NCBI GenBank assembly: GCA_965200245.1
Contig: CBDATS010000005.1
Coordinates: 320,001 to 384,000, forward strand
Reading direction: 5' to 3'
Origin: a bacterium
Lineage (GTDB): Bacteria; UBA8248
DNA: 64,000 bases
Position 1 is the stretch's first letter. Each line of letters begins with the position of its first letter. The position numbers were made by a program, and so were the translations under genes. A model generated the notes under the pieces. It worked only from the letters and a program-made list of their open reading frames with translations, did no database searches and had not been told where the DNA came from. Positions 1 to 64,000 of this stretch are shown here, in pieces.

Positions 1-135
1 TTCGTCCCGCTCATGTCTGAACGAAAACCGCCCAGGAACATCAGGCCGGGAGATTTACCCTCCAGCCGGAAATAGGCGAGCGAAGACTTTTCCGGTCGAT
101 GCAGAAAACTGGTGGGAGAATCCGTCATTCTCGTT

Positions 136-669
136 TCAGGATAAATTTTCGAGATGATCGATCAAGCGGGCCGCTACGCCGCGAACCTCTGCTTCCGCTT
201 CCTCGTCCACACAGCGACCATCCTCGTCAAAGACCTTGTGGACGCTCCCGATGGAGGCCTGACCGGGCAGAACCTCTCCGCCTACGTGTGCGAGAATGTG
301 TCTTAGATGCGCGAGGGCGTTGTCCGCACTCGGCCCCATCGCCACACCGAGGATGGCGATGTTCTTTCCCTCGAAGGTGGAGGGATAGCCCAGGTTGTCA
401 ATCGCCAGCTTGAGCGTGCTGCTGATGCTGCCATGATACTCAGGCGTCGCGATGAGGATGCCCGCCGCCCCTGTTACGAGTTCCTTGAGCATATCGGGAT
501 CTTTCGACTCGCTCGGCTGCCCGGGCAGGGGCAGGTCCATATCGCCCAGATGGACCCGGGTGATTTCGAAATCCCCCTTCTTCAACTCATCAAGCGCCAG
601 AGCGAGAGCCTTGTCGGTATTGTTCTGCAACCTGCGGCTACCGCCGAATACAAGAATATAGGGTGACAT
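136..669 (-). CDS. NADPH-dependent FMN reductase (SsuE/MsuE-like flavodoxin fold)
   Basis: GGSRR N-terminal loop and ATPEYHGSISSTLKLAID motif; directly downstream of an LLM monooxygenase. Confidence 0.85.
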   Translation of the reverse strand: MSPYILVFGGSRRLQNNTDKALALALDELKKGDFEITRVHLGDMDLPLPGQPSESKDPDMLKELVTGAAGILIATPEYHGSISSTLKLAIDNLGYPSTFEGKNIAILGVAMGPSADNALAHLRHILAHVGGEVLPGQASIGSVHKVFDEDGRCVDEEAEAEVRGVAARLIDHLENLS

Positions 670-692
670 TTCATTTCCTGTGCTTTTTTCGA

Positions 693-1799
693 TTACACCG
701 CGACGTCGGCCAGTTCAGGCAGTACGACAGGTTCGGTGTCCTTGAGAAGCGGCAGAACCTCTCTGCCGAATATTTCCGCTTCTTCCTTGTGGGGCCATCC
801 ATTCATGATAAAGTGTCGCACGCCCGCGTCGTAGTACTCGCGGATTACGCTGGCGACCATGTTCGGCGTGCCGACAAACATCGTCCCCGCGCCGCCGCGC
901 ACCCTGTTGACGCCCATCCAGATCGTGTCTGTAAGCCAGAGGCTACCGCGCGAGCCCATCTCGTTGATGCGCATCTGGCCGGTAGACTCGGTGTTGTTCT
1001 TCATGTCGTTCCAGGTGCCCGTGTTCGAGATATCGCTCTTGTCAATCAGCGCCTCGGCGGCTCGCACCGCCTCTTTCCTCGTTTCACGTACACAGACCAG
1101 ATGGCGTATGCCGTAGCTCAGGGGTCGGTCACGCCCATATGCCTGTGATTCTCTCCTGCCTTCTTCGATATCCTTCCCGACAACTTCGGGTTCGGCAGCG
1201 TACATGACGTGCACGTCGCCGTGCTCCCACGCCACGCGCTTGCCGGGATCCGAGCTTCCCGCCAAGAAAATCGGGGGATTGGGCTTCGTGACCCGCTCAG
1301 GGAAGATGCCCGCGTTTTCAATCTCGAAGAATTTTCCCTTGTAGTCCAGCGGACCCTCCGCGTTCCACAGCTTTCGTACCACGTCCAGAAACTCGCCCGT
1401 GCGCGCGTAACGATCCTCGTGCGGCATGAAATCCCCATATCTTTTCTGATCCACGGGCGTGCTGCCCGTCACTACGTTCAGCGTACAGCGACCGCCGGTA
1501 ATGTAGTCAAGACTGTTCGCCTGCTGCGCCGCGTAGACCGGACCGGTGATCCCGGGCCGGAACGCCACCAGGAACTTGATCTTCTTCGTCCGGCTCGAAA
1601 TCGCGCCCGCGGTCGTCCAAGCGTCGATACAATGCGTGCCGCAAGGAACGAGGATGTTGGCGAAACCCGCCTTCTCGGCCGTTGATGTGACCTCTGTGAG
1701 ATAAGCGAGCGTGGCGGGCCGGTCAGGCGTCTTTTGGTTCACCTGCGACCCATCTCCCGCCCTGTGGGAGCAGAGCGCCCAGATGTATTCGGTAGACAT
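693..1799 (-). CDS. LLM-class flavin-dependent monooxygenase (SsuD/MsuD-like)
   Basis: AEKAGF, FLVAFRPG, LNVVTG, YARTGEFL, VGTP and GWPHKEE motifs of the SsuD family; GGAGA RBS. Confidence 0.85.
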   Translation of the reverse strand: MSTEYIWALCSHRAGDGSQVNQKTPDRPATLAYLTEVTSTAEKAGFANILVPCGTHCIDAWTTAGAISSRTKKIKFLVAFRPGITGPVYAAQQANSLDYITGGRCTLNVVTGSTPVDQKRYGDFMPHEDRYARTGEFLDVVRKLWNAEGPLDYKGKFFEIENAGIFPERVTKPNPPIFLAGSSDPGKRVAWEHGDVHVMYAAEPEVVGKDIEEGRRESQAYGRDRPLSYGIRHLVCVRETRKEAVRAAEALIDKSDISNTGTWNDMKNNTESTGQMRINEMGSRGSLWLTDTIWMGVNRVRGGAGTMFVGTPNMVASVIREYYDAGVRHFIMNGWPHKEEAEIFGREVLPLLKDTEPVVLPELADVAV

Positions 1800-2003
1800 G
1801 TCTTATCTCCTTCACACGCGCCTTGTACCTTGAGGGGACACACACCGGAACAGTTTTACTGATTCCCCTCGAACACGTCTATCAACATGAAGGCTATCGC
1901 CACCTCGGAGCGAGCCTTCAAATCGATCTAGACGCGCATAGGTCTGATTCGAATCGCAGCGAGAAGAAAAATGCGCTTCCAGTCAGTTAGCGGTCCAGTG
2001 GAT

Positions 2004-2594
2004 TCAAGGCGCTTTGTCCAGAACGACCATGTAGCGCCGCTCGCGCCTGCGCTCTACGATGATGTTGCGCCGTTCCATCGCATGCCCCGGCAACCGCAGC
2101 CACATCGAATATTCTCCCGGAGCGAGACTCGCCACTTCGAGCGTCGGGTCGGTCTTGCCGTAATACTGGCTCCCAATGAAAACTTCCGCCCCCGGTGGAT
2201 CCGAACGGACGACGAGGCGGCCAGCGCCCCCTCTCGTCAATCGTACCTCAATGGATGTCTTCTTCGCGCGAACTTCGAACTCCACGAACCGACCAACGTA
2301 GCCCGGAAACTCCGCACGAATCGAATGACGCCCGAAGTTGACACCCTTGATCTTGACAGGCCTCAGTTTGTAGATCTCTCCGCGCGGATTGCCGTTAAAG
2401 ATGATGACGGCGCCTTCGGGCTTGCCCGTCACGGTAAGCTCGCTCTTGCCGCTGCGCGGGTTTTCAACTGTTTTTTTCTCCCGAGCGCACCCTGCACCCG
2501 TTACCAGGACAAAAAGTGTCGACAAAACAATAATAAAACGGATAGAGCACTTCGGCGGCCAAAATGAAACGGGTAGTCTGTGTTGCATGCTCAT
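2004..2594 (-). CDS. PEGA domain-containing protein, probable lipoprotein
   Basis: Two PEGA-like repeats (VTGKPEGAVIIFNG; VRSDPPGAEVFIG); hydrophobic stretch ending GAGC; start codon uncertain. Confidence 0.7.
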   Translation of the reverse strand: MSMQHRLPVSFWPPKCSIRFIIVLSTLFVLVTGAGCAREKKTVENPRSGKSELTVTGKPEGAVIIFNGNPRGEIYKLRPVKIKGVNFGRHSIRAEFPGYVGRFVEFEVRAKKTSIEVRLTRGGAGRLVVRSDPPGAEVFIGSQYYGKTDPTLEVASLAPGEYSMWLRLPGHAMERRNIIVERRRERRYMVVLDKAP

Positions 2595-2761
2595 CTTCCT
2601 GTCACGCGAGTCCCGAGTCTTACTTCGTCCAATGTACCCTGTTTCGGGCGAAAGCAAAAGCCATAGAAAAGGACAACCCAAAATGCGCTTGCCCATTCCC
2701 CGCCCATGAGGAATGATGCGGGTGAATTCCCAAAAACCTACACCAGGGAGAAGATTCCAAG

Positions 2762-4456
2762 ATGCGGGGACACCTGAGAGGACTGACGAGCTATGGCGAT
2801 CCGGGCTTTAGTGTTTTCGCGAGAGGCGCCTACGCGCGGGGGTTCGGGCTGACGAAAGAGGATCTGGAAAAACCTATCGTCGGCATCGCCCAGACCTGGA
2901 GCGAACTCAATCCCTGCCACCGCCACTTGCGTGAGATCGCCGAGGCCGTGAAACGCGGCGTGTGGCAATCGGGCGGACTACCGCTGGAATTTCCAACCAT
3001 CTCCCTGGGCGAGATGTACCTGAACCCCACAGCCATGTTCTTCAGAAACCTTCTCTCGATGGACACCGAGGAAATGATCAAGGGCCAGCCCATGGACGGC
3101 GTGGTGCTGCTCGGCGGTTGCGACAAGACCCTGCCCGCACAGCTTATGGGCGCGGCCAGCGCAGGGATTCCCGCCATCTGCGTGACGGCGGGGCCAATGA
3201 TCGGCGGACGCTTCGAGGACAAGGTGCTGGGCGCATGCTCGGACTGCCGAGGAACATGGGCGGAATACCGGGCGGGCAACTACGACGACGACAGGCTCGA
3301 AGAGGTTCAGGGATCGCTGTTTCCCTCCACGGGAACCTGCATGGTGATGGGCACGGCGAGCACCATGGCGTCACTCACCGAGGCGATGGGCATGATGCTC
3401 CCCGGACTCGCAGCGGTCCCTGCGGTGAACTCGAACCGCATCCGCCTGGCGGAGCAAAGCGGGCGGCGCATCGTCGACCTGATCGAAAAAGACATAACGC
3501 CCGGGAAGATTATATCGCGCAAGGCGTTTGAAAACGCTATCCGTGTGCTTATGGCCGTGGGCGGTTCGACGAATGCCGTCGTTCACCTGCCCGCCATCGC
3601 CGGAAGGCTGGGTATCGATCTTCCGCTTTCCTTGTTTGATGAAATTTCCCGTACCACGCCCATGATCGGCAACGTGCGCCCATCGGGCAAGAAATACCTG
3701 ATGGAAGACCTCGCGGCGGCAGGTGGAATCCCGGTGGTAATGAAGGAACTCGAGCCCCTCCTCCATGGGGAGTGCCTCACCGTGACGGGAGAAACCGTGA
3801 CGGAAAATCTTTCAAAAATCCAAAGGGCGCAACCGTGGCAGGACGTCATCCACACGCGTGAGAAGCCGGTTTCAGAAGAAGGCGGCCTCGTGATCGTCAA
3901 GGGCTCGCTCGCCCCTGATGGGGCTGTCATCAAAGTCTCGGCAGCCGGTTCCGATTTCCTGAACCACACGGGGCCGGCCGTCGTGTTCAAATCCCAGCAG
4001 GATATGATCGAGCGTATCGACGACCCCGACCTCCCCGCCACGGCAGAGAGTGTCTTCGTGCTCCAGAATACAGGCCCCATCGGTGCGCCTGGCTTCCCGG
4101 AGGCGGGCTCCCTTCCACTGCCGAAGAAACTCCTCGAAGCGGGCGTACGCGACGTGGTGCGCGTATCGGACGCACGCATGAGTGGAACGGCGTCGGGGAC
4201 CATCGTGCTCCACGTTGCACCCGAGGCGGCCGCGGGCGGTCCACTCGCCCTTGTTCGAGACGGGGACATGATCACTCTGGACGTCCCGAACCGAAGGCTC
4301 GACCTGAACGTACCGGAAGAAGAGATCGAACGTCGCCGCGCCGTCTGGGAACCTCAACCGCCCCATTACGAGCGAGGCTACGGGAAGCTCTTTATTGAAA
4401 ACGTGCTGCAGGCACCCCAAGGCTGTGACTTCGGTTTCTTGAGAAAGACGGAATAA
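2762..4456 (+). CDS. IlvD/Edd family dehydratase (sugar-acid/dihydroxy-acid dehydratase)
   Basis: SELNPCH, GGCDKT, GTCMVMGTASTM, GGSTNA and SDARMSGT motifs. Confidence 0.92.
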   Translation: MRGHLRGLTSYGDPGFSVFARGAYARGFGLTKEDLEKPIVGIAQTWSELNPCHRHLREIAEAVKRGVWQSGGLPLEFPTISLGEMYLNPTAMFFRNLLSMDTEEMIKGQPMDGVVLLGGCDKTLPAQLMGAASAGIPAICVTAGPMIGGRFEDKVLGACSDCRGTWAEYRAGNYDDDRLEEVQGSLFPSTGTCMVMGTASTMASLTEAMGMMLPGLAAVPAVNSNRIRLAEQSGRRIVDLIEKDITPGKIISRKAFENAIRVLMAVGGSTNAVVHLPAIAGRLGIDLPLSLFDEISRTTPMIGNVRPSGKKYLMEDLAAAGGIPVVMKELEPLLHGECLTVTGETVTENLSKIQRAQPWQDVIHTREKPVSEEGGLVIVKGSLAPDGAVIKVSAAGSDFLNHTGPAVVFKSQQDMIERIDDPDLPATAESVFVLQNTGPIGAPGFPEAGSLPLPKKLLEAGVRDVVRVSDARMSGTASGTIVLHVAPEAAAGGPLALVRDGDMITLDVPNRRLDLNVPEEEIERRRAVWEPQPPHYERGYGKLFIENVLQAPQGCDFGFLRKTE

Positions 4457-5015
4457 GTCACATCCGGGTTCGCGTGTTCGCACATATTTACTGACCTGCA
4501 TCCACGCCCTGCGCGGCAGGTCCGTCTCGCCCGACATTGAAGATTCTCAGGCCCGCACAGTGGATGGAAAATGCGCTGAACCCATGCCCGAACCAGCCGC
4601 CGAAAAACGGATGTTGGCGATGGGGGAGGCGGATTTCCTCCTCTCCAAAAACGATCCGCCGACCGACCCTTTCCATGAACGCGAAAATGCCGAAATTCTT
4701 CCAAGCTGGCGGCTGTTTTTTCGAAAGGCTGCAAACCGGGCGCGTCGAGCAGGCGAGTGTGCCTGCGATGACCTTTTCAATGCCGATTACCGATTCGGCA
4801 GCAAATCACGCTATCATGATGCCGTTGACAACAATCATCAGAAATCCCGAAAAACGATGAGCACCGCTCGGAAGAATCCCGACAACCCCGCATCCCTGCA
4901 AAGGACCGGCAGCAACGCGGGCGGAGACGATGAGAACATTTTCCGGGAAATCAGGATTTATTTCGCGAACATCCATCGCGTCACGACCGGTGTCGCCTGG
5001 CGGGGGGTATAACCC

Positions 5016-5732
5016 ATGTGCGCACGCTTCACTCTCACGCAACTCATCCTCTGGCTTGCCGAGATTCTGGACATCAAGGACCCCGAAAAGGTAGGAAGCG
5101 TGCTGCCTCGATACAACGTCTCGCCAGGTACGGACATCGTTGTCGTCCGCTCCCGGGAAAACAAGCCGCGCGAACTCGCCCTGGCTCGCTGGGGTCTGGT
5201 GCCTTTCTGGGCGAAAGACACAGGCTTCGGGGCCAGGACGATAAACGCACGCTCCGAAACCGCAGCCGAGAAACCCGCCTTCCGTGCCGCGTTCCGTTAC
5301 AGGCGGTGTCTCATCCCCACTGACGGCTTCTACGAGTGGTCAGGAAGCGGGAGAAAAAAGCAACCCTGGTTCATTCATCTGCAAGACAAGAAAACCTTTG
5401 CGTTCGCGGGCCTTTGGGAGAGCTGGACGGGAGCAGACGGGAGCGTTCTCGAGACCTGCTCGATCCTCACAACGGAAGCGAACGAAAAACTGGCCGAACT
5501 TCACCCCCGGATGCCCGTCATCCTGCCCGAGGCGTCTTATGCGGATTGGCTCAACCCGCGCGAGAACCGCGCGAAGGTTCTCCAGCCACTGCTCAAACCC
5601 TACCCTTCCGAGGCCTTCTCATATTATCCGGTGAGCGAGCGGGTGAACAGTCCCGGAAACGACGACGCAGCCTGCCTCGAAAGGCGCGAAGAAGAACCAC
5701 CCCAACTTCAAGGATCCCTTTTCGGGGGTTGA
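5016..5732 (+). CDS. SOS response-associated peptidase (SRAP/YedK/HMCES), abasic-site protection
   Basis: N-terminal catalytic Cys2 (MCARF), RYNVSP, WGLVPFW, INARSET, GFYEW and HPRMPVIL. Confidence 0.93.
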   Translation: MCARFTLTQLILWLAEILDIKDPEKVGSVLPRYNVSPGTDIVVVRSRENKPRELALARWGLVPFWAKDTGFGARTINARSETAAEKPAFRAAFRYRRCLIPTDGFYEWSGSGRKKQPWFIHLQDKKTFAFAGLWESWTGADGSVLETCSILTTEANEKLAELHPRMPVILPEASYADWLNPRENRAKVLQPLLKPYPSEAFSYYPVSERVNSPGNDDAACLERREEEPPQLQGSLFGG

Positions 5733-5811
5733 GACGAAAAGGGCGGAGGCACAGGTCCGCTCCCACGGTAGAATCCTCGCGTCAACCGCAGATCCATCGT
5801 AAAGATACGAC

Positions 5812-7005
5812 TCAGGAGATGGACGAATCCTCGGGCTGTTCTTCTATCGGCGCATCGGTGGTGAGGCGTTTTTTCGCCGTGGGCGCGTAGCCGCCGCCTG
5901 CCATCGTTGCGGCGACTTCGAGCACCTCGCTCATGGATTCGGGGATTCCGGAGGGATACGCATCGTCGGGACACTTGCTGTTTGCCATGAAGGCGCACGG
6001 CTTGCACTCGATGCAGCGGATGATTTCCCCGTCGCGCGCGGCGAGAGCCTTGTTTGCATAATCGGGATCCGTGAGCATGGCGCGTCCCACGCCGACAAGA
6101 TCGGCTCCCCCATCGAGATACGCCTGAACCCGCGCAGGCTCGAAGGCTGCCCCGTTCGCGACCAAGGGTACATCCACAGCAGCACGGAGCCTGCTGAAAG
6201 CAGCGTTGTACAAATCGGGCATGACGGGCAGACCCACGCGCGCGTTTCGCGAGCAGTGGAGAATGTCCACCCCCGCCTCCACGAGCGCGGGAGCAAGGGC
6301 AAGCGTGTCCTCCACCGTAAAGCCGTTTGCGAAAGGTTCCAGAAGACCCAGACGATAGCTCACCACCATCTCTTCTCCCCCACCTTCGCGCACGGCTTGC
6401 GCTACCTCGATCGGAAAGCGCATGCGTTTCTCGATCGTACCACCGTATCCGTCCGTCCGGTGGTTGGAAGCCGGAGAGAAGAACTGCTGGCACAGATACC
6501 ATGTGGCCCCATGAATCTCGATAATCTTTCCCCCCGCCTCGCGCACGCGCCGCGCAGCGTCTCCATAAGCCTGAACAGCAACCTTGATTTCCGCCTCGCT
6601 CATCTCGCGCGGCACCTCATCTTCGGTGGGATGCGGAATGGGCGAAGGTCCCACGGGCTCCATCCCCGTGATTGCGCTGAGTGCCGTTCTGCCCGCGTGA
6701 TAAATCTGAATCGCAAGCGGCGCACCCGCTTCATCCACCGCCTGAATCAACTCGCGAAGCGCGGGCACGTGTGCGTTGTCATGGGTACTCAGTTGGTTGG
6801 GAAAACCCTTCCCCTCCTGGTTGACGTAGGTCGCTTCCGAGAAACAAATCGCGGCGCCGCCCCGGGCACGGGCCCTGTAGTGTGCATGCGTCCACGCAGA
6901 GGGCGCGCCGTCCTCTTCTGCGCGCGAGGTCGTCATCGCGGACATTAGGATGCGATTCCTGATGAACTGGCCGCGGACTTCAAGGGGATCCGTAAATTTC
7001 ACCAT
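5812..7005 (-). CDS. NADH:flavin oxidoreductase (old yellow enzyme family)
   Basis: NRILMSAM, QIYHAGR, QQFFSPASNHRTDGYGG motifs; C-terminal CIECKPC..C cysteine cluster. Confidence 0.88.
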   Translation of the reverse strand: MVKFTDPLEVRGQFIRNRILMSAMTTSRAEEDGAPSAWTHAHYRARARGGAAICFSEATYVNQEGKGFPNQLSTHDNAHVPALRELIQAVDEAGAPLAIQIYHAGRTALSAITGMEPVGPSPIPHPTEDEVPREMSEAEIKVAVQAYGDAARRVREAGGKIIEIHGATWYLCQQFFSPASNHRTDGYGGTIEKRMRFPIEVAQAVREGGGEEMVVSYRLGLLEPFANGFTVEDTLALAPALVEAGVDILHCSRNARVGLPVMPDLYNAAFSRLRAAVDVPLVANGAAFEPARVQAYLDGGADLVGVGRAMLTDPDYANKALAARDGEIIRCIECKPCAFMANSKCPDDAYPSGIPESMSEVLEVAATMAGGGYAPTAKKRLTTDAPIEEQPEDSSIS

Positions 7006-7123
7006 GCAGAGAAATCTCCCGAAAATTACCTCTACGAACCCGCATCGCGGCGAGCCTGTCGGACCCGCCGCGATGCGATCTGAAAATCAGAAAGCAGGCA
7101 CTGGGCCCGCTTCTTGCGTGATA

Positions 7124-7918
7124 TTAATTTCTGGCCAGAAAATCCTCTATGTCACCCAGGGATTCCTCGAAACACTGGATGAGAAAGAAATGGCTCGCTT
7201 CCTCGTAAATCTTGATCTCGCAGTTCGGCACGCGGTCAGCGATTTCCCGGGAAGCGCTGGCCGCACACAGCACGTCCTGCCCACCCGCGAGGACGAGCGT
7301 CGGGCACTTCACCTCGTGGAGCCTGTCGAGTGCGTCGTGCGTAAGACAGGCGTGGGTAGAATTTACGTAGCCGGGAATGGGACGATCCGTGTTGCCGAGC
7401 CCCGCCTCGAATGCGTCGAGTTGTTCCTGGTTCTCGTTGAAATACTTGGGCGGAAAGAAGAAAAGCGACTGGTGCTTCGCTGCGGGCGCGTAGCCCTGGG
7501 CCTTCACCACTTCGTTGATATTGTAGAGAATTTGATAGCCATACCTGTCCAGCTTTCCAAAAGAGGCCGTGATGAGGAGGCTTCGCACGCGGTCGGGATA
7601 GTCGAGCGCCATCATCTGGGCGATGGCTCCACCCATCGAGCGGCCGATAACGTGCGCGGGCTCGGTGATGCCCACAGCGTCCATCAAGCCAATGGTGTCG
7701 GCCGCGAAATGGCTCGACGTATAGGGATAGTCCGGTGCTGAACTCCTGCCCGCCCCCCGGTTATCGAAGGCTAGTACGCGGTAGTTCTTTCCCAAGCTAT
7801 CGATCTGGGCCTTCCACGCGCTACAATCGCCCGCGAGACCATGGATGAGAACGACAGGAACGCCTTCTCCGTAATCCTCGTAATAAAGTTCTACGTCACC
7901 CACCTGAACCTTCGGCAT
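7124..7918 (-). CDS. alpha/beta hydrolase (enol-lactonase/RutD-like)
   Basis: LIHGL, DNRGAGRS, nucleophile elbow GRSMGG, catalytic His in ASH. Confidence 0.88.
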   Translation of the reverse strand: MPKVQVGDVELYYEDYGEGVPVVLIHGLAGDCSAWKAQIDSLGKNYRVLAFDNRGAGRSSAPDYPYTSSHFAADTIGLMDAVGITEPAHVIGRSMGGAIAQMMALDYPDRVRSLLITASFGKLDRYGYQILYNINEVVKAQGYAPAAKHQSLFFFPPKYFNENQEQLDAFEAGLGNTDRPIPGYVNSTHACLTHDALDRLHEVKCPTLVLAGGQDVLCAASASREIADRVPNCEIKIYEEASHFFLIQCFEESLGDIEDFLARN

Positions 7919-8032
7919 CTTGAAAATCCCTTTCTGTGACCAGTCGGGAAGTCACTCTCGAGACGCTCACGCGGCCGCTGTGATCCACCCGCCAAAACTG
8001 AAGAAATACGCTTTTTATCCAGCGCAAGGGAA

Positions 8033-8767
8033 TCAGTTCTTCTTGCCCTCGACGCCCTCGGCCACCTTCTCCATGAACTCCTCGTTGTCGAACACCCAAC
8101 CCAGGCAGCGCATCACGTTCTGCATACCGAAGACGTGCAAATCCGGCCCGTACATACTCGCCACGCAATCGGAGAGCATTACCACCCGATAGTCGTAGTT
8201 GAAGGCGGTAAAGGCCGTATTCAGAACACACGTGTTCGTGTTGATTCCCATGAGGCACACGTTTTTCGTGCCCAAAGAGTCGAGAAGCATCTGAAGGTCT
8301 GTTCCCATGAAGCAGTCGAGGCGTTTTTTGTTGTCGATGACGTAGTCACCCTCCTCCACAAGGGAGGGAATCATCTCCGTCGTCACCTCGCCCATGATGT
8401 TGTGATCGTTCACCGTGCTTTTTCGGCCAAGCGTGAGGCGGTTCTTTTCATCCTGGATGTCGTGGAGTGCCTTCCAGAAATGAACCCTCATGCCCTCGCT
8501 TCCGAGACCTGGAATTTTCCGGAAAACGAGCTTCACGTGGACGACAGGAATACCGTGGTTTCTGGCGAAACCGAGGAGTTCCCCAGCGTGCCTGATGACG
8601 CTCTCGCAGTCCTCATCACTCGCCGGCATGGTAGCGACTTCGGGGTCCAGGTGCCCCCGGTGCATGTCGATGGTAACGATGGTGGTTTCCTTCGGATCGA
8701 GCGAAATCATTTCTTTCAACTGATCTGTCATTTCGGAGCGATCGAGAATCTCTACTTGCGTGGCCAT
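8033..8767 (-). CDS. Cysteine hydrolase (isochorismatase family)
   Basis: Catalytic triad motifs TIDMH, KKRLDCF and GINTNTCV; ATG at 8767 follows an RBS-like GGGGTG. Confidence 0.88.
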   Translation of the reverse strand: MATQVEILDRSEMTDQLKEMISLDPKETTIVTIDMHRGHLDPEVATMPASDEDCESVIRHAGELLGFARNHGIPVVHVKLVFRKIPGLGSEGMRVHFWKALHDIQDEKNRLTLGRKSTVNDHNIMGEVTTEMIPSLVEEGDYVIDNKKRLDCFMGTDLQMLLDSLGTKNVCLMGINTNTCVLNTAFTAFNYDYRVVMLSDCVASMYGPDLHVFGMQNVMRCLGWVFDNEEFMEKVAEGVEGKKN

Positions 8768-8953
8768 GGCTTCACCCCTTTGCTCAAGAAATAGATGGTC
8801 GTGCTCCCTCTGGATCGTGGAAGCATAATACAAATCGCCGGACTTGAAAACGCGAGGACACGCAGGCCTCCAGGATGGGACCGCGTTCTGGCTGGTATCT
8901 CTTGCGTTCGGTAATACCATCGTTTTGGGGACATGGTGCGTTATTCAACCAGG

Positions 8954-9545
8954 GAATTACACACTTGAATCCGCAAGTCCCAATCCCTTTATATTGCGTA
9001 CCGGCCCCAATCACCCTTTGAACATCATGCAGACGGACATCACCGTCACTTCCGGAATTTGTGTGCGGAAGTCGTCATGACTCTTTCCTGCAAGACAGGG
9101 AACGTCTTTTGCACACAGGAGGAGGGGTCATAACGGCATCATTCTGGAAATATGGCTACTTCGGCCGCCGGTTTCCCGGGAGAAGAGGGGGACTATGGAC
9201 AGGGTTCCGAGAGTCTGTTTCTCAACAGAAAAACGTCAAAAATTACCTGCTTTCCCATCGGGACATCCCATACGCTGTTCATGATGACGATGCAAAAAGG
9301 CGAAAGCGTCGGGGCATCAAACCATACTCGTTACTCCAGGACAGGAGACCCAAGTGAAATCTCTTTCCGGGATGCGCGAGCACCTGATCGGGAAGGCAGG
9401 CGACAGTGAGGAGTTCCGTGCCCGTCTTATCTCCGAACCGAGGGCCGTGGTATCCGGGGAGTTCGGAATCGCGGTGCCGGAGACTTTCAACCTGCATGTG
9501 ATGGAAGACGACGCCGAAAACAGCTATCTCGTCCTTCCGCCTTCG
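8954..9545 (+). repeat. Dispersed repeat copy 1: ~400 nt non-coding block plus NHLP leader coding region (homologous to 48281-48888)
   Basis: Shared segments, e.g. gaattaca.actt.aatccgcaagtc, ttgaacatcatgcaga, cttcggccgccggtttcccgggagaa, ctgttcatgatgacgatgcaaaaa, aaaccatactc. Confidence 0.92.
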
Positions 9546-9635
9546 CCCCGGCTCACCGAGGAAGAGCTGGAAGGCGCTCATGGCGCATATCTGGATGAGC
9601 CTGGGGACCGTATCTACGAAAAGGGAATTAGATAG
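9354..9635 (+). CDS. NHLP (nitrile hydratase-like leader peptide) RiPP precursor, core YLDEPGDRIYEKGIR
   Basis: LIGKAGDSEEFRARLISEPRAVV...SYLVLPP...LTEEELEGAHGA leader ending in a GG/GA-type site; AGGAGA RBS, GTG start. Confidence 0.88.
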   Translation: MKSLSGMREHLIGKAGDSEEFRARLISEPRAVVSGEFGIAVPETFNLHVMEDDAENSYLVLPPSPRLTEEELEGAHGAYLDEPGDRIYEKGIR

Positions 9636-9721
9636 TGCCCCATTGAGTTACTGTCATATCCGGTGTATGGACTGAATGGAAGAAGGCGGCGCATACACTG
9701 GTTCTGGCAGTAATTCCGCCC

Positions 9722-9964
9722 GTGACGCAAAACGATACACCCGGAAACAAAAACAGGAACAACGAAACGGAGTGGATGGGTAACGATGAAGACCTTCGTG
9801 ACATTCGATATATATCCGAAGCTGAAATAATTTCCAAAGCGGCGAGAACCCGTTTCGGAAAATGCACGTCACTCAATGACCTAGAGATTATTTTACATCT
9901 TGCGAGCAATTGCTTTTCAGATGATTCGTACGAACAGGCAAGAAAATTCGCCCGTCGAGGGTAA
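9722..9964 (+). CDS. Hypothetical protein in AT-richer patch
   Basis: 80-aa ORF directly after the NHLP gene; no recognisable motif. Confidence 0.25.
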   Translation: MTQNDTPGNKNRNNETEWMGNDEDLRDIRYISEAEIISKAARTRFGKCTSLNDLEIILHLASNCFSDDSYEQARKFARRG

Positions 9965-10284
9965 GGTATCGGAGTATCCGTCGAACAAGCGTGGAAAATC
10001 GGAAGCTACGAGTAGCGATTAAAACGAAGCCAAGCCGGGAAAAAGTTTGCCGGCCATATCAAGAAACATCCTTTTGCAAGATATTCATCGCGTTTCTGGA
10101 ACTTGTCCTGCACGGATATCCCACCTTGGTCCGCGTGCATCAAAGTCTCTACGTCCTTGTCGGCGCCCTTATTCTGAAATTTCCGAACAAGCCCTTTCGT
10201 AACAACCGAAGACAAGTTTCAGAATCCAACGAAATCTCGTGATGAATTCTGGCAACAACTCATCCCGATCTTGCCCCCGCCAAC

Positions 10285-10312
10285 AAAAAAAGGCTCCCCA
10301 CCAGGGGAGCCT
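10285..10312 (-). terminator. Rho-independent terminator of sdhCAB
   Basis: aggctcccc-acca-ggggagcct hairpin followed by a U-run on the minus strand. Confidence 0.85.
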
Positions 10313-10336
10313 CATGGGAACCGTGTTGCTTGAGTC

Positions 10337-11083
10337 CTAATCACCTCTCACGGTCGCGCGGATGAACTCGCGGTTCATCTTGGCGATGTGGCTGACGCTG
10401 ATGTCCTTGGGACACATGGCCTCGCACTCGGCATGGTTGGTGCAATTGCCGAAACCTTCGTCATCCATCCGGGCGACCATATCGAGCACCCTCTGCCCCC
10501 GCTCAGGTATGCCTTGGGGTAGATGCGCCAGATGGGAGACCTTCGCCGCCACGAAGAGCATCGCGGATCCGTTCGGGCAAGAAGCCGCGCAGGCACCGCA
10601 ACCGATGCAGGCGGCGGCGTCCATGGCCGCGTCCGCGTCGGGCTTTGGGATGGGGACAGCGTTGCCGTCGGGCGCACCGCCCGTGTTCGCTGAGATGAAA
10701 CCGCCCGCCTGGATGATGCGGTCGAACGATGTACGATCCACCACGAGGTCCCTGAGGACCGGGAAGGCACTCACCCGCCAGGGTTCGACAGTGATAGTGT
10801 CACCGTCCCTGAACTTTCTCATGTGAAGCTGGCAGGTGGTCGTTCCAGAGAAGCCCCCGTGCGCTTTGCCATTTATGACGAGCGAACACATGCCGCAAAT
10901 ACCCTCGCGACAATCATGATCGAAGGCGATGGGTTCCTTGCCCTCAATAATGAGGCGCTCGTTCGTTACGTCAAGCATTTCGAGGAAAGACATGTCCGGG
11001 ATGATGTCGCTTACCTGGTAGGTCTCGAATCTGCCCACCGAGCGAGCGTCCTTTTGCCGCCAAACCCTGAGGGTGAGGTTCAT
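10337..11083 (-). CDS. sdhB: Succinate dehydrogenase/fumarate reductase iron-sulfur subunit
   Basis: [24 protein letters not shown] and [12 protein letters not shown] motifs. Confidence 0.96.
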
Positions 11084-13008
11084 TACTTGTAACTCCTCAC
11101 GCTGAATTCAACTTCTTCAAATTCGAGATTTTCCTTGTGCAGTGTCGGGCGCCCACCGTTGCCCGGCACCTCCCATGCACTCACGTGACTGAAATTCTCA
11201 TCGTCGCGAAGCGCTTCGCCCTCTTCTGTCTGATATTCTTCCCGGAAGTGTCCACCGCAGGATTCTTCCCGCACGAGCGCGTCGTAGCACATGAGTTCAG
11301 CGAATTCCAGGAAATCGGCCACGCGCAGCGCCTTTTCGAGTTCGGGGCTCAATTCATCGCCCTCGCCGGGCACGGAAACGTTCTGCCAGAACTCTTCCCT
11401 GAGCGCGGGAATCAGATCGAGAGCCTTCGTGAGGCTCTGCTCGGTGCGGGCCATCCCGCAGTAATCCCAGCAGATGAGACCCAACTCGCGGTGGAATGAA
11501 GTGACCGTGCGCTCGCCGTTGACCGAGAGCAATCTCCGGATTCTGTCCTTCACATTGTCGGCGGCTTCGTTGAATTCGGGGGAATCTGTGAAGTAATCAC
11601 CCGGTGTCTGGTTCGCAAGGTAGTTCCCCACGGTGTAGGGCGCGATGAAGTAGCCGTCCGCCAGTCCCTGCATGAGTGCACTTGCACCCAAGCGGTTCGC
11701 GCCGTGATCCGAGAAATTCGACTCACCGAGCACGAACAGGCCGGATATGTTGCTCATGAGGTTGTAGTCAACCCACAAACCACCCATGGTGTAGTGGATG
11801 GCCGCGTAGATACGCATGGGCATTTCGTAGGCATTCTCACCTGTTATCTTCTCGTACATGTCGAAGAGGTTGCCGTAGCGCTGCTTCACCGTGTCGAGTC
11901 CCAAACGCTTGATGGCGTCTGTGAAGTCGAGATAGACACCGAGGCCCGTTTCACCCACGCCGCGTCCCTCGTCGCATGCCCTTTTCGCCGCGCGCGAGGA
12001 GATGTCACGAGGTGCCAGGTTCCCGAAACTCGGGTACATGCGCTCGAGATAGTAGTCGCGCTGGCCTTCCGGTATCTCGGCAGGACCGCGCGGGTCACCT
12101 TCTTTCGTCGGCACCCAGATGCGGCCGTCGTTTCTCAGCGATTCGGACATGAGCGTGAGCTTCGACTGGTGATCCCCGGAAACCGGTATGCAGGTCGGGT
12201 GAATCTGCGTGTAACAGGGGTTCGCGAAATAGGCGCCCTTCATATACGCGCGTATCGAGGCGGTGACGTTGTTCCCCATGGCGTTCGTGGAAAGATAAAA
12301 GACGGGACCATACCCGCCCGTCGCCATGATGACCACATCCGCGGCGTGTTTTTCGATCTCTCCGGTCACGAGGTTTCTCGTGACAATGCCCTTCGCGTGC
12401 CCGTCGACCAAGACGATTTCCAGCATCTCGGTACGCGAGTGCATTTTCACCGTGCCCGCCGCTATCTGGCGGCTCAGAGCCGCATATACACCCAGGAGAA
12501 GTTGCTGGCCCGTCTGTCCCCTGGCGTAGAAGGTTCTCGACACCTGCGCGCCGCCGAAGGAGCGGTTCGCGAGTTGGCCGCCGTATTCGCGCGCGAAGGG
12601 CACGCCCATGGCAACACACTGGTCGATGATGTTCGCACTCACCTGCGCAAGGCGGTAGACATTCGCCTCGCGGGAGCGGAAATCACCCCCCTTGATGGTG
12701 TCGTAGAACAGCCTGTAGGTACTGTCGCCATCGTTCTGATAGTTCTTGGCGGCGTTGATTCCCCCCTGGGCCGCAATGGAGTGCGCCCGGCGGGGACTGT
12801 CCTGATAGCAGAAGCAATCCACGTTGTAGCCCAGTTCGCCGAGTGTGGCCGCCGCACCCCCTCCGGCCAGGCCCGAACCCACCACGATCACCTTGTAGCG
12901 GCGTCTGTTGGCCGGATTCACGAGTTTCATGTTGAAGCGGTGGTTGTCCCACTTTTCTGCCAGTGGACCGGCTGGGACGTTTCCGTTCAGGCTGCCGTTC
13001 GTATCCAT
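11083..13008 (-). CDS. sdhA: Succinate dehydrogenase/fumarate reductase flavoprotein subunit
   Basis: [19 protein letters not shown] (covalent FAD His), QIHPT, HYTMGG and HGANRLG. Confidence 0.97.
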
Positions 13009-13032
13009 ACCCTTCTCCTCACCAAGGGAGAA

Positions 13033-13710
13033 CTATTTCAACACGCCCGCCAATACGGCCAGGGGAATCGACATGAAGCCAACCGCGACGAGGACGCCAC
13101 TCCAGGGACCCAGCCGTTTGATGATGGGGTTGTAGGACGGATTGTTGATCCCGAGCGACTGGAACAGGCTCGTCACGCCGTGGCTCAGGTGAAGCCCCAG
13201 CAGGATCATCGACACCAGATACACGCCAGAGACCGCAACATTCCTGAATCCGAGTATCACCATACGGTATACGTCGTGGCGGCCCTGCGCGTCTTGCAAC
13301 TGGGCGAATTCGGGGTTCGTGGCGAAAAGCGTGAAATGAAGCAGATGGTAGGCGGCGAAGGCAAGCACTAACGCGCCCGTCAACACGATAGAACGCCCCG
13401 CATAGGTGACCACCGTGGATTGGGAAACTGCGTAGGCCTCGGGCCGCGCCGCGCGGTTCAGTCGCCAAAGGCGCAGTGCCGATCCGATGTGCACCAGGAA
13501 CACGGCCAGAAGCCCGATGCGCGCCACCCACAGCAAAGCGCCCAGATCCTTCAAACCCTTCGCGTAGGCGTTCGTCGCCTCGGCACCGGCGAACATCAGG
13601 AGGTTGCCGAGCAGGTGGCCGATGATGAACAAGACCAACAGGATCCCGGTGACAGCCATAGCTACTTTTGCGCCAATGGATGATTGAAGGACTTTCGCAA
13701 ACCGGCCCAT
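13033..13710 (-). CDS. sdhC: Succinate dehydrogenase cytochrome b subunit (b558 type)
   Basis: SSIGAKVAMAVTG; heme His in GHLLGN, VHI, YHLLHF and LHLSHG; first gene of the sdh operon. Confidence 0.92.
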   Translation of the reverse strand: MGRFAKVLQSSIGAKVAMAVTGILLVLFIIGHLLGNLLMFAGAEATNAYAKGLKDLGALLWVARIGLLAVFLVHIGSALRLWRLNRAARPEAYAVSQSTVVTYAGRSIVLTGALVLAFAAYHLLHFTLFATNPEFAQLQDAQGRHDVYRMVILGFRNVAVSGVYLVSMILLGLHLSHGVTSLFQSLGINNPSYNPIIKRLGPWSGVLVAVGFMSIPLAVLAGVLK

Positions 13711-13927
13711 CAACTGCTCTCCCAAAAGCAAAAAATCTCGAAATCGAGAGGGTGGATTCGCCTAACCGGATGTGCAATGTATAGATTCGTGCACGCATGG
13801 TCAACCACATTTCGGAAAATCCCGTGCTTTCCCGAAATTCCTTCCAGAAACGTGGCCCGGCGGCGATTTTTGCGGTATTTTGGTTTTTCTGGATCATCCA
13901 TGAACCCACCCGGGAGGGGGCGTGAAG

Positions 13928-14956
13928 ATGCTGAACGGTGACGTATTCGTATTCGACAACGTGGTGCACATGTACGACCTATCGGATGCTAACCTTGCCC
14001 GCCCGGACAGCCATCTTGATCGTCTCTGGCACCTGCGAATCGGCAAGGGAAGAAGGCCCAGGGGGCAGGAAAACTTGTACGCCGGCGGAGACCCCATCGG
14101 CGGATTCGCCAAAAAGTGGACGATCGAGGAACTCGGACAGCTCATGCTCGAGGATTCCGAGACCGACATGGCCATGGCACAGGCAGTCGTGCTCTACGAT
14201 GTCTACAAGGAGGGCTTCTCTCCCGTTCAGGCACAATATGAGTTCGCCAGCGCGCATAGCGAACGCGTTTTGTTCTGTGGCGGAGTGGACCCCAGATACC
14301 CGAGCGTTCAGGGTGCGATCGAGGAACTGGAACACCAGGTGACGGAGATGGGCGCGCGCTCGGTAAAATTCTATAATGCCCACATCGACGGGAACTCTTG
14401 GCGGTGCGACGACCCCGAACTCGCCTACCCGATTTACGAGAAAGGACGCGAACTTGGCATTAACGTGTTCCAGTACCACAAGGGCTTTCCCATCACCCGC
14501 GCGCGCCTGGAAGATTTGACGCCGCTCGACATCCAGCAGGCCGCGATGGATTTTCCCGATCTTACCTTCGCCATCCATCATCTTGCGCTCCCCTATTTCG
14601 AGGAGTGCGTCTGCATCGCGGCGCGTTTCGAGAACGTGGTGCTGGTTCTGTCGGGCACGATGCACCTACCCCTTATCGCGCCCTGGCAGTTCAAGGAGTA
14701 TATGGGCAGGTTGCTCAGGGATGTAGGCTCCGACCTTATCATCTGGGGGTCGGAAGCGCCCCTGCTGGGCAACCCCCAGCCGATGCTTGAATGGTTCTGG
14801 GAGATGGAGATAGACGAGGAACTCCAGGAGCGCTACGGCTATCCCCCCATCACGGAACAGGACAAGCGAAAGATACTTGGCGAGAACCAGGCGAGGCTCT
14901 TCGGAATCGACATGGAGGCGAAGAAAAAAGAACTCTCGCCAGCTACCCGAGATTGA
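13928..14956 (+). CDS. Amidohydrolase family protein (Amidohydro_2)
   Basis: DNVVH, VKFY, YHKG, IHH, WGSEAP and KILGENQARLF. Confidence 0.85.
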   Translation: MLNGDVFVFDNVVHMYDLSDANLARPDSHLDRLWHLRIGKGRRPRGQENLYAGGDPIGGFAKKWTIEELGQLMLEDSETDMAMAQAVVLYDVYKEGFSPVQAQYEFASAHSERVLFCGGVDPRYPSVQGAIEELEHQVTEMGARSVKFYNAHIDGNSWRCDDPELAYPIYEKGRELGINVFQYHKGFPITRARLEDLTPLDIQQAAMDFPDLTFAIHHLALPYFEECVCIAARFENVVLVLSGTMHLPLIAPWQFKEYMGRLLRDVGSDLIIWGSEAPLLGNPQPMLEWFWEMEIDEELQERYGYPPITEQDKRKILGENQARLFGIDMEAKKKELSPATRD

Positions 14957-15049
14957 CCCTTGTCGCTTTCTGAGCGAGGATGCGACAAGCTAAGAACAAT
15001 TACGTCAAACGCCTCCGGGCGAATCATGATAAGGAATGGAGGATTTCCC

Positions 15050-16180
15050 ATGCAGCCACCCTATGACGGTGCAAAACTCGACCGCCTCATGAGCGAGTCT
15101 GGCGTCGACATCGTTCTGGCTAACTCGCGGGAGAACGTGCGTTATCTGTGCGGCGGCTATTACTTCCACTTTCACGAGAGGTTCACGGCCATGGGACACG
15201 GCCAGTACATGGCACTGGCGGGCATCCCGCGCGGCGACGCCGGAAAAGCGTTTCTGATCGGCGGGAGCGGCGAACTCGGCCAGGCGCAGGACCAGAACCT
15301 CTGGATACCCGAACTCATTCCCTCGGGCAGGGTGCCTGCGCAAACCGCCAGGGACGCCGCGCACGCCATCGCAGAGCGTGGACTGGGGAGCGGCGTCATC
15401 GCTGTGGAAGAAAATTTTCTCCCCTCCTCCGCCAAGGATACGCTCATGAGTGCGTTACCGAACGCCACGTTCGTGGAGGCGCTACCGATTCTCGAGGAGC
15501 TTCGTGCCATCAAGACACCCGAGGAAATCGATATCTACCGGCGCATCTCCCAGGCGGACGCGGAAGCCATCCGCGAAGCGTTCGAGACCGCCGGGCCCAG
15601 TGCCACGACGCGCGACGTCGCCCACGCCGTGGAGCGCGGCATGACAAACAGGGGTCTGCACTTCCTGTGGGTCTTCGCCGCAGCGGGGCCGGGCATGTTG
15701 CGCGCGCCCTCGGAGAAGGTGTGGGAAAAGGGAGAAGTCCTGCACCTGGACGCGGGCGGATCTGAGTCCGACTACCTGACGGACATCTGCCGCATGGGCG
15801 TGCGTGGCGAACCGACACCGCTGGCGGATGAACTCTACAAAGCCTGCCTCGGCACGCAGGATCACGTGCGCGCGGAGATTCGTCCGGGCGCGGTCTGTGG
15901 CGACATATATGAGAAGGGCTGGAATTATCTCAAGGACACCGAGCACAGCGAATACGGCAACTTCATCATCCACGGCATCGGCATGGTCTCGCACGAACAG
16001 CCCTATTTCGGGCCCGGCGTGGAGAGAAAGCTCGAAGAGGGCATGGTGGTGTCGATAGAGACAGATATCCGCCATCTCGAGGTGGGCTACGTGAAGGTTG
16101 AAGACGCTGTGGCGGTAACGGCGAACGGTTACGAGCCACTCGGCGATCTGGGACGAGAGGACTGGGTGGTCGTTGAATGA
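15050..16180 (+). CDS. M24 (Xaa-Pro peptidase/creatinase-like) family protein, paralog 1
   Basis: LRAIKTPEEI, DAGG..YLTDICR, HGIGMVSHE, SIET and KVED metal-ligand set. Confidence 0.88.
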   Translation: MQPPYDGAKLDRLMSESGVDIVLANSRENVRYLCGGYYFHFHERFTAMGHGQYMALAGIPRGDAGKAFLIGGSGELGQAQDQNLWIPELIPSGRVPAQTARDAAHAIAERGLGSGVIAVEENFLPSSAKDTLMSALPNATFVEALPILEELRAIKTPEEIDIYRRISQADAEAIREAFETAGPSATTRDVAHAVERGMTNRGLHFLWVFAAAGPGMLRAPSEKVWEKGEVLHLDAGGSESDYLTDICRMGVRGEPTPLADELYKACLGTQDHVRAEIRPGAVCGDIYEKGWNYLKDTEHSEYGNFIIHGIGMVSHEQPYFGPGVERKLEEGMVVSIETDIRHLEVGYVKVEDAVAVTANGYEPLGDLGREDWVVVE

Positions 16181-17313
16181 TGAAGCCCAGCTACGATGAG
16201 GAGAAACTCGATCGCCTGATGGAAGAGGCGGGCGTCGATCTGATTCTGGCGCACACGCCTCACAACATCCGCTACCTGACGGGTGGCTACTACTTTCACT
16301 TCCGCGAAAGGGTGACCGCCATCGGGCCGAGCCAGTACCTGCCCTTTGTGGGGATTCCGCGGAGCAACCCCGAAAACGCCTTTCACGTGGCCTGGCAGGT
16401 CGAGGCCTCACCGCGCAACGAGACAGCCACCTGGATACCCGAGGTTATCTACACGAAAGCGCGCGGCACCGTAGGTGCTGCGGAGACGGCGGCCGAGGCC
16501 GTGAGGAAACGCGGGCTGAATGAGGGAACCATCGCCGTCGAGCGAGCCTTCATGCCTGTGGACGCGATGGAAACACTTGCACGCGAACTTCGCGGCGCTC
16601 GTTTCGTCGATTCCCTAGAGATCCTCGAAGAGCTTCGCGCCGTGAAGAGAGAAGACGAACTCGAGATATTCCGGCGCGCCGCGCTTGCGGATGCACAGGC
16701 CATCCAGGCGGGCTTCGAAGAGGGCGCACACGGCGTAACGACCCGGAGGATCGAGCAAAAGGTGGAGGAGGGAATGGTGCGTCGCGGGCTCCATTTCCAT
16801 TACGCCTTCACGGCGGCGGGACCGGGCATGCGGCGCGAGCCTTCGGATAAAATCTGGGAGAAAGGAGAGATCCTCCATATCGACGCGGGAGGTTCCGAGG
16901 CCGGCTACATGTCCGACATCTGCCGGATGGGCGTGCGGGGCAAACCCTCCCCTCTCGCTATAGATTTGCACAAGGCGTGCCTCCACACGGTAGACGCCTG
17001 CCGTGACGCCATCCACGCAGGCGCAAGTTGCGCCTCGGCGCACGAGCGGGGCAACCAAGCGTTTGCGGATACGGGCTATTCCGGCATGGGCATCTTCGAG
17101 GTCCACGGCATCGGCATGGTGCAGCAGGAGTTGCCGCGCTTCGGCCCCGGTGTGGAACGCGCGCTTGAGGCGGGCATGGTAGTATCGGTGGAATGCGATA
17201 TCCGCCACCCCGAGGTCGGCCACGTGAAGATTGAAGACGCCGTTGCCGTCACCGAAGACGGCTGCGAGGGACTCGGGGATCTTGGCAGGGATGCCTGGAC
17301 CCGCATAGACTGA
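16177..17313 (+). CDS. M24 family protein, paralog 2 (tandem duplicate)
   Basis: Co-linear with the previous gene (GGYYFHF.ER, DICRMGVRG); ATGA overlap. Confidence 0.88.
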   Translation: MMKPSYDEEKLDRLMEEAGVDLILAHTPHNIRYLTGGYYFHFRERVTAIGPSQYLPFVGIPRSNPENAFHVAWQVEASPRNETATWIPEVIYTKARGTVGAAETAAEAVRKRGLNEGTIAVERAFMPVDAMETLARELRGARFVDSLEILEELRAVKREDELEIFRRAALADAQAIQAGFEEGAHGVTTRRIEQKVEEGMVRRGLHFHYAFTAAGPGMRREPSDKIWEKGEILHIDAGGSEAGYMSDICRMGVRGKPSPLAIDLHKACLHTVDACRDAIHAGASCASAHERGNQAFADTGYSGMGIFEVHGIGMVQQELPRFGPGVERALEAGMVVSVECDIRHPEVGHVKIEDAVAVTEDGCEGLGDLGRDAWTRID

Positions 17314-17348
17314 CAGGAATCGATTCACAGAAACGGAGGAGAATTATT

Positions 17349-17933
17349 ATGCCGAGACCACCCAAGAGTTTCATGCGGCTTCAGCACGCCGCCGTCAAGG
17401 TACACGACATCGAGGCGGCCAAGGATTTCTACGTGAACACGCTGGGCTTCACCATTTCGGAGATTTACGAGCCTGGCACGGTGGGTGACTTCCCATTCGG
17501 CCTTTGCTTCATGCGGTGCACGGAGCTTCACCACGACATGAACCTCATCTTCTGGCCCGAGGGCGAAGGCCCCTCCCCGCCCGAAGGACGGACGTTCGAC
17601 ACGATACAGACGGGCCTGCACCATATCGCGTTCGAGGTAGAAGACCGCACGCAACTCGAATCCTGGGCATCCTACCTCGAAGAGAAGGGAATCGAAATCT
17701 TCTGGGGGCCTTCCATCCACAGCCCTACACACCCCGAAGGGGACGGCTTCTGGGGTGAGAACCACGCACTCTACATCGCGGACCCGTCGGGCAACTGCAT
17801 CGAGATATTCTGCGACATGGCCGTGATGAACCCCTACACGAACCGTGTGAACGAAGACTGGTTCCGGGACAGGCTCTCACGCGATGGTCACCCGCGCGAC
17901 GCGGCTGCACCCCCCGAAGCCTGGCGGCCATGA
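17349..17933 (+). CDS. VOC family protein (glyoxalase/extradiol dioxygenase-like)
   Basis: LQHAAVKV, HHDMNL, GLHHIAFEV and YIADPSGNCIEIF. Confidence 0.85.
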   Translation: MPRPPKSFMRLQHAAVKVHDIEAAKDFYVNTLGFTISEIYEPGTVGDFPFGLCFMRCTELHHDMNLIFWPEGEGPSPPEGRTFDTIQTGLHHIAFEVEDRTQLESWASYLEEKGIEIFWGPSIHSPTHPEGDGFWGENHALYIADPSGNCIEIFCDMAVMNPYTNRVNEDWFRDRLSRDGHPRDAAAPPEAWRP

Positions 17934-18704
17934 ACCTGCCTGAATCACACAAGCCGCCAGGGAAGGAATCACAAAGCACGATGACGGCGATGTCCCCGCA
18001 TGCGCCGCATCCAGCCGCCGGGTTCTGGTTGACAAGACTCTGCCAGGCCAGAAATACCCCTCTTGCACGAAGGTGACGGGAGGAAAGTCATGGATTCCTC
18101 CAAAAGTGCGTCCGCGCGCGTCAGGGAACGCTATCCGCTTCGGTAAACCGCCTGTGAGAGTCACCACCGCCCTGGCACGGGCCGAGTACGAGTGCAGCCC
18201 GCCGGGAGTGGAGGCCGCCTGTTCGTCCTCCACCTTCGAGCCGTCCGGGTACAACGTATTCTACAGCCTTGATAAGGATGGCATGGACGAGACAGGCGGT
18301 GACCGCACCATCAGACTCTCCAGAAGAAATTATCAGGATGCTGACAATAATCCATAGTACCCCCAATAGATTCAATGACTCGGATGGATATTTTCGAATT
18401 CATTCATGGTCATGCTTGCTCTATTCAAATTATTGATATTGCTTATTTTATAGCTTTCTTTTCAGCTTTGCCCTGTAATTTCCGACAAACATGAGCGTAT
18501 CTCACCAGGATTCGGAACCGAAGCAAGTTTTCCGGGTCCCGTGTATTTGCCTGCACTTGTGCAGGGTCTCCGCGAAGTTCCGCTTCTCCGGAGTGGATTC
18601 GGTGGGCCGAAACTGCCCCTGACATTCGGGAAGGGCATTTTCGATTCCGGCGCAACGTGGTATATTCGGCGCATATCCACGCCGCTACGGGAGACGCGCC
18701 CTAC

Positions 18705-21500
18705 ATGGAGATGAATCCGCAGGAAATCGAAAAGACGCCGATAGGCGGGAACGGCTCGTCCGCGAACGGGGCGAACCTGGACGGCTCCGGCGATTCGAGA
18801 TATCCGCCAGACTCGACGGACGTTCCCGCAGACGAGATCGAATCGGAACTCGACAGAATTGAAAGGGATGAGTGGATCGAATCGCTCGACTACGTACTCC
18901 AGATCAAGGGTCCCGAGCGAACGAAGGCGCTGCTTCGAGACTTGCAGGTCCATGCCGTACGATCGGGCGTCGTACGGCCATTTTCAGCGAATACCCCCTA
19001 CATCAACACAATCCCACTGGAAAAACAGCCGCCGTTCCCCGGGGATCGGGCTATAGAGCGGCGCATCAAAAGCCTCGTCCGCTGGAATGCGATGGCCATG
19101 GTGGTGCGCGCCAACAAGGAAGACTCCTCCATCGGCGGACACATCTCCACCTACGCCTCGGCGGCCACGCTTCTGGAAATCGGGTTCAACCACTTCTTCC
19201 GGGGCAAGGACCACCCCTGCGGCGGTGACATCATCTACTTCCAGGGCCACAGCGCACCTGGCATCTACGCGAGGGCGTTCCTTGAGGGACGCCTGACGGA
19301 GCGGAACCTCGAGAACTTCCGGCGAGAACTCAGAGCAGGTGGTGGCCTCTCCTCCTACCCGCATCCCTGGCTTATGCCCGATTTCTGGGAATTTCCCACC
19401 GTGTCGATGGGTCTTTCCCCGCTGATGGCAATCTACCAGGCACGCTATCTGCATTACCTGGAAGACCGGGACCTCAAGCCTGCGACGGGTCAGAAGGTTT
19501 GGGCGTTTCTGGGCGACGGTGAGATGGACGAACCCGAATCGCTCGGCGCAATTACCCTGGCCGCACGGGAGAAGCTCGACAACCTCATTTTCGTCATCAA
19601 CTGCAATCTTCAGCGCCTCGACGGTCCGGTGCGGGGCAACGGAAAAATAATCCAGGAACTCGAGGCCGCCTTCCGGGGCGCGCGTTGGAACATTATCAAG
19701 GTCATCTGGGGCGACGACTGGGACCCTCTCGTCGCAATGGATGACGAGGGCGTTCTGCTCCGGCGAATGAACGAGACTGTTGACGGCCAGTACCAGAAAT
19801 ACAGCGTCGAGACCCTCAGGAGAGGCGACTACGTGCGCGAGCACTTCTTCGCAGGAGACCCGCGATTGCAGGCGATGGCCGACACCATGACCGACACCCA
19901 ACTTTATCGAATGCGCCGCGGCGGGCACGACCCCGAAAAAGTGTTCGCCGCCTATCAAGCCGCCATGGCGTGCAAGGATCGTCCCACGGTCATCCTTGCC
20001 AAAACGATAAAGGGCTACGGACTTGGCGAGGGCGGCGAGGGCAGGAACGTTACCCACCAGCAGAAAAAGCTCAACGAGGATGAACTCAAGGAATTCCGGA
20101 CGCGTTTCGAGATCCCAATATCTGACGAGGAAGTGGCTCAGGCACCGTTTTACAGGCCGGCGGACAACAGTCCCGAAATTCTATACCTCAAGGACAAACG
20201 GGAAAAACTCGGCGGGTATGTTCCCGCGAGACGAAACGTTTTCACGCCACTCAAGCCGCCGCCCGGTTCGTTGTTCGAGGAGTTCCAGCAAGGTACGGAG
20301 GGGCGCGAAGTCTCGACTACCATGGTGTTCGTCAGAATCTTGAGCAGGCTTCTCCGCGACAAGGGGCTCGGCAATCTCATCGTGCCCATCGTACCCGACG
20401 AGGCCAGAACATTCGGCATGGAAACCCTCTTCAGGCAAATCGGAATCTATTCCCACATCGGCCAGTTGTACGAACCCGTCGACCGCGACAGCCTTCTGAA
20501 TTACAGGGAAGCCCGGGACGGACAAATACTCGAAGAAGGAATCACCGAAGCGGGTTCGATGGCTTCATTTATCGCCGCCGGAACCGCATACGCCACCCAT
20601 GGCGTAAATACCATCCCGTTTTACATCTACTACTCGATGTTCGGCTTGCAGCGAATCGGCGATCTCATATGGGCGGCAGCAGATATGTGCGCGCGGGGTT
20701 TCCTGATCGGGGGAACAGCCGGCAGGACCACCCTCAACGGGGAGGGGCTCCAGCACCAGGACGGCAATAGCCACCACCTCGCGTATCCCGTACCCAACCT
20801 GCTCACCTACGACCCGGCGTTTGCCTACGAGATGGCGGTAATTATCGAGGACGGGATTCGCAGGATGTACCAGGAACAGGAGAATATCTTCTATTACCTC
20901 ACCGCCTACAACGAGAACTACGCCATGCCGCCGATGCCGGAAGGGGTGCATGAGGGCATTTTGAAAGGCATGTATCTCTTCAAGGGTTCGGAGACAGACT
21001 CCGGCCTGAAAGCGCAGTTGCTGGGCAGCGGTACCATTATGAACGAGGTGCTCAAGGCGCAGGAAATCCTTGGGAAACAATATTCGATTTCCGCGGACGT
21101 CTGGAGCGTGACGAGTTACAAGGAACTCCGACGCGACGCCCTTGAAGCCGAGCGATGGAATATGCTGCACCCCGACAGCGCGCCGAAAGTACCTTATGTG
21201 ACGCAATGCCTCGCACGTACGCCCGGCATTTGCGTGGCAGCCACCGATTACGTGAAAGCTATACCCGATTCGGTCTCGAAATGGGTGCCCAGACCCATGA
21301 TTTCGCTGGGAACCGAGGGTTTCGGAAGAAGCGAGTCAAGAGAATCACTGAGAGATTTCTTCGAAATCGACGCACGTTATATTACACTCGCCACCTTGTA
21401 CAGCCTGGCGCGCGAGAAGAAGATATATCCCGAACTCGTGAACAAGGCAATGAAAGACCTGGATATCGACCCTGAAAAAAGCAACCCGATGACTTCCTGA
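18705..21500 (+). CDS. aceE: Pyruvate dehydrogenase E1, homodimeric type
   Basis: GGHISTYAS, YFQGH, SSYPHPWLMP, GDGEMDEPES and RTTLNGEGLQHQDG; start approximate. Confidence 0.97.
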   Translation: MEMNPQEIEKTPIGGNGSSANGANLDGSGDSRYPPDSTDVPADEIESELDRIERDEWIESLDYVLQIKGPERTKALLRDLQVHAVRSGVVRPFSANTPYINTIPLEKQPPFPGDRAIERRIKSLVRWNAMAMVVRANKEDSSIGGHISTYASAATLLEIGFNHFFRGKDHPCGGDIIYFQGHSAPGIYARAFLEGRLTERNLENFRRELRAGGGLSSYPHPWLMPDFWEFPTVSMGLSPLMAIYQARYLHYLEDRDLKPATGQKVWAFLGDGEMDEPESLGAITLAAREKLDNLIFVINCNLQRLDGPVRGNGKIIQELEAAFRGARWNIIKVIWGDDWDPLVAMDDEGVLLRRMNETVDGQYQKYSVETLRRGDYVREHFFAGDPRLQAMADTMTDTQLYRMRRGGHDPEKVFAAYQAAMACKDRPTVILAKTIKGYGLGEGGEGRNVTHQQKKLNEDELKEFRTRFEIPISDEEVAQAPFYRPADNSPEILYLKDKREKLGGYVPARRNVFTPLKPPPGSLFEEFQQGTEGREVSTTMVFVRILSRLLRDKGLGNLIVPIVPDEARTFGMETLFRQIGIYSHIGQLYEPVDRDSLLNYREARDGQILEEGITEAGSMASFIAAGTAYATHGVNTIPFYIYYSMFGLQRIGDLIWAAADMCARGFLIGGTAGRTTLNGEGLQHQDGNSHHLAYPVPNLLTYDPAFAYEMAVIIEDGIRRMYQEQENIFYYLTAYNENYAMPPMPEGVHEGILKGMYLFKGSETDSGLKAQLLGSGTIMNEVLKAQEILGKQYSISADVWSVTSYKELRRDALEAERWNMLHPDSAPKVPYVTQCLARTPGICVAATDYVKAIPDSVSKWVPRPMISLGTEGFGRSESRESLRDFFEIDARYITLATLYSLAREKKIYPELVNKAMKDLDIDPEKSNPMTS

Positions 21501-21520
21501 TTCAAATCCCGAGGGAGTTC

Positions 21521-22921
21521 ATGGCCATCGAACTCAAACTCCCCGAATTCGGGGAAAACATCACGTCCGGAAAAGTGATCGCCGTCCTAGTGAATGTGGG
21601 AGAAACAATAGAGGCGGATCAGTCGGTCATCGAAGTGGAAACTGACAAGGCGCTGATTGAAGTCCCCTCTTCCGTCGGGGGCAGGATAACGGAAATCCAT
21701 CTCAAACCCGGCGATGACGCCAAAGTAGGAGGAACCATTCTCGTCATCGAGGAAAGCGAAGGCGACACGGGGACTGTTCCGAAAGATGAAATTTTTGAGG
21801 AAATCACTTCGAGTACCGACGAGCCGACGGAACCGCAAGAAACTCAACCCATGCCACCAGACGAGACCTCTCCTGCGACGCAGGCCGAAGAACCCGTCAC
21901 GGAAGATGCCGCATCTTCGGGGGTTTCTCCCGGTTCCGAAGGGGTCCCACCCGAAACGCCTGCACCGGAGACTCCCGAAACCTCTGCACCGGTATCCCCC
22001 CAAAAACCCGCGCCCGCTGCACCCTCCGTGCGAAGAGTCGCTCGTGAGGCGGGTGTCGACATAAGCGACGTGCCGGGCAGCGGGATTGGAGGCAGGATAT
22101 CCGCGCAAGATGTTCGGGACTTCGTGGCGGCGCAAGGTGGAGCCACCGTGCCAGATACACCTGCGCCCGTGCTGTTGAGTGCGCCCGTTCAATTGCCCGA
22201 CCTCGCCCGCTGGGGAGAGATTGAACGCACGCCAATGTCTGGAATCAGACGTTCGACCTCGATGAACCTCTCCCGCTCGTGGACCCAGATCCCCCATGTG
22301 ACCCAGTGCGAAAAAGCCGATATTTCAGAACTCGATGCATTGAGAAAAAAATTCGCCCCGAAGGCGGAGGCCGCAGGCGGCAAACTCACCATCACCGCCA
22401 TTTTGATGAAAGTCATCGCCTCGTCCCTCAAGGTATTCCCGCAATTCAACGCGAGCGTTGACGCGGCGTCGAATGAAATCGTCTACAAGAACTACGTGCA
22501 CGTGGGCGTCGCTGTGGACACCGAAAACGGTCTGCTCGTCCCGGTGATTCGGGATGCTGGCAGGAAGAACATCATCGAACTTTCCGTGGAACTGAACGAA
22601 GTTGCGGAGCGCGCCCGCGCACGGAAACTCTCGCCGGACGAGATGCAGGGCGGTTCTATCACCATCACGAATCTGGGTGGCTTCGGCGGGACGTATTTCA
22701 CCCCGATAGTGAACTGGCCCGAAATCGCCATACTCGGCGTCTCCCGGGCACGAATGGAACCGGTGTGGAAGGCGGCCGAGGAGAAATTCGAACCGCGCCT
22801 CATGCTTCCACTTATGGTTTCATACGATCACCGCGTCATCGACGGGGCAGACGGCGTCAAATTCCTGAGGTGGGTGGCTGACGCACTCGAAGAACCCATG
22901 CTCATGAGCCTTGAGGGTTGA
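21521..22921 (+). CDS. aceF: Dihydrolipoamide acetyltransferase E2 (single lipoyl domain)
   Basis: VETDKA lipoyl Lys, PSVRRVARE binding domain and SYDHRVIDG. Confidence 0.93.
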   Translation: MAIELKLPEFGENITSGKVIAVLVNVGETIEADQSVIEVETDKALIEVPSSVGGRITEIHLKPGDDAKVGGTILVIEESEGDTGTVPKDEIFEEITSSTDEPTEPQETQPMPPDETSPATQAEEPVTEDAASSGVSPGSEGVPPETPAPETPETSAPVSPQKPAPAAPSVRRVAREAGVDISDVPGSGIGGRISAQDVRDFVAAQGGATVPDTPAPVLLSAPVQLPDLARWGEIERTPMSGIRRSTSMNLSRSWTQIPHVTQCEKADISELDALRKKFAPKAEAAGGKLTITAILMKVIASSLKVFPQFNASVDAASNEIVYKNYVHVGVAVDTENGLLVPVIRDAGRKNIIELSVELNEVAERARARKLSPDEMQGGSITITNLGGFGGTYFTPIVNWPEIAILGVSRARMEPVWKAAEEKFEPRLMLPLMVSYDHRVIDGADGVKFLRWVADALEEPMLMSLEG

Positions 22922-23086
22922 ACCAGCCTCTCGAAGCGAGATGCATCAGCCTGACTGGGTATGAGAACACAACCCACCCTCATGAACCTTCCAGTTTGAG
23001 CACCCCCACCGGCGCCCACAGAAACCTCCGGGTATGATTCCATCCGCCCGTGGTTTCCGCCAATTCGTCTTTGGGGTACATATTCG

Positions 23087-23665
23087 ATGACAAATCTCCT
23101 GGGCGACTGGAATTTCCTTCAATCATGGTGGTGGAAACCCTACGTCAAACCCCTCATCGGCCTGGGCTGGTTCGCAGGTGTCATCGCCCTGGGAGCGATC
23201 ATCTTCTTAGCCGTCATGGGAAGCGCCAGACTCTCCGAGTATAGAGATGCCTTTTTCTCTCCCAAAGAACCCGAGATTCCCGAGGACGAAGCGGCCCTCG
23301 TCGAATTTATGGAGTCATTCTTCCCGGAAGCATCGGAAGATGACATCATCTTGATGGAGCAAATCCTTGACGAAGTGATAAAGGAGGATATTCATCCGCA
23401 AATGGCGCGCGAAATCGAGGCCCGGGGGATATCGGTCCGGCTCCTGGTGCTCCCGCCTCCCGAAATCGTACGTGCGGTGGGAAACTACCCTGTAGCCGCG
23501 TGGATTCCCTCCATCAACGCGATCGAGATCTACGCATCAATCGTCAAGAGCGAGTGTCGGCAGAACCCAAACCGTTACAAAGAACTGATAGGCGATTTGC
23601 TACTGCACGAGATCGGCCACGCACTGGGTCTGGATGAACCGAAAATCAAGGATTTCGGTGTGTAG
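23087..23665 (+). CDS. Membrane-anchored zincin-like metallopeptidase
   Basis: N-terminal TM helix; C-terminal LLHEIGHALGLDE. Confidence 0.65.
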   Translation: MTNLLGDWNFLQSWWWKPYVKPLIGLGWFAGVIALGAIIFLAVMGSARLSEYRDAFFSPKEPEIPEDEAALVEFMESFFPEASEDDIILMEQILDEVIKEDIHPQMAREIEARGISVRLLVLPPPEIVRAVGNYPVAAWIPSINAIEIYASIVKSECRQNPNRYKELIGDLLLHEIGHALGLDEPKIKDFGV

Positions 23666-23670
23666 CGTTT

Positions 23671-25191
23671 CTAGTCGTGCGCTTCGTGCCCGTTCAGGTC
23701 GGCGGGGTCGGTCACCTCGATGCTTCCACTAAGCCCGAACAAGCGTTGCATCTTCTTCCTGAAAGAAGGCGTAAAGAGTTTTTCGGCGTAAAACCGGCCT
23801 GCCACCCTTTTGTTCACCTGCGCGAGCGTGGGATATACGTGCACCGTATCCACTACTTCCTTGATGTGCATTTTCTTGCGGACGGCCAGTACGAACTCGT
23901 GCAGTATCTCCCCCGCCGCAGGTCCAACCAAGTCGGCCCCCACGAGCCTACCCTTCTCGTCGCACACGACCTTGCACACACCCTCCGTCTCCCCGTCCAG
24001 GACTGCGCGGTCCACCCGGCTCATCGGAAAACGCAAGACCTGAAATCGATTCGCCCCCAAGGCAGCCTCGGCGTCGGCTTCACTCAAGCCCACGTGCGCT
24101 GCCTCGGGTGTTGTATAGATGGTCCACGGCACGGCATCATAGCTGGCCTTTTTCTTGAGGAACGGGACAGGAATCCCGAAAGGCGAACTGAAGAGCATGT
24201 TCCTGAGTGCCACTCCCGCCTCGTACTCGGCCATGTGAGTGAAGAGATACTGACCCCTGATATCACCGGCGGAGAAAATACGGGGATTCGTGGTTTGCAG
24301 ATATTCATCCGTCTCCACGCCGCGTCGGGAGTATTTGACGCCCGCTTTTTCCAGATCCATCCCGCCGACGTTGGGTGTTCGGCCAGTCGCGATCAAGAGT
24401 TGATCGCAGGTCCATTCCCTCTTCCCCGACGGCGTATCGGCCTGCAAAAATATCTCTTCGCCACGTTTCTCGATTCTTTGCGTATCCACATTGAAATGGA
24501 GTCGGAGACCGGACTGCGTCAGGGAATCAGAGAGAATCCCGGCCATTTCCTTGTCGAGTCTCGGGAGGAGTTTCGGCGCGCTTTGCAATACCTCCACCTC
24601 GGCGCCGAGTTGCTGAAAGGCCTGGGACAGTTCCAGACCGATGGGACCGGCCCCCAGCACTACCAAGCGCCTCGGCAACTCCTCCAGGTCGAAAACGGTT
24701 TCGTTCGTGAGGTAGGGCACGTCGTCGATACCGGCGATAAGCGGCACGAAGGGAGAACTCCCCGTTGCCAGCAAGAACCTTTTGGCCCGCAGGGTTCTGG
24801 CCCCTACCTGAAACGTATCGGGACCGGAAAAGGCTCCATCCCCGAATATCACTTCGATGCCCATGCCCTCGAAGCGCTCGGGCGCGTCGTGTTCGCCGAT
24901 GTGGGCCTGGGCCGCTTTCATGCGCTTCATGACGCGGGGGAAATCGATACGCACTTCGCCCACATCAACCCCGAACTCGGACATCGAGCGTGCCTGTGCT
25001 GCCAGCCGCGCCGAGCGGATCAACCCTTTCGAGGGCACGCATCCATAGTTCAGACAGTCACCTCCGAGCTTTGTCTTCTCGACGAGCGCGACCTTGGCAC
25101 CCAGTTGCGCTGCACCAACGGACGCCACCAGACCGCCGACCCCTCCACCGATTGCTACCAAATCAAACCCAGACTCTTTTTGCATCTTCAC
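23671..25191 (-). CDS. FAD-dependent pyridine nucleotide-disulfide oxidoreductase (MerA/LpdA-like)
   Basis: GGGVGG, GGDCLNYGCVPSK, GAGPIGLE and HVYPTLAQ; no MerA C-terminal Cys pair. Confidence 0.88.
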   Translation of the reverse strand: MKMQKESGFDLVAIGGGVGGLVASVGAAQLGAKVALVEKTKLGGDCLNYGCVPSKGLIRSARLAAQARSMSEFGVDVGEVRIDFPRVMKRMKAAQAHIGEHDAPERFEGMGIEVIFGDGAFSGPDTFQVGARTLRAKRFLLATGSSPFVPLIAGIDDVPYLTNETVFDLEELPRRLVVLGAGPIGLELSQAFQQLGAEVEVLQSAPKLLPRLDKEMAGILSDSLTQSGLRLHFNVDTQRIEKRGEEIFLQADTPSGKREWTCDQLLIATGRTPNVGGMDLEKAGVKYSRRGVETDEYLQTTNPRIFSAGDIRGQYLFTHMAEYEAGVALRNMLFSSPFGIPVPFLKKKASYDAVPWTIYTTPEAAHVGLSEADAEAALGANRFQVLRFPMSRVDRAVLDGETEGVCKVVCDEKGRLVGADLVGPAAGEILHEFVLAVRKKMHIKEVVDTVHVYPTLAQVNKRVAGRFYAEKLFTPSFRKKMQRLFGLSGSIEVTDPADLNGHEAHD

Positions 25192-25245
25192 ATCCTCTCA
25201 ATACGGCAAAAAACGCTTATCCTGCGAAAACTCGGAACAACCCGC

Positions 25246-26772
25246 TCAGGACGCCTCCCTGTCCAGCAGTTTGAACCCGAAGGCGAAAAACAGGATTGCC
25301 ATGAACAGATAACCGGCGGCTATGCCGGGCGCCGCCCCCCAACCGAAGAAGCTGACGACACCACCGGGCGTGATCCGCCAGGCGTGGATGACCCCGAACC
25401 AGCTCAATACCGCTCCGGCCAACGCCCACCCTCCCGCCTGTTTCGGCTCCTTGTCGAGAAGTTTCGCAACGATGGCTGTCAGGATGACTGACGTGAAAAG
25501 AAAGCCGCGCTCCAGGGTGACCATACCCACGAGATGGAATCCCGCCTTGGCAAACGCTTCCTCTCCCACCTTCCACAAGCTCGTGCCCGCTCCCCTCAGG
25601 GAGGATTCCACCATCAGCAGACCCCACGCGGCGATGGCGGGTATCAAGCCGATCACTACAGCCGGACCGTGGCGCGCAGGTGAAGCCTGAAACGCCTGGG
25701 TGAGCATCATCACCCCGATCCAGAGCATGAGTGCGAAGAGCGCATCACCGGGGATGATCTTCGAAAGTGCCGCAATCGAACCGGTGAAGCACAGAACCGT
25801 CATCACGACCCCGTTCAAGGCACTGTAACCTGCGCGGGCACCCATCTTCTTCCAACCCGGATGTCCTATATATATGGTTGTTGGAAAACAACTCCCCAGA
25901 CATGCCGCAAGCAGCGAGCCCGCGCCATTCACCGCCAGGGAACTGCTCGTCTCGTAATCATCGCCCGCGGCAGCTGCGCTTTCCAGACACATCAGGCTGC
26001 CCACCAGCGTCATCAGACCCATGGGAATGGAAACCGCGAGGTAATCCCAAGCCAGCGGACCGAAGAGAGCATCAAACAAAGGACCAAAGGCGGAAGATGG
26101 AATCGCAAGACCCACAGGCGCGGGAATTCCTTCCGGAAATCCCTTGACGATGGCGGACAAAACCACTCCCGCCGCCACCGCCACGAGGCCGCCCGGCAAT
26201 CCGAAAGGAAAGCGGAACCCGCCGAAATAATGGACGAGGATGATCCCCAAGGGAATCATGGCGACAAGCGGGTGCTCCCAGATTCTGAAGGCGAAATCCA
26301 TCGAGATAAACGTGAGCGCGATGCCTCCCAAAGCCGAGAGCAAAGCGGTACGCGGCGCGACCCGCCTGATATGCTTACCCAACAGCGAACCCGCCGTTTC
26401 GATTATCCCGCTCACAAAACAGGCCGCCAGACCCGCCTGCCAGGCCGCCTCGGCGCTTCCGGTCTTGAGTTTCACGGGCAGCATCACGAAAAAGATGAAC
26501 GCGAAAAGTGTGACCGTGTTGATACCGTAGGGCATGGCGGTTACATCGTCCCGGTCCTCGCGCACAGCCAGGCGCCGCGCCTGCCAGGTGTAGAAGAGGT
26601 TCCCGCCCAGAAGACTCAGGGCCGCTGCAGGCAGCACGCGCGCGAAGATGAGTGAATCGGGAAAACCCAGCAGCCCTTTCAGGAAACTCACTATCAACAG
26701 AAGATTAATTAGGTTGTCCATCCACAGGCCAAAGAAGCCGTCGACGTCACCCTTCACGAACCATTTGGGCAT
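25246..26772 (-). CDS. NCS2/AzgA-like nucleobase permease
   Basis: GDVDGFFGL, TAMPYGINT, ESAAAAGD and TTIYIGHPGWK; many TM segments. Confidence 0.85.
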   Translation of the reverse strand: MPKWFVKGDVDGFFGLWMDNLINLLLIVSFLKGLLGFPDSLIFARVLPAAALSLLGGNLFYTWQARRLAVREDRDDVTAMPYGINTVTLFAFIFFVMLPVKLKTGSAEAAWQAGLAACFVSGIIETAGSLLGKHIRRVAPRTALLSALGGIALTFISMDFAFRIWEHPLVAMIPLGIILVHYFGGFRFPFGLPGGLVAVAAGVVLSAIVKGFPEGIPAPVGLAIPSSAFGPLFDALFGPLAWDYLAVSIPMGLMTLVGSLMCLESAAAAGDDYETSSSLAVNGAGSLLAACLGSCFPTTIYIGHPGWKKMGARAGYSALNGVVMTVLCFTGSIAALSKIIPGDALFALMLWIGVMMLTQAFQASPARHGPAVVIGLIPAIAAWGLLMVESSLRGAGTSLWKVGEEAFAKAGFHLVGMVTLERGFLFTSVILTAIVAKLLDKEPKQAGGWALAGAVLSWFGVIHAWRITPGGVVSFFGWGAAPGIAAGYLFMAILFFAFGFKLLDREAS

Positions 26773-26944
26773 CCGGGTCCCCCTGCTCAAGACCGGCAAG
26801 TTCCAACCGAGCGCGACTCGTCCAGGATAGTAATACACGCTGCCTGATTCGCCAAAACACCCAGGCCTTTTTCTCAACCCGGTCGTTTTGATATGCTCTA
26901 TTCATAAACAAATAACCCTTTAGCGATCACCAGGGAGAAAAGCG

Positions 26945-27697
26945 ATGGAAGCTGTCAAAGTCTACACGCGGCACGGTTGATATACCTGCGCACTTACGAG
27001 AGAGTTTCTCTCGTCCAATGGCCTTGAAGTCTTAAACCGCGACTGCACGAACGATGCCGAAGCACAGGCCGAACTCAAGGAGCTTGGCATCAAGGCCCTG
27101 CCTGTCGCCGTTCGAGGTGAGAATGTGGTGGTGGGCTATGATGTGGACGCGCTCCGCGAGGCTTTCGACATCGAACAGGAAGGCACAGGCCCCCTCTCGC
27201 CCGAAAAGATGCTCCACTATTTCGAGATGGTCTTTGACGCACTGCGCCGCGTCGTTCGCCAGATACCGCACGAAACGCTCAACTGGGTATCTCCGGGCAG
27301 GCCCCGCACGCTGCGCCAACTCACCTGGCACAGCTTCGAACGTCCCGATATCGTGATGCAGACCTTTGCAACGGGCGAATACACCGAGGGGATGGTGCGC
27401 CGCTACGAGACGCTAGCGAACGACTACAACACCACAGAAGACATTTGCGCCTACGGCGATGAAATACAGGCGAAGCTCACCGATTTTCTCACCGCAGGCC
27501 GCGAGGCGCTGGCACAGAAGGTGTCGAGCTACATGGGACCCATCACCGTACATGAGTTGATGATTCTCGCACTTGGGCACGCCTTCCAGCATCTGCGGCA
27601 AACCTATCATTATTTTGAAATGCTGGAGATTACGCCGGAAAATCCTCTAGAGCCCGAGGACTACGCAGAGGTGCCCGTGCCCAAGGATCTGTTCTAG
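26945..27697 (+). CDS. Glutaredoxin(NrdH-like)-DinB fusion, probable selenoprotein (UxxC, TGA at 26978-26980)
   Basis: GGGAGA RBS; MEAVKVYTRHG-U-YTC in frame with ORF 27125-27697; LP-V cis-Pro region and VVGYD; DinB His motifs LTWH and HAFQH. Confidence 0.85.
26996..27014 (+). promoter_or_regulatory. Putative bacterial SECIS hairpin
   Basis: acgagaga-gtt-tctctcgt 8-bp stem with a G-first loop, starting ~16 nt after the in-frame TGA. Confidence 0.7.
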
Positions 27698-27727
27698 TCC
27701 AGACCTGAATTTCGAGGAGGTCGTCCG

Positions 27728-29005
27728 ATGCCCTCTAAAGACATGTTCCCTCTCCGCGCGAACCGCGCCCGCATGAGACGTGAATTCAACGCCCAGGCAA
27801 AGATCGGCAAATACGGAAAAACAGGCCTGGATCGCGTAGCCTTTACGCCGGCCTACAACGAGGTGTGCGACCTGGTCGAGGGCTGGATGAAGACGGCGGG
27901 TCTCGAAACCCGCGTCGACGCCGTGGGAAATCTGTACGGAAGAAAAGAGGGCCGCGTACGCGAGTTCCCCGCCGTAATGGCAGGCTCTCATCTCGATTCC
28001 CAAAGCCCGGGCGGGCGGTTCGACGGCCCCGCGGGCGTTCTTACTGCTCTGGAGGCAGTTCGGCGCATCAGCGAGACGGGACTCGACCACGACCATCCAA
28101 TCGTGGTGGTGGCCTTCGTGGGAGAGGAATCCGCATGCGGGATGACGGTGTTCGGCAGCAGCGTCGCCACGGGTGTCGCGGGGTTGAAGGACCTGAGGAA
28201 CACCGTGCATCCGCCCACTGGAAAATCGTTGTACGAGGCGATCGAGGCAGCGGGCGGGAATCCCTCGCGCGTGCGCTCGTGCCGGATACGGGAAGGATCG
28301 CTCAAGGCGTTCCTGGAGCTTCACATCGAACAGGGCCCTGTACTCGAGTCGGCCGAAGTACCCATCGGCATCGTGGACAAGGTAGTGGGATACACGAGAG
28401 GCGAGGTTCACTTCGAGGGAGTGGCGGCGCACTCGGGCGGACAACCCATGCCCTATCGCAATGATGCCGGTATGGCGGCGGCGGACTTTATGCTGCGCAT
28501 GGAGGACGCCGCGAGACGCGCACCCGAGTCCCAGCGTGTGACGATCACCTTCGGCGAAATGGAAGCGCTCCCCGGGTGGGTGTCCATCGTGCCAGGAGGT
28601 GCCAGGCTTTCCTTTGACCTCAGGAGCAGAAGCCAGGCGGTAATGGAAAGCACCCTTGCACGCATGGAAAAGACGCTCGCCGCCATCGAGAAACAACGCG
28701 GCGTGCGTGGCCGCCTCTCGGACATCAAAACACTGCCCGTCTGTCCCGCCTCCGCCAACATTCAACGGGCGCTCCGGCGCGCATCCAAGGAGACGGGCCA
28801 CGCCGCACTCACGCTTTCGAGCGGCGGAGTGCATGACGCCTGCCGCATGGCAACGATATGCCCGATGGGCATGGTATTCATCCCCTCGGTGGGTGGGCTT
28901 TCGCACACACCCGAGGAGTTCACTCACTTCGACGATATGGTGAAGGGGGCTGAAATCCTCGCATCCGCAATCGCACACCTCGCCAACGAGAACGTGAAAG
29001 CGTAA
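27728..29005 (+). CDS. Zn-dependent hydrolase, hydantoinase/carbamoylase (M20, allantoate amidohydrolase-like)
   Basis: GSHLDS, GGRFDG, GEES, ELHIEQGPVL, AHSG, GGVHDA and SHTPEE. Confidence 0.9.
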   Translation: MPSKDMFPLRANRARMRREFNAQAKIGKYGKTGLDRVAFTPAYNEVCDLVEGWMKTAGLETRVDAVGNLYGRKEGRVREFPAVMAGSHLDSQSPGGRFDGPAGVLTALEAVRRISETGLDHDHPIVVVAFVGEESACGMTVFGSSVATGVAGLKDLRNTVHPPTGKSLYEAIEAAGGNPSRVRSCRIREGSLKAFLELHIEQGPVLESAEVPIGIVDKVVGYTRGEVHFEGVAAHSGGQPMPYRNDAGMAAADFMLRMEDAARRAPESQRVTITFGEMEALPGWVSIVPGGARLSFDLRSRSQAVMESTLARMEKTLAAIEKQRGVRGRLSDIKTLPVCPASANIQRALRRASKETGHAALTLSSGGVHDACRMATICPMGMVFIPSVGGLSHTPEEFTHFDDMVKGAEILASAIAHLANENVKA

Positions 29006-29213
29006 GGTGAAAACCTGCAGACGAATCGTTTCCTGTTCGCTCATGCTTCTCCCCCTGACATCCCGTCGATTCTATTTGTGAAGCGAGTTTTTTTGTGTTA
29101 GATTCCGCCGTCTAATCGCTCAGACAGGTAACAGGAATCTGTTGCCGCAGATTCTTTCGCGGCGTGATGTCTCGAAACCGGAGTTCCAAGGACAAAATCG
29201 AGAGGGAGAAAAA

Positions 29214-30473
29214 ATGGGCAGGATAATCAGGCACGTCATTCTTGGGTTTGCGTTGCTCCTCGCGGTGAGTATCGCTTTCACGCCTTCGGCACGGGCGGCC
29301 AAAGAAGTAAAGATCGGCTTCAGCATGGCGCTGACCGGGCCGCTCGGCCCCGCGGGCAAGGCGGCGCTTCTGGCCATGCAGATATGGCGCGACGACGTAA
29401 ACGCCAAGGGCGGATTGTTGGGCCGGAAGGTCAAGCTAGTATACTATGACGATCAGACGAAACCAGCCAATGTTCCCGGCATCTACGCCAAACTGCTCGA
29501 CGTGGACAAGGTGGACTTCATCGTCTCGGGCTACGGAACGAACCTCATCGTTCCCGCCCTGCCTATAGCCATGGAACGGGGCATGGTGTTCATGGGCCTG
29601 TTCGGTCTGGATGCGAACGCGAAGTTCAAATACAACAATTACTTCCAAATCATGCCGGCCGGCCCCGACCCGATTGTGGACTGGTCGAGCGGCTTTTTTG
29701 AACTCGCCGCGAGGCAAAAACCCCGCCCCAAGACAATAGCGCTGCTCTCGGCAGATTCCGAGTTCGCGCGCAACGCCGTGGCCGGTGCCCGCCGCAACGC
29801 GAAGAAATATGGCTTCAAGGTGGTCTACGACCAACGCTACCCCTTCCCCGGGACAACCGACTTCACGCCAATTCTGCGCGCCGTCAAGGCCGCGAACCCG
29901 GATCTCTTCTACGTGGGTTCCTACCCGGGCGGTTCGGTGGGCATTGTGAAGGCCGCACATGAGATCGGCCTGGAACCCAAGCTCTTCGGGGGCGGCATGG
30001 TGGGACTTCAGTACACTGCCATCCAGATGAACCTCGGCAAGCTGTTGAACGGCATCACGAACTACTGGTTCTGGGCGCCGGAGAAAACCCTGAAGTTCCC
30101 CGGCATTGAGGCCTTCCTGGCGAAATACCAGAAAGAAGCGCCCAAGCAGAAACTCGACCCGCTGGGCTACTACCTGCCACCTTTCGCCTATGCCTACGTA
30201 CAGCTGCTCGGCAATGCGATCGAGGCCACCAAGAGCTTCGATCAGGCGAAGATCGGCGCCTACATCCGCAACAACACCCATTCCACCGTGGTCGGAAACG
30301 TGAAGTTCGGCAAGAACGGCGAGTGGGCGACTTCCCGGACGTTCCAGGTGCAACTCCAGAACATCACAAGCAACAAGATGAGCGAGTTCAGCAAAGAAGG
30401 CAAAATGGTCGTGCTGTATCCTGATGAATTCAAATCCGGAAACCTCATCTACCCATACGCGAAAGGCAAGTAA
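29214..30473 (+). CDS. Branched-chain amino acid type ABC transporter substrate-binding protein
   Basis: Signal peptide; KIGFSMALTG and NAKGGLLGRKVKLVYYDD. Confidence 0.92.
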   Translation: MGRIIRHVILGFALLLAVSIAFTPSARAAKEVKIGFSMALTGPLGPAGKAALLAMQIWRDDVNAKGGLLGRKVKLVYYDDQTKPANVPGIYAKLLDVDKVDFIVSGYGTNLIVPALPIAMERGMVFMGLFGLDANAKFKYNNYFQIMPAGPDPIVDWSSGFFELAARQKPRPKTIALLSADSEFARNAVAGARRNAKKYGFKVVYDQRYPFPGTTDFTPILRAVKAANPDLFYVGSYPGGSVGIVKAAHEIGLEPKLFGGGMVGLQYTAIQMNLGKLLNGITNYWFWAPEKTLKFPGIEAFLAKYQKEAPKQKLDPLGYYLPPFAYAYVQLLGNAIEATKSFDQAKIGAYIRNNTHSTVVGNVKFGKNGEWATSRTFQVQLQNITSNKMSEFSKEGKMVVLYPDEFKSGNLIYPYAKGK

Positions 30474-30491
30474 CGAACCGGACATAAAATC

Positions 30492-30522
30492 CAGGCCGGG
30501 GGAGACATCTTCCCCCGGCCTG
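30492..30522 (+). terminator. Intercistronic stem-loop after the SBP gene
   Basis: caggccggggga / tcccccggcctg 12-bp inverted repeat. Confidence 0.6.
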
Positions 30523-30549
30523 CTTACGGCTCGTCGCAGGGGGGTAACC

Positions 30550-31422
30550 ATGCTCAGCTTCGAATTCCTGTTGAACGCACTTATAGCGGGCATCCTGCTG
30601 GGGGGCTTCTACGCCGCAATAAGCGCTGGGCTTTCGCTCTCCTTCGGTTTACTGGACGTCGTGAACATCGCTCATCCGGCATTCATTCTCTTCGGCTCCT
30701 ATCTGACCTTCTACGTGAACGAGCACTTCGGATTGGACCCGGTACTCGCCGGTCTCGTCTTTGCTGTTCCCTCCTATTTCGTGGGCGTCGCGGTCTATCG
30801 CATCTACTACAACAGCTTCGAGAAGACGGGGGCGGAATCCCTGCGCGGACTGGTTTTCTTTTTCGGACTCTTTTTCCTTATCGAGGTCATCCTCATCATC
30901 ACCTTCGGTGTGGACTACCGCCTCGTCCGCGCGTTTTATATCGGCAAGTCCACCTCCATCGGATCGGTGGGAATCGCCTACAGGTTGTTCGTGCCCTTCC
31001 TCATGGGAGGGATACTTGCGATCGTTCTGTACCTGTTTCTCACAAAAACCTTTTTCGGGCGCGCCATCATGGGTGTGGCGCAGGACAGCCTCGCCGTCCA
31101 GCTCATGGGAGTGGATCCGATACGCATCAAGACGGTCGCCTTCGGCATCGGCATCGCCACGGCCGTACTCGCGGGGTCTTTACTCATCATTATCGGCCCG
31201 GTCGAGCCGACCATCGGACGGGAGTACATCGGCCGCGTGTTCGCGGTCACCGTCCTCGGCGGGCTGGGCAGCATGACGGGTACGCTCGTGGGCGCGCTTA
31301 TCCTGGGTGTCGCAGAGAGTTTCACCTCTTCGTTCTTCGGTCCCTCCTGGGCTCTGGCCGTCTCGTTCGGTATCCTGCTCATCTGCCTGGCGGTCCGGCC
31401 GTCCGGCCTGTTCGGGAGATAG
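30550..31422 (+). CDS. BCAA ABC transporter permease (LivH-like)
   Basis: GLSLSFGLLDVVNIAH and VTVLGGLGS. Confidence 0.92.
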   Translation: MLSFEFLLNALIAGILLGGFYAAISAGLSLSFGLLDVVNIAHPAFILFGSYLTFYVNEHFGLDPVLAGLVFAVPSYFVGVAVYRIYYNSFEKTGAESLRGLVFFFGLFFLIEVILIITFGVDYRLVRAFYIGKSTSIGSVGIAYRLFVPFLMGGILAIVLYLFLTKTFFGRAIMGVAQDSLAVQLMGVDPIRIKTVAFGIGIATAVLAGSLLIIIGPVEPTIGREYIGRVFAVTVLGGLGSMTGTLVGALILGVAESFTSSFFGPSWALAVSFGILLICLAVRPSGLFGR

Positions 31423-31426
31423 TTTC

Positions 31427-32386
31427 TTGAACAAGGAAAGAACACTTTTCCTCATCGTGGCCGTCGTGCTGATCATCGGATCATTCGTCATCACGACCCA
31501 GATGGAGAACCGCTTCTACTACAAGGCAGCCTACGTCGTCTTGCAGTATGTCGTCCTGGCGACTGCATGGAATATCCTAGGCGGCTACACCGGATATGTA
31601 AACTTCGGCACCGCGGCTTTCTTCGCTATGGGCGCCTACACCGCTGTGGCACTCATCAAGACATGGAAGCCACCCCTGTACGTTCTGCTCGTCACAGGGG
31701 GCCTTGTTTCGGGACTTCTGGGGCTCGGTATCGGCTACCTCACTTTAAGACTCAAGGGTGTCTTCTTTTCCATCGCCACGCTCGCGCTGGCTGTCGTGCT
31801 CCAGATGCTCATCTCGAACTGGAGTTACGTGGGCGGGGGTGCGGGCACGGCCATACTGAAACCCAGGAGTGTGCCGCTGTTCTCGAACTACGACGAGTTC
31901 CTCTTTTTCGTCATGGCGGCGCTCGCTGTGGTCTCCGTGGCCATCGCCTGGCTCATCGAGAAATCCTGGGTCGGACGGGGGATGGCCGCCATTCGTGACA
32001 ACGAAGACGCAGCCGAGTGCATGGGCGTGCCCATTCTGAAACTCAAGCTGTTCGCCACCACAGTGAGTGGCGCACTGATGGGTATCGCGGGCGCTCCGTT
32101 CTCCTATTTCGTCGTCTACATTGAACCCACCTCGGCGTTTCACCTCGACTACGCGGTGAACAGTCTCGCCATGCCCATGATCGGCGGCACGACCAGCTGG
32201 CTTGGCCCGCTCATCGGGGCGGTGCTGGTGGGTACGGCCCAGCAGATCGCCACCGTCACTCTCTCCGCCGAGATGAACCTGCTCATCGTGGGCAGTCTGC
32301 TCGTGGGTTTCGTGGTCTTCGCTCCAGACGGCCTTGTGGGACTCTTCGACAAGATTCGCGCGCGCCTCGCGGGGAAGGAGGCATGA
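31427..32386 (+). CDS. BCAA ABC transporter permease (LivM-like)
   Basis: WNILGGYTGYVNFG, LRLKGVFFSIATLA and AIRDNEDAA; TTG start inferred. Confidence 0.9.
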   Translation: MNKERTLFLIVAVVLIIGSFVITTQMENRFYYKAAYVVLQYVVLATAWNILGGYTGYVNFGTAAFFAMGAYTAVALIKTWKPPLYVLLVTGGLVSGLLGLGIGYLTLRLKGVFFSIATLALAVVLQMLISNWSYVGGGAGTAILKPRSVPLFSNYDEFLFFVMAALAVVSVAIAWLIEKSWVGRGMAAIRDNEDAAECMGVPILKLKLFATTVSGALMGIAGAPFSYFVVYIEPTSAFHLDYAVNSLAMPMIGGTTSWLGPLIGAVLVGTAQQIATVTLSAEMNLLIVGSLLVGFVVFAPDGLVGLFDKIRARLAGKEA

Positions 32387-33111
32387 TGAGCGAAAATCTC
32401 CTCGACGTGCAAGGCGTTACGAAACGATTCGGCGGATTCAGCGCCCTCACCAAAGTCGATTTGCACGTGAAGGAAAACGAGCGCTTCGGCCTCATCGGCC
32501 CCAACGGCTCGGGCAAGACGACGATGATCAACTGCATCTCGGGCGCATTCGCGAACGACGAGGGCAATATCGTGTTCGCAGACCACGACATTACCCGGAT
32601 GCCCGCCTACCAGCGCACACGGCTGGGTATTGCGCGCAGTTTCCAGATCCCCAAGCCCTTCGTCAGCATGACGGTGCTTGAGAACCTCTGCATACCGCTC
32701 GAATACGCTGCCCACCAGCGCTTCCATGGGGCAGAGTTGCGCGGCGAGGCCATGGAGATACTCGAAATCATGGGCCTTGCGGACAAGGCCGAAGTGCGCA
32801 CCGGCGGACTGACCCAGATCGAACTGAGAAAGCTCGAACTCGCGCGCGCTATGGCGGCTAAGCCGAGGCTCCTCATATCGGACGAGGCCATGGCCGGCCT
32901 TTCCAACGCCGAGGTGGATGACATTCTCGAAATTCTCGTACGCCTGAATGAACAGGGCCTCACCGTCATCATGATCGAGCACATTATGCGGGCTGTCATG
33001 AGTTTTTCCGAACGCATCGTCGTCCTCGACGCTGGCGAGAAGATCGCCGAGGGGACGCCCGATGAGATCATCAACAACAAGGACGTGGAAAGGGCCTACC
33101 TTGGCGCATAG
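32383..33111 (+). CDS. BCAA ABC transporter ATP-binding protein (LivG-like)
   Basis: Walker A GPNGSGKTT, IEHIM and AYLG end. Confidence 0.93.
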   Translation: MMSENLLDVQGVTKRFGGFSALTKVDLHVKENERFGLIGPNGSGKTTMINCISGAFANDEGNIVFADHDITRMPAYQRTRLGIARSFQIPKPFVSMTVLENLCIPLEYAAHQRFHGAELRGEAMEILEIMGLADKAEVRTGGLTQIELRKLELARAMAAKPRLLISDEAMAGLSNAEVDDILEILVRLNEQGLTVIMIEHIMRAVMSFSERIVVLDAGEKIAEGTPDEIINNKDVERAYLGA

Positions 33112-33832
33112 CATCGTCGTCGACAACGTATCCGCGGGCTACGGAGCCGTTCGCGTACTGCACGGAGTTTCTGTTGAGGTCAAGGACGGAGAGACCGTGG
33201 TGCTTCTAGGCACCAACGGCAACGGCAAAAGCACCCTCATCAAGTGCATCATGGGAATTATCCAGCCCGATGAGGGCGATATCTATCTGGAAACGGACGA
33301 CGGGCGTATCAGTCTGACAGGCAAGAAACCCGAGGAAATCGTGAACTTGGGCGTTGCGCTCGTGCCCGAGGGCAGGCGCCTGTTCCCGCGTCTGACGGTG
33401 GAGGAGAACCTCCTGCTTGGTGCCTACCGCGAAGAGGCGCGGCGTGGCATCGACCGCAACCTCGCCTTCTCCTTCGAGGCCTTTCCTGTTCTTGCCGAGC
33501 GCAAGAACCAGCTCGCAGGCAGCATGAGCGGGGGTGAGCAACAAATGCTCGCCGTAGCCCGCGCGCTGATGTCCGCGCCCAAGGTACTTCTGGTGGACGA
33601 ACCCTCCGTTGGCCTCGCGCCCATACTCGTGAACCGGGTGATCGCCAAGATCCGCGAACTTAAGGAAGAATACAATCTCACCGTCCTCATGGCCGAGCAG
33701 AACTTCAATCAAGCGGTCAAGATAGCGGACAGGGGTTACATCATCGTGCACGGGGAGATCGCATTTGCGGGCGAGAGCACAGAAGCCCTCGTCGGCCACG
33801 AACTCGTGAAGAAATACTACCTTGGCGTATGA
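33101..33832 (+). CDS. BCAA ABC transporter ATP-binding protein (LivF-like)
   Basis: GTNGNGKST, MSGGEQQM and LLVDEPS; TTG start inferred. Confidence 0.92.
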   Translation: MAHSIVVDNVSAGYGAVRVLHGVSVEVKDGETVVLLGTNGNGKSTLIKCIMGIIQPDEGDIYLETDDGRISLTGKKPEEIVNLGVALVPEGRRLFPRLTVEENLLLGAYREEARRGIDRNLAFSFEAFPVLAERKNQLAGSMSGGEQQMLAVARALMSAPKVLLVDEPSVGLAPILVNRVIAKIRELKEEYNLTVLMAEQNFNQAVKIADRGYIIVHGEIAFAGESTEALVGHELVKKYYLGV

Positions 33833-34120
33833 AGGGGCGGGATACGAGCATCGCCCCCTCTCGCTGGAGACGTGACATCTGACGGCGGAAAAGCCCCCGC
33901 AACCCACAAATACCCTCAACCCAGGCTTTCTGTTGGGTGACTTTCTGTCGAGGTCGATTTCAAGGGACCCGGGTTTGCAGTTCATTTCTGCCGTATGCTC
34001 CCGCGCCAACGAACTGACTTGCATCCCGGACAAATTGCGTAATGTGCCGAAAGCGGAGTAACGCGCGACTACCCTATTCCTCGAAATGCCCGATTCAGCG
34101 GGTTCACCTGCATTCCGTAC

Positions 34121-34552
34121 TCAATATCCCATGTCCCTGGCGGGGATGTCGGAGGCCACCTGGATCACGATGCCCTCGGTCTCATCGGGGTGCAGGAAGA
34201 GAATCTCGTATCCCCTGGGGGTGTAGGTTCCCGGACCAAAACCGTCGAGAAACTTTACGCCGCTGTCCGTGAAGTGTTTGCCGGCTGCGCCCGTATCAGG
34301 TGTTGAGAGCGCGATGTGCGAAAGACAGGGGCCCCCGTTTCGCTCGAGCATCTTCGTGTAGTGGTTCTCCGGGTCGTAAGGCTGCATGATCTCGATTTCC
34401 ACGTCGCCCATACGCAAAAACGTGGCGTGCGCCCAGCCGGTGTCGGCCACCTGAACCCGGTTCGGCTCGCAACCGAGCTTTTCCTGGAACATTTTCGTCG
34501 TTCGTTCCATGTCGTCCGTGATGAGGCCCACGTGATGAATCTTTTTGAACAT
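34121..34552 (-). CDS. VOC family protein (methylmalonyl-CoA epimerase-like)
   Basis: IHHVG, IEIMQP, LSHIAL and FLHPDETEGIVIQ. Confidence 0.82.
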   Translation of the reverse strand: MFKKIHHVGLITDDMERTTKMFQEKLGCEPNRVQVADTGWAHATFLRMGDVEIEIMQPYDPENHYTKMLERNGGPCLSHIALSTPDTGAAGKHFTDSGVKFLDGFGPGTYTPRGYEILFLHPDETEGIVIQVASDIPARDMGY

Positions 34553-34777
34553 TGTAATACTCCCTGAAAGATGAAGGTTCCATGTATGATGACAGATGAC
34601 GTCACGTGAAAGCCGCATCGGGAGAAAACGACTCACCGCAAGACCCGGCATAGAGACACACCCACCCGAAAATGTCAAAAAGATCGCGCCTGGCCGCGCG
34701 ATTTCCCGGCTCCGAACACACCGTCATCGAAACCGCAAATTACGGAGCAAATGAAAACTCTACCGGTTTTTTGCTCG

Positions 34778-34806
34778 TTGACACACAGATGACAAGATTC
34801 TATGCT
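34778..34806 (+). promoter_or_regulatory. Sigma70-type promoter for the second ABC transporter operon
   Basis: TTGACA-N17-TATGCT about 90 nt upstream of the ATG. Confidence 0.65.
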
Positions 34807-34892
34807 TTTGGCCTCGAGACATACTCAAGAGGTATTGGTATCTGCACATATCGCTTCTTCATGCCATTCATTCACCACAAGGAGGAATATTC

Positions 34893-36179
34893 ATGAGTCG
34901 TTTGGGCAGAAGAAAATTCCTGAAAGGCGCAGGCCTCATAGGTGGCATCGTGGCCGCACAGACGGCACCCCCGTTTCTGAAAGAGGGCCTCGGCGCCCGC
35001 CCGATCAAGTGGGGCTCCATCCACCCGACGACGGGCCCCTACTCCACCGAGGCTTTCGACCAGGTGGAGGGCGTGAAAGTAGCCATCGAGGACGTCAACA
35101 AGGAAGGTGGCGTGGACGGGCGCCAAGTCAAACTGTTCTTCCGTGACGATCAGTTCAAATGGGATCAGACCACCACTCACGCGCTCGATCTGATCGACAA
35201 CCACAGGGTTGATTTCATCGCGGGCTCGATGGTCGGCCCCGAGGAAATCCGCCTCAACGAGTTCTCGCGCAAGCGCAAGATCATCTATGCGAACTATCCC
35301 CAGCACATCTTGTCCACCCCGGGAAACGCGAACAAGATGTCGCCTCTGTTCTTTACAGCGAACACCACGCCGTACCAGTTGGCAGCGAGTTCGCTCACCT
35401 ATATCGCACAGAACAAGATTGGCAAGAAGATTCACTGCCTGTTCGACGACTACATCTGGCCCAAGATGTTCATCCCCGCCTTCAGCAAGCTGACAAAGGA
35501 CTTCAACCTCACGTGGAACGCAAATACATCCGTCTCCTGGGTGCCCTTCCCGACCTCGATGGATTATTCGGCGACATTCCCGAGAATCCTGAAGGAAAAG
35601 CCCGACGTCCTCTATGTGCTCTGCTGGGGACAACGCCAGGTCGCCTTCGTGAAGCAGGCGCGCGAAGCCGGTCTGGACAAGAAAGTGAAGATCGTGCTTG
35701 GCGCCACCGAGATCACCATCCCCGAGGCCGCCGGTCCGGGTTCCTATGAAGGCTTCAACGCGGCGATCATGTGGCACCCCACCCTCGGCAGCAAGTATCC
35801 GGCCGCCAAGAAACTGAATGACAAGTTCCTGGCACGCCGCAAGCGTCCGTGCTCGAGTTACGGTATGCTGGCCCACGATCTCACAAGGCTGATCCTGGAC
35901 ACGGCGAAAGAGACGAAACTCTACAAGCGCCGCGACCACTTCAAGCTCGCAAAGGTGCTCGAAGGCAAGAAGTTCCAGTACAGCAAGGGCGAGTGCCAGA
36001 TTCGCGCCTGCGATCACGTCTGCATCTCAGAGGTTTTCGTGCTGCGCGGCAAGTCCAAGTCCGAGATGAAACATCCCATCGACCACCTTGAGGTGATCGG
36101 TTCCTCAAGCGGCGAAGGCAACACCGTCTCCTGTGAGGCAAAAGGCCTGAAAGTCCCCGCCAGCGAAAGGAAAGTCTAG
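34893..36179 (+). CDS. BCAA-type ABC transporter substrate-binding protein with Tat signal
   Basis: SRLGRRKFLK twin-arginine signal; VNKEGGVDGRQVKL and IRACDH; AAGGAGG RBS. Confidence 0.9.
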   Translation: MSRLGRRKFLKGAGLIGGIVAAQTAPPFLKEGLGARPIKWGSIHPTTGPYSTEAFDQVEGVKVAIEDVNKEGGVDGRQVKLFFRDDQFKWDQTTTHALDLIDNHRVDFIAGSMVGPEEIRLNEFSRKRKIIYANYPQHILSTPGNANKMSPLFFTANTTPYQLAASSLTYIAQNKIGKKIHCLFDDYIWPKMFIPAFSKLTKDFNLTWNANTSVSWVPFPTSMDYSATFPRILKEKPDVLYVLCWGQRQVAFVKQAREAGLDKKVKIVLGATEITIPEAAGPGSYEGFNAAIMWHPTLGSKYPAAKKLNDKFLARRKRPCSSYGMLAHDLTRLILDTAKETKLYKRRDHFKLAKVLEGKKFQYSKGECQIRACDHVCISEVFVLRGKSKSEMKHPIDHLEVIGSSSGEGNTVSCEAKGLKVPASERKV

Positions 36180-36213
36180 GATCAGGCGCTGGAAGCGCCA
36201 CCGAAACGTCCTC

Positions 36214-36247
36214 CCGGGCGACCGGAAATCCGGTCGCCCGGTCTTTT
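36214..36247 (+). terminator. Terminator/attenuating hairpin after the SBP gene
   Basis: ccgggcgaccgg-aaat-ccggtcgcccgg followed by tctttt. Confidence 0.75.
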
Positions 36248-36326
36248 CCCCAAGGGGTTTGACAAAGGGGGCGTTTCATCCTAGACATTGCACTCTTGCG
36301 ACTTCCCCGTTCTCAAGGAGCGTGTT

Positions 36327-37307
36327 TTGCCAACCGGCGGCGTCGAGTTTTCGGAGTTCGTCCAGCATCTGTTCCTAGGTCTGGTGCAGGGCTCCTTCTG
36401 GATACTCCTGGCCCTAGGGCTATCGATCATTTTCGGGCTGATGGGCATAATCAATTTCGGCCACGGTGCCTTCTACATGCTGGGCGCGTACGTGGGCTTC
36501 ACCGTCTCGGACCTTGTTTTCTCGCCGTTTCTCGGACCGAACGCGGGCTTTATCATGGCCCTCGCCTCCGTGCCCATCGTCATGTTCGCCCTCGGGATGG
36601 TTTTTGAAAAATACGTAATCAGCAGGATATACAACACCGAAAACGAACGATTCTCAGGCGTGCTTATCATGTTCGGCATGTCCATCTTCCTGCCGGACTT
36701 CGTGCGTTTTCTCTGGGGCAGGCCGGGAAAGCCCTTCAACATTCCGCCGATGTTCGAGTTCTCGCTCTTCAAGACGGGCACGCTCGATATAACGGCCTAC
36801 AGGAGCTTCACCATCATCACCGCGGCGATTCTCGTAGCCCTTCTCTGGGTACTCATCTACAAGACGAACCTGGGCATGATGATCCGCGCGGGCACGAACA
36901 ACAACACGATGGTGAAGGTTCTGGGCATCAACGTCTCGCGCATCTGGAGGCTCACGTTCGGGCTGGGCATCGCCCTGGCGGGTTTTTCCGGCGTGATGAT
37001 TGCCCCCCTGTTCGCGGTGGACGCCACGATGGGCGAACTGATTCTGGTGCAGACCTTCATCGTCGTCGTGGTCGGTGGCATGGGGAGCTTCATCGGCCCG
37101 GTGATCGGCGGTTTGATTCTGGGCCAGCTATGGGCGCTTACGCCACTGGTAGGCAGAACCCAGTATGTGGTCCAGAACTGGACGGGTACGGTGATTGGCC
37201 CCGACTTTTGGGAAAAGGCGTCCGACATCCTGCTCTTCATCATGATGGCGGTGATACTTCTCTTGCGGCCAAGAGGGTTGTTCGGCCAGGAAGGCGCTTT
37301 TGACTAA
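36327..37307 (+). CDS. BCAA ABC transporter permease (LivH-like)
   Basis: GLSIIFGLMGIINFGHG and VVVVGGMGS; TTG after AAGGAG. Confidence 0.9.
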   Translation: MPTGGVEFSEFVQHLFLGLVQGSFWILLALGLSIIFGLMGIINFGHGAFYMLGAYVGFTVSDLVFSPFLGPNAGFIMALASVPIVMFALGMVFEKYVISRIYNTENERFSGVLIMFGMSIFLPDFVRFLWGRPGKPFNIPPMFEFSLFKTGTLDITAYRSFTIITAAILVALLWVLIYKTNLGMMIRAGTNNNTMVKVLGINVSRIWRLTFGLGIALAGFSGVMIAPLFAVDATMGELILVQTFIVVVVGGMGSFIGPVIGGLILGQLWALTPLVGRTQYVVQNWTGTVIGPDFWEKASDILLFIMMAVILLLRPRGLFGQEGAFD

Positions 37308-37339
37308 GAATCCTTTTCGTCTCGGGAGAGATTGCTAAA

Positions 37340-38542
37340 GTGGACGCAGCGGCTCCAAAAAACCGATTCACGCCCAAAGAGTTCTGGGCCTGGATCGCGG
37401 AAATTTTCGACAACTACGGCATCCTGATTCTCGCCGTCGTACTGGTGATTTACCCATTCCTGTTCGACGCCTTGAACGAATCGATCATCTGGTTCGAGGA
37501 CAATGACTGGGAGGCGACTGCCGAGGTTGTCGCGGAGATTCGCGGCTTCGTACCGAGCACGCCGCTGATGATCCAGATTCTCATCTATACGCTGTTCGGC
37601 GTCGCCTTCAACATCCTGCTCGGCAACACGGGAATGCTCAGCCTCGGCCACTGCGCCTTCTTCGGCGTGGGCGGCTACACCGTGGGCATCATGCATGCCT
37701 GGATCAAGCCGGGCACCTACGCTCCCGACTGGATGGTCAGCTTCTTCAAGATACTACCGCTTGAGATCTCGCTCATCACCTGCATCGTCGTCTCTACCTT
37801 CGTCGCATGGCTCATCGGAACGATTTGCAGCACAAAGCGCGGCGTATACTTCGCCATGGTCACACTTTCAATCAGCATGATCTTTTACTACTCCGCGCAG
37901 ACGTTCGACGATCTTACGGGTGGAACGGACGGACTGGGCGGTCTCGAGAACATGCGGCTGGGCTCTATCGGCCTGCGCGTGGGCATCATGGACGCGAACA
38001 TTACCTATTATTTCGTCTACATCCTTAGCGTCGTCTTCATTGCAGCCATCTGGCAGGTCCTTCGTTCGCCGTTCGGCCATGTACTCAGGGCTGTTCGCGA
38101 AAACGAGAATCGCGCGCGCATCTGCGGTTACGACGTGGCGAAGGTGCGGCTCATGGCGTTCACGATGAGCGGGGCCATTTCGGGAATCGCGGGAGCACTG
38201 GCCATCATCTACGGCGAGACCGTACCGATCGAGAACATCCATTTCATCACCTCGGGCCAGATCGTCATCATCACCTTGTTCGGAGGTGCGGGCACCTTCC
38301 TGGGGCCTGCGGTGGGTTCTTTCATCTACTGGTACCTCAGGCAGTTAATGAGCGTGGAGTTTGTCAAATACCTCGCCATCTTCCAGTACTGGGAAGCGTG
38401 GGTGGGCGGCATCTTTGTACTGATCGTGCTCTTCGTCCCCTCGGGAATTCTGGGCACCATCCGCAATATGACGGTCGAGTACCGAGAGAAAAAATTCATA
38501 GAAAAACAGGCCACGACCGAAGCCACTGTCGAGCAGGAATAA
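37340..38542 (+). CDS. BCAA ABC transporter permease (LivM-like)
   Basis: FNILLGNTGMLSLGH, RGVYFAMVTL and AVRENENRA. Confidence 0.9.
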   Translation: MDAAAPKNRFTPKEFWAWIAEIFDNYGILILAVVLVIYPFLFDALNESIIWFEDNDWEATAEVVAEIRGFVPSTPLMIQILIYTLFGVAFNILLGNTGMLSLGHCAFFGVGGYTVGIMHAWIKPGTYAPDWMVSFFKILPLEISLITCIVVSTFVAWLIGTICSTKRGVYFAMVTLSISMIFYYSAQTFDDLTGGTDGLGGLENMRLGSIGLRVGIMDANITYYFVYILSVVFIAAIWQVLRSPFGHVLRAVRENENRARICGYDVAKVRLMAFTMSGAISGIAGALAIIYGETVPIENIHFITSGQIVIITLFGGAGTFLGPAVGSFIYWYLRQLMSVEFVKYLAIFQYWEAWVGGIFVLIVLFVPSGILGTIRNMTVEYREKKFIEKQATTEATVEQE

Positions 38543-38554
38543 CGGAAAGACAAT

Positions 38555-39289
38555 ATGCCTATTCTGGAAACCAGGAGCCTGAGCAAACACTTTGATGCCC
38601 TTATCGCCGTGGATAGCGTGGATTATTCGGTCGAGTCCGGCGAACTGCGTTCTATTATCGGTCCCAACGGCGCGGGCAAAACGACCTTCTTCAACATGAT
38701 CGCAGGCGACCTGGTTCCCACCTCGGGGCAGGTGGTCTTCGATGGACAGGACGTATCGGAAATCCCGGCCCATGAACGCTCCCATTTGGGAATCGGTCGC
38801 ACCTACCAGATCACCAACATTTTCCCGAAACTGAGCGTGCTGGAGAACATCCGCATCGCTGCGCAGTCGCGAAAGACCACTTTCAACCTGTGGTCGACCA
38901 TCCTAGGCCACAGAGAACTGATCGACAAGGCAGACGAAATCCTCGAGCGCATCAACCTGACGGAAAAACGCGACGAACTCGCCGGCACGCTTGCACACGG
39001 CGAGCAGCGCTATCTCGAAATCGGAATCGCACTCGCCACCGACCCCAAGCTGCTCCTGCTGGATGAGCCGACGGCTGGCATGAGTCCCGAAGAGACGCTG
39101 CAGACGGGCGAGTTCATCAAGAACCTGGCCGATCCGCTCACCATAGTGCTCGTGGAGCACGACATGGAGGTAGTGCTGGGCATTTCGGACAAGATTACCG
39201 TACTGCACCACGGTGCCTTTCTAGCCGAGGGCACAGTGGAGGAAGTTCGCGCGAACGCCGAGGTTCAGCGCGTATATTTGAGGGAATAA
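38555..39289 (+). CDS. BCAA ABC transporter ATP-binding protein (LivG-like)
   Basis: GPNGAGKTT, LAHGEQR and LLLDEPTAG. Confidence 0.93.
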   Translation: MPILETRSLSKHFDALIAVDSVDYSVESGELRSIIGPNGAGKTTFFNMIAGDLVPTSGQVVFDGQDVSEIPAHERSHLGIGRTYQITNIFPKLSVLENIRIAAQSRKTTFNLWSTILGHRELIDKADEILERINLTEKRDELAGTLAHGEQRYLEIGIALATDPKLLLLDEPTAGMSPEETLQTGEFIKNLADPLTIVLVEHDMEVVLGISDKITVLHHGAFLAEGTVEEVRANAEVQRVYLRE

Positions 39290-39993
39290 TGCTCGAAGTC
39301 GAATCAATCAACACATTCTACGGCCTGAGCCATGTACTTCACGACCTGAGCCTCAGGGTGGACGAAGGCGAGGCGGTGGCCTTCCTTGGCAGGAACGGGG
39401 CGGGCAAATCCACCACCATGAAGACGATCATGGGCCTCCTGACTCCCCGGAGCGGAAAGATTGCCATGGAGGGGCAGGACATCACCGAAGCGGAGGCTCA
39501 CACCGTCTCGCTCGCGGGGATTTCATGGATCCCCGAGGATCGCCAGGTGTTCACGAACCTCACGGTCTTCGAGAACCTGAAGATCAGCCGCATCCCCATC
39601 GACGGCGCCAAGGACCTCGACGCGCACCTCGACTGGATTTTTTCCCTCTTTCCGCGCCTCAAGGAGCGCATCAACAACAAGGGGAACCAGCTAAGCGGCG
39701 GCGAACAGCAAATGCTCACCATGGCACGCGGCCTTGGCACGGAGCCCAAGCTCATTATGGTGGACGAACCCACCGAGGGCCTCATGCCCGCCTACGTCGA
39801 AACCATTGAGAACGTGTTAATGGAAATCCAGAAAAAAGGCATCACCATCCTGCTCGTGGAGCAGAACTTCCGCATGGCACTCAGCATCACCAGACGAGCC
39901 TACCTCATCGAAAAAGGTGTCATCCAGTGGGAAGGTGCCTCGGCGGACCTCCTTGAAGACCAGGAAACCCGCATGCGGTATCTGGGCGTGTAG
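39289..39993 (+). CDS. BCAA ABC transporter ATP-binding protein (LivF-like)
   Basis: GRNGAGKST, LSGGEQQM and DEPTEG. Confidence 0.93.
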   Translation: MLEVESINTFYGLSHVLHDLSLRVDEGEAVAFLGRNGAGKSTTMKTIMGLLTPRSGKIAMEGQDITEAEAHTVSLAGISWIPEDRQVFTNLTVFENLKISRIPIDGAKDLDAHLDWIFSLFPRLKERINNKGNQLSGGEQQMLTMARGLGTEPKLIMVDEPTEGLMPAYVETIENVLMEIQKKGITILLVEQNFRMALSITRRAYLIEKGVIQWEGASADLLEDQETRMRYLGV

Positions 39994-40113
39994 ACGCAAC
40001 CACGGAGCAGTCAAACCCATCCAAAAGGACACAGGCAGGTCACCACCTGCCCCTACCATGTTACCCGTTGCCGACAAATGCGAGCGAAATTCCCGACCTC
40101 AATCCGACACCCC

Positions 40114-41454
40114 TTACCGCTCATCGACGAGGCGACGGGCCTTCACGTCACGCATAGGGTCGTGGATCACTCCCGGGTCCACGAATTCGAGAACGGGGCG
40201 TATCATCACCGCCCCTCGTACACGATCCGGCAAGGAGGCGCCAAGCCGTTCTCGCTCTGACTCCTCGGCTTCCAGGCGGATTACCATCTCGTCCATCGAA
40301 TCCACATCATCGGGCACAGACTTGCGGATTTGTATCTGAAATTCGCGAATTGTGCGTTCTTTCGCCAAAAGGTCGAAGACGATATCAGGGTTCATGAGCA
40401 TCCCGCGTACCTTGAGAAGATCGCCCGTCCGCCTCGGCAGACGCACGATGCGCTCACCCAGTCGCCCGCACAGCGGGCAAGGTTCCCACCTCAAGGCAAT
40501 CACGTCGCCGATGAGATAGCGCAGGAACACCGTGCCCCGGCGGTGCAAGTGTGTGAGGGCTATCGCTCCCTCTTCTCCTTCCTGCACGGGCGCACCCGTA
40601 TCGGGGTCGACGACTTCAAGCAGATAGAGCTCGGGTACGACGTTGTGCGGCATCGCGTCGTTCGCACACTGTACGAGACCGCCCTGCATCTCTGTAGCCG
40701 CGTAACGCACACGCACCTGCGGGTCGCGCGCCCCGAAATGGCGCAGATGATCCATATACTCCTCGCGCAGGGCATCGCTCACCGCCTCGCCCGTGGTCAG
40801 CACCATGCGCGCGCGGGAGAGTTCGATGTCGCGTTCGCGCGCTCTTCTCAGGAACCTGCGGACGAAACTCGGCACCCCCCAGATGACGGTGGCCCCCGAT
40901 TCAGACACAACGTTGATAGCTTCATCCAGCGAACGGCGCACGGGATATTCCGGATGGGGACTCCCTGTGAGCGCGCTTACTACCGGCAGTCCCATAATCT
41001 CCGCCGAGCGCACGCAGCACAAAAACCCGCCCAGGGGCATGGGCGAGAGCGGATAGAGATTGGCAATGACGTCCCCACTCTTCAACCCTTCCGCCTCGTT
41101 GCAGACCCGTGCCTGGAGCATAATGTGATACTGATCGTGTGTCGTATTGAAAAATGGAGACGGCCGCCCACTCGTGGTGCCCGTGGTGTAGGCCACGTTC
41201 CACATAGTTCGTTCCTCGAAGGAGAGTTCGGGCAACCAAGTGGGGTCGAGGCTGAAATCCTCGGGGGCCGCCATGAAGTCTTCTTTTTTCGTCAAGGGGA
41301 TTTTAGGGAGATCATCCAACGTCTTGATCGCCTCGGGAATCAGGTTCACCTCCGCAAAGCGGCGCTTGTAGAACGGGTGCGCCCGCCCGCACAGGGCGAC
41401 CATTTTGCGCAGGCGTTTTCTCCTGAGATCGCGCAGCGCGTCCAGATCGTTCAT
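40114..41454 (-). CDS. Phenylacetate-CoA ligase (PaaK-like) adenylate-forming enzyme
   Basis: YTTGTTSGRP, TTGE, RYAATE, RYLIGD and RTGDLLKVRG. Confidence 0.82.
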   Translation of the reverse strand: MNDLDALRDLRRKRLRKMVALCGRAHPFYKRRFAEVNLIPEAIKTLDDLPKIPLTKKEDFMAAPEDFSLDPTWLPELSFEERTMWNVAYTTGTTSGRPSPFFNTTHDQYHIMLQARVCNEAEGLKSGDVIANLYPLSPMPLGGFLCCVRSAEIMGLPVVSALTGSPHPEYPVRRSLDEAINVVSESGATVIWGVPSFVRRFLRRARERDIELSRARMVLTTGEAVSDALREEYMDHLRHFGARDPQVRVRYAATEMQGGLVQCANDAMPHNVVPELYLLEVVDPDTGAPVQEGEEGAIALTHLHRRGTVFLRYLIGDVIALRWEPCPLCGRLGERIVRLPRRTGDLLKVRGMLMNPDIVFDLLAKERTIREFQIQIRKSVPDDVDSMDEMVIRLEAEESERERLGASLPDRVRGAVMIRPVLEFVDPGVIHDPMRDVKARRLVDER

Positions 41455-41473
41455 CAGGTACCGTTCCTTCGCA

Positions 41474-41866
41474 CTAAAAGATGCCGGCCTTGCGCTGCAG
41501 CCAGCGCACGTATTGCACGATCAGGGCCACATCTTCCGGTTTCACACCCGGTACGGGGGCCATGTCACCGAATTTCCAGTGGTGGCTCTTTACTCCGCGC
41601 GAAACGGCCAGGAAAAAGGAACCGTCCCCGTGATGGGAGGGTTCATATATCTTGTGAACGAGAGGCGGACCGATTTTCGACCCACTGGCTTCGGGACCGT
41701 GGCATCGCATGCAGTTGCGCGAAAACAGCTTTTTCCCCTGATTGATTTGAGCCATATCCTGCGAAACGGGCACCTGAGGTCTCGGCGGATCGGGCCTCTT
41801 CGTCAACATAGCAATAGCAACAAACCCGACTGCCAGAAAAAGCCCCGCCGCGAACGCCCGTCTCAT
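41474..41866 (-). CDS. Monoheme cytochrome c
   Basis: Signal/anchor peptide; CMRCH, GPPLVHKIYEPSHH and HHWKFGDM. Confidence 0.9.
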   Translation of the reverse strand: MRRAFAAGLFLAVGFVAIAMLTKRPDPPRPQVPVSQDMAQINQGKKLFSRNCMRCHGPEASGSKIGPPLVHKIYEPSHHGDGSFFLAVSRGVKSHHWKFGDMAPVPGVKPEDVALIVQYVRWLQRKAGIF

Positions 41867-41971
41867 CGTCCGATCCCTTTCCAGGTAAACAGCAAAATAA
41901 AGAGCGCCTCACCGCTCTCGAAACTCGAATCGCCCGCATGAAAACCTGTTCCCGAGGCGAGCCGGGACAGC

Positions 41972-43384
41972 TTAAGTCGATTCGCGCGCCGATTTCAAAC
42001 CCTGAACACCCACGAAGCCCTGAATATTCTCGCTCCTCACCCACAGGAAAAACCACCCCAGCAGGAGCGCGCCGCTCAATATCTGTCCCCCGCTCACCGC
42101 CCACCAGACACCGCCAGCTCCCACGGCGAGTGAAAAGGACAGGAGGTAGGCGACGGGAACCTGAAAACCCCAGCGAACGACGCCCTCCACAAGCATCGGC
42201 GGTTTCGAGCGCGAGACTCCCTGGAACGCACCCGCCATCACCCGGCGGACGGATTCCATCAGCAGGCCAGTGCAAAGGATTCTAAGCGCCATGACGCCTG
42301 TAGCGTTCCCCTCCATGCCGAAGAACGATACGACCTCCCGCGCCCAGATGAAAAGAACAATGCTCACCACCGTCATCAGGAGACAAAGGGCGGCTACGGC
42401 AAGCCATACCGTGCGCGTAATACGCTCGGGCTTCTCCGCTCCCAGGTTCTGGCCCACCAGCGTGCGGACCGAAGCTTGAAGCCCGAAACTCGGCATCCGG
42501 GCGATCATCGTCACGCGATTACCGATACTCCATGCCGCCAGTGCGCTTGCGCCGAATGGGGAGAGTATCCGCACCATAAGCAGCAGCGCACTTCGCTCGA
42601 GCAGGTTCTGTACCATGGCGGGCCATGCGAGACGCGCGACGCGGGCAATCTCGGCCCTTCGCGGGCGCATATCGGTCCATCTTAGCTTAAGCCTCGATTT
42701 CCCCTTTACGATAAAGGCCAGCATGGTCAGAAAACCGCCAAGCCTCCCTACACCGATACCGAAGAAACTTCCCGCGAGGCCCAGGGCGGGAACAGGTCCC
42801 CAGCCAAACATAAGGAGGGGGATGAAAATGAGCGTCAAGATGGTGGACGTGACCACCCCCGCGATGGTGATGCCCGGCTCTCCGGTCCCCCGCAATATCT
42901 GGCCGACTACGAACATCGCCTCCGCGACGAACAACACGGCGAAGCCTGCGCGGATATAGACGACGCCCAGGGCGGCGAGTTTCGGATCACGCGTCATCAG
43001 ACCCATCATGAGGGGTGCGAACCATAGACCCAGGAACGTGGCGATCAGGCTGAAGACGCCGACCAGCAGGATAGTCTGCCCCGCCATGACGGAAGCACCT
43101 TCGGAATCTTCCGCGCCAATGCGTTGCGCCACGAACGCCTGGCCAGCGATTCTCAAGCCAAAAGGAATTGAACGGATGAACAACAAGGTGATGAAGCCCA
43201 AAGACGCCGCAGCCAGGAACTCGGGTCCCATGCGACCGAGCCAGTAGATCTCGAAAATGCCGTCCAGATTGCGCAGGATACGCTCGCCACAAATCGGTAC
43301 AGAGAGGCGGGTGATGGCCCAGCCGACCGAGCCTTTCGTGTAATCGTAACTGCGTGTTTTCGTGGCTCGCTTCAGAAGGCGCAC
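41972..43384 (-). CDS. MATE family efflux transporter
   Basis: VAQRIGA, LRGTGEP and LVGQNLGA repeated halves; about 12 TMs. Confidence 0.9.
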   Translation of the reverse strand: MRLLKRATKTRSYDYTKGSVGWAITRLSVPICGERILRNLDGIFEIYWLGRMGPEFLAAASLGFITLLFIRSIPFGLRIAGQAFVAQRIGAEDSEGASVMAGQTILLVGVFSLIATFLGLWFAPLMMGLMTRDPKLAALGVVYIRAGFAVLFVAEAMFVVGQILRGTGEPGITIAGVVTSTILTLIFIPLLMFGWGPVPALGLAGSFFGIGVGRLGGFLTMLAFIVKGKSRLKLRWTDMRPRRAEIARVARLAWPAMVQNLLERSALLLMVRILSPFGASALAAWSIGNRVTMIARMPSFGLQASVRTLVGQNLGAEKPERITRTVWLAVAALCLLMTVVSIVLFIWAREVVSFFGMEGNATGVMALRILCTGLLMESVRRVMAGAFQGVSRSKPPMLVEGVVRWGFQVPVAYLLSFSLAVGAGGVWWAVSGGQILSGALLLGWFFLWVRSENIQGFVGVQGLKSAREST

Positions 43385-43696
43385 CTCGATTCATAGCTGA
43401 AATACCGGAAATCGACCTGCACATAATACGCCAGAGCGCCGGATACGTTAAGAGAGAAAGAGACACCCATACAGAACCCGGCCTGCGAGCGTATCCCACA
43501 GCGAAATCCTTTCCCCGATAGATTCCCTCCGAGCTTCTCGCGGACATCCTCTCCAACCAAGCCGTTTCTACGCTGTCCGCCGGATTCATTTCGATCCGGG
43601 TTTGCTCCTCTCCCGGTTCGCTTCTGGAAGTTTTATTTCAGGAACATTCGTCCCGAATTCATCCCAGGCATGGGTTTGGGTGTTATCCGGAAACTC

Positions 43697-43805
43697 CTCC
43701 GCCTGCATTCAAAGCTGGCTCAAGGTCCTGAAGAACGACAAGCGCGCGATCTTTGCCGCTGTAGTCCATGCGCAGCACACTGCCGATTTTCTGTACGGCA
43801 AGTAG
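43697..43805 (+). pseudogene. C-terminal remnant of ArdC-like antirestriction protein
   Basis: SACIQSWLKVLKNDKRAIFAAVVHAQHTADFL resembles the ArdC C-terminus; no N-terminus. Confidence 0.7.
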
Positions 43806-44023
43806 CTGGCGATCGATGAGAACAAGGAGGTCGCCGCTTGAGCAGCGATCCCCTCAGGTGGCCCAAAAACTCGTCTGTCCATCCGGCCGGACGTATCCTC
43901 TTTCTACAGAACAAGTCATTTTCATGGCGTGCATCGAGAAGGAATTGATTTTCGTTGCCAATAAGCGTTTTTCATGAGATAATTTTTAAATTGTTCAGTT
44001 TTCACGGAGTGTAAGCATCTTTC

Positions 44024-45580
44024 ATGGAACGAGCGATAGAACATCAATTTTCAGGGCCAGCCAGTGTTTTTCAGGAGAGCCGCCTTCCTGAAACTGCTTT
44101 GCCAGTCGGCTATGCCGCACTGATCGATGCCTATGATCTGCAAGTTCCGCCCCCGCTGACCCGATGCGCCATTGGCCCCCGGCACAAGGTCTATGAGCAA
44201 GACGGTTGGCGAATCTATACACCACGCCACGAACCCGCAGCAACGCTCGAAGGTCATCTAGTCTTTGCCCTCAAATATGAAGGGCTCGATCTCGCGATCC
44301 TCAAGCGCCTGTTCCAAGTCATTCCGCTCGCAGAGCTTGAGGCCATCATCAAGGCCAAGCCTAACAGCGCCTACATGAGGCGCATCTGGTTTTTGTTTGA
44401 ATGGCTTCTGGGTCAGGAACTCAATATTCCGGACGCCAGGAACGGAACCTATGCCGAGATCGTCAATCCAAAACTGCAATGGGCCATCAAAGGAACCACA
44501 TCAACCCGGCACCGCGTGCGCAACAATCTGCCCGGCACGCGTGACTTTTGCCCTTTGGTTCGCCGCACCGACAAACTTGCCCACTTCATCGACTTGAAAC
44601 TCGACGAGCAAGCCCATACAGTCATCGGGGAAATCTCCGGCAACATCCTGGCGCGCACGGCGGCGTTTCTGCTTTTGAAGGACTCAAAATCAAGCTACGC
44701 GATCGAGGGCGAAGCGCCGCCGCATGACCGCATCCAGCGATGGGGAAAAGCGATCGGCGAGGCTGGAAAACACCCGCTCGACGAAGCCGAGTTTCTGCGC
44801 TTGCAACAGATCGTCATCGGCAATGATAATCGCTTCATCAAGATGAGGTTCCGCATCGAGGACGGATTCATCGGTGAGCATGAGCAAGGGTCGCGCATGC
44901 CCTTGCCCGATCATATCAGCGCACGGCATGAAGACTTGCCCGAATTGATGCGTGGTTTGATCGCTTTCGATCATGATTATGCCGCCGGGGTCGATCCGGT
45001 CATTGCCGCTGCGATCCTGGCTTTCGGCTTTGTCTACATCCACCCGTTCGAAGACGGTAATGGACGGATACACCGCTATCTCATCCATCATGTTCTGAGC
45101 GCGCGCAGCTTCAATCCAGCGGGTCTGGTTTTCCCTGTGTCCGCCGCGGTCCTCAATCGGGTTGAGGACTATCGCCGCGTTCTGGAGAGCTATTCCGCCC
45201 GCCTCCTGCCTCTGGTCGAATGGCAACCTACGCCGAAGATGAATGTCGAAGTGTTGAACGACACGGGCGACTTCTATCGCTATTTCGACGCAACGCCGCA
45301 TGCAGAGTTCCTGTTTGAATGTGTTCAGCACACCATTGAACATGATCTTCCCGAAGAGGCGACTTTTCTGGAACGCTACGACCTGTTCAGAACTCGCGTC
45401 GAAGCCATCACCGAGATGCCGGCCTCCATGATCGACCTTCTGTTCAATTTCCTGAAGCAAAATGGCGGGCAGCTTTCAAAGCGTGCCCGATCGGAAGAGT
45501 TCCGCATGCTGACCGACGATGAAGCCGAAGCCTTTGCGACCATCTATCAGGATATTTTCATCCCTTCGGGTGAAACTTGA
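44024..45580 (+). CDS. Fic family protein
   Basis: Canonical HPFEDGNGRIHR motif; SSYAIEGE inhibitory-type motif. Confidence 0.92.
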   Translation: MERAIEHQFSGPASVFQESRLPETALPVGYAALIDAYDLQVPPPLTRCAIGPRHKVYEQDGWRIYTPRHEPAATLEGHLVFALKYEGLDLAILKRLFQVIPLAELEAIIKAKPNSAYMRRIWFLFEWLLGQELNIPDARNGTYAEIVNPKLQWAIKGTTSTRHRVRNNLPGTRDFCPLVRRTDKLAHFIDLKLDEQAHTVIGEISGNILARTAAFLLLKDSKSSYAIEGEAPPHDRIQRWGKAIGEAGKHPLDEAEFLRLQQIVIGNDNRFIKMRFRIEDGFIGEHEQGSRMPLPDHISARHEDLPELMRGLIAFDHDYAAGVDPVIAAAILAFGFVYIHPFEDGNGRIHRYLIHHVLSARSFNPAGLVFPVSAAVLNRVEDYRRVLESYSARLLPLVEWQPTPKMNVEVLNDTGDFYRYFDATPHAEFLFECVQHTIEHDLPEEATFLERYDLFRTRVEAITEMPASMIDLLFNFLKQNGGQLSKRARSEEFRMLTDDEAEAFATIYQDIFIPSGET

Positions 45581-45644
45581 GAAAACACAGCACCTGCCAA
45601 GAGCACATCTTTCTCGGAATTGTGCAAAGCTTCGCCGATGTCCT

Positions 45645-46187
45645 GTGTTTTCTCGCGGATCGGGTGGAGTACGGCGGGCCTGTTGCCACTCTTCGAGTGT
45701 GAAATTCAATGGGTTCTTTCCGCGAACCCACCGGAACCCATCTGGCAAGCGCTAGCCCTTTCCGAGAAAGAACCCCTTCGAGAGACCATTCAAGCGGTTG
45801 CTGAAATGTGGCAGGTTGATCTCTTTCATCTGTTCGCCATCGTTCCGTGACCAGACAATGTGGGCATGACGCCTGCTTGCTTTTCATGAAAGACAATGGC
45901 GCGTGGTTGCCCCTTCAAGTCGAGGTGTTTTTCGGTTTGGTTGACTGCCCTTTCGAAATCCTCCTCGCGTGCCTCCTTCCCTTGCCGAGGATTCATGCTC
46001 AGCAAAAAGAGGTGCTGGCAGCATTTCGTGCCTTTAGAGATCGCGTAGCATTCGTCCATAGCATCGCAGGGATCGCCCCTAGCACCCCCCTCAACTCGTG
46101 AACATAGACATGATCATTGTCTTCTTTGTTTATCAGGTGGTCTGCCAAGGCGCGCGCGTTACCGCGTTGCGAGCCTTTGAGGATCAT
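45645..46187 (-). pseudogene. Frameshifted relaxase (VirD2/MOBP-like)
   Basis: MILKGSQRG..LADHL..DNDHV, QPRAIVFHEK, RRHAHIVWSR (HUH) and NPLNFTLEEWQQARR spread over several frames with a stop. Confidence 0.82.
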
Positions 46188-46381
46188 TCGAAGGCTCGCC
46201 CTGCAATTGTGGTAAAACTGTGAGACACGCCTGCCGGTGGTTTCCTCCGGTTCTCAACTTGCATCCCAAGCCCTTGCATCAACATAAGGTGCATGGCGTG
46301 GATGTCGTCGCAGGCTCGCTTGATGTCCGCCTTCGCCTCCGCACCGAAGAACAACGTGCTTTTGTTCGCTGCCTTTGCCAT
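46184..46381 (-). pseudogene. MobC-like relaxosome accessory protein, C-terminal remnant
   Basis: AKAANKSTL...ADIKRACDDIHAMHLMLMQGLG; ATGA overlap with the relaxase start. Confidence 0.65.
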
Positions 46382-46724
46382 GAGAACTTGGTCGACAAGA
46401 CACGCAGCCTAGGCATCCCTGTTCGCAAGGTTGCGGTATAATCTGCACCGATGTCCGTGTTACCGGCCACATCAAGTCCTGCGGCGTCTCCACACCACCG
46501 GAGATGCCGGCGACGATTTCCCTATCGAAAATGCCCCGCCAAAATGACAACCCAGACCCCGGTCGGGACACTAAAATCACACTGCATGCAGACTCCCTGC
46601 GGTTGTAGCGGAAGCTGCGAATGAATGCGATGCACTACGTTTTCATGCCATTGGCTACTCGGGCGCCACGTGGAGCGAGTCGATGGTCCGGCCGTCAATA
46701 TGCTGGCCGCACAGCATCGCTGCA

Positions 46725-46880
46725 ACACAAGACGACAGTGACAGCATCGACATGAAAATGACCGGCGGCAGGATCCAGACGGGTGCAGTGGACGCCGGGG
46801 CCGTAACCGGAGATGGGGCGTACGACATCCTTGGGCAATATAGCGACAGCGGCGACATCGAAATCAAGCTTGTTTGTCGT
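46725..46880 (+). pseudogene. Possible autotransporter/adhesin passenger fragment
   Basis: SIDMKMTGGRIQTG..TGDGAYDILGQYSDSGDIEI beta-helix-like stretch. Confidence 0.25.
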
Positions 46881-47029
46881 GGTTCAGGACATATAAGATA
46901 GCGGGGTTTTGTCGGATGTTGTTTGTCAGCAGGTGCCCGGGCAGTTACAGTTTTCCTGCACAAGCACCGTCGGCTTCTCCTCCCGGCGTTCCGCCAGTGC
47001 ACAGCACTGCATTACATCAGAGGACGCAG

Positions 47030-48016
47030 ATGTCGGACCACTTCCCAAGCTTCGCCTCTGTTCTGGACGGCTTGGTCCGTTCACACATTCCGGCCCGGCT
47101 CATCGACCAACCGGGTTGGGATCGTCTGCTCAGGGGAATGTCGGGGCTGCCCAGCTTTGCGGCGGACGCGAAATTCGGCTTCGAATTCGATCTTGCGGCA
47201 CCCGACACCGGCACCGACCTTTCACTGGCGGTCCCGCCAGGCTGGCCCATGACACACTGGCTGATCGAGCGCGGCCATCGGAAAGGGGCCGATGCATCGG
47301 ACGCAGCCCTAGCAAGTTATCTCGGTGAGCTGGCGCGGCCCGGTTCCTTTCTTGCCAACCTGTTCGATGGCACGATTCTCGAGTATGACATAGACTCTGC
47401 CTCGGAAGACCGTGAGCTACCGCCTCCCGGCTTGTTCCTTTGCCTTCGCAAGGACCGGGACCAGAAGCATCTCAACGCAGGCGCCGTAGAGGGGGCGTTG
47501 GCTTTCGCCACGGCGACAGTGCCAGATCCTCGCCGCCTGCGCGTGCTGGAGACCATCTGGCAGACGTTTCCGACGGACGCCCGTTTGCGTTGGTGCGCCG
47601 TCATGTCGGGACGCAGTCCCGCCCCCCTGCGGCTGCTAATCGTCTGCCGCCGGGCGGAGATCCCCGGATTTCTCAGGGCGATTCGGCATCCCGTTCGTCT
47701 GGCGGCGGTTGAGGACGTTCTGGCGTCGATCGGGGATTTTCCGGACCGTATCTGCCTGTCTCTCGATGTAACATCGGCAGGACCGCTACCCCGCCTGGGG
47801 ATGGAGATGTATTTTGGCGGGCCAACCGACCGCGGCACGTGGAACCGGGTCATGTCGGCAATGGCAGGCCGCGGTTGGCTTCGGGCCGACAAGGGAGCCG
47901 CGCTGGCCGGATGCACAGGCAGCGAGCAATTTTTCGGCCAGGATGGCAAGCTGACGACGCTCTTCTGGGGTGTCAACCATGCCAAGGTCGTCATCGCAGA
48001 GCGGAAACCACGGTGA
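47030..48016 (+). CDS. Putative ABBA-fold peptide prenyltransferase-like RiPP maturase (3' end possibly frameshifted)
   Basis: Strand motifs FGFEFDL, ILEYDID, PGLFL, LRLLI, ICLSLDV, RLGMEMYF and VNHAKVV, with VKGY in a shifted frame; ~330 aa; upstream of an NHLP precursor. Confidence 0.5.
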   Translation: MSDHFPSFASVLDGLVRSHIPARLIDQPGWDRLLRGMSGLPSFAADAKFGFEFDLAAPDTGTDLSLAVPPGWPMTHWLIERGHRKGADASDAALASYLGELARPGSFLANLFDGTILEYDIDSASEDRELPPPGLFLCLRKDRDQKHLNAGAVEGALAFATATVPDPRRLRVLETIWQTFPTDARLRWCAVMSGRSPAPLRLLIVCRRAEIPGFLRAIRHPVRLAAVEDVLASIGDFPDRICLSLDVTSAGPLPRLGMEMYFGGPTDRGTWNRVMSAMAGRGWLRADKGAALAGCTGSEQFFGQDGKLTTLFWGVNHAKVVIAERKPR

Positions 48017-48280
48017 AGGGCTATATCGTCTGCGTCCGGCGCAAGGGGCAAGTCCGACGCCCACTCCAGAATGAACCAAATAGCCGGACCGTTTCCGCCT
48101 GTTACGCGGGCTTGACGAACCGGATGAGGTCGACCGGGTCCCCGGGATTCCACTTCGGTTTCGGGAAGCGAAGGCGAACGGGAGAGGAACGCCCATCCGA
48201 TTTTCATGAAATACGCACCGGGAACATGCTTTATTGCGATGCTGCCCTATACCAGAATATATGGCAATCTTCCTTGCCAA

Positions 48281-48888
48281 GAATTACATACTTAAATCCG
48301 CAAGTCTCAATCCCTCAATTTTGCGCGCCACACCCCAACCACATTCTTGAACATCATGCAGATGGACATCACCGGCATCTTCGGAATTTGTGTACGGAAG
48401 TCATCATGACTCTTTTCCACAGGACAGGGAATGTCTTTTGTAGGCAGGAGGAGGGGTGATAACAGCCTCATTTTGGAAATATGCTCCTTCGGCCGCCGGT
48501 TTCCCGGGAGAACAGGGGGCATACGGACGGGCTTCCGGGAGAAAGCCTGTTCCCCAACAGAAAAACGGGAAAACCATCGAAAAATTTCCTGCTTTCCCAT
48601 CGGAACATCCCATACCCTGTTCATGATGACGATGCAAAAAAACGAAAGTATCAGGGTACCAAACCATACTCATTTTTTCAGGATAAGGAGACCGGAATGA
48701 AATCTATTTCCGAGATGCGCGAGCACCTGATCGAGAAGGCAGGCGACAGTGAAGAGTTCCGTACCCGTCTGATCTCCGAGCCGAGGGCCGTGGTATCCGA
48801 GGAGTTCGGAATCTCGGTGCCGGAGACTTTCAACCTGCATGTGATGGAGGACGACGCCAAGAACAGCTATCTCATTCTGCCAGCTTCA
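48281..48888 (+). repeat. Dispersed repeat copy 2: non-coding block plus NHLP leader coding region (homologous to 8954-9545)
   Basis: Co-linear similarity to copy 1; indels not in multiples of 3 in the upstream part. Confidence 0.92.
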
Positions 48889-48948
48889 CTCAAGTTGACG
48901 GATGAACAGTTGACGTCCATCCACGGTGGAGAATGGGTCTGGCATTGA
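48697..48948 (+). CDS. NHLP RiPP precursor, core EWVWH
   Basis: AAGGAG RBS; MKSISEMREHLIEKAGDSEEFRTRLISEPRAVV...LTDEQLTSIHGG|EWVWH. Confidence 0.88.
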   Translation: MKSISEMREHLIEKAGDSEEFRTRLISEPRAVVSEEFGISVPETFNLHVMEDDAKNSYLILPASLKLTDEQLTSIHGGEWVWH

Positions 48949-49566
48949 TCGTCTGCCGCCGGGCAGACATCCTCCATAAGAAGGACGGGACACCGGTCGA
49001 CGCCAACTGGGTGGTCTCCCGACAAGGCGTGGGAACGTCAGACCCAGCCGCTGCCTAACCCGGACCCGCCGACACAGCCTGGCCCCGTGCCATTACCCGG
49101 CGTCAACTAGTGCGATCCTGATGCCGGCAGTGTCAACAACGCCGGCAAGGTCCCTCGCAGACACGATTTCCTCCATCGACATGACGAGGACCGTAACCTG
49201 TCCCCGGACGCTCCCAAGCCGGAGCAGGCCAGCACCCCATACCGTTATATCCTAGCAGGGATATGTGGACGGCGCCAGTTCCAACGCTTCCACGGCACGG
49301 CCTCGCCCTGTCATGTTGCACAACGACCACATGATGTATCTCAATCCGACGCGAAAGGGGCGATGATCGATGACCCTGGCCGCCATGTCTTGCCGATTCC
49401 CACCAATGGAGTCGATAATCGAGGCGGTTTCGATCCTGTGGCGACCGGAACCGTCTTCCGGGTTAGTTACCGACTCATCCCGACATTGTCACAGGTCCCC
49501 AAAGGTGGTGTATTGGCAACGAAAGAGGCCATGGTGCCAATCGCTCCTGCTCCGGGAGACACCGGG

Positions 49567-50082
49567 ATGACAGCCGACCACTACCGCAACCGGATGCTCG
49601 CCGCCGTTCTGGCGTTCCTGGCCCTGGCGGCTATATGGGCGGCGCGGGCCGGCGAGACGGGTTTCGGCATCCTGTGCGCCCTATGGTTCATCCTGGTTGC
49701 GATTGCGCCCGCGTGGCCCAGCTTCGGGCGCCGGACAAGAGCCTGGTGTTTTTCTGGCTATCTGGCGTTCCTCGCGCTGGCGGCAGCCGGGGCGATGCGG
49801 GGCAACGCGCCGGAATTCGCGATCATGTTCGTCCTGTTTTTCATTATCTCCGTGATCGGCGCGCTTGTAGTACGCCGACGCAAGTGGCTGCCGAAACGCG
49901 ATGTCAAGAGTCCTCAGACCATGACCATCCTTCTGGCCGTGCCCATGGCAGTAGCGGGAGGAGCAATGTGGTTCCATGAGATGGATGTCGCTCTCGTGGC
50001 TGTCGCGACGATTGTCGGCATGTCGTTCAGCCTGTTTGCCGTCGCGCCCGACCGGCCCCACGACCGTCCGCCATCCGTGTAG
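49567..50082 (+). CDS. Hypothetical 6-TM membrane protein with internal repeats
   Basis: GGGAGA RBS; repeated LAFLALAA helical hairpins. Confidence 0.65.
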   Translation: MTADHYRNRMLAAVLAFLALAAIWAARAGETGFGILCALWFILVAIAPAWPSFGRRTRAWCFSGYLAFLALAAAGAMRGNAPEFAIMFVLFFIISVIGALVVRRRKWLPKRDVKSPQTMTILLAVPMAVAGGAMWFHEMDVALVAVATIVGMSFSLFAVAPDRPHDRPPSV

Positions 50083-50305
50083 TCAACCCTGCGTTCGTCG
50101 TCCGATCTCGCCGCCGTTCCCCAACGTCGGCACGATGGAGTCTCCCCCATAACGACAGCAATGGCGATACCTAGCAACACTTCGACACGATCCTGACTAT
50201 CTACACTCGGGTGTCAACTTCCACTCCAATCAACACCCGGAAGTTCCCGTGGCCCTGCCCGGTCGGGATTACGGCGTGCCGGCTCCCCAATCTAGCGAGA
50301 GTAGC

Positions 50306-50765
50306 ATGCGCCAGGCTAACTGGTGCCAGTACAGCCGTGAAAGTCCGGCAGGAAGGAGAAGGCCAGCCATTACTTCCACCCCGAGTCATGGGCCGTCATT
50401 CGTCAAGACAGGGGTCAAGCGTTGACAGTGGCGCGTGGTGGCAGAACTATGGAAGACCAAAGAAGTACATTCCGGGATGCTGAGGTCTTTCTACTGGCCG
50501 AAGGCAGTATCCGTCCCACAGTTTTGACGAAAGGAACGGAATCCCGCGGTGTCGAAAAACCCATGTACTTACATACTACCCGAAACCTGAGAGGTTTCGA
50601 TGACATTCCGCCGTCGTGGCGGGATCGCTGAGGAAAGAATGAAACCCGTACCCGAAGATGAACGGCACGGAGAAATCAGACTCGATCTTAGCAACTGCGA
50701 AGCCGACGTACAAGGGGATGTCCTGCCCCGGCAGAGTCAAGAACCAAGCCCAAGGAGAACCTAGA
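50306..50765 (+). mobile_element. Truncated, ORF-less group II intron fragment (5' domains)
   Basis: (A)TGCGCCAGG start; gtgaaagtcc, ccccgagtcatg, aagcgttgacag, ccgggatgctga, gaaggca and gatgaacggcacggagaaatcagactc...gaagccgacgtacaaggg; no RT ORF or domain V seen. Confidence 0.62.
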
Positions 50766-51432
50766 GGGCCGGCCAAGCCGCGTCGGCAATCACCAGTACT
50801 GTCTTGAGTGGACAGCGCCTGGCATCACTCGGGTAACTCGCCCAGATACACGAAACGGCTGCACAGCCGCCATCATCTCGCTGTGTTGTCCGGCGTTGCA
50901 GTGTGCAAGTATCCCGCAACCCGGTTCAACACCTGTGCAGCACCATCGCTCAGTTCGAACACGAAGAGTTCGCTGAGCCAGTGGCACCAGCGCGATGCGC
51001 TTCCGGTGTCACTGGACTTTAGCCCCGCCAGAATGCCCGTATATTGCCAGCCGGATGCATATAAGATACCTTCCCCTCAGGTGGAAATAAATCGGAATCG
51101 AAACTCAAAGTCTACGGAACCCGTGATGAAGTAAGCGGTGCCGAAATGGTTATTCGTCATGGGAACTATCATGGGTGCTGTTATGACAACTCACGCCTGT
51201 TCTGACACCGCTGTAAGAGCACCGTTCCGAATTGCCGTCAATCAAAAGGTCAATGACACGGTCGGTCCTTGTATGGGATCAACAAGGTCCGATGTGTCGG
51301 AGACGAAATTTTCCTCAGATTCAGGTACTGCAGGCGTCCTCCAGGCACAAAGCAGTTGCGGTGCCTATGATCGGCGCTTCCACACTTGTTGTAACGGTGC
51401 GCCACACCCCCCACGGGAATAGAGCGGGAATC

Positions 51433-52074
51433 ATGGGGAACGATCAAGCCGGGGATACGGGCCAGTTGGTCGCGGCCCGAGGCATTGGCGTGCGACGCGG
51501 AGAACGCTGGATCGTCCGGTATGTCGATTTGACGGTAGGACGGGGCGAGTTGGTCTTCCTGATCGGCGCCAATGGGGCCGGTAAGTCGACCTGCGTGAAG
51601 GCCGTTCTCGGTTTGATCGAAATCGACGAGGGCGAGATCCGGCGCGCGGAGTCTCTCAATGTGGGCTATGTGCCGCAGCGACTGGCGGTGAGTCCCAACC
51701 TGCCCCTTTCACTACGTCGCCTGATGACCCTGACCGGCCGTTTCACCGCGCGTGACATCGACGCGGCGCTTGATACCGTCGGCCTTGAGCGGCTGGGTGA
51801 TCCGCCAATCACCACCCTGTCGGGCGGTGAATTCCAGAGGCTCCTCCTGGCCCGGGCCCTCATCCACCGACCCGATCTGCTGATCCTCGACGAACCGGAC
51901 CAAGGTGTCGATGTTGCGGGAGCCGATGTGGTCCATTCATTAATCGAGAGGGTTCGCCACGATCTCGGATGCGGGGTGCTGTTGATCTCTCATGACCTTG
52001 AAAGGGCGATGGCGACGGGAGACGATGTGGTCGTGCTGATACCCCACGAGCACGATGAGCCGACGGCAGGCTGA
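51433..52074 (+). CDS. znuC: Zn/Mn ABC transporter ATP-binding protein (ZnuC-like, short C-terminus)
   Basis: GANGAGKST, VGYVPQ, LSGGEFQRLLLARAL and GCGVLLISHDL. Confidence 0.85.
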   Translation: MGNDQAGDTGQLVAARGIGVRRGERWIVRYVDLTVGRGELVFLIGANGAGKSTCVKAVLGLIEIDEGEIRRAESLNVGYVPQRLAVSPNLPLSLRRLMTLTGRFTARDIDAALDTVGLERLGDPPITTLSGGEFQRLLLARALIHRPDLLILDEPDQGVDVAGADVVHSLIERVRHDLGCGVLLISHDLERAMATGDDVVVLIPHEHDEPTAG

Positions 52075-52077
52075 ACC

Positions 52078-52869
52078 GTGCTGGACGACTTCATCGTTCG
52101 CTCCGTGCTCGCAGGTATCGGGCTCGCTCTCGTGACCGGGCCGACGGGATGCTTCATCGTTTGGCGGAGGCTTGCCTATTTCGGTGAGATGATAGCCCAT
52201 TCGGCGCTTCTGGGCGTTGCCATCGCCATCCTGATCGACATACATCTGCCGGTCGGCATGTTCGTCGTCGCAACAGTAATCGTGCTCGCGATGTACTATC
52301 TTGAACGGCGCGATTCGCTGCCGACCGACACGCTGCTCGGTCTGTTTTCGCACGGCGGGCTCGCGATCGGTATCGTTCTGTTGTCGTTTTTCCCGAGAAT
52401 GCGACTAGACCTGCACGCGCTTCTGTTCGGGGATATTCTCGCCGTATCGCGCCTGGATCTGGCAGTGATCTGGATCGGAGGCGCGGCCGGACTGGCGGTT
52501 TTGTGGTGGATTTGGCGTCCGTTGCTCGCAGCAACTGTCAGCACGGAACTTGCCGCGGTGGCGGGGTTGCGGCCAGAACGCGCGCGTCTGATTTTCGGCA
52601 TCCTCCTGGCCGCGGTGATCGTCGCTGCGATCAAGATCGTGGGTGTCCTGTTGATCGTTGCCCTGCTGATCATTCCCGCAGCAACCGTCCGACGCATCGC
52701 TTCCAGTCCAGAGAAAATGGCGATGGGCGCGGCAGTCATGGGCATCCTTGCTGTGGCTGGAGGGCTGTTCGCATCGGCGACGCTGGACACGCCTTCCGGC
52801 CCTTCGATTGTGGTCGCGGCGCTGGTGCTGTTCATCGTCACCCAGGCCGTCGGCTCGGGATCGCGCTGA
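52078..52869 (+). CDS. znuB: Zn ABC transporter permease
   Basis: GCFIVWRRLAYFGE..AHSALLG, LFGDIL, ALLIIPAA and DTPSGPSIV. Confidence 0.92.
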   Translation: MLDDFIVRSVLAGIGLALVTGPTGCFIVWRRLAYFGEMIAHSALLGVAIAILIDIHLPVGMFVVATVIVLAMYYLERRDSLPTDTLLGLFSHGGLAIGIVLLSFFPRMRLDLHALLFGDILAVSRLDLAVIWIGGAAGLAVLWWIWRPLLAATVSTELAAVAGLRPERARLIFGILLAAVIVAAIKIVGVLLIVALLIIPAATVRRIASSPEKMAMGAAVMGILAVAGGLFASATLDTPSGPSIVVAALVLFIVTQAVGSGSR

Positions 52870-52954
52870 CCCGGGCTCCTGCAGTTCGGAAAGCCGACGG
52901 ACCGATAAGTACGTATTGTCCTCGTCCAGTTCGCGGAATTGGTGGTCACGCGGA

Positions 52955-53274
52955 AACGCTGTGTCGTTCCAGTTGTCGCGTCAGGCAAGCCGGCGCCCGG
53001 CAACGTTGGCCTCGATTGGCACGTGACGTGCGGCGTGGAAAAACAAATCCTTGAAGGCGAGTCGGCTCGCCTTCCGGTTGCTGAAGCTGAGCACGGCGAG
53101 TCGATTGCGCAGTAGTTTGCCGTTTTACTCCAGTACCAGTTCACATTCCTTGACGCAGGCAGCATGGTACATGTCGTGCACGAACCCTCCCGCTTTACGA
53201 TGAGCGTCCACCTCGCTGAAGGCGAACTCCAGTGTGCCGGTGCAACGGCGCAGGACTGTCGTATCGATGCTCAC
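52955..53274 (-). pseudogene. HEPN/nucleotidyltransferase substrate-binding (HI0074-like) pseudogene
   Basis: VSIDTTVLRRC...AACVKECELVLE*NGKLLRNRL...RLAFKDLFFHAARH...*RDNWNDTA; two stops and a degenerate RxxxxH. Confidence 0.65.
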
Positions 53275-53282
53275 GCACCGCC

Positions 53283-55028
53283 TTACACCAATGGAATGGA
53301 GCGATACTCGACCAGCGCTGACCGGCCCGTAATATCGACAATGCGAATCCGACACTCGTGGCCAAAGGCATCGGTGAGACGCAACTCTTCCCCGAACAGG
53401 AAGCCGACCGGCTGCTGCCTGCCCTCGTTGATGGCGATGTTGTCAGCATACAGATAAGTACGGTCGCTTGTGTCACGTATGGGGTTCAGTCGTCCTGACA
53501 GACCAGGGACGTGTCCGGTTGCATTCGAAAAGATTACAGCGCCTCCTCCCGGAAGGGGGGCGAGTTCAATTGTCAACACTCCCTCAGCGGGTATCCAGTG
53601 CTCTTCGCAGTGTGCAGCGTATCCGGATGCAGCGACAAAAACCCTCATCGGCAATTCAGTGGTGTAGAGGTCCACGCACCCCTCGCCGTCGAAGCCGGTG
53701 GTTGCCTCTTGCCAAGTCTTGTTCGGGTATAGTACCAGCAATTTCGCGCCGGGGAGCGGCTGACCATCCGCGAATACCTTGATGGTTACAGAGTCCGGGG
53801 TATTTTGATGCGATGCTGCCGAAACAGTCAGACGAAGGTCTTTTCCATCAAGCACGTGGTATTCAGGCTCTTTCCCGCAAAGCTCCCGAGTCTCTCGAAG
53901 GATGATGCGAACACCGTCACCTCGTCGTTCCATGAAATACTGTCGTTCATGAGAGCCATGAATGCCATTCACCGCCATGCGTCCAAGTATGGAGGCAAGC
54001 GCTTCGTTGCGGGTTGCCTGGGTCTCGGGCATGGCGTCTATCGTCATTCCGTTGGGCAACTCTCCGGGCGATACGAGTTCCAGACGGTCCTCGAACATGG
54101 ACAAGCGTATCCTCCGCTCCTTCATGGCGTAATCCCGGTGCACGACGGCGTTCACAATAGCCTCGAAAACGGCACGCAAACTATACTGTGGCACGTCCAC
54201 CCGTGCTGGCATTTTACGGGCAGCAACCTGCATGTTGCTTCGCACGAACAGCATCGCGTCATCGATCTGGCGATGTAACGGACCGGTGATCTCACGTGCG
54301 TCCAACTGGCCCGATGCACGATCCGTACCGTCGTAGCGAGTTGCCGAAATGGCAGCTTGAGGCAACCATTCCTGCGGCTCCCGTGTGCAGAGCAGGATAC
54401 CGGCAACCGTGGCCCTCTGAACGCCTGCTTGGTCATTCGCCAGCAGACGAAGCTGCCGCAGGGCGGCCTGCGGGTCCGCTGCCCCCTCGGCACTGAGCAA
54501 CGAACGCCAAAGTTCCTCGTCCAAGGTGCCAAATCCGGTGTCCGGAACGGGCTGCTTGTCAAACCAGAGAAACCTGGCCTGTGACCTAAGCTGAGCGAGG
54601 CGCAATTGTTCGTCGGTGCTCATTCGTCGGGCTGAACTTCCGATTCGCCGGTAGCTTCCACCCGGGCTCTCGTGCAGAGCGTGGCCCTGGGGAATCTCTA
54701 CCAGCAAGAACGACTTGCCGTAATCGAGTTCTCGTCGGGAGATGAAGGGGTACAGAGGAGGCTTGATCGCATCCGCGCAGATTTCGACAAGCAGTCGCTC
54801 AAGTACATCCATCTGCTCGCGCGACATGCCTGGCACTTCACCCGCATCGGTGACACCACAGAGCAACACACCGCCTTCTGCATTCGCGAAGGCGGCGATT
54901 TCGTCAGCCAGATGGTCGCGGCTTGGGCTCTTTGGGCGGTTTCCAGAAAACTCGATTTGCTTGAATTCCCAAACACTGTCTTCGCCCAAGCGCAACTGGC
55001 GTTCAATGTCGGTGTCGCTGATCTTCAT
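53283..55028 (-). CDS. AlbA_2 (Schlafen-like) domain + HATPase_c_4 protein with an extra C-terminal domain
   Basis: GEDSVWEFK, IAAFANAEGGVLLCGVTD, FEAIVNAVVHRDY, DRLELVSPG and ERRGDGV; ~170-aa beta-rich tail. Confidence 0.85.
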   Translation of the reverse strand: MKISDTDIERQLRLGEDSVWEFKQIEFSGNRPKSPSRDHLADEIAAFANAEGGVLLCGVTDAGEVPGMSREQMDVLERLLVEICADAIKPPLYPFISRRELDYGKSFLLVEIPQGHALHESPGGSYRRIGSSARRMSTDEQLRLAQLRSQARFLWFDKQPVPDTGFGTLDEELWRSLLSAEGAADPQAALRQLRLLANDQAGVQRATVAGILLCTREPQEWLPQAAISATRYDGTDRASGQLDAREITGPLHRQIDDAMLFVRSNMQVAARKMPARVDVPQYSLRAVFEAIVNAVVHRDYAMKERRIRLSMFEDRLELVSPGELPNGMTIDAMPETQATRNEALASILGRMAVNGIHGSHERQYFMERRGDGVRIILRETRELCGKEPEYHVLDGKDLRLTVSAASHQNTPDSVTIKVFADGQPLPGAKLLVLYPNKTWQEATTGFDGEGCVDLYTTELPMRVFVAASGYAAHCEEHWIPAEGVLTIELAPLPGGGAVIFSNATGHVPGLSGRLNPIRDTSDRTYLYADNIAINEGRQQPVGFLFGEELRLTDAFGHECRIRIVDITGRSALVEYRSIPLV

Positions 55029-55044
55029 CTCCGTGGTGGACTCC

Positions 55045-55632
55045 AAACCTTGAAATTTTTGGCGATAGTCCTGTCCAAGCGTGTCTCCTCTGCCTGCTGC
55101 TCTCCAAATTGAGCGACGAGCCGCTTCATTTTCGCCTCGAAAGGTTTCCTGTCATCTTTTTGCGGCGGTGCGCCCACGTAGCAGCAGGGGGTGAGCACAT
55201 GCCAGCTTTTGCACCTCGTCTATCGTCAGGCTCCTGCAGAAACCGAGAGCATCGGCATACTCCTCTGCGCTCTCACTGCTTCGCCATACATGATAGGCAC
55301 AGACAATGCAGACAACCTCCTCATCCGTCAACTCACGGTAGGTGCGGTCGACCATGCGGCCGAACACGCACACTCACCAGACATCACCTCCCTGATTGCG
55401 GGATTCTCGCGCTCGATCGCCGCTATGACATCATCGACGACCTAGCCGATGACAGGCTGCCACACCTGAGTCCTGAGATGGCCCCAGCGGTCATCCGGCG
55501 GAACGCAGAAGATGTTCTCAGCAAGATACTTGCCCCCAAGTCCTCGGCAGCCTCCGCGCCCCATTCGGCGAGGACAGAAGCGCAGCGTTCCCCGAAGACG
55601 TTGGAGATATACTTGAGGAAAATCAGATCCAA
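55045..55632 (-). pseudogene. hsdM: Type I restriction-modification methyltransferase (HsdM) remnant with internal deletion
   Basis: LIFLKYISNVF..AEWG, YLAENIFCVPP..RW and VDDVIAAIERENP joined to GRMVDRTYRELTDEE..YHVWR..GFCRS; frameshifts and stops. Confidence 0.8.
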
Positions 55633-55636
55633 AACG

Positions 55637-55874
55637 TGAAAGACTATCGGCTCTGGCCCTTCCGCCCTTCAAACCGCCAGCGCGCGCAAACTCATTCATG
55701 CTCTCAATATCATATTCTCGCTTGCCAGTCGCAACATATACAACAAACCTAGCGAGTTGACTGCTATCACGTGATCTTTCGGGCTTTTTTATCATAGTTC
55801 GGAAATTATGCCACAGACATTGCATAACACGCATGTTCGGTTTTGCTCTTGTATTTTCAAACTGACACACTATC
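55637..55874 (-). mobile_element. IS1-like element end with truncated small passenger ORF
   Basis: GATAGTGTGTCAGTTTGAAA terminus-like sequence, then MIKKPERSRDSSQLARFVVYVATG...RAGGLKGGRARADSLS. Confidence 0.45.
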
Positions 55875-55911
55875 TGACTTTTGAAGAGGTTGATGGGCGG
55901 GAGAGTAAGGG

Positions 55912-56148
55912 GTTTGTCAATTTCGGTTATAAATCCCGAGATTTATGAAAGATGAACTCGCAGAAAACATGGATACTTTCTTCAGGAATTTGCTCAATAT
56001 ACCCAAACCGAATCGCCTTCACCGACCAAGGAATATCTGGAACGTCGCTCTGATAAGATTCGGGGAGAACGGCGAGCCTGTTTTCGAGGAGGCAGACCAA
56101 GATTTATCAAAACTGAGGTGTTCCGTGGGTGCCAAGTGATTATAGCCT
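55912..56148 (+). mobile_element. Possible IS1595-family end remnant
   Basis: gtgccaagtgattatagcc resembles IS1595-type termini; small AT-rich ORF 55945-56139. Confidence 0.25.
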
Positions 56149-56159
56149 CTCAAGTACCT

Positions 56160-56640
56160 TCACGAGCGCAGGATTTGAATCTTTTAACCCTTTTGTATTT
56201 TCAGCCATCGTTTCCATGGTTTGTTGAAGGGCCTTGTTCAGGACTTCAGATGCTTCCGAGCGTTTTTCATTTGCCTGTATCATGGTATGGATACCATATC
56301 CGATAAGAACAAGAGTCGCGAAGTTTGTACCAATATTTGCAAGTTCTATTATCGTTTCCTTTTGGCAGGGGCGCCTTCATCGCACGGTACGCTTTTATTA
56401 CTATTCCCGAAATTTACTCGAGTTACATCCACTCCCCCGACAATGTCGAGCAATTCATCCACAGCCGCGTCCTCTGCTTTTGAGACATACTTCTTGACGT
56501 ATTCCAGAATGGCTCTTTCCGGGTTTCTGCTTTCCTAGATCTCTTTCCGATGGTCTTTTAGGTCTTTGAATAGATCCTCTGTGATTCATTTCAGCATTTG
56601 GCCTGAAAATATCTGGGGTCCAATCAAGCAAGGTTGACAA
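56160..56640 (-). pseudogene. Degraded AT-rich hypothetical gene
   Basis: Protein-like frame (RAILEYVKKYVSKAEDAAVDELLDIVGG...LNKALQQTMETMAE) with internal stops. Confidence 0.3.
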
Positions 56641-56818
56641 GCTATCAGCAACCTTTGCAGAAAAATAATAAAACCAAGGGAATCACGTCTGCAACTTACT
56701 GCGCGCGTTGGTTGGGAATGATTCAGGAGGCACACCTTAATGTAAGCAGGGATACCGGAAAACGACTTGTACATGATACGCTATAGAAATCGATACGTTC
56801 AGGGAGAAAGAGACACCA

Positions 56819-58087
56819 ATGCTGCATCCCGATTTCGAGCGCTGCTCGCGACACATTACCGCCGACGCCGTTCGCGAATTGCTGAGCGACATGGTGGACA
56901 TCCCCAGCCCCACAGGTGGGGAAGCCGAGATGGCGCGTTATATGGTCGAGCACATGGCGAATGCCGGGCTGGGGACCCGCCTTCAGGAGGTCGACCCCGG
57001 AAGGCCAAACGCGGTCGGCGTACACGAAGGCGCGGGCGATGGCGTGAATCTGCTCCTCACGGGCCACATGGACACCTCTTACGACGGGGATGAGGACTAC
57101 CTGAGCGGCGAAGGGTTCAAGCCCCGGTCCGTCCACCGAGACGGCTGGATGTGGGGCCTGGGCGCGAACAACATGAAGAGCGGCCTTGCGGGTGCGATGG
57201 CAGCCATCGAGGCCATCTGCCGCGAGGAGGTCGCCTTGCGCGGCGATGTTTCTCTCGCAGGCGTGGTGGGCGAGATAGAAAAGGCACCCGTGGACGAGTT
57301 CTCGGGTCAATCCTTTTCGGGCTATGGGACGGGCACGCGATATCTCATCCTGCACGGAGAAACCGCGGATTGCGCCATCCTCGCCGAGCCGACCGGACTT
57401 AAGGTGTCGAACGCGAACATGGGGGTGGTGTGGGCGAAGATCACCGTGAGCGGCACCATAAGCCACAGCGTTTTCTCGAACCGACCAGGGATCGTGAACG
57501 CCGTGCGCGCGATTCACAAGATTCAAAGCGCCGTCGAACAATGGATTCCTGATTACGAGGCCAGGCACTCCTGCATGGGCGAGCACCCCAACGTGACGAT
57601 AGCCGCCGTCCGGGGCGGTTGGCCATGGCGGCTTTCCAGAAACCCTGCCGAGGCGAGCCTCTATCTCGACATCCGTACCGTGCCGGGCCAGAGGAGCGAA
57701 GACATCAAGCGCGATCTGCGCGCCGTACTCGAAGGTGCCTCCGATGAAACCTGCCGGGCCACGCTCACCTTCTACGTGAACGATCCGCCCACGCTGCTTG
57801 ATGCGGATGCCCCTCTCGTTCAGGCCGCGCTCAGGGCGCACGAGGAAGTGACGGGCGAAGCTTCCGCGCCCGTCATCAGGAGGCCTGCGGCCGATTCCAC
57901 GCATTTCAACCACTACGATATCCCATGCGTTTGCTATGGCCCCGGCGGACGAATGCACCCAGACGCCATGAAAAAGGGACTCATGCACGCCGTGGGCGAG
58001 CATGTACTCATTGAGGATGTGGTGACGGCGGCCAGAGTCTACCTCGCCGCCGCCCTTTCGATTTGCAGCCAGCAAGCCCATTCATAG
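56819..58087 (+). CDS. M20 family metallopeptidase (ArgE/DapE-like)
   Basis: IPSPTGGE, GHMDTS, GLGANNMKSG, AEPT, YGPG and HAVGEHV. Confidence 0.88.
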   Translation: MLHPDFERCSRHITADAVRELLSDMVDIPSPTGGEAEMARYMVEHMANAGLGTRLQEVDPGRPNAVGVHEGAGDGVNLLLTGHMDTSYDGDEDYLSGEGFKPRSVHRDGWMWGLGANNMKSGLAGAMAAIEAICREEVALRGDVSLAGVVGEIEKAPVDEFSGQSFSGYGTGTRYLILHGETADCAILAEPTGLKVSNANMGVVWAKITVSGTISHSVFSNRPGIVNAVRAIHKIQSAVEQWIPDYEARHSCMGEHPNVTIAAVRGGWPWRLSRNPAEASLYLDIRTVPGQRSEDIKRDLRAVLEGASDETCRATLTFYVNDPPTLLDADAPLVQAALRAHEEVTGEASAPVIRRPAADSTHFNHYDIPCVCYGPGGRMHPDAMKKGLMHAVGEHVLIEDVVTAARVYLAAALSICSQQAHS

Positions 58088-58174
58088 AGCAGGGAAAGTG
58101 CGACATCCCAAATTTTTGGGGCGGGCGCAAACGGTTCGACCTTCAGGAGTAAATCAACCGAAAAGGAAATCCGC

Positions 58175-59350
58175 ATGGACTTCGAACTGAGTGAAGAACA
58201 GAAAAACCTGCAACTCCTTGCTCGAAAATTCGCAATGGAGGAGATGCTGCCTGTCGTGGCCGAACTCGAAAAACGGCCTGACGGGGAGGACAAGTTCGCC
58301 TATGATCTGGTGAAGAGAGGTACGGAACTCGGTTTCCACTCCCTCGGCGTGCCCGAAGCACACGGGGGAGACGGGGCGAGTGTGCTCACCCAGTGCGTCG
58401 TGGTCGAGGAACTCTCCGTCGGATCGCCATCGGTCTCCAAGGTATACAGCCACAACTGGAAGGCAATAGCGGGCCTCATCGCCGTGGCGACGCCCGAACA
58501 ACTCGCCCGCGTAATACCCGACTATCTCGAAGACCCTCTCTATTGCATCGGCATCGCCATCACGGAGCCCAATGCGGGCAGCGATAATGCTCTTCCCTTC
58601 GACGCGGACCCCGCAGCGGGTCCGACCCTGAGGGCGGTACGCGAGGGAGATTATTACGTCTTAAGCGGATTGAAGCACTACATCGCCATGGGCGCACAGG
58701 CGAAATACGTCACCGCCTTCGCCCGGACGGACAAGAGCGTCCCGTGGACGAAGGGCGTTACGGGCTTCATGATCTTCCCACCGCACGAGGGCTTCGAGGT
58801 CGGCAGGCTGCACGAGAAGGTGGGACTCAGGTGCTATCCCCAGCACGATCTCATCTTCCGCGACGTGCGCGTTCCTGTGGAAGACCGCCTGGGGGAGGAA
58901 GACGCATTCCAGGAGGGCAGAAAGAGCGTCGTCAATCTCGGCACCGTGGAAGCGACGGCCACCTCAATCGGCATCGCCCGGCGCGCCTACGATCTGGCGA
59001 TTGGCTACGCGCGCGAACGCGTACAGGGCGGAAAACCCATCATTGAGCACGATCTGATAGGCACGCTCCTGCTTGAGATGTTTACCCGCCTGGAAGCCGC
59101 GAGGACGCTTCTCTGGCGTGCTGCATGGAGCATCGACAAGGGCGTGAACGATCAGAAATTCACGCGGGCGACCAAGGTGTTCGCCGTCGAATCGCTTAAC
59201 TACCTGGCAACCAAGGCGGTGGAAATTTGGGGCGGCACGGGCGTGATGAAGGACGCGCCGGTTGAGAAGGTCTACCGAGACGCGATTCAACTCTACCACA
59301 TGGGCAACACGAACCAGGTGAACGTCTTGAAAGCCCTGCCCCATTTGTAA
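58175..59350 (+). CDS. Acyl-CoA dehydrogenase family protein
   Basis: MDFELSEEQ, AITEPNAGSD, LSGLKHYI, RVQGGKPI and WGGTGVMKDAPVEKVYRDA. Confidence 0.92.
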   Translation: MDFELSEEQKNLQLLARKFAMEEMLPVVAELEKRPDGEDKFAYDLVKRGTELGFHSLGVPEAHGGDGASVLTQCVVVEELSVGSPSVSKVYSHNWKAIAGLIAVATPEQLARVIPDYLEDPLYCIGIAITEPNAGSDNALPFDADPAAGPTLRAVREGDYYVLSGLKHYIAMGAQAKYVTAFARTDKSVPWTKGVTGFMIFPPHEGFEVGRLHEKVGLRCYPQHDLIFRDVRVPVEDRLGEEDAFQEGRKSVVNLGTVEATATSIGIARRAYDLAIGYARERVQGGKPIIEHDLIGTLLLEMFTRLEAARTLLWRAAWSIDKGVNDQKFTRATKVFAVESLNYLATKAVEIWGGTGVMKDAPVEKVYRDAIQLYHMGNTNQVNVLKALPHL

Positions 59351-59540
59351 GGACGCCAAGGGAATTACGGACCCTTGTCTTTTGTGCGGTTTTTGAGGAT
59401 TCTATCCACGTATGTGCGGGACACATACATGCGTCCCGCGCCACAGAGCCGGCAGGGAATTCATTTGCTCAAAGCCGCCGGGAGACCGACAGGGACGCAT
59501 ATATACGTCCCTACAGACGAACCGGAAAGCAGGAAGGGGT

Positions 59541-59945
59541 ATGAGAATGATCGAGAAAACAGAAGCGCAGTGGCGGGAACAACTGACGTCCGAGCAATAC
59601 CACGTGACAAGGGAGGCGGGTACCGAGCGCGCCTTCAGCGGAAAATACTGGGACTGCCACGAAGATGGTATCTACAAGTGCGTGTGCTGCGGTGCGGAGC
59701 TTTTTGGCTCGGATACCAAATTCGACTCAGGCACGGGCTGGCCGAGCTTTTACCAGCCCCTCAAGTCTGAAAATGTGGGCGAGAAAGAGGACAATTCCTT
59801 CTGGATGCGCCGCGTGGAGGTGGTATGTTCGAACTGCGACGCGCACCTGGGTCACGTATTCCCCGACGGTCCACCGCCCACGGGGCTTCGCTACTGCATC
59901 AACTCGGCATCCTTGGACTTGATACCCAAGCCCGCAACCGATTAA
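59541..59945 (+). CDS. msrB: Peptide-methionine (R)-S-oxide reductase
   Basis: [27 protein letters not shown] and RYCINSAS. Confidence 0.97.
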
Positions 59946-60033
59946 GGCCGGACGGGGAACACATACATCAAGGGACGCTTCACGCGCGATCAGCGAGGAG
60001 CGTCCTTTGCACGAATGAATGGAGAGGATATTC

Positions 60034-60477
60034 ATGACGATTCAACGCTTTCATAACGTATCGCTCACAGTGAAAGGCGCAGACGCATCCGCCGCATGGT
60101 ATGCCGAGAACTTCGGTTTCGAGGTGGAATCGGATTCCGAGCGCACGCCTGATTTCTCGGCCCAGGTAACGGGTGTTCCCGGCGCACACCTTCGCGTGGT
60201 GCATATGGGCGGCCACGGGCTGCACCTCGAACTCATGGAATACAAGGGCGCGTCTGGCGATGCGGTGAACACCTCTCCCAACAACGCGGGCTGTCTGCAA
60301 ATCGGTTTTGTGGTGGACGACGCAGAAACTCTCTATGAAAAACTCAAATCACAGGGAACCGTTATGTGTTCCCCCTCCCCTGCTACCGTGCCGAGCGGCC
60401 CAATACAGGGTTCCAAGATTTTTTTCTGCAAAGATCCCGACGGCGTGGTGCTGAAGTTTTTGTCTATCAAGAAGTAG
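60034..60477 (+). CDS. VOC family protein
   Basis: WYAENFGF, LELMEY, IGFVVDD and FCKDPDG. Confidence 0.82.
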   Translation: MTIQRFHNVSLTVKGADASAAWYAENFGFEVESDSERTPDFSAQVTGVPGAHLRVVHMGGHGLHLELMEYKGASGDAVNTSPNNAGCLQIGFVVDDAETLYEKLKSQGTVMCSPSPATVPSGPIQGSKIFFCKDPDGVVLKFLSIKK

Positions 60478-60889
60478 GTGGAGGCTTCCTCCTCGCGGGG
60501 GGCTTTGATTTTCGCTTGACTCCGCAGGGGCGGACTGTGGGCCGTTCCTGTGTGGAATTTACTCGTCCATTCCCGCTCCACCTGGGGTGCAAACTCAGTA
60601 GCAATTGCACGAACGTTGTGGAGTTCCCGAGGGTGCGGACGCAGTTCCAGAATCTCCATTCCGTGATGTAATAAACCATCACCTGTACGTTCTCGGCCGA
60701 GCCGGGTCAGGGGAGCGATTTCGCCGTTCAAGTATACGTTGAACCGGCTGGTAACGCCGAAGGCACTCATCAAAGCCCACCCGTCCGCTCTTGCGGTTGC
60801 TTCCCTCGGGGGTCACAATGCGCCCGCTTCGCCCTGCAAGGCGTTGCGATGGTTCCAGAACCTTCTAATTGGTCGAAAGGGGAGATGCC

Positions 60890-61885
60890 ATGAAAAAGCC
60901 ATCCATCGCGATAGTGACGACCGGGGGAACGATTTCGTCGAAATACGACACGCGCGGGGGGGAGAACGTACCCGCAGCCAGTGGAGAAGAGTTGATCGCA
61001 TCCGTTCCCGAACTCTCGGGCTTCACGCTAGCTCACGTGGTCGAGCACTCGAACGTCACCAGCGACTTGATGGAGACGGCAACGGCCTTTGGTCTGCGTG
61101 ACCTCCTGCGCACGATTCTGGCGGATGAGGAGACGGCAGGGGCTGTGGTCACCCACGGAACAGCTACCATGGAGGAGACGGCCTATCTCCTAGACCTCAC
61201 GCTCGGTGGTGAGAAACCCGTCGTGGTTACAGGCGCAATGCGCAACTCCGTAGCCCGCGACGCCGACGGCCCGAGAAACATCTTCTACGCCGCGAAGATT
61301 GCCGCAGACCTCGATGCGCGCGACCGCGGCGTGATGGTCGCATTCGATGGCGAGATTTTCGCCGCGCGCGACGTCATCAAGGTGCACTCTCAGCGGCCCC
61401 ACGCATTCGCTTCAAGAGACGGCGGACCCATCGGTATCGTTTCGGACGAAGGCGTCTGCTTCCACTATCTGCCTGAGCGGCGCCTCCATTTCGAGGTATC
61501 GGCTCTCAGGGAAAACGTGCAGTTTCTCACCGTGACCCAAGGAGTAAACGACCTGCTCGTGCGCGCGTGCATCCGCGAGCATGTGGACGGCATCGTGGTG
61601 GAGGGCGTCGGCGCCGGCAATGTGAACCTTCCCTTCTACCATGCCCTTTGCGACGCTATGGAAACGGGAATCCCCGTGGTGCTCGGGGTGCGCATTTTCG
61701 CGGGCGCGCCCCATCGTGCGAAGGCGCATGCGGGTTCTTTCCTGAGCCTGATCGAGCGCGGGGCGATTTCCGCAGGCTATCTGAGCGGCATCAAGGCCCG
61801 CACCCTCCTGATGGTGGCGCTTTCGCACACGCAGGACCGAGAGGAGTTGCGCGATATTTTCGAGCGTGCCGGAGGCCGGGCGTGA
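60890..61885 (+). CDS. Asparaginase family protein
   Basis: TTGGTIS, THGTATMEETAY, PVVVTGAMR, DGPRN and GVGAGN. Confidence 0.9.
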   Translation: MKKPSIAIVTTGGTISSKYDTRGGENVPAASGEELIASVPELSGFTLAHVVEHSNVTSDLMETATAFGLRDLLRTILADEETAGAVVTHGTATMEETAYLLDLTLGGEKPVVVTGAMRNSVARDADGPRNIFYAAKIAADLDARDRGVMVAFDGEIFAARDVIKVHSQRPHAFASRDGGPIGIVSDEGVCFHYLPERRLHFEVSALRENVQFLTVTQGVNDLLVRACIREHVDGIVVEGVGAGNVNLPFYHALCDAMETGIPVVLGVRIFAGAPHRAKAHAGSFLSLIERGAISAGYLSGIKARTLLMVALSHTQDREELRDIFERAGGRA

Positions 61886-62042
61886 AGTAAATACCGAGAA
61901 GGGAGCGCGGAATCCCGGCAGAGGATGAAGGTACATGAAGAGACACACAGGGCTCTTTCCTGGAAGAGCATAATCAGTTCTGCCTTATTCGGCAAAAATC
62001 CGCATTTACCCCACACTAGTGCGCGGGAAAAAGGTGCCGGGA

Positions 62043-62498
62043 CTAGGAAACGGCCATGCGACGCCCGCTCTCATACCATTCAGGACCCGGCTGTTCCGGC
62101 GGATCGTCGTAGCGCTTGATCTCGAGTTCGACGTTGTCGGGATCGTAGAAATATGTGGCGTAACCCACGCCGAAAGCACCGAGGTTCTTCTCCTCGCCGC
62201 GGTGCGGCTCTCTGCCACTCGCGCGCAAGCGCTCAATCACCTTGTGGTACTCGGCATCATCGAGACAAAACGCGAGGTGGTCCATCCCACCCTTGACTTC
62301 GACGTCATCCGACACGAAATCTTTGGCGTGAAACAGCACGAGAATGTCCTCCCCCACGCGGAAGACAACCTGATCGATCTCGCCATCATGGATGAGCCTG
62401 CGGCCGACGGGCTTGAAACCCATCACGTCACGGTAGAACATGATGGATTCATCGAGATTCGTGACGCGCAGGGCCACATGTTCGATCATTCGCTTCAT
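62043..62498 (-). CDS. VOC family protein
   Basis: IEHVALRV, MDHLAF and YFYDPDNVELEI. Confidence 0.85.
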   Translation of the reverse strand: MKRMIEHVALRVTNLDESIMFYRDVMGFKPVGRRLIHDGEIDQVVFRVGEDILVLFHAKDFVSDDVEVKGGMDHLAFCLDDAEYHKVIERLRASGREPHRGEEKNLGAFGVGYATYFYDPDNVELEIKRYDDPPEQPGPEWYESGRRMAVS

Positions 62499-62528
62499 GG
62501 CTGCCTCCTTTTTGCCGGAGGGGAGGGA

Positions 62529-63050
62529 TTAGTCTTCGTAGGCTTTCACCGTGGGTACCGTGATGGGGGTTTCCGGCTCGGTTCTGCCCTCGGCTACGGC
62601 ACGAATCGCTGCGATGATCTGGCGATATCCCGTGCATCGGCAGAGATTTCCGGTGAGCCAGTGCTGAATTTCCGCCTCGGTGGGGTCGGGATTTTCATCG
62701 AGCAGTTTTTTGGCCGAGACGATCATCCCCGGTGTGCAGTAGCCGCACTGCGTGGCGCCATAGGACGCAAAGGCGGCCTGAAGGGGATGCAAGTCATCAA
62801 GACCGCCGAGGCCTTCTATCGTCTCGATATTCGACCCATCAGCGCGCACCGCGAGAACGAGACAAGAACTGATGAGTTCACCATCCATGATGATCGAACA
62901 GGAACCGCAGGCTCCCTGATCGCAGGCGCGCTTTGTGCCCATCATACCCAAATCTTCACGGATGAGGTCCACCAGATATCGGCTTACGGGAACCATGGCA
63001 TCGACGGGTTCGCCGTTGAGAACAAAAGATATCATCCTTTTTTCAGACAT
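62529..63050 (-). CDS. (2Fe-2S)-binding subunit of xanthine dehydrogenase/CoxS family
   Basis: GTKRACDQGACGSC, QCGYCTPG and GNLCRCTGY. Confidence 0.93.
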   Translation of the reverse strand: MSEKRMISFVLNGEPVDAMVPVSRYLVDLIREDLGMMGTKRACDQGACGSCSIIMDGELISSCLVLAVRADGSNIETIEGLGGLDDLHPLQAAFASYGATQCGYCTPGMIVSAKKLLDENPDPTEAEIQHWLTGNLCRCTGYRQIIAAIRAVAEGRTEPETPITVPTVKAYED

Positions 63051-63135
63051 ATCGAGCCCTCACTCTTTGTGACCATGCGCTGTCGTGACGTGGCCTCACT
63101 ATACCACGATTCATTCGTACGTACACAGGGAATCC

Positions 63136-64000
63136 TCAAATCTTCCTGAGCGTCGGGATGAGTTCGTCCGAGATCATTCGCATGCTGTGGAGCGCCGTGG
63201 AAAGCGGCATTCCCGCCCAGTGGGTACGGATGACGAGGTGATTCATCCCGACTTCCTCCCAGTAGGGGCGAAGCTGCTCGTAACACTCCTCGGGTGAGCC
63301 GAGGATGAAGCGATCCTTCAGGAGATCGTCGAATTCCTAGTCGAACGTCTCATCCTCGGGCATGGCGTCGTCCTGCCCCCATTTGGCGTAGTCCTGGTAT
63401 TTGCCGAACAGATAAGGCCCCGCCATTTCGAGGGCGGTCTTCTTGTCACGGCTGCAGAACACTTCCTTGATGCACGGGAATTCCCTGGGAAACGGCTTGC
63501 CGCAGCGGTCCAGCTCCGCACGGCAGAGCGCCATCTGCCTCCTGATGGTCGCCGTGGTCGAATGGGGGTTGATGAACCAGTTGTCCCCGATACGTGCGGC
63601 GCGCTCGATGGCCTTGTCGTTGTTCGCCGCCACCCATATCGGCGGATAAGGCTTCTGTACGGGGCGGATGTTCATTCGCACGCCGTCGAGCTTGCAGACT
63701 TCATCCTCCCAAGTGACTTCCTCTTCCGTCCAGAGTCGCTTCACGAGTTCGAGTCATTCTTCGAAACGGCGCACGCGCTGTCCTTTCGGCACGCGAAAGG
63801 CGTCGAACTCCGCCTCGCGATAGCCCAGCCCGATTCCGAACACGAAGTTTCCCCGGCAGATCACGTCCATCGTCGCCACCGTTTCAGCCACATAGACCGG
63901 GTTGTGGAGGTTGATAAGCAGGATGCCGAGCCCAAGCGTCATCTCGCCCGCCTCGGCCTGCAGGCGCGCCAGGAAGGGCACGATCTGGAGTTGCTTGTTG
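63136..64000 (-). pseudogene. LLM-class (luciferase-like) monooxygenase, interrupted and running off the window edge
   Basis: HNPVYVAE, GLGYREAEF, RPVQKPYPPIW and FILGSPEE; in-frame TGA at 63754-63756, TAG at 63337-63339 and a frameshift near 63250. Confidence 0.75.

Follow-up and report, generated by a model that had tools for sequence, protein, structure and literature searches.

A frameshifted gene for a probable peptide Trp prenyltransferase beside an NHLP precursor with a five-residue core, and its relatives in uncultured bacteria

Peptide prenyltransferases of the ABBA type that depend on a leader first reached the literature in 2024-2025, with cyanobacterial clusters as their source. 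MppC, an ABBA enzyme of the mpp cluster of Moorena producens, prefers GPP and attaches geranyl to C5 of the second Trp; it requires the whole Nif11 leader and favors a lanthionine-cyclized core over a linear one (PMC12715784). The core of MppE is ACWRWSG, according to the available part of PMC11791876. NctPC, as far as the available text of PMC13290415 describes it, is an ABBA enzyme with little similarity to the cyanobactin enzymes; it geranylgeranylates a RiPP Trp and has a cyclase domain; NctPC and the steromaze maturases are also mentioned in the available part of PMC13647313. The cyanobactin F enzymes (PagF, PatF, LimF and DciF) act leader-free on macrocycles (PMC12715784). The kind of enzyme considered here, a leader-dependent ABBA peptide Trp prenyltransferase, is already known. 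DMATS-type enzymes such as MpnD, CymD, 6-DMATS and FgaPT2 take free Trp or small molecules as substrates, and ComQ and PalQ are assigned to the trans-IDS class. In sponge microbiomes NHLP genes are reported to be common (PMC9426513; 10.1101/2023.06.09.544420) and NHLP clusters to be abundant and cryptic (PMC9426513; 10.1101/2023.06.09.544420; PMC12426817), as stated in the parts of these sources at hand; the word "prenyl" does not occur in the main texts of the three, in those same parts. Among sponge precursors, those of the srp type are 252-bp NHLP genes whose core, LCCCW, is brominated at Trp (available part of 10.1101/2023.06.09.544420).

The locus described here lies in a 64-kb stretch of bacterial DNA, the whole of which we call the window. 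It shares with MppC a predicted soluble ABBA barrel, a candidate Trp target in the core of a large-leader precursor, and a W-x-W core (EWVWH in the window and, as given in the available part of its source, ACWRWSG for MppE), and distant members of the enzyme family are found in clusters that resemble mpp in their LanM, Nif11 and oxygenase genes. In contrast to MppC, with its Nif11 leader and cyclized core, the branch of relatives found at 12 genomic loci (L001-L012) combines NHLP leaders with short linear cores that are nearly free of Cys, lacks LanM, and carries arrays of up to 14 precursors. The srp proteusins resemble the window precursor in their 252-bp NHLP gene, their LTxEQL motif and their Trp-bearing five-residue core, but the LCCCW core is modified by a YcaO enzyme and a brominase, as described in the part of the source available, and neither enzyme is encoded in the window.

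An earlier note on this DNA had also suggested a ComX-like signal. The substrates of ComQ (ComX) and PalQ are short linear peptides prenylated on Trp, as the window peptide may be; however, these systems have a trans-IDS fold and no NHLP leader, whereas the window enzyme is an ABBA barrel and no receptor was shown for its locus. The enzymes that prenylate ComX belong to the trans-IDS class (a class set out in PMC13290415), a fold other than that of the window enzyme, and the suggested likeness to ComX is not supported. Membership in the ComX/ComQ group was rejected on the same ground of fold.

The enzyme gene and the precursor cassette in the window

The features of the locus, together with those of a second NHLP cassette, are listed in Table 1.

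Table 1. Features of the enzyme locus and of the second NHLP cassette, in window positions
Feature	Position	Strand	Remarks
Prenyltransferase ORF, ABBA barrel, 328 aa	47030..48016	+	stops early at frameshift, without last barrel strand
Last-strand remnant (K-G-Y segment), shifted frame	48004..48066	+	tblastn of P0004, P0005, P0011 and P0013
Conserved upstream region of NHLP cassette	48281..48696	+	indels relative to second copy break frame
NHLP (proteusin-type) precursor, 83 aa	48697..48948	+	leader of 78 aa with LTDEQL...GG at its end; EWVWH core, 48931-48945
Second NHLP cassette (upstream region and precursor gene 9354-9635, from GTG at 9354)	8954..9635	+	leader ends GA, core YLDEPGDRIYEKGIR

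The protein of about 330 amino acids described in the earlier note is represented by an ORF of nearly that length. A ribosome-binding site, GAGGA, is present ahead of it at 47020-47024, and its start lines up with the starts of its relatives, the closest being P0004 (78% identical) and P0005 (66%). Among the motifs that had been listed for this protein, FGFEFDL, LEYDID, LSLDV, LGMEMYF and HAKV are found in the ORF, but KGY is found in another frame, where the last segment of four relatives (Table 1) matches the window from 48004 onward. The earlier reading had therefore crossed a frameshift near 48004, and the KxY strand that it gave to the window enzyme lies outside the ORF. In the model of P0004, which is intact, residues 327-339 form an additional final strand; this strand is missing from the model of the window ORF, leaving the barrel of the window's own product incomplete. 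Two residues of the lost segment are nearly invariant in the family: of 107 aligned members, 106 have K at position 330 and one has R, and all 107 have Y332, in an alignment that excludes the window protein and the five further members, among 113 aligned, that also lack this end. Because the frameshift drops the last barrel strand with its K and Y, the assembled gene most likely makes no active enzyme.

Whether the break exists in the organism is a separate matter. The shifted frame stays open to 48459, whereas close relatives stop about 18 residues past KGY; a frame free of stops for about 150 codons makes a second lesion likely. A piece of a group II intron is located near the locus, and another gene in the window has two in-frame stops; together these look like real decay. 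Since the recognizable genes of the window are otherwise mostly whole, indel errors appear to be uncommon in it. These observations argue against the possible, though in our view rather doubtful, alternative that the frameshift arose in assembly only and that the organism itself has a whole gene, whose enzyme prenylates EWVWH and other dispersed NHLP cores with an exporter encoded elsewhere. That alternative draws on the position of the missing base in a short G run beside an A run, on the retention of all remaining near-invariant catalytic candidates in a protein 78% identical to an intact relative, and on the five other members without the end motif, which may be assembly errors in the database. 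It departs from our preferred explanation solely in the state of the window copy. We consider real decay, rather than a one-base assembly error, somewhat better than even.

The precursor gene scores 73.1 bits against the TIGR03793 leader_NHLP model (cut-off 50.9), and a double-glycine end directly precedes the core; the short Trp-rich core with its WxW pattern is as the earlier note had read it. The same five residues are found in P0159, an independent database protein that shares 90% identity with the precursor, indicating that the EWVWH core is not an artefact of assembly. We have also compared the near precursors P0160-P0165, two of which look frameshifted and were left out of the count of clean cores; Trp is present in all four clean cores (P0161, P0162, P0164 and P0165; 68-90% identical). 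The enzyme gene had been placed directly upstream of this precursor gene and in the same orientation. Gene order and strand are as stated, but there is a gap of 680 bp between the genes, some 420 bp of which are the precursor's own conserved upstream region.

The same upstream region is found ahead of the second NHLP gene, 39 kb from the first and with no prenyltransferase beside it, and the two regions are 81.6% identical over 414 nucleotides (about 420 bp shared). Judged from its frame-breaking indels, the region is probably non-coding promoter or leader DNA. It has no match in Rfam, its folding z-score of -1.04 is no better than that of shuffles, and scans for promoters and terminators were at chance level. 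The leader is also shared between the two precursors, but the second core, YLDEPGDRIYEKGIR, contains Tyr and no Trp. A second copy 39 kb away that shares both upstream DNA and leader suggests that the precursor is a dispersed cassette. In the 64-kb window we found no C39 exporter, no cluster-type methyltransferase and no cytokinin-dehydrogenase-like flavoprotein, and likewise no halogenase, YcaO or LanM. The self-contained two-gene system that had been proposed does not agree with these findings, given the dispersed cassette and the exporter-peptidase, often with additional enzymes, that intact loci encode. An intact, closed two-gene unit, as assembled, was rejected on account of the frameshift, the dispersed cassette and the lack of an exporter in the window. 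The pair in the window is a satellite of a larger system, and its enzyme gene is a broken copy encoding what is probably a Trp prenyltransferase of the MppC/NctPC type.

Fold and family of the enzyme

The AlphaFold2 model of the window protein has a pLDDT of 94.5. When it was compared with 48,161 solved chains, all 19 chains with Z of at least 5 were ABBA prenyltransferases, and the next fold reached 4.9. The best match was MpnD (Z 14.9, rmsd 4.5, 284 residues aligned). MpnD is also the best VIA-align match of the intact relative P0004 (Z 17.4, rmsd 4.4, 297 aligned), for which CymD (17.0), an NphB-type enzyme (15.5), PatF (12.9) and PagF (11.4) were further matches. For both models, the chains at Z of at least 8 are exclusively ABBA enzymes. 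Foldseek placed the His prenyltransferase FunA first for the window model and PagF first for the intact relative, with identities of at most 17%. At the level of predicted models, the ABBA barrel is established for the window protein and its intact relative, and the fold that the earlier note had guessed proved right, all top structural matches being ABBA prenyltransferases. The DMATS-type enzymes give the best VIA-align matches (Z 16-17.4) and share Trp or indole as acceptor, but they are only 8-14% identical and have no precursor genes. There is no solved structure closely related to the window enzyme family.

Sequence searches place the protein outside the annotated families. Pfam and NCBIfam returned no family for the window protein and none of relevance for any of 113 members, and a search of PDB sequences gave no match below E 0.2, either with the single sequence or with the 113-member alignment. 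The family nevertheless comprises 310 representatives at E of 0.001 or less; with no Pfam or NCBIfam model, it is overlooked by automated annotation. The residues E52, D63, E118, D120, R195, R201, H317, K319, K330 and Y332 are conserved in it. By conservation and known ABBA chemistry, these acids and bases are predicted to serve in binding Mg2+ and diphosphate. A search with the family alignment, a weak test, found no longer, fused forms among 8000 scored candidates; P0064, a partial fusion of a cyclase with the enzyme, was among the earlier matches of the family search. The window protein has no tblastn match on plasmids, and residues W336 and F340 of MppC did not map by position onto the cyanobacterial members. 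Prediction of a complex of the window enzyme with its own precursor scored 0.02 against a mark of 0.32, in a run for which controls were not folded, and is given no weight here.

The cyanobactin F enzymes, to which the earlier note had likened the protein, share the ABBA fold and peptide acceptors, and PagF is the Foldseek top for the intact relative. They differ in having no sequence match to the family and the lowest Z among the ABBA matches (12.9 and 11.4 for PatF and PagF vs 17.4 for MpnD), and in their neighbors, which are here NHLP precursors and C39 exporters. The structural ranking of PagF is mixed, first by Foldseek for the intact relative and in the lowest Z range by VIA-align. Membership in the cyanobactin F family was rejected, there being no Pfam, NCBIfam or PDB match and no cyanobactin cluster neighbors such as PatA/PatG proteases or a PatE-type precursor. 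By fold, gene context and published descriptions, the enzyme family is probably that of MppC and NctPC. Like them, its members have an ABBA fold and little similarity to cyanobactin enzymes, and they are encoded with Nif11 or NHLP precursors with Trp cores, except for the Trp-free cores of Nostoc. We are fairly confident of the overall explanation in which the window protein belongs to a family, so far without annotation, of peptide prenyltransferases that are soluble ABBA barrels.

Gene neighborhoods of the relatives

One peptide pattern was scanned over species genomes; 113 stretches matched, 12 of which encode relatives of the window enzyme (28-31% identity). The hosts are MAGs of Dehalococcoidia, Nitrospirales, Acidimicrobiia, Latescibacterota and Gemmatimonadetes and one unclassified bin, taxa that we take to be typical of sponges. 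In a quick tree of 65 rows chosen from the matches, which excluded L011, L015 and L016, 11 of the locus enzymes form one clade (SH-aLRT 98) separate from that of the window. With 11 enzymes in a single clade and all loci drawn from one pattern, they represent one spread lineage and not 12 independent cases. The gene neighborhoods of the window's own clade are known from the window alone.

NHLP genes are found at all 12 loci, 49 in total and up to 14 per locus, and the one nearest to the enzyme gene lies within 170 bp in eight loci and within 3.6 kb in all. Cores could be parsed for 48 of the 49 genes, giving 44 distinct cores with a median length of 9. Trp is present in 40 of these, where its frequency in long ORFs would predict 4.9, and the four cores without Trp all contain Tyr. 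Phe and His, in contrast, occur at background levels (14 cores vs 11.9 expected and 9 vs 10.1, respectively), and Cys is present in only one. Short Trp cores such as HHEWV and LYYGW are among those observed. The earlier note had proposed to look for precursors beside homologs, and they are there at every locus; these cores also lend strong support to its suggestion that Trp is the acceptor. The lanthipeptide reading of the window was rejected, as no LanM is found in the window or, within the DNA examined, at L001-L012, and Cys is confined to one core in 44.

An ABC exporter set is also present at 12 of 12 loci, with a C39 peptidase domain at 11 and an HlyD-like gene at 11, in flanks of up to 8 kb; the sequence examined for L002 ends inside the exporter, and three loci are shortened by contig ends. 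A SAM methyltransferase is encoded at six loci, and at five a flavoprotein that combines a FAD_binding_4 domain with a cytokinin-dehydrogenase domain, while L007 and L011 have neither within the DNA examined. L008 carries a squalene-hopene-cyclase-like gene, a weak match (E 8.5e-4, below the curated cut-off), and the N-terminus of P0064 matches this gene (E 1.8e-10), which indicates a cyclase-enzyme fusion. In flanks of up to 8 kb at L001-L012, blastp found no LanM or radical SAM, and Pfam no LanM, YcaO or radical SAM. No cyanobactin proteases were seen at these loci, and a single S8 peptidase gene is present, at L002.

These counts bear on the alternative that the barrel is not a peptide prenyltransferase, but prenylates a small molecule or transfers or cyclizes otherwise, with the Trp cores as targets of the methyltransferase or the flavoprotein. 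The best structural matches are indeed small-molecule indole prenyltransferases, at 6-17% identity, and a common fold does not prove function. However, the barrel is encoded at all 12 loci, whereas the methyltransferase and the flavoprotein are encoded at only six and five, and the ABBA enzymes of such clusters act on the peptide (PMC12715784). We regard this alternative as improbable.

Separate support for the link between enzyme and precursor, beyond the 12 loci, comes from the plasmid branch of a distant member, P0128. Four of its four plasmid relatives adjoin Nif11/NHLP precursors, three of them, the distant members L013, L014 and L016, with LanM. Seven of eight cores at the Azospirillum B510 locus are Trp-terminal and the Pseudanabaena core has Trp at its end, and none of the five cores seen at the Nostoc locus contains Trp. 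By analogy, this LanM-associated branch looks like the home of MppC and NctPC.

Taking the genome and plasmid loci together, the enzyme family is found beside NHLP/Nif11 precursors in 16 of the 16 loci seen (12 and 4, respectively). This regularity stands against the idea that a mobile or duplicated unit, the EWVWH cassette, landed by the enzyme gene, its core being modified in trans, for example by an srp-type Trp halogenase, or left unmodified. The solitary second copy 39 kb distant and the 680-bp gap containing the cassette's own upstream region would fit such a unit, as would the srp precursors, which in the available part of their source are likewise 252-bp NHLP genes with LCCCW brominated at Trp. 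Yet EWVWH resembles the short Trp cores at the relatives' loci (HHEWV, LYYGW), it lacks the Cys run of srp, and neither a halogenase nor a YcaO gene was found in the window. We consider this idea unlikely.

Proposed pathway and significance

In an intact member of the family, the NHLP precursor would be made on the ribosome and bound by the enzyme through its large leader, as suggested by MppC. The acids E52, D63, E118 and D120 and the bases R195, R201, H317, K319, K330 and Y332 would hold Mg2+ and the prenyl diphosphate, and the allylic cation would be added to the indole of a Trp in the core; MppC suggests, by analogy, C5 of the second W in W-x-W. For EWVWH, the second Trp would be the guessed site on the same analogy. 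Methylation or flavin oxidation might follow prenylation, and the C39-peptidase ABC exporter would then cut at GG and secrete a short lipidated peptide. It is probable that many precursors share a single enzyme. Fold, family, neighborhoods and Trp bias are results of the analysis; catalysis, leader binding, attachment site and chain length are inferences.

This pathway, with the window as a broken satellite locus of an MppC/NctPC-type family, is the explanation that we think quite probable as a whole. The Trp-free cores count against it (4 of 44 at the 12 loci, the five of Nostoc and that of the second precursor in the window), and so does the preference of MppC for a macrocyclized core, since the cores of the relatives are unable to form lanthionines. 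Further points against it are the derivation of the 12 loci from one spread lineage, the reported commonness of NHLP genes in sponge microbiomes and the break in the window gene.

A broader reading, which we offer tentatively and hold somewhat below even, is that a cluster exchanged among at least five phyla of uncultured bacteria uses one leader-guided ABBA enzyme to prenylate Trp, and at some loci Tyr, in up to 14 short, hypervariable uncyclized cores per locus, after which a flavoprotein, a methyltransferase or a cyclase tailors the residue. Of the 12 loci, five encode this flavoprotein, six the methyltransferase and one a terpene cyclase, and in this reading these would oxidize, cap or cyclize. 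If it is true, the products would be combinatorial linear lipopeptide signals or defenses made with new prenyl-tailoring chemistry, with EWVWH among the smallest members.

The family-level result is solid, and the window copy, broken and isolated, matters less; interest lies in the intact branch, whose enzymes seem to act as prenyltransferases on whole sets of short linear cores, which suggests a class of small lipid-bearing peptides that has been little studied. If the branch prenylates Trp in linear cores of nearly any sequence, it could provide a portable, leader-guided tool for peptide lipidation, and products could be assigned to many NHLP clusters that seem to be without a modifying enzyme. 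We found no description in the literature of a LanM-free NHLP-array branch with a cytokinin-dehydrogenase-like partner; Hubrich et al. 2024 (Chem) and the MppC supplement, both of which survey related clusters, may already show such loci. The neighboring flavoprotein could represent new prenyl chemistry. With NctPC, as described in the available part of its source, the family shares the ABBA fold of low cyanobactin similarity; NctPC uses a C20 chain and differs in its cyclase domain, the window protein being single-domain with no cyclase nearby. The cyclase-like neighbor at L008 and the fusion P0064 echo the domain composition of NctPC.

Core peptides and probable cluster transfer

Precursors adjacent to the prenyltransferase gene at three genome loci (L009, L010 and L011) have cores in which Tyr is the only candidate acceptor of the two aromatic residues Trp and Tyr (VDVYPV, IDYDPNIS, IDYEPNIS and GVEMYRF). 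These Tyr-only cores beside the enzyme suggest that some members of the enzyme family have switched to Tyr as the acceptor in place of Trp. At L011 the enzyme gene itself is split. The cores HHTGLWG and GSHKGYYW recur identically at three further loci (L002, L003 and L005) across a Nitrospirales and Dehalococcoidia genomes, and this identity suggests that the cluster was recently passed across phylum boundaries.

Plasmid clusters and partner enzymes

Three of the four plasmid loci carrying distant relatives of the enzyme are associated with LanM, among them the following two. In Azospirillum sp. B510, eight NHLP precursors, seven of them Trp-terminal, adjoin a member of the enzyme family together with TfuA, YcaO, LanM and an efflux protein, which makes this locus, carried by a cultured strain, a candidate cluster for a lanthipeptide that is both prenylated and thioamidated. 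In Pseudanabaena galeata, the gene for the enzyme-oxygenase fusion sits within a LanM/Nif11 cluster, and the existing annotation of the fusion protein names the oxygenase only.

Other arrangements were found among relatives of the enzyme. The database protein P0064 looks like a cyclase-prenyltransferase fusion, and P0137, at 718 aa, appears to carry two tandem prenyltransferase domains. At L006, the cytokinin-dehydrogenase-like gene is separated from the precursors by an oxidoreductase-like gene, whose product may be a further tailoring enzyme.

Features of the related loci and of the window
Feature	Position	Strand	Remark
NHLP cluster, Azospirillum sp. B510 plasmid pAB510a	L016:1047-18073
Enzyme fused to 2OG-Fe(II) oxygenase, P. 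galeata plasmid pPg_03	L014:8986-10779
Terpene-cyclase-like gene	L008:15058-16983		adjoins flavoprotein (cytokinin-dehydrogenase-like) gene
FAD-dependent oxidoreductase-like gene	L006:10604-12559	+	652 aa; weak matches
Fic-domain gene, AlbA_2/RecG-C gene, short ORF pieces	window 44024-45580, 45999-46187, 53283-55046, 55100-55640	+, -, -, -
Hydrophobic protein	window 49363-50082	+	up to 239 aa; directly after NHLP precursor
84-nt internal repeat of its gene	window 49608-49691 / 49761-49844
Group II intron D1-D4 fragment, RF02005	window 50340-50561	+	97.8 bits
Luciferase-like monooxygenase gene	window 63130-64000	-

Surroundings of the enzyme in the window

The hydrophobic protein encoded after the precursor has no family match in Pfam or NCBIfam, and no counterpart is present at the 12 related genome loci. 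No intron-encoded protein was found near the group II intron fragment. Short ORF pieces around the enzyme locus, which we take to resemble the start of a relaxase and the end of a type I methyltransferase, have no match in Pfam. With these pieces, the Fic-domain gene and the AlbA_2/RecG-C gene, the locus has the appearance of a small island in decay. The two in-frame stop codons in the luciferase-like monooxygenase gene indicate that genes of the source genome are truly decaying.
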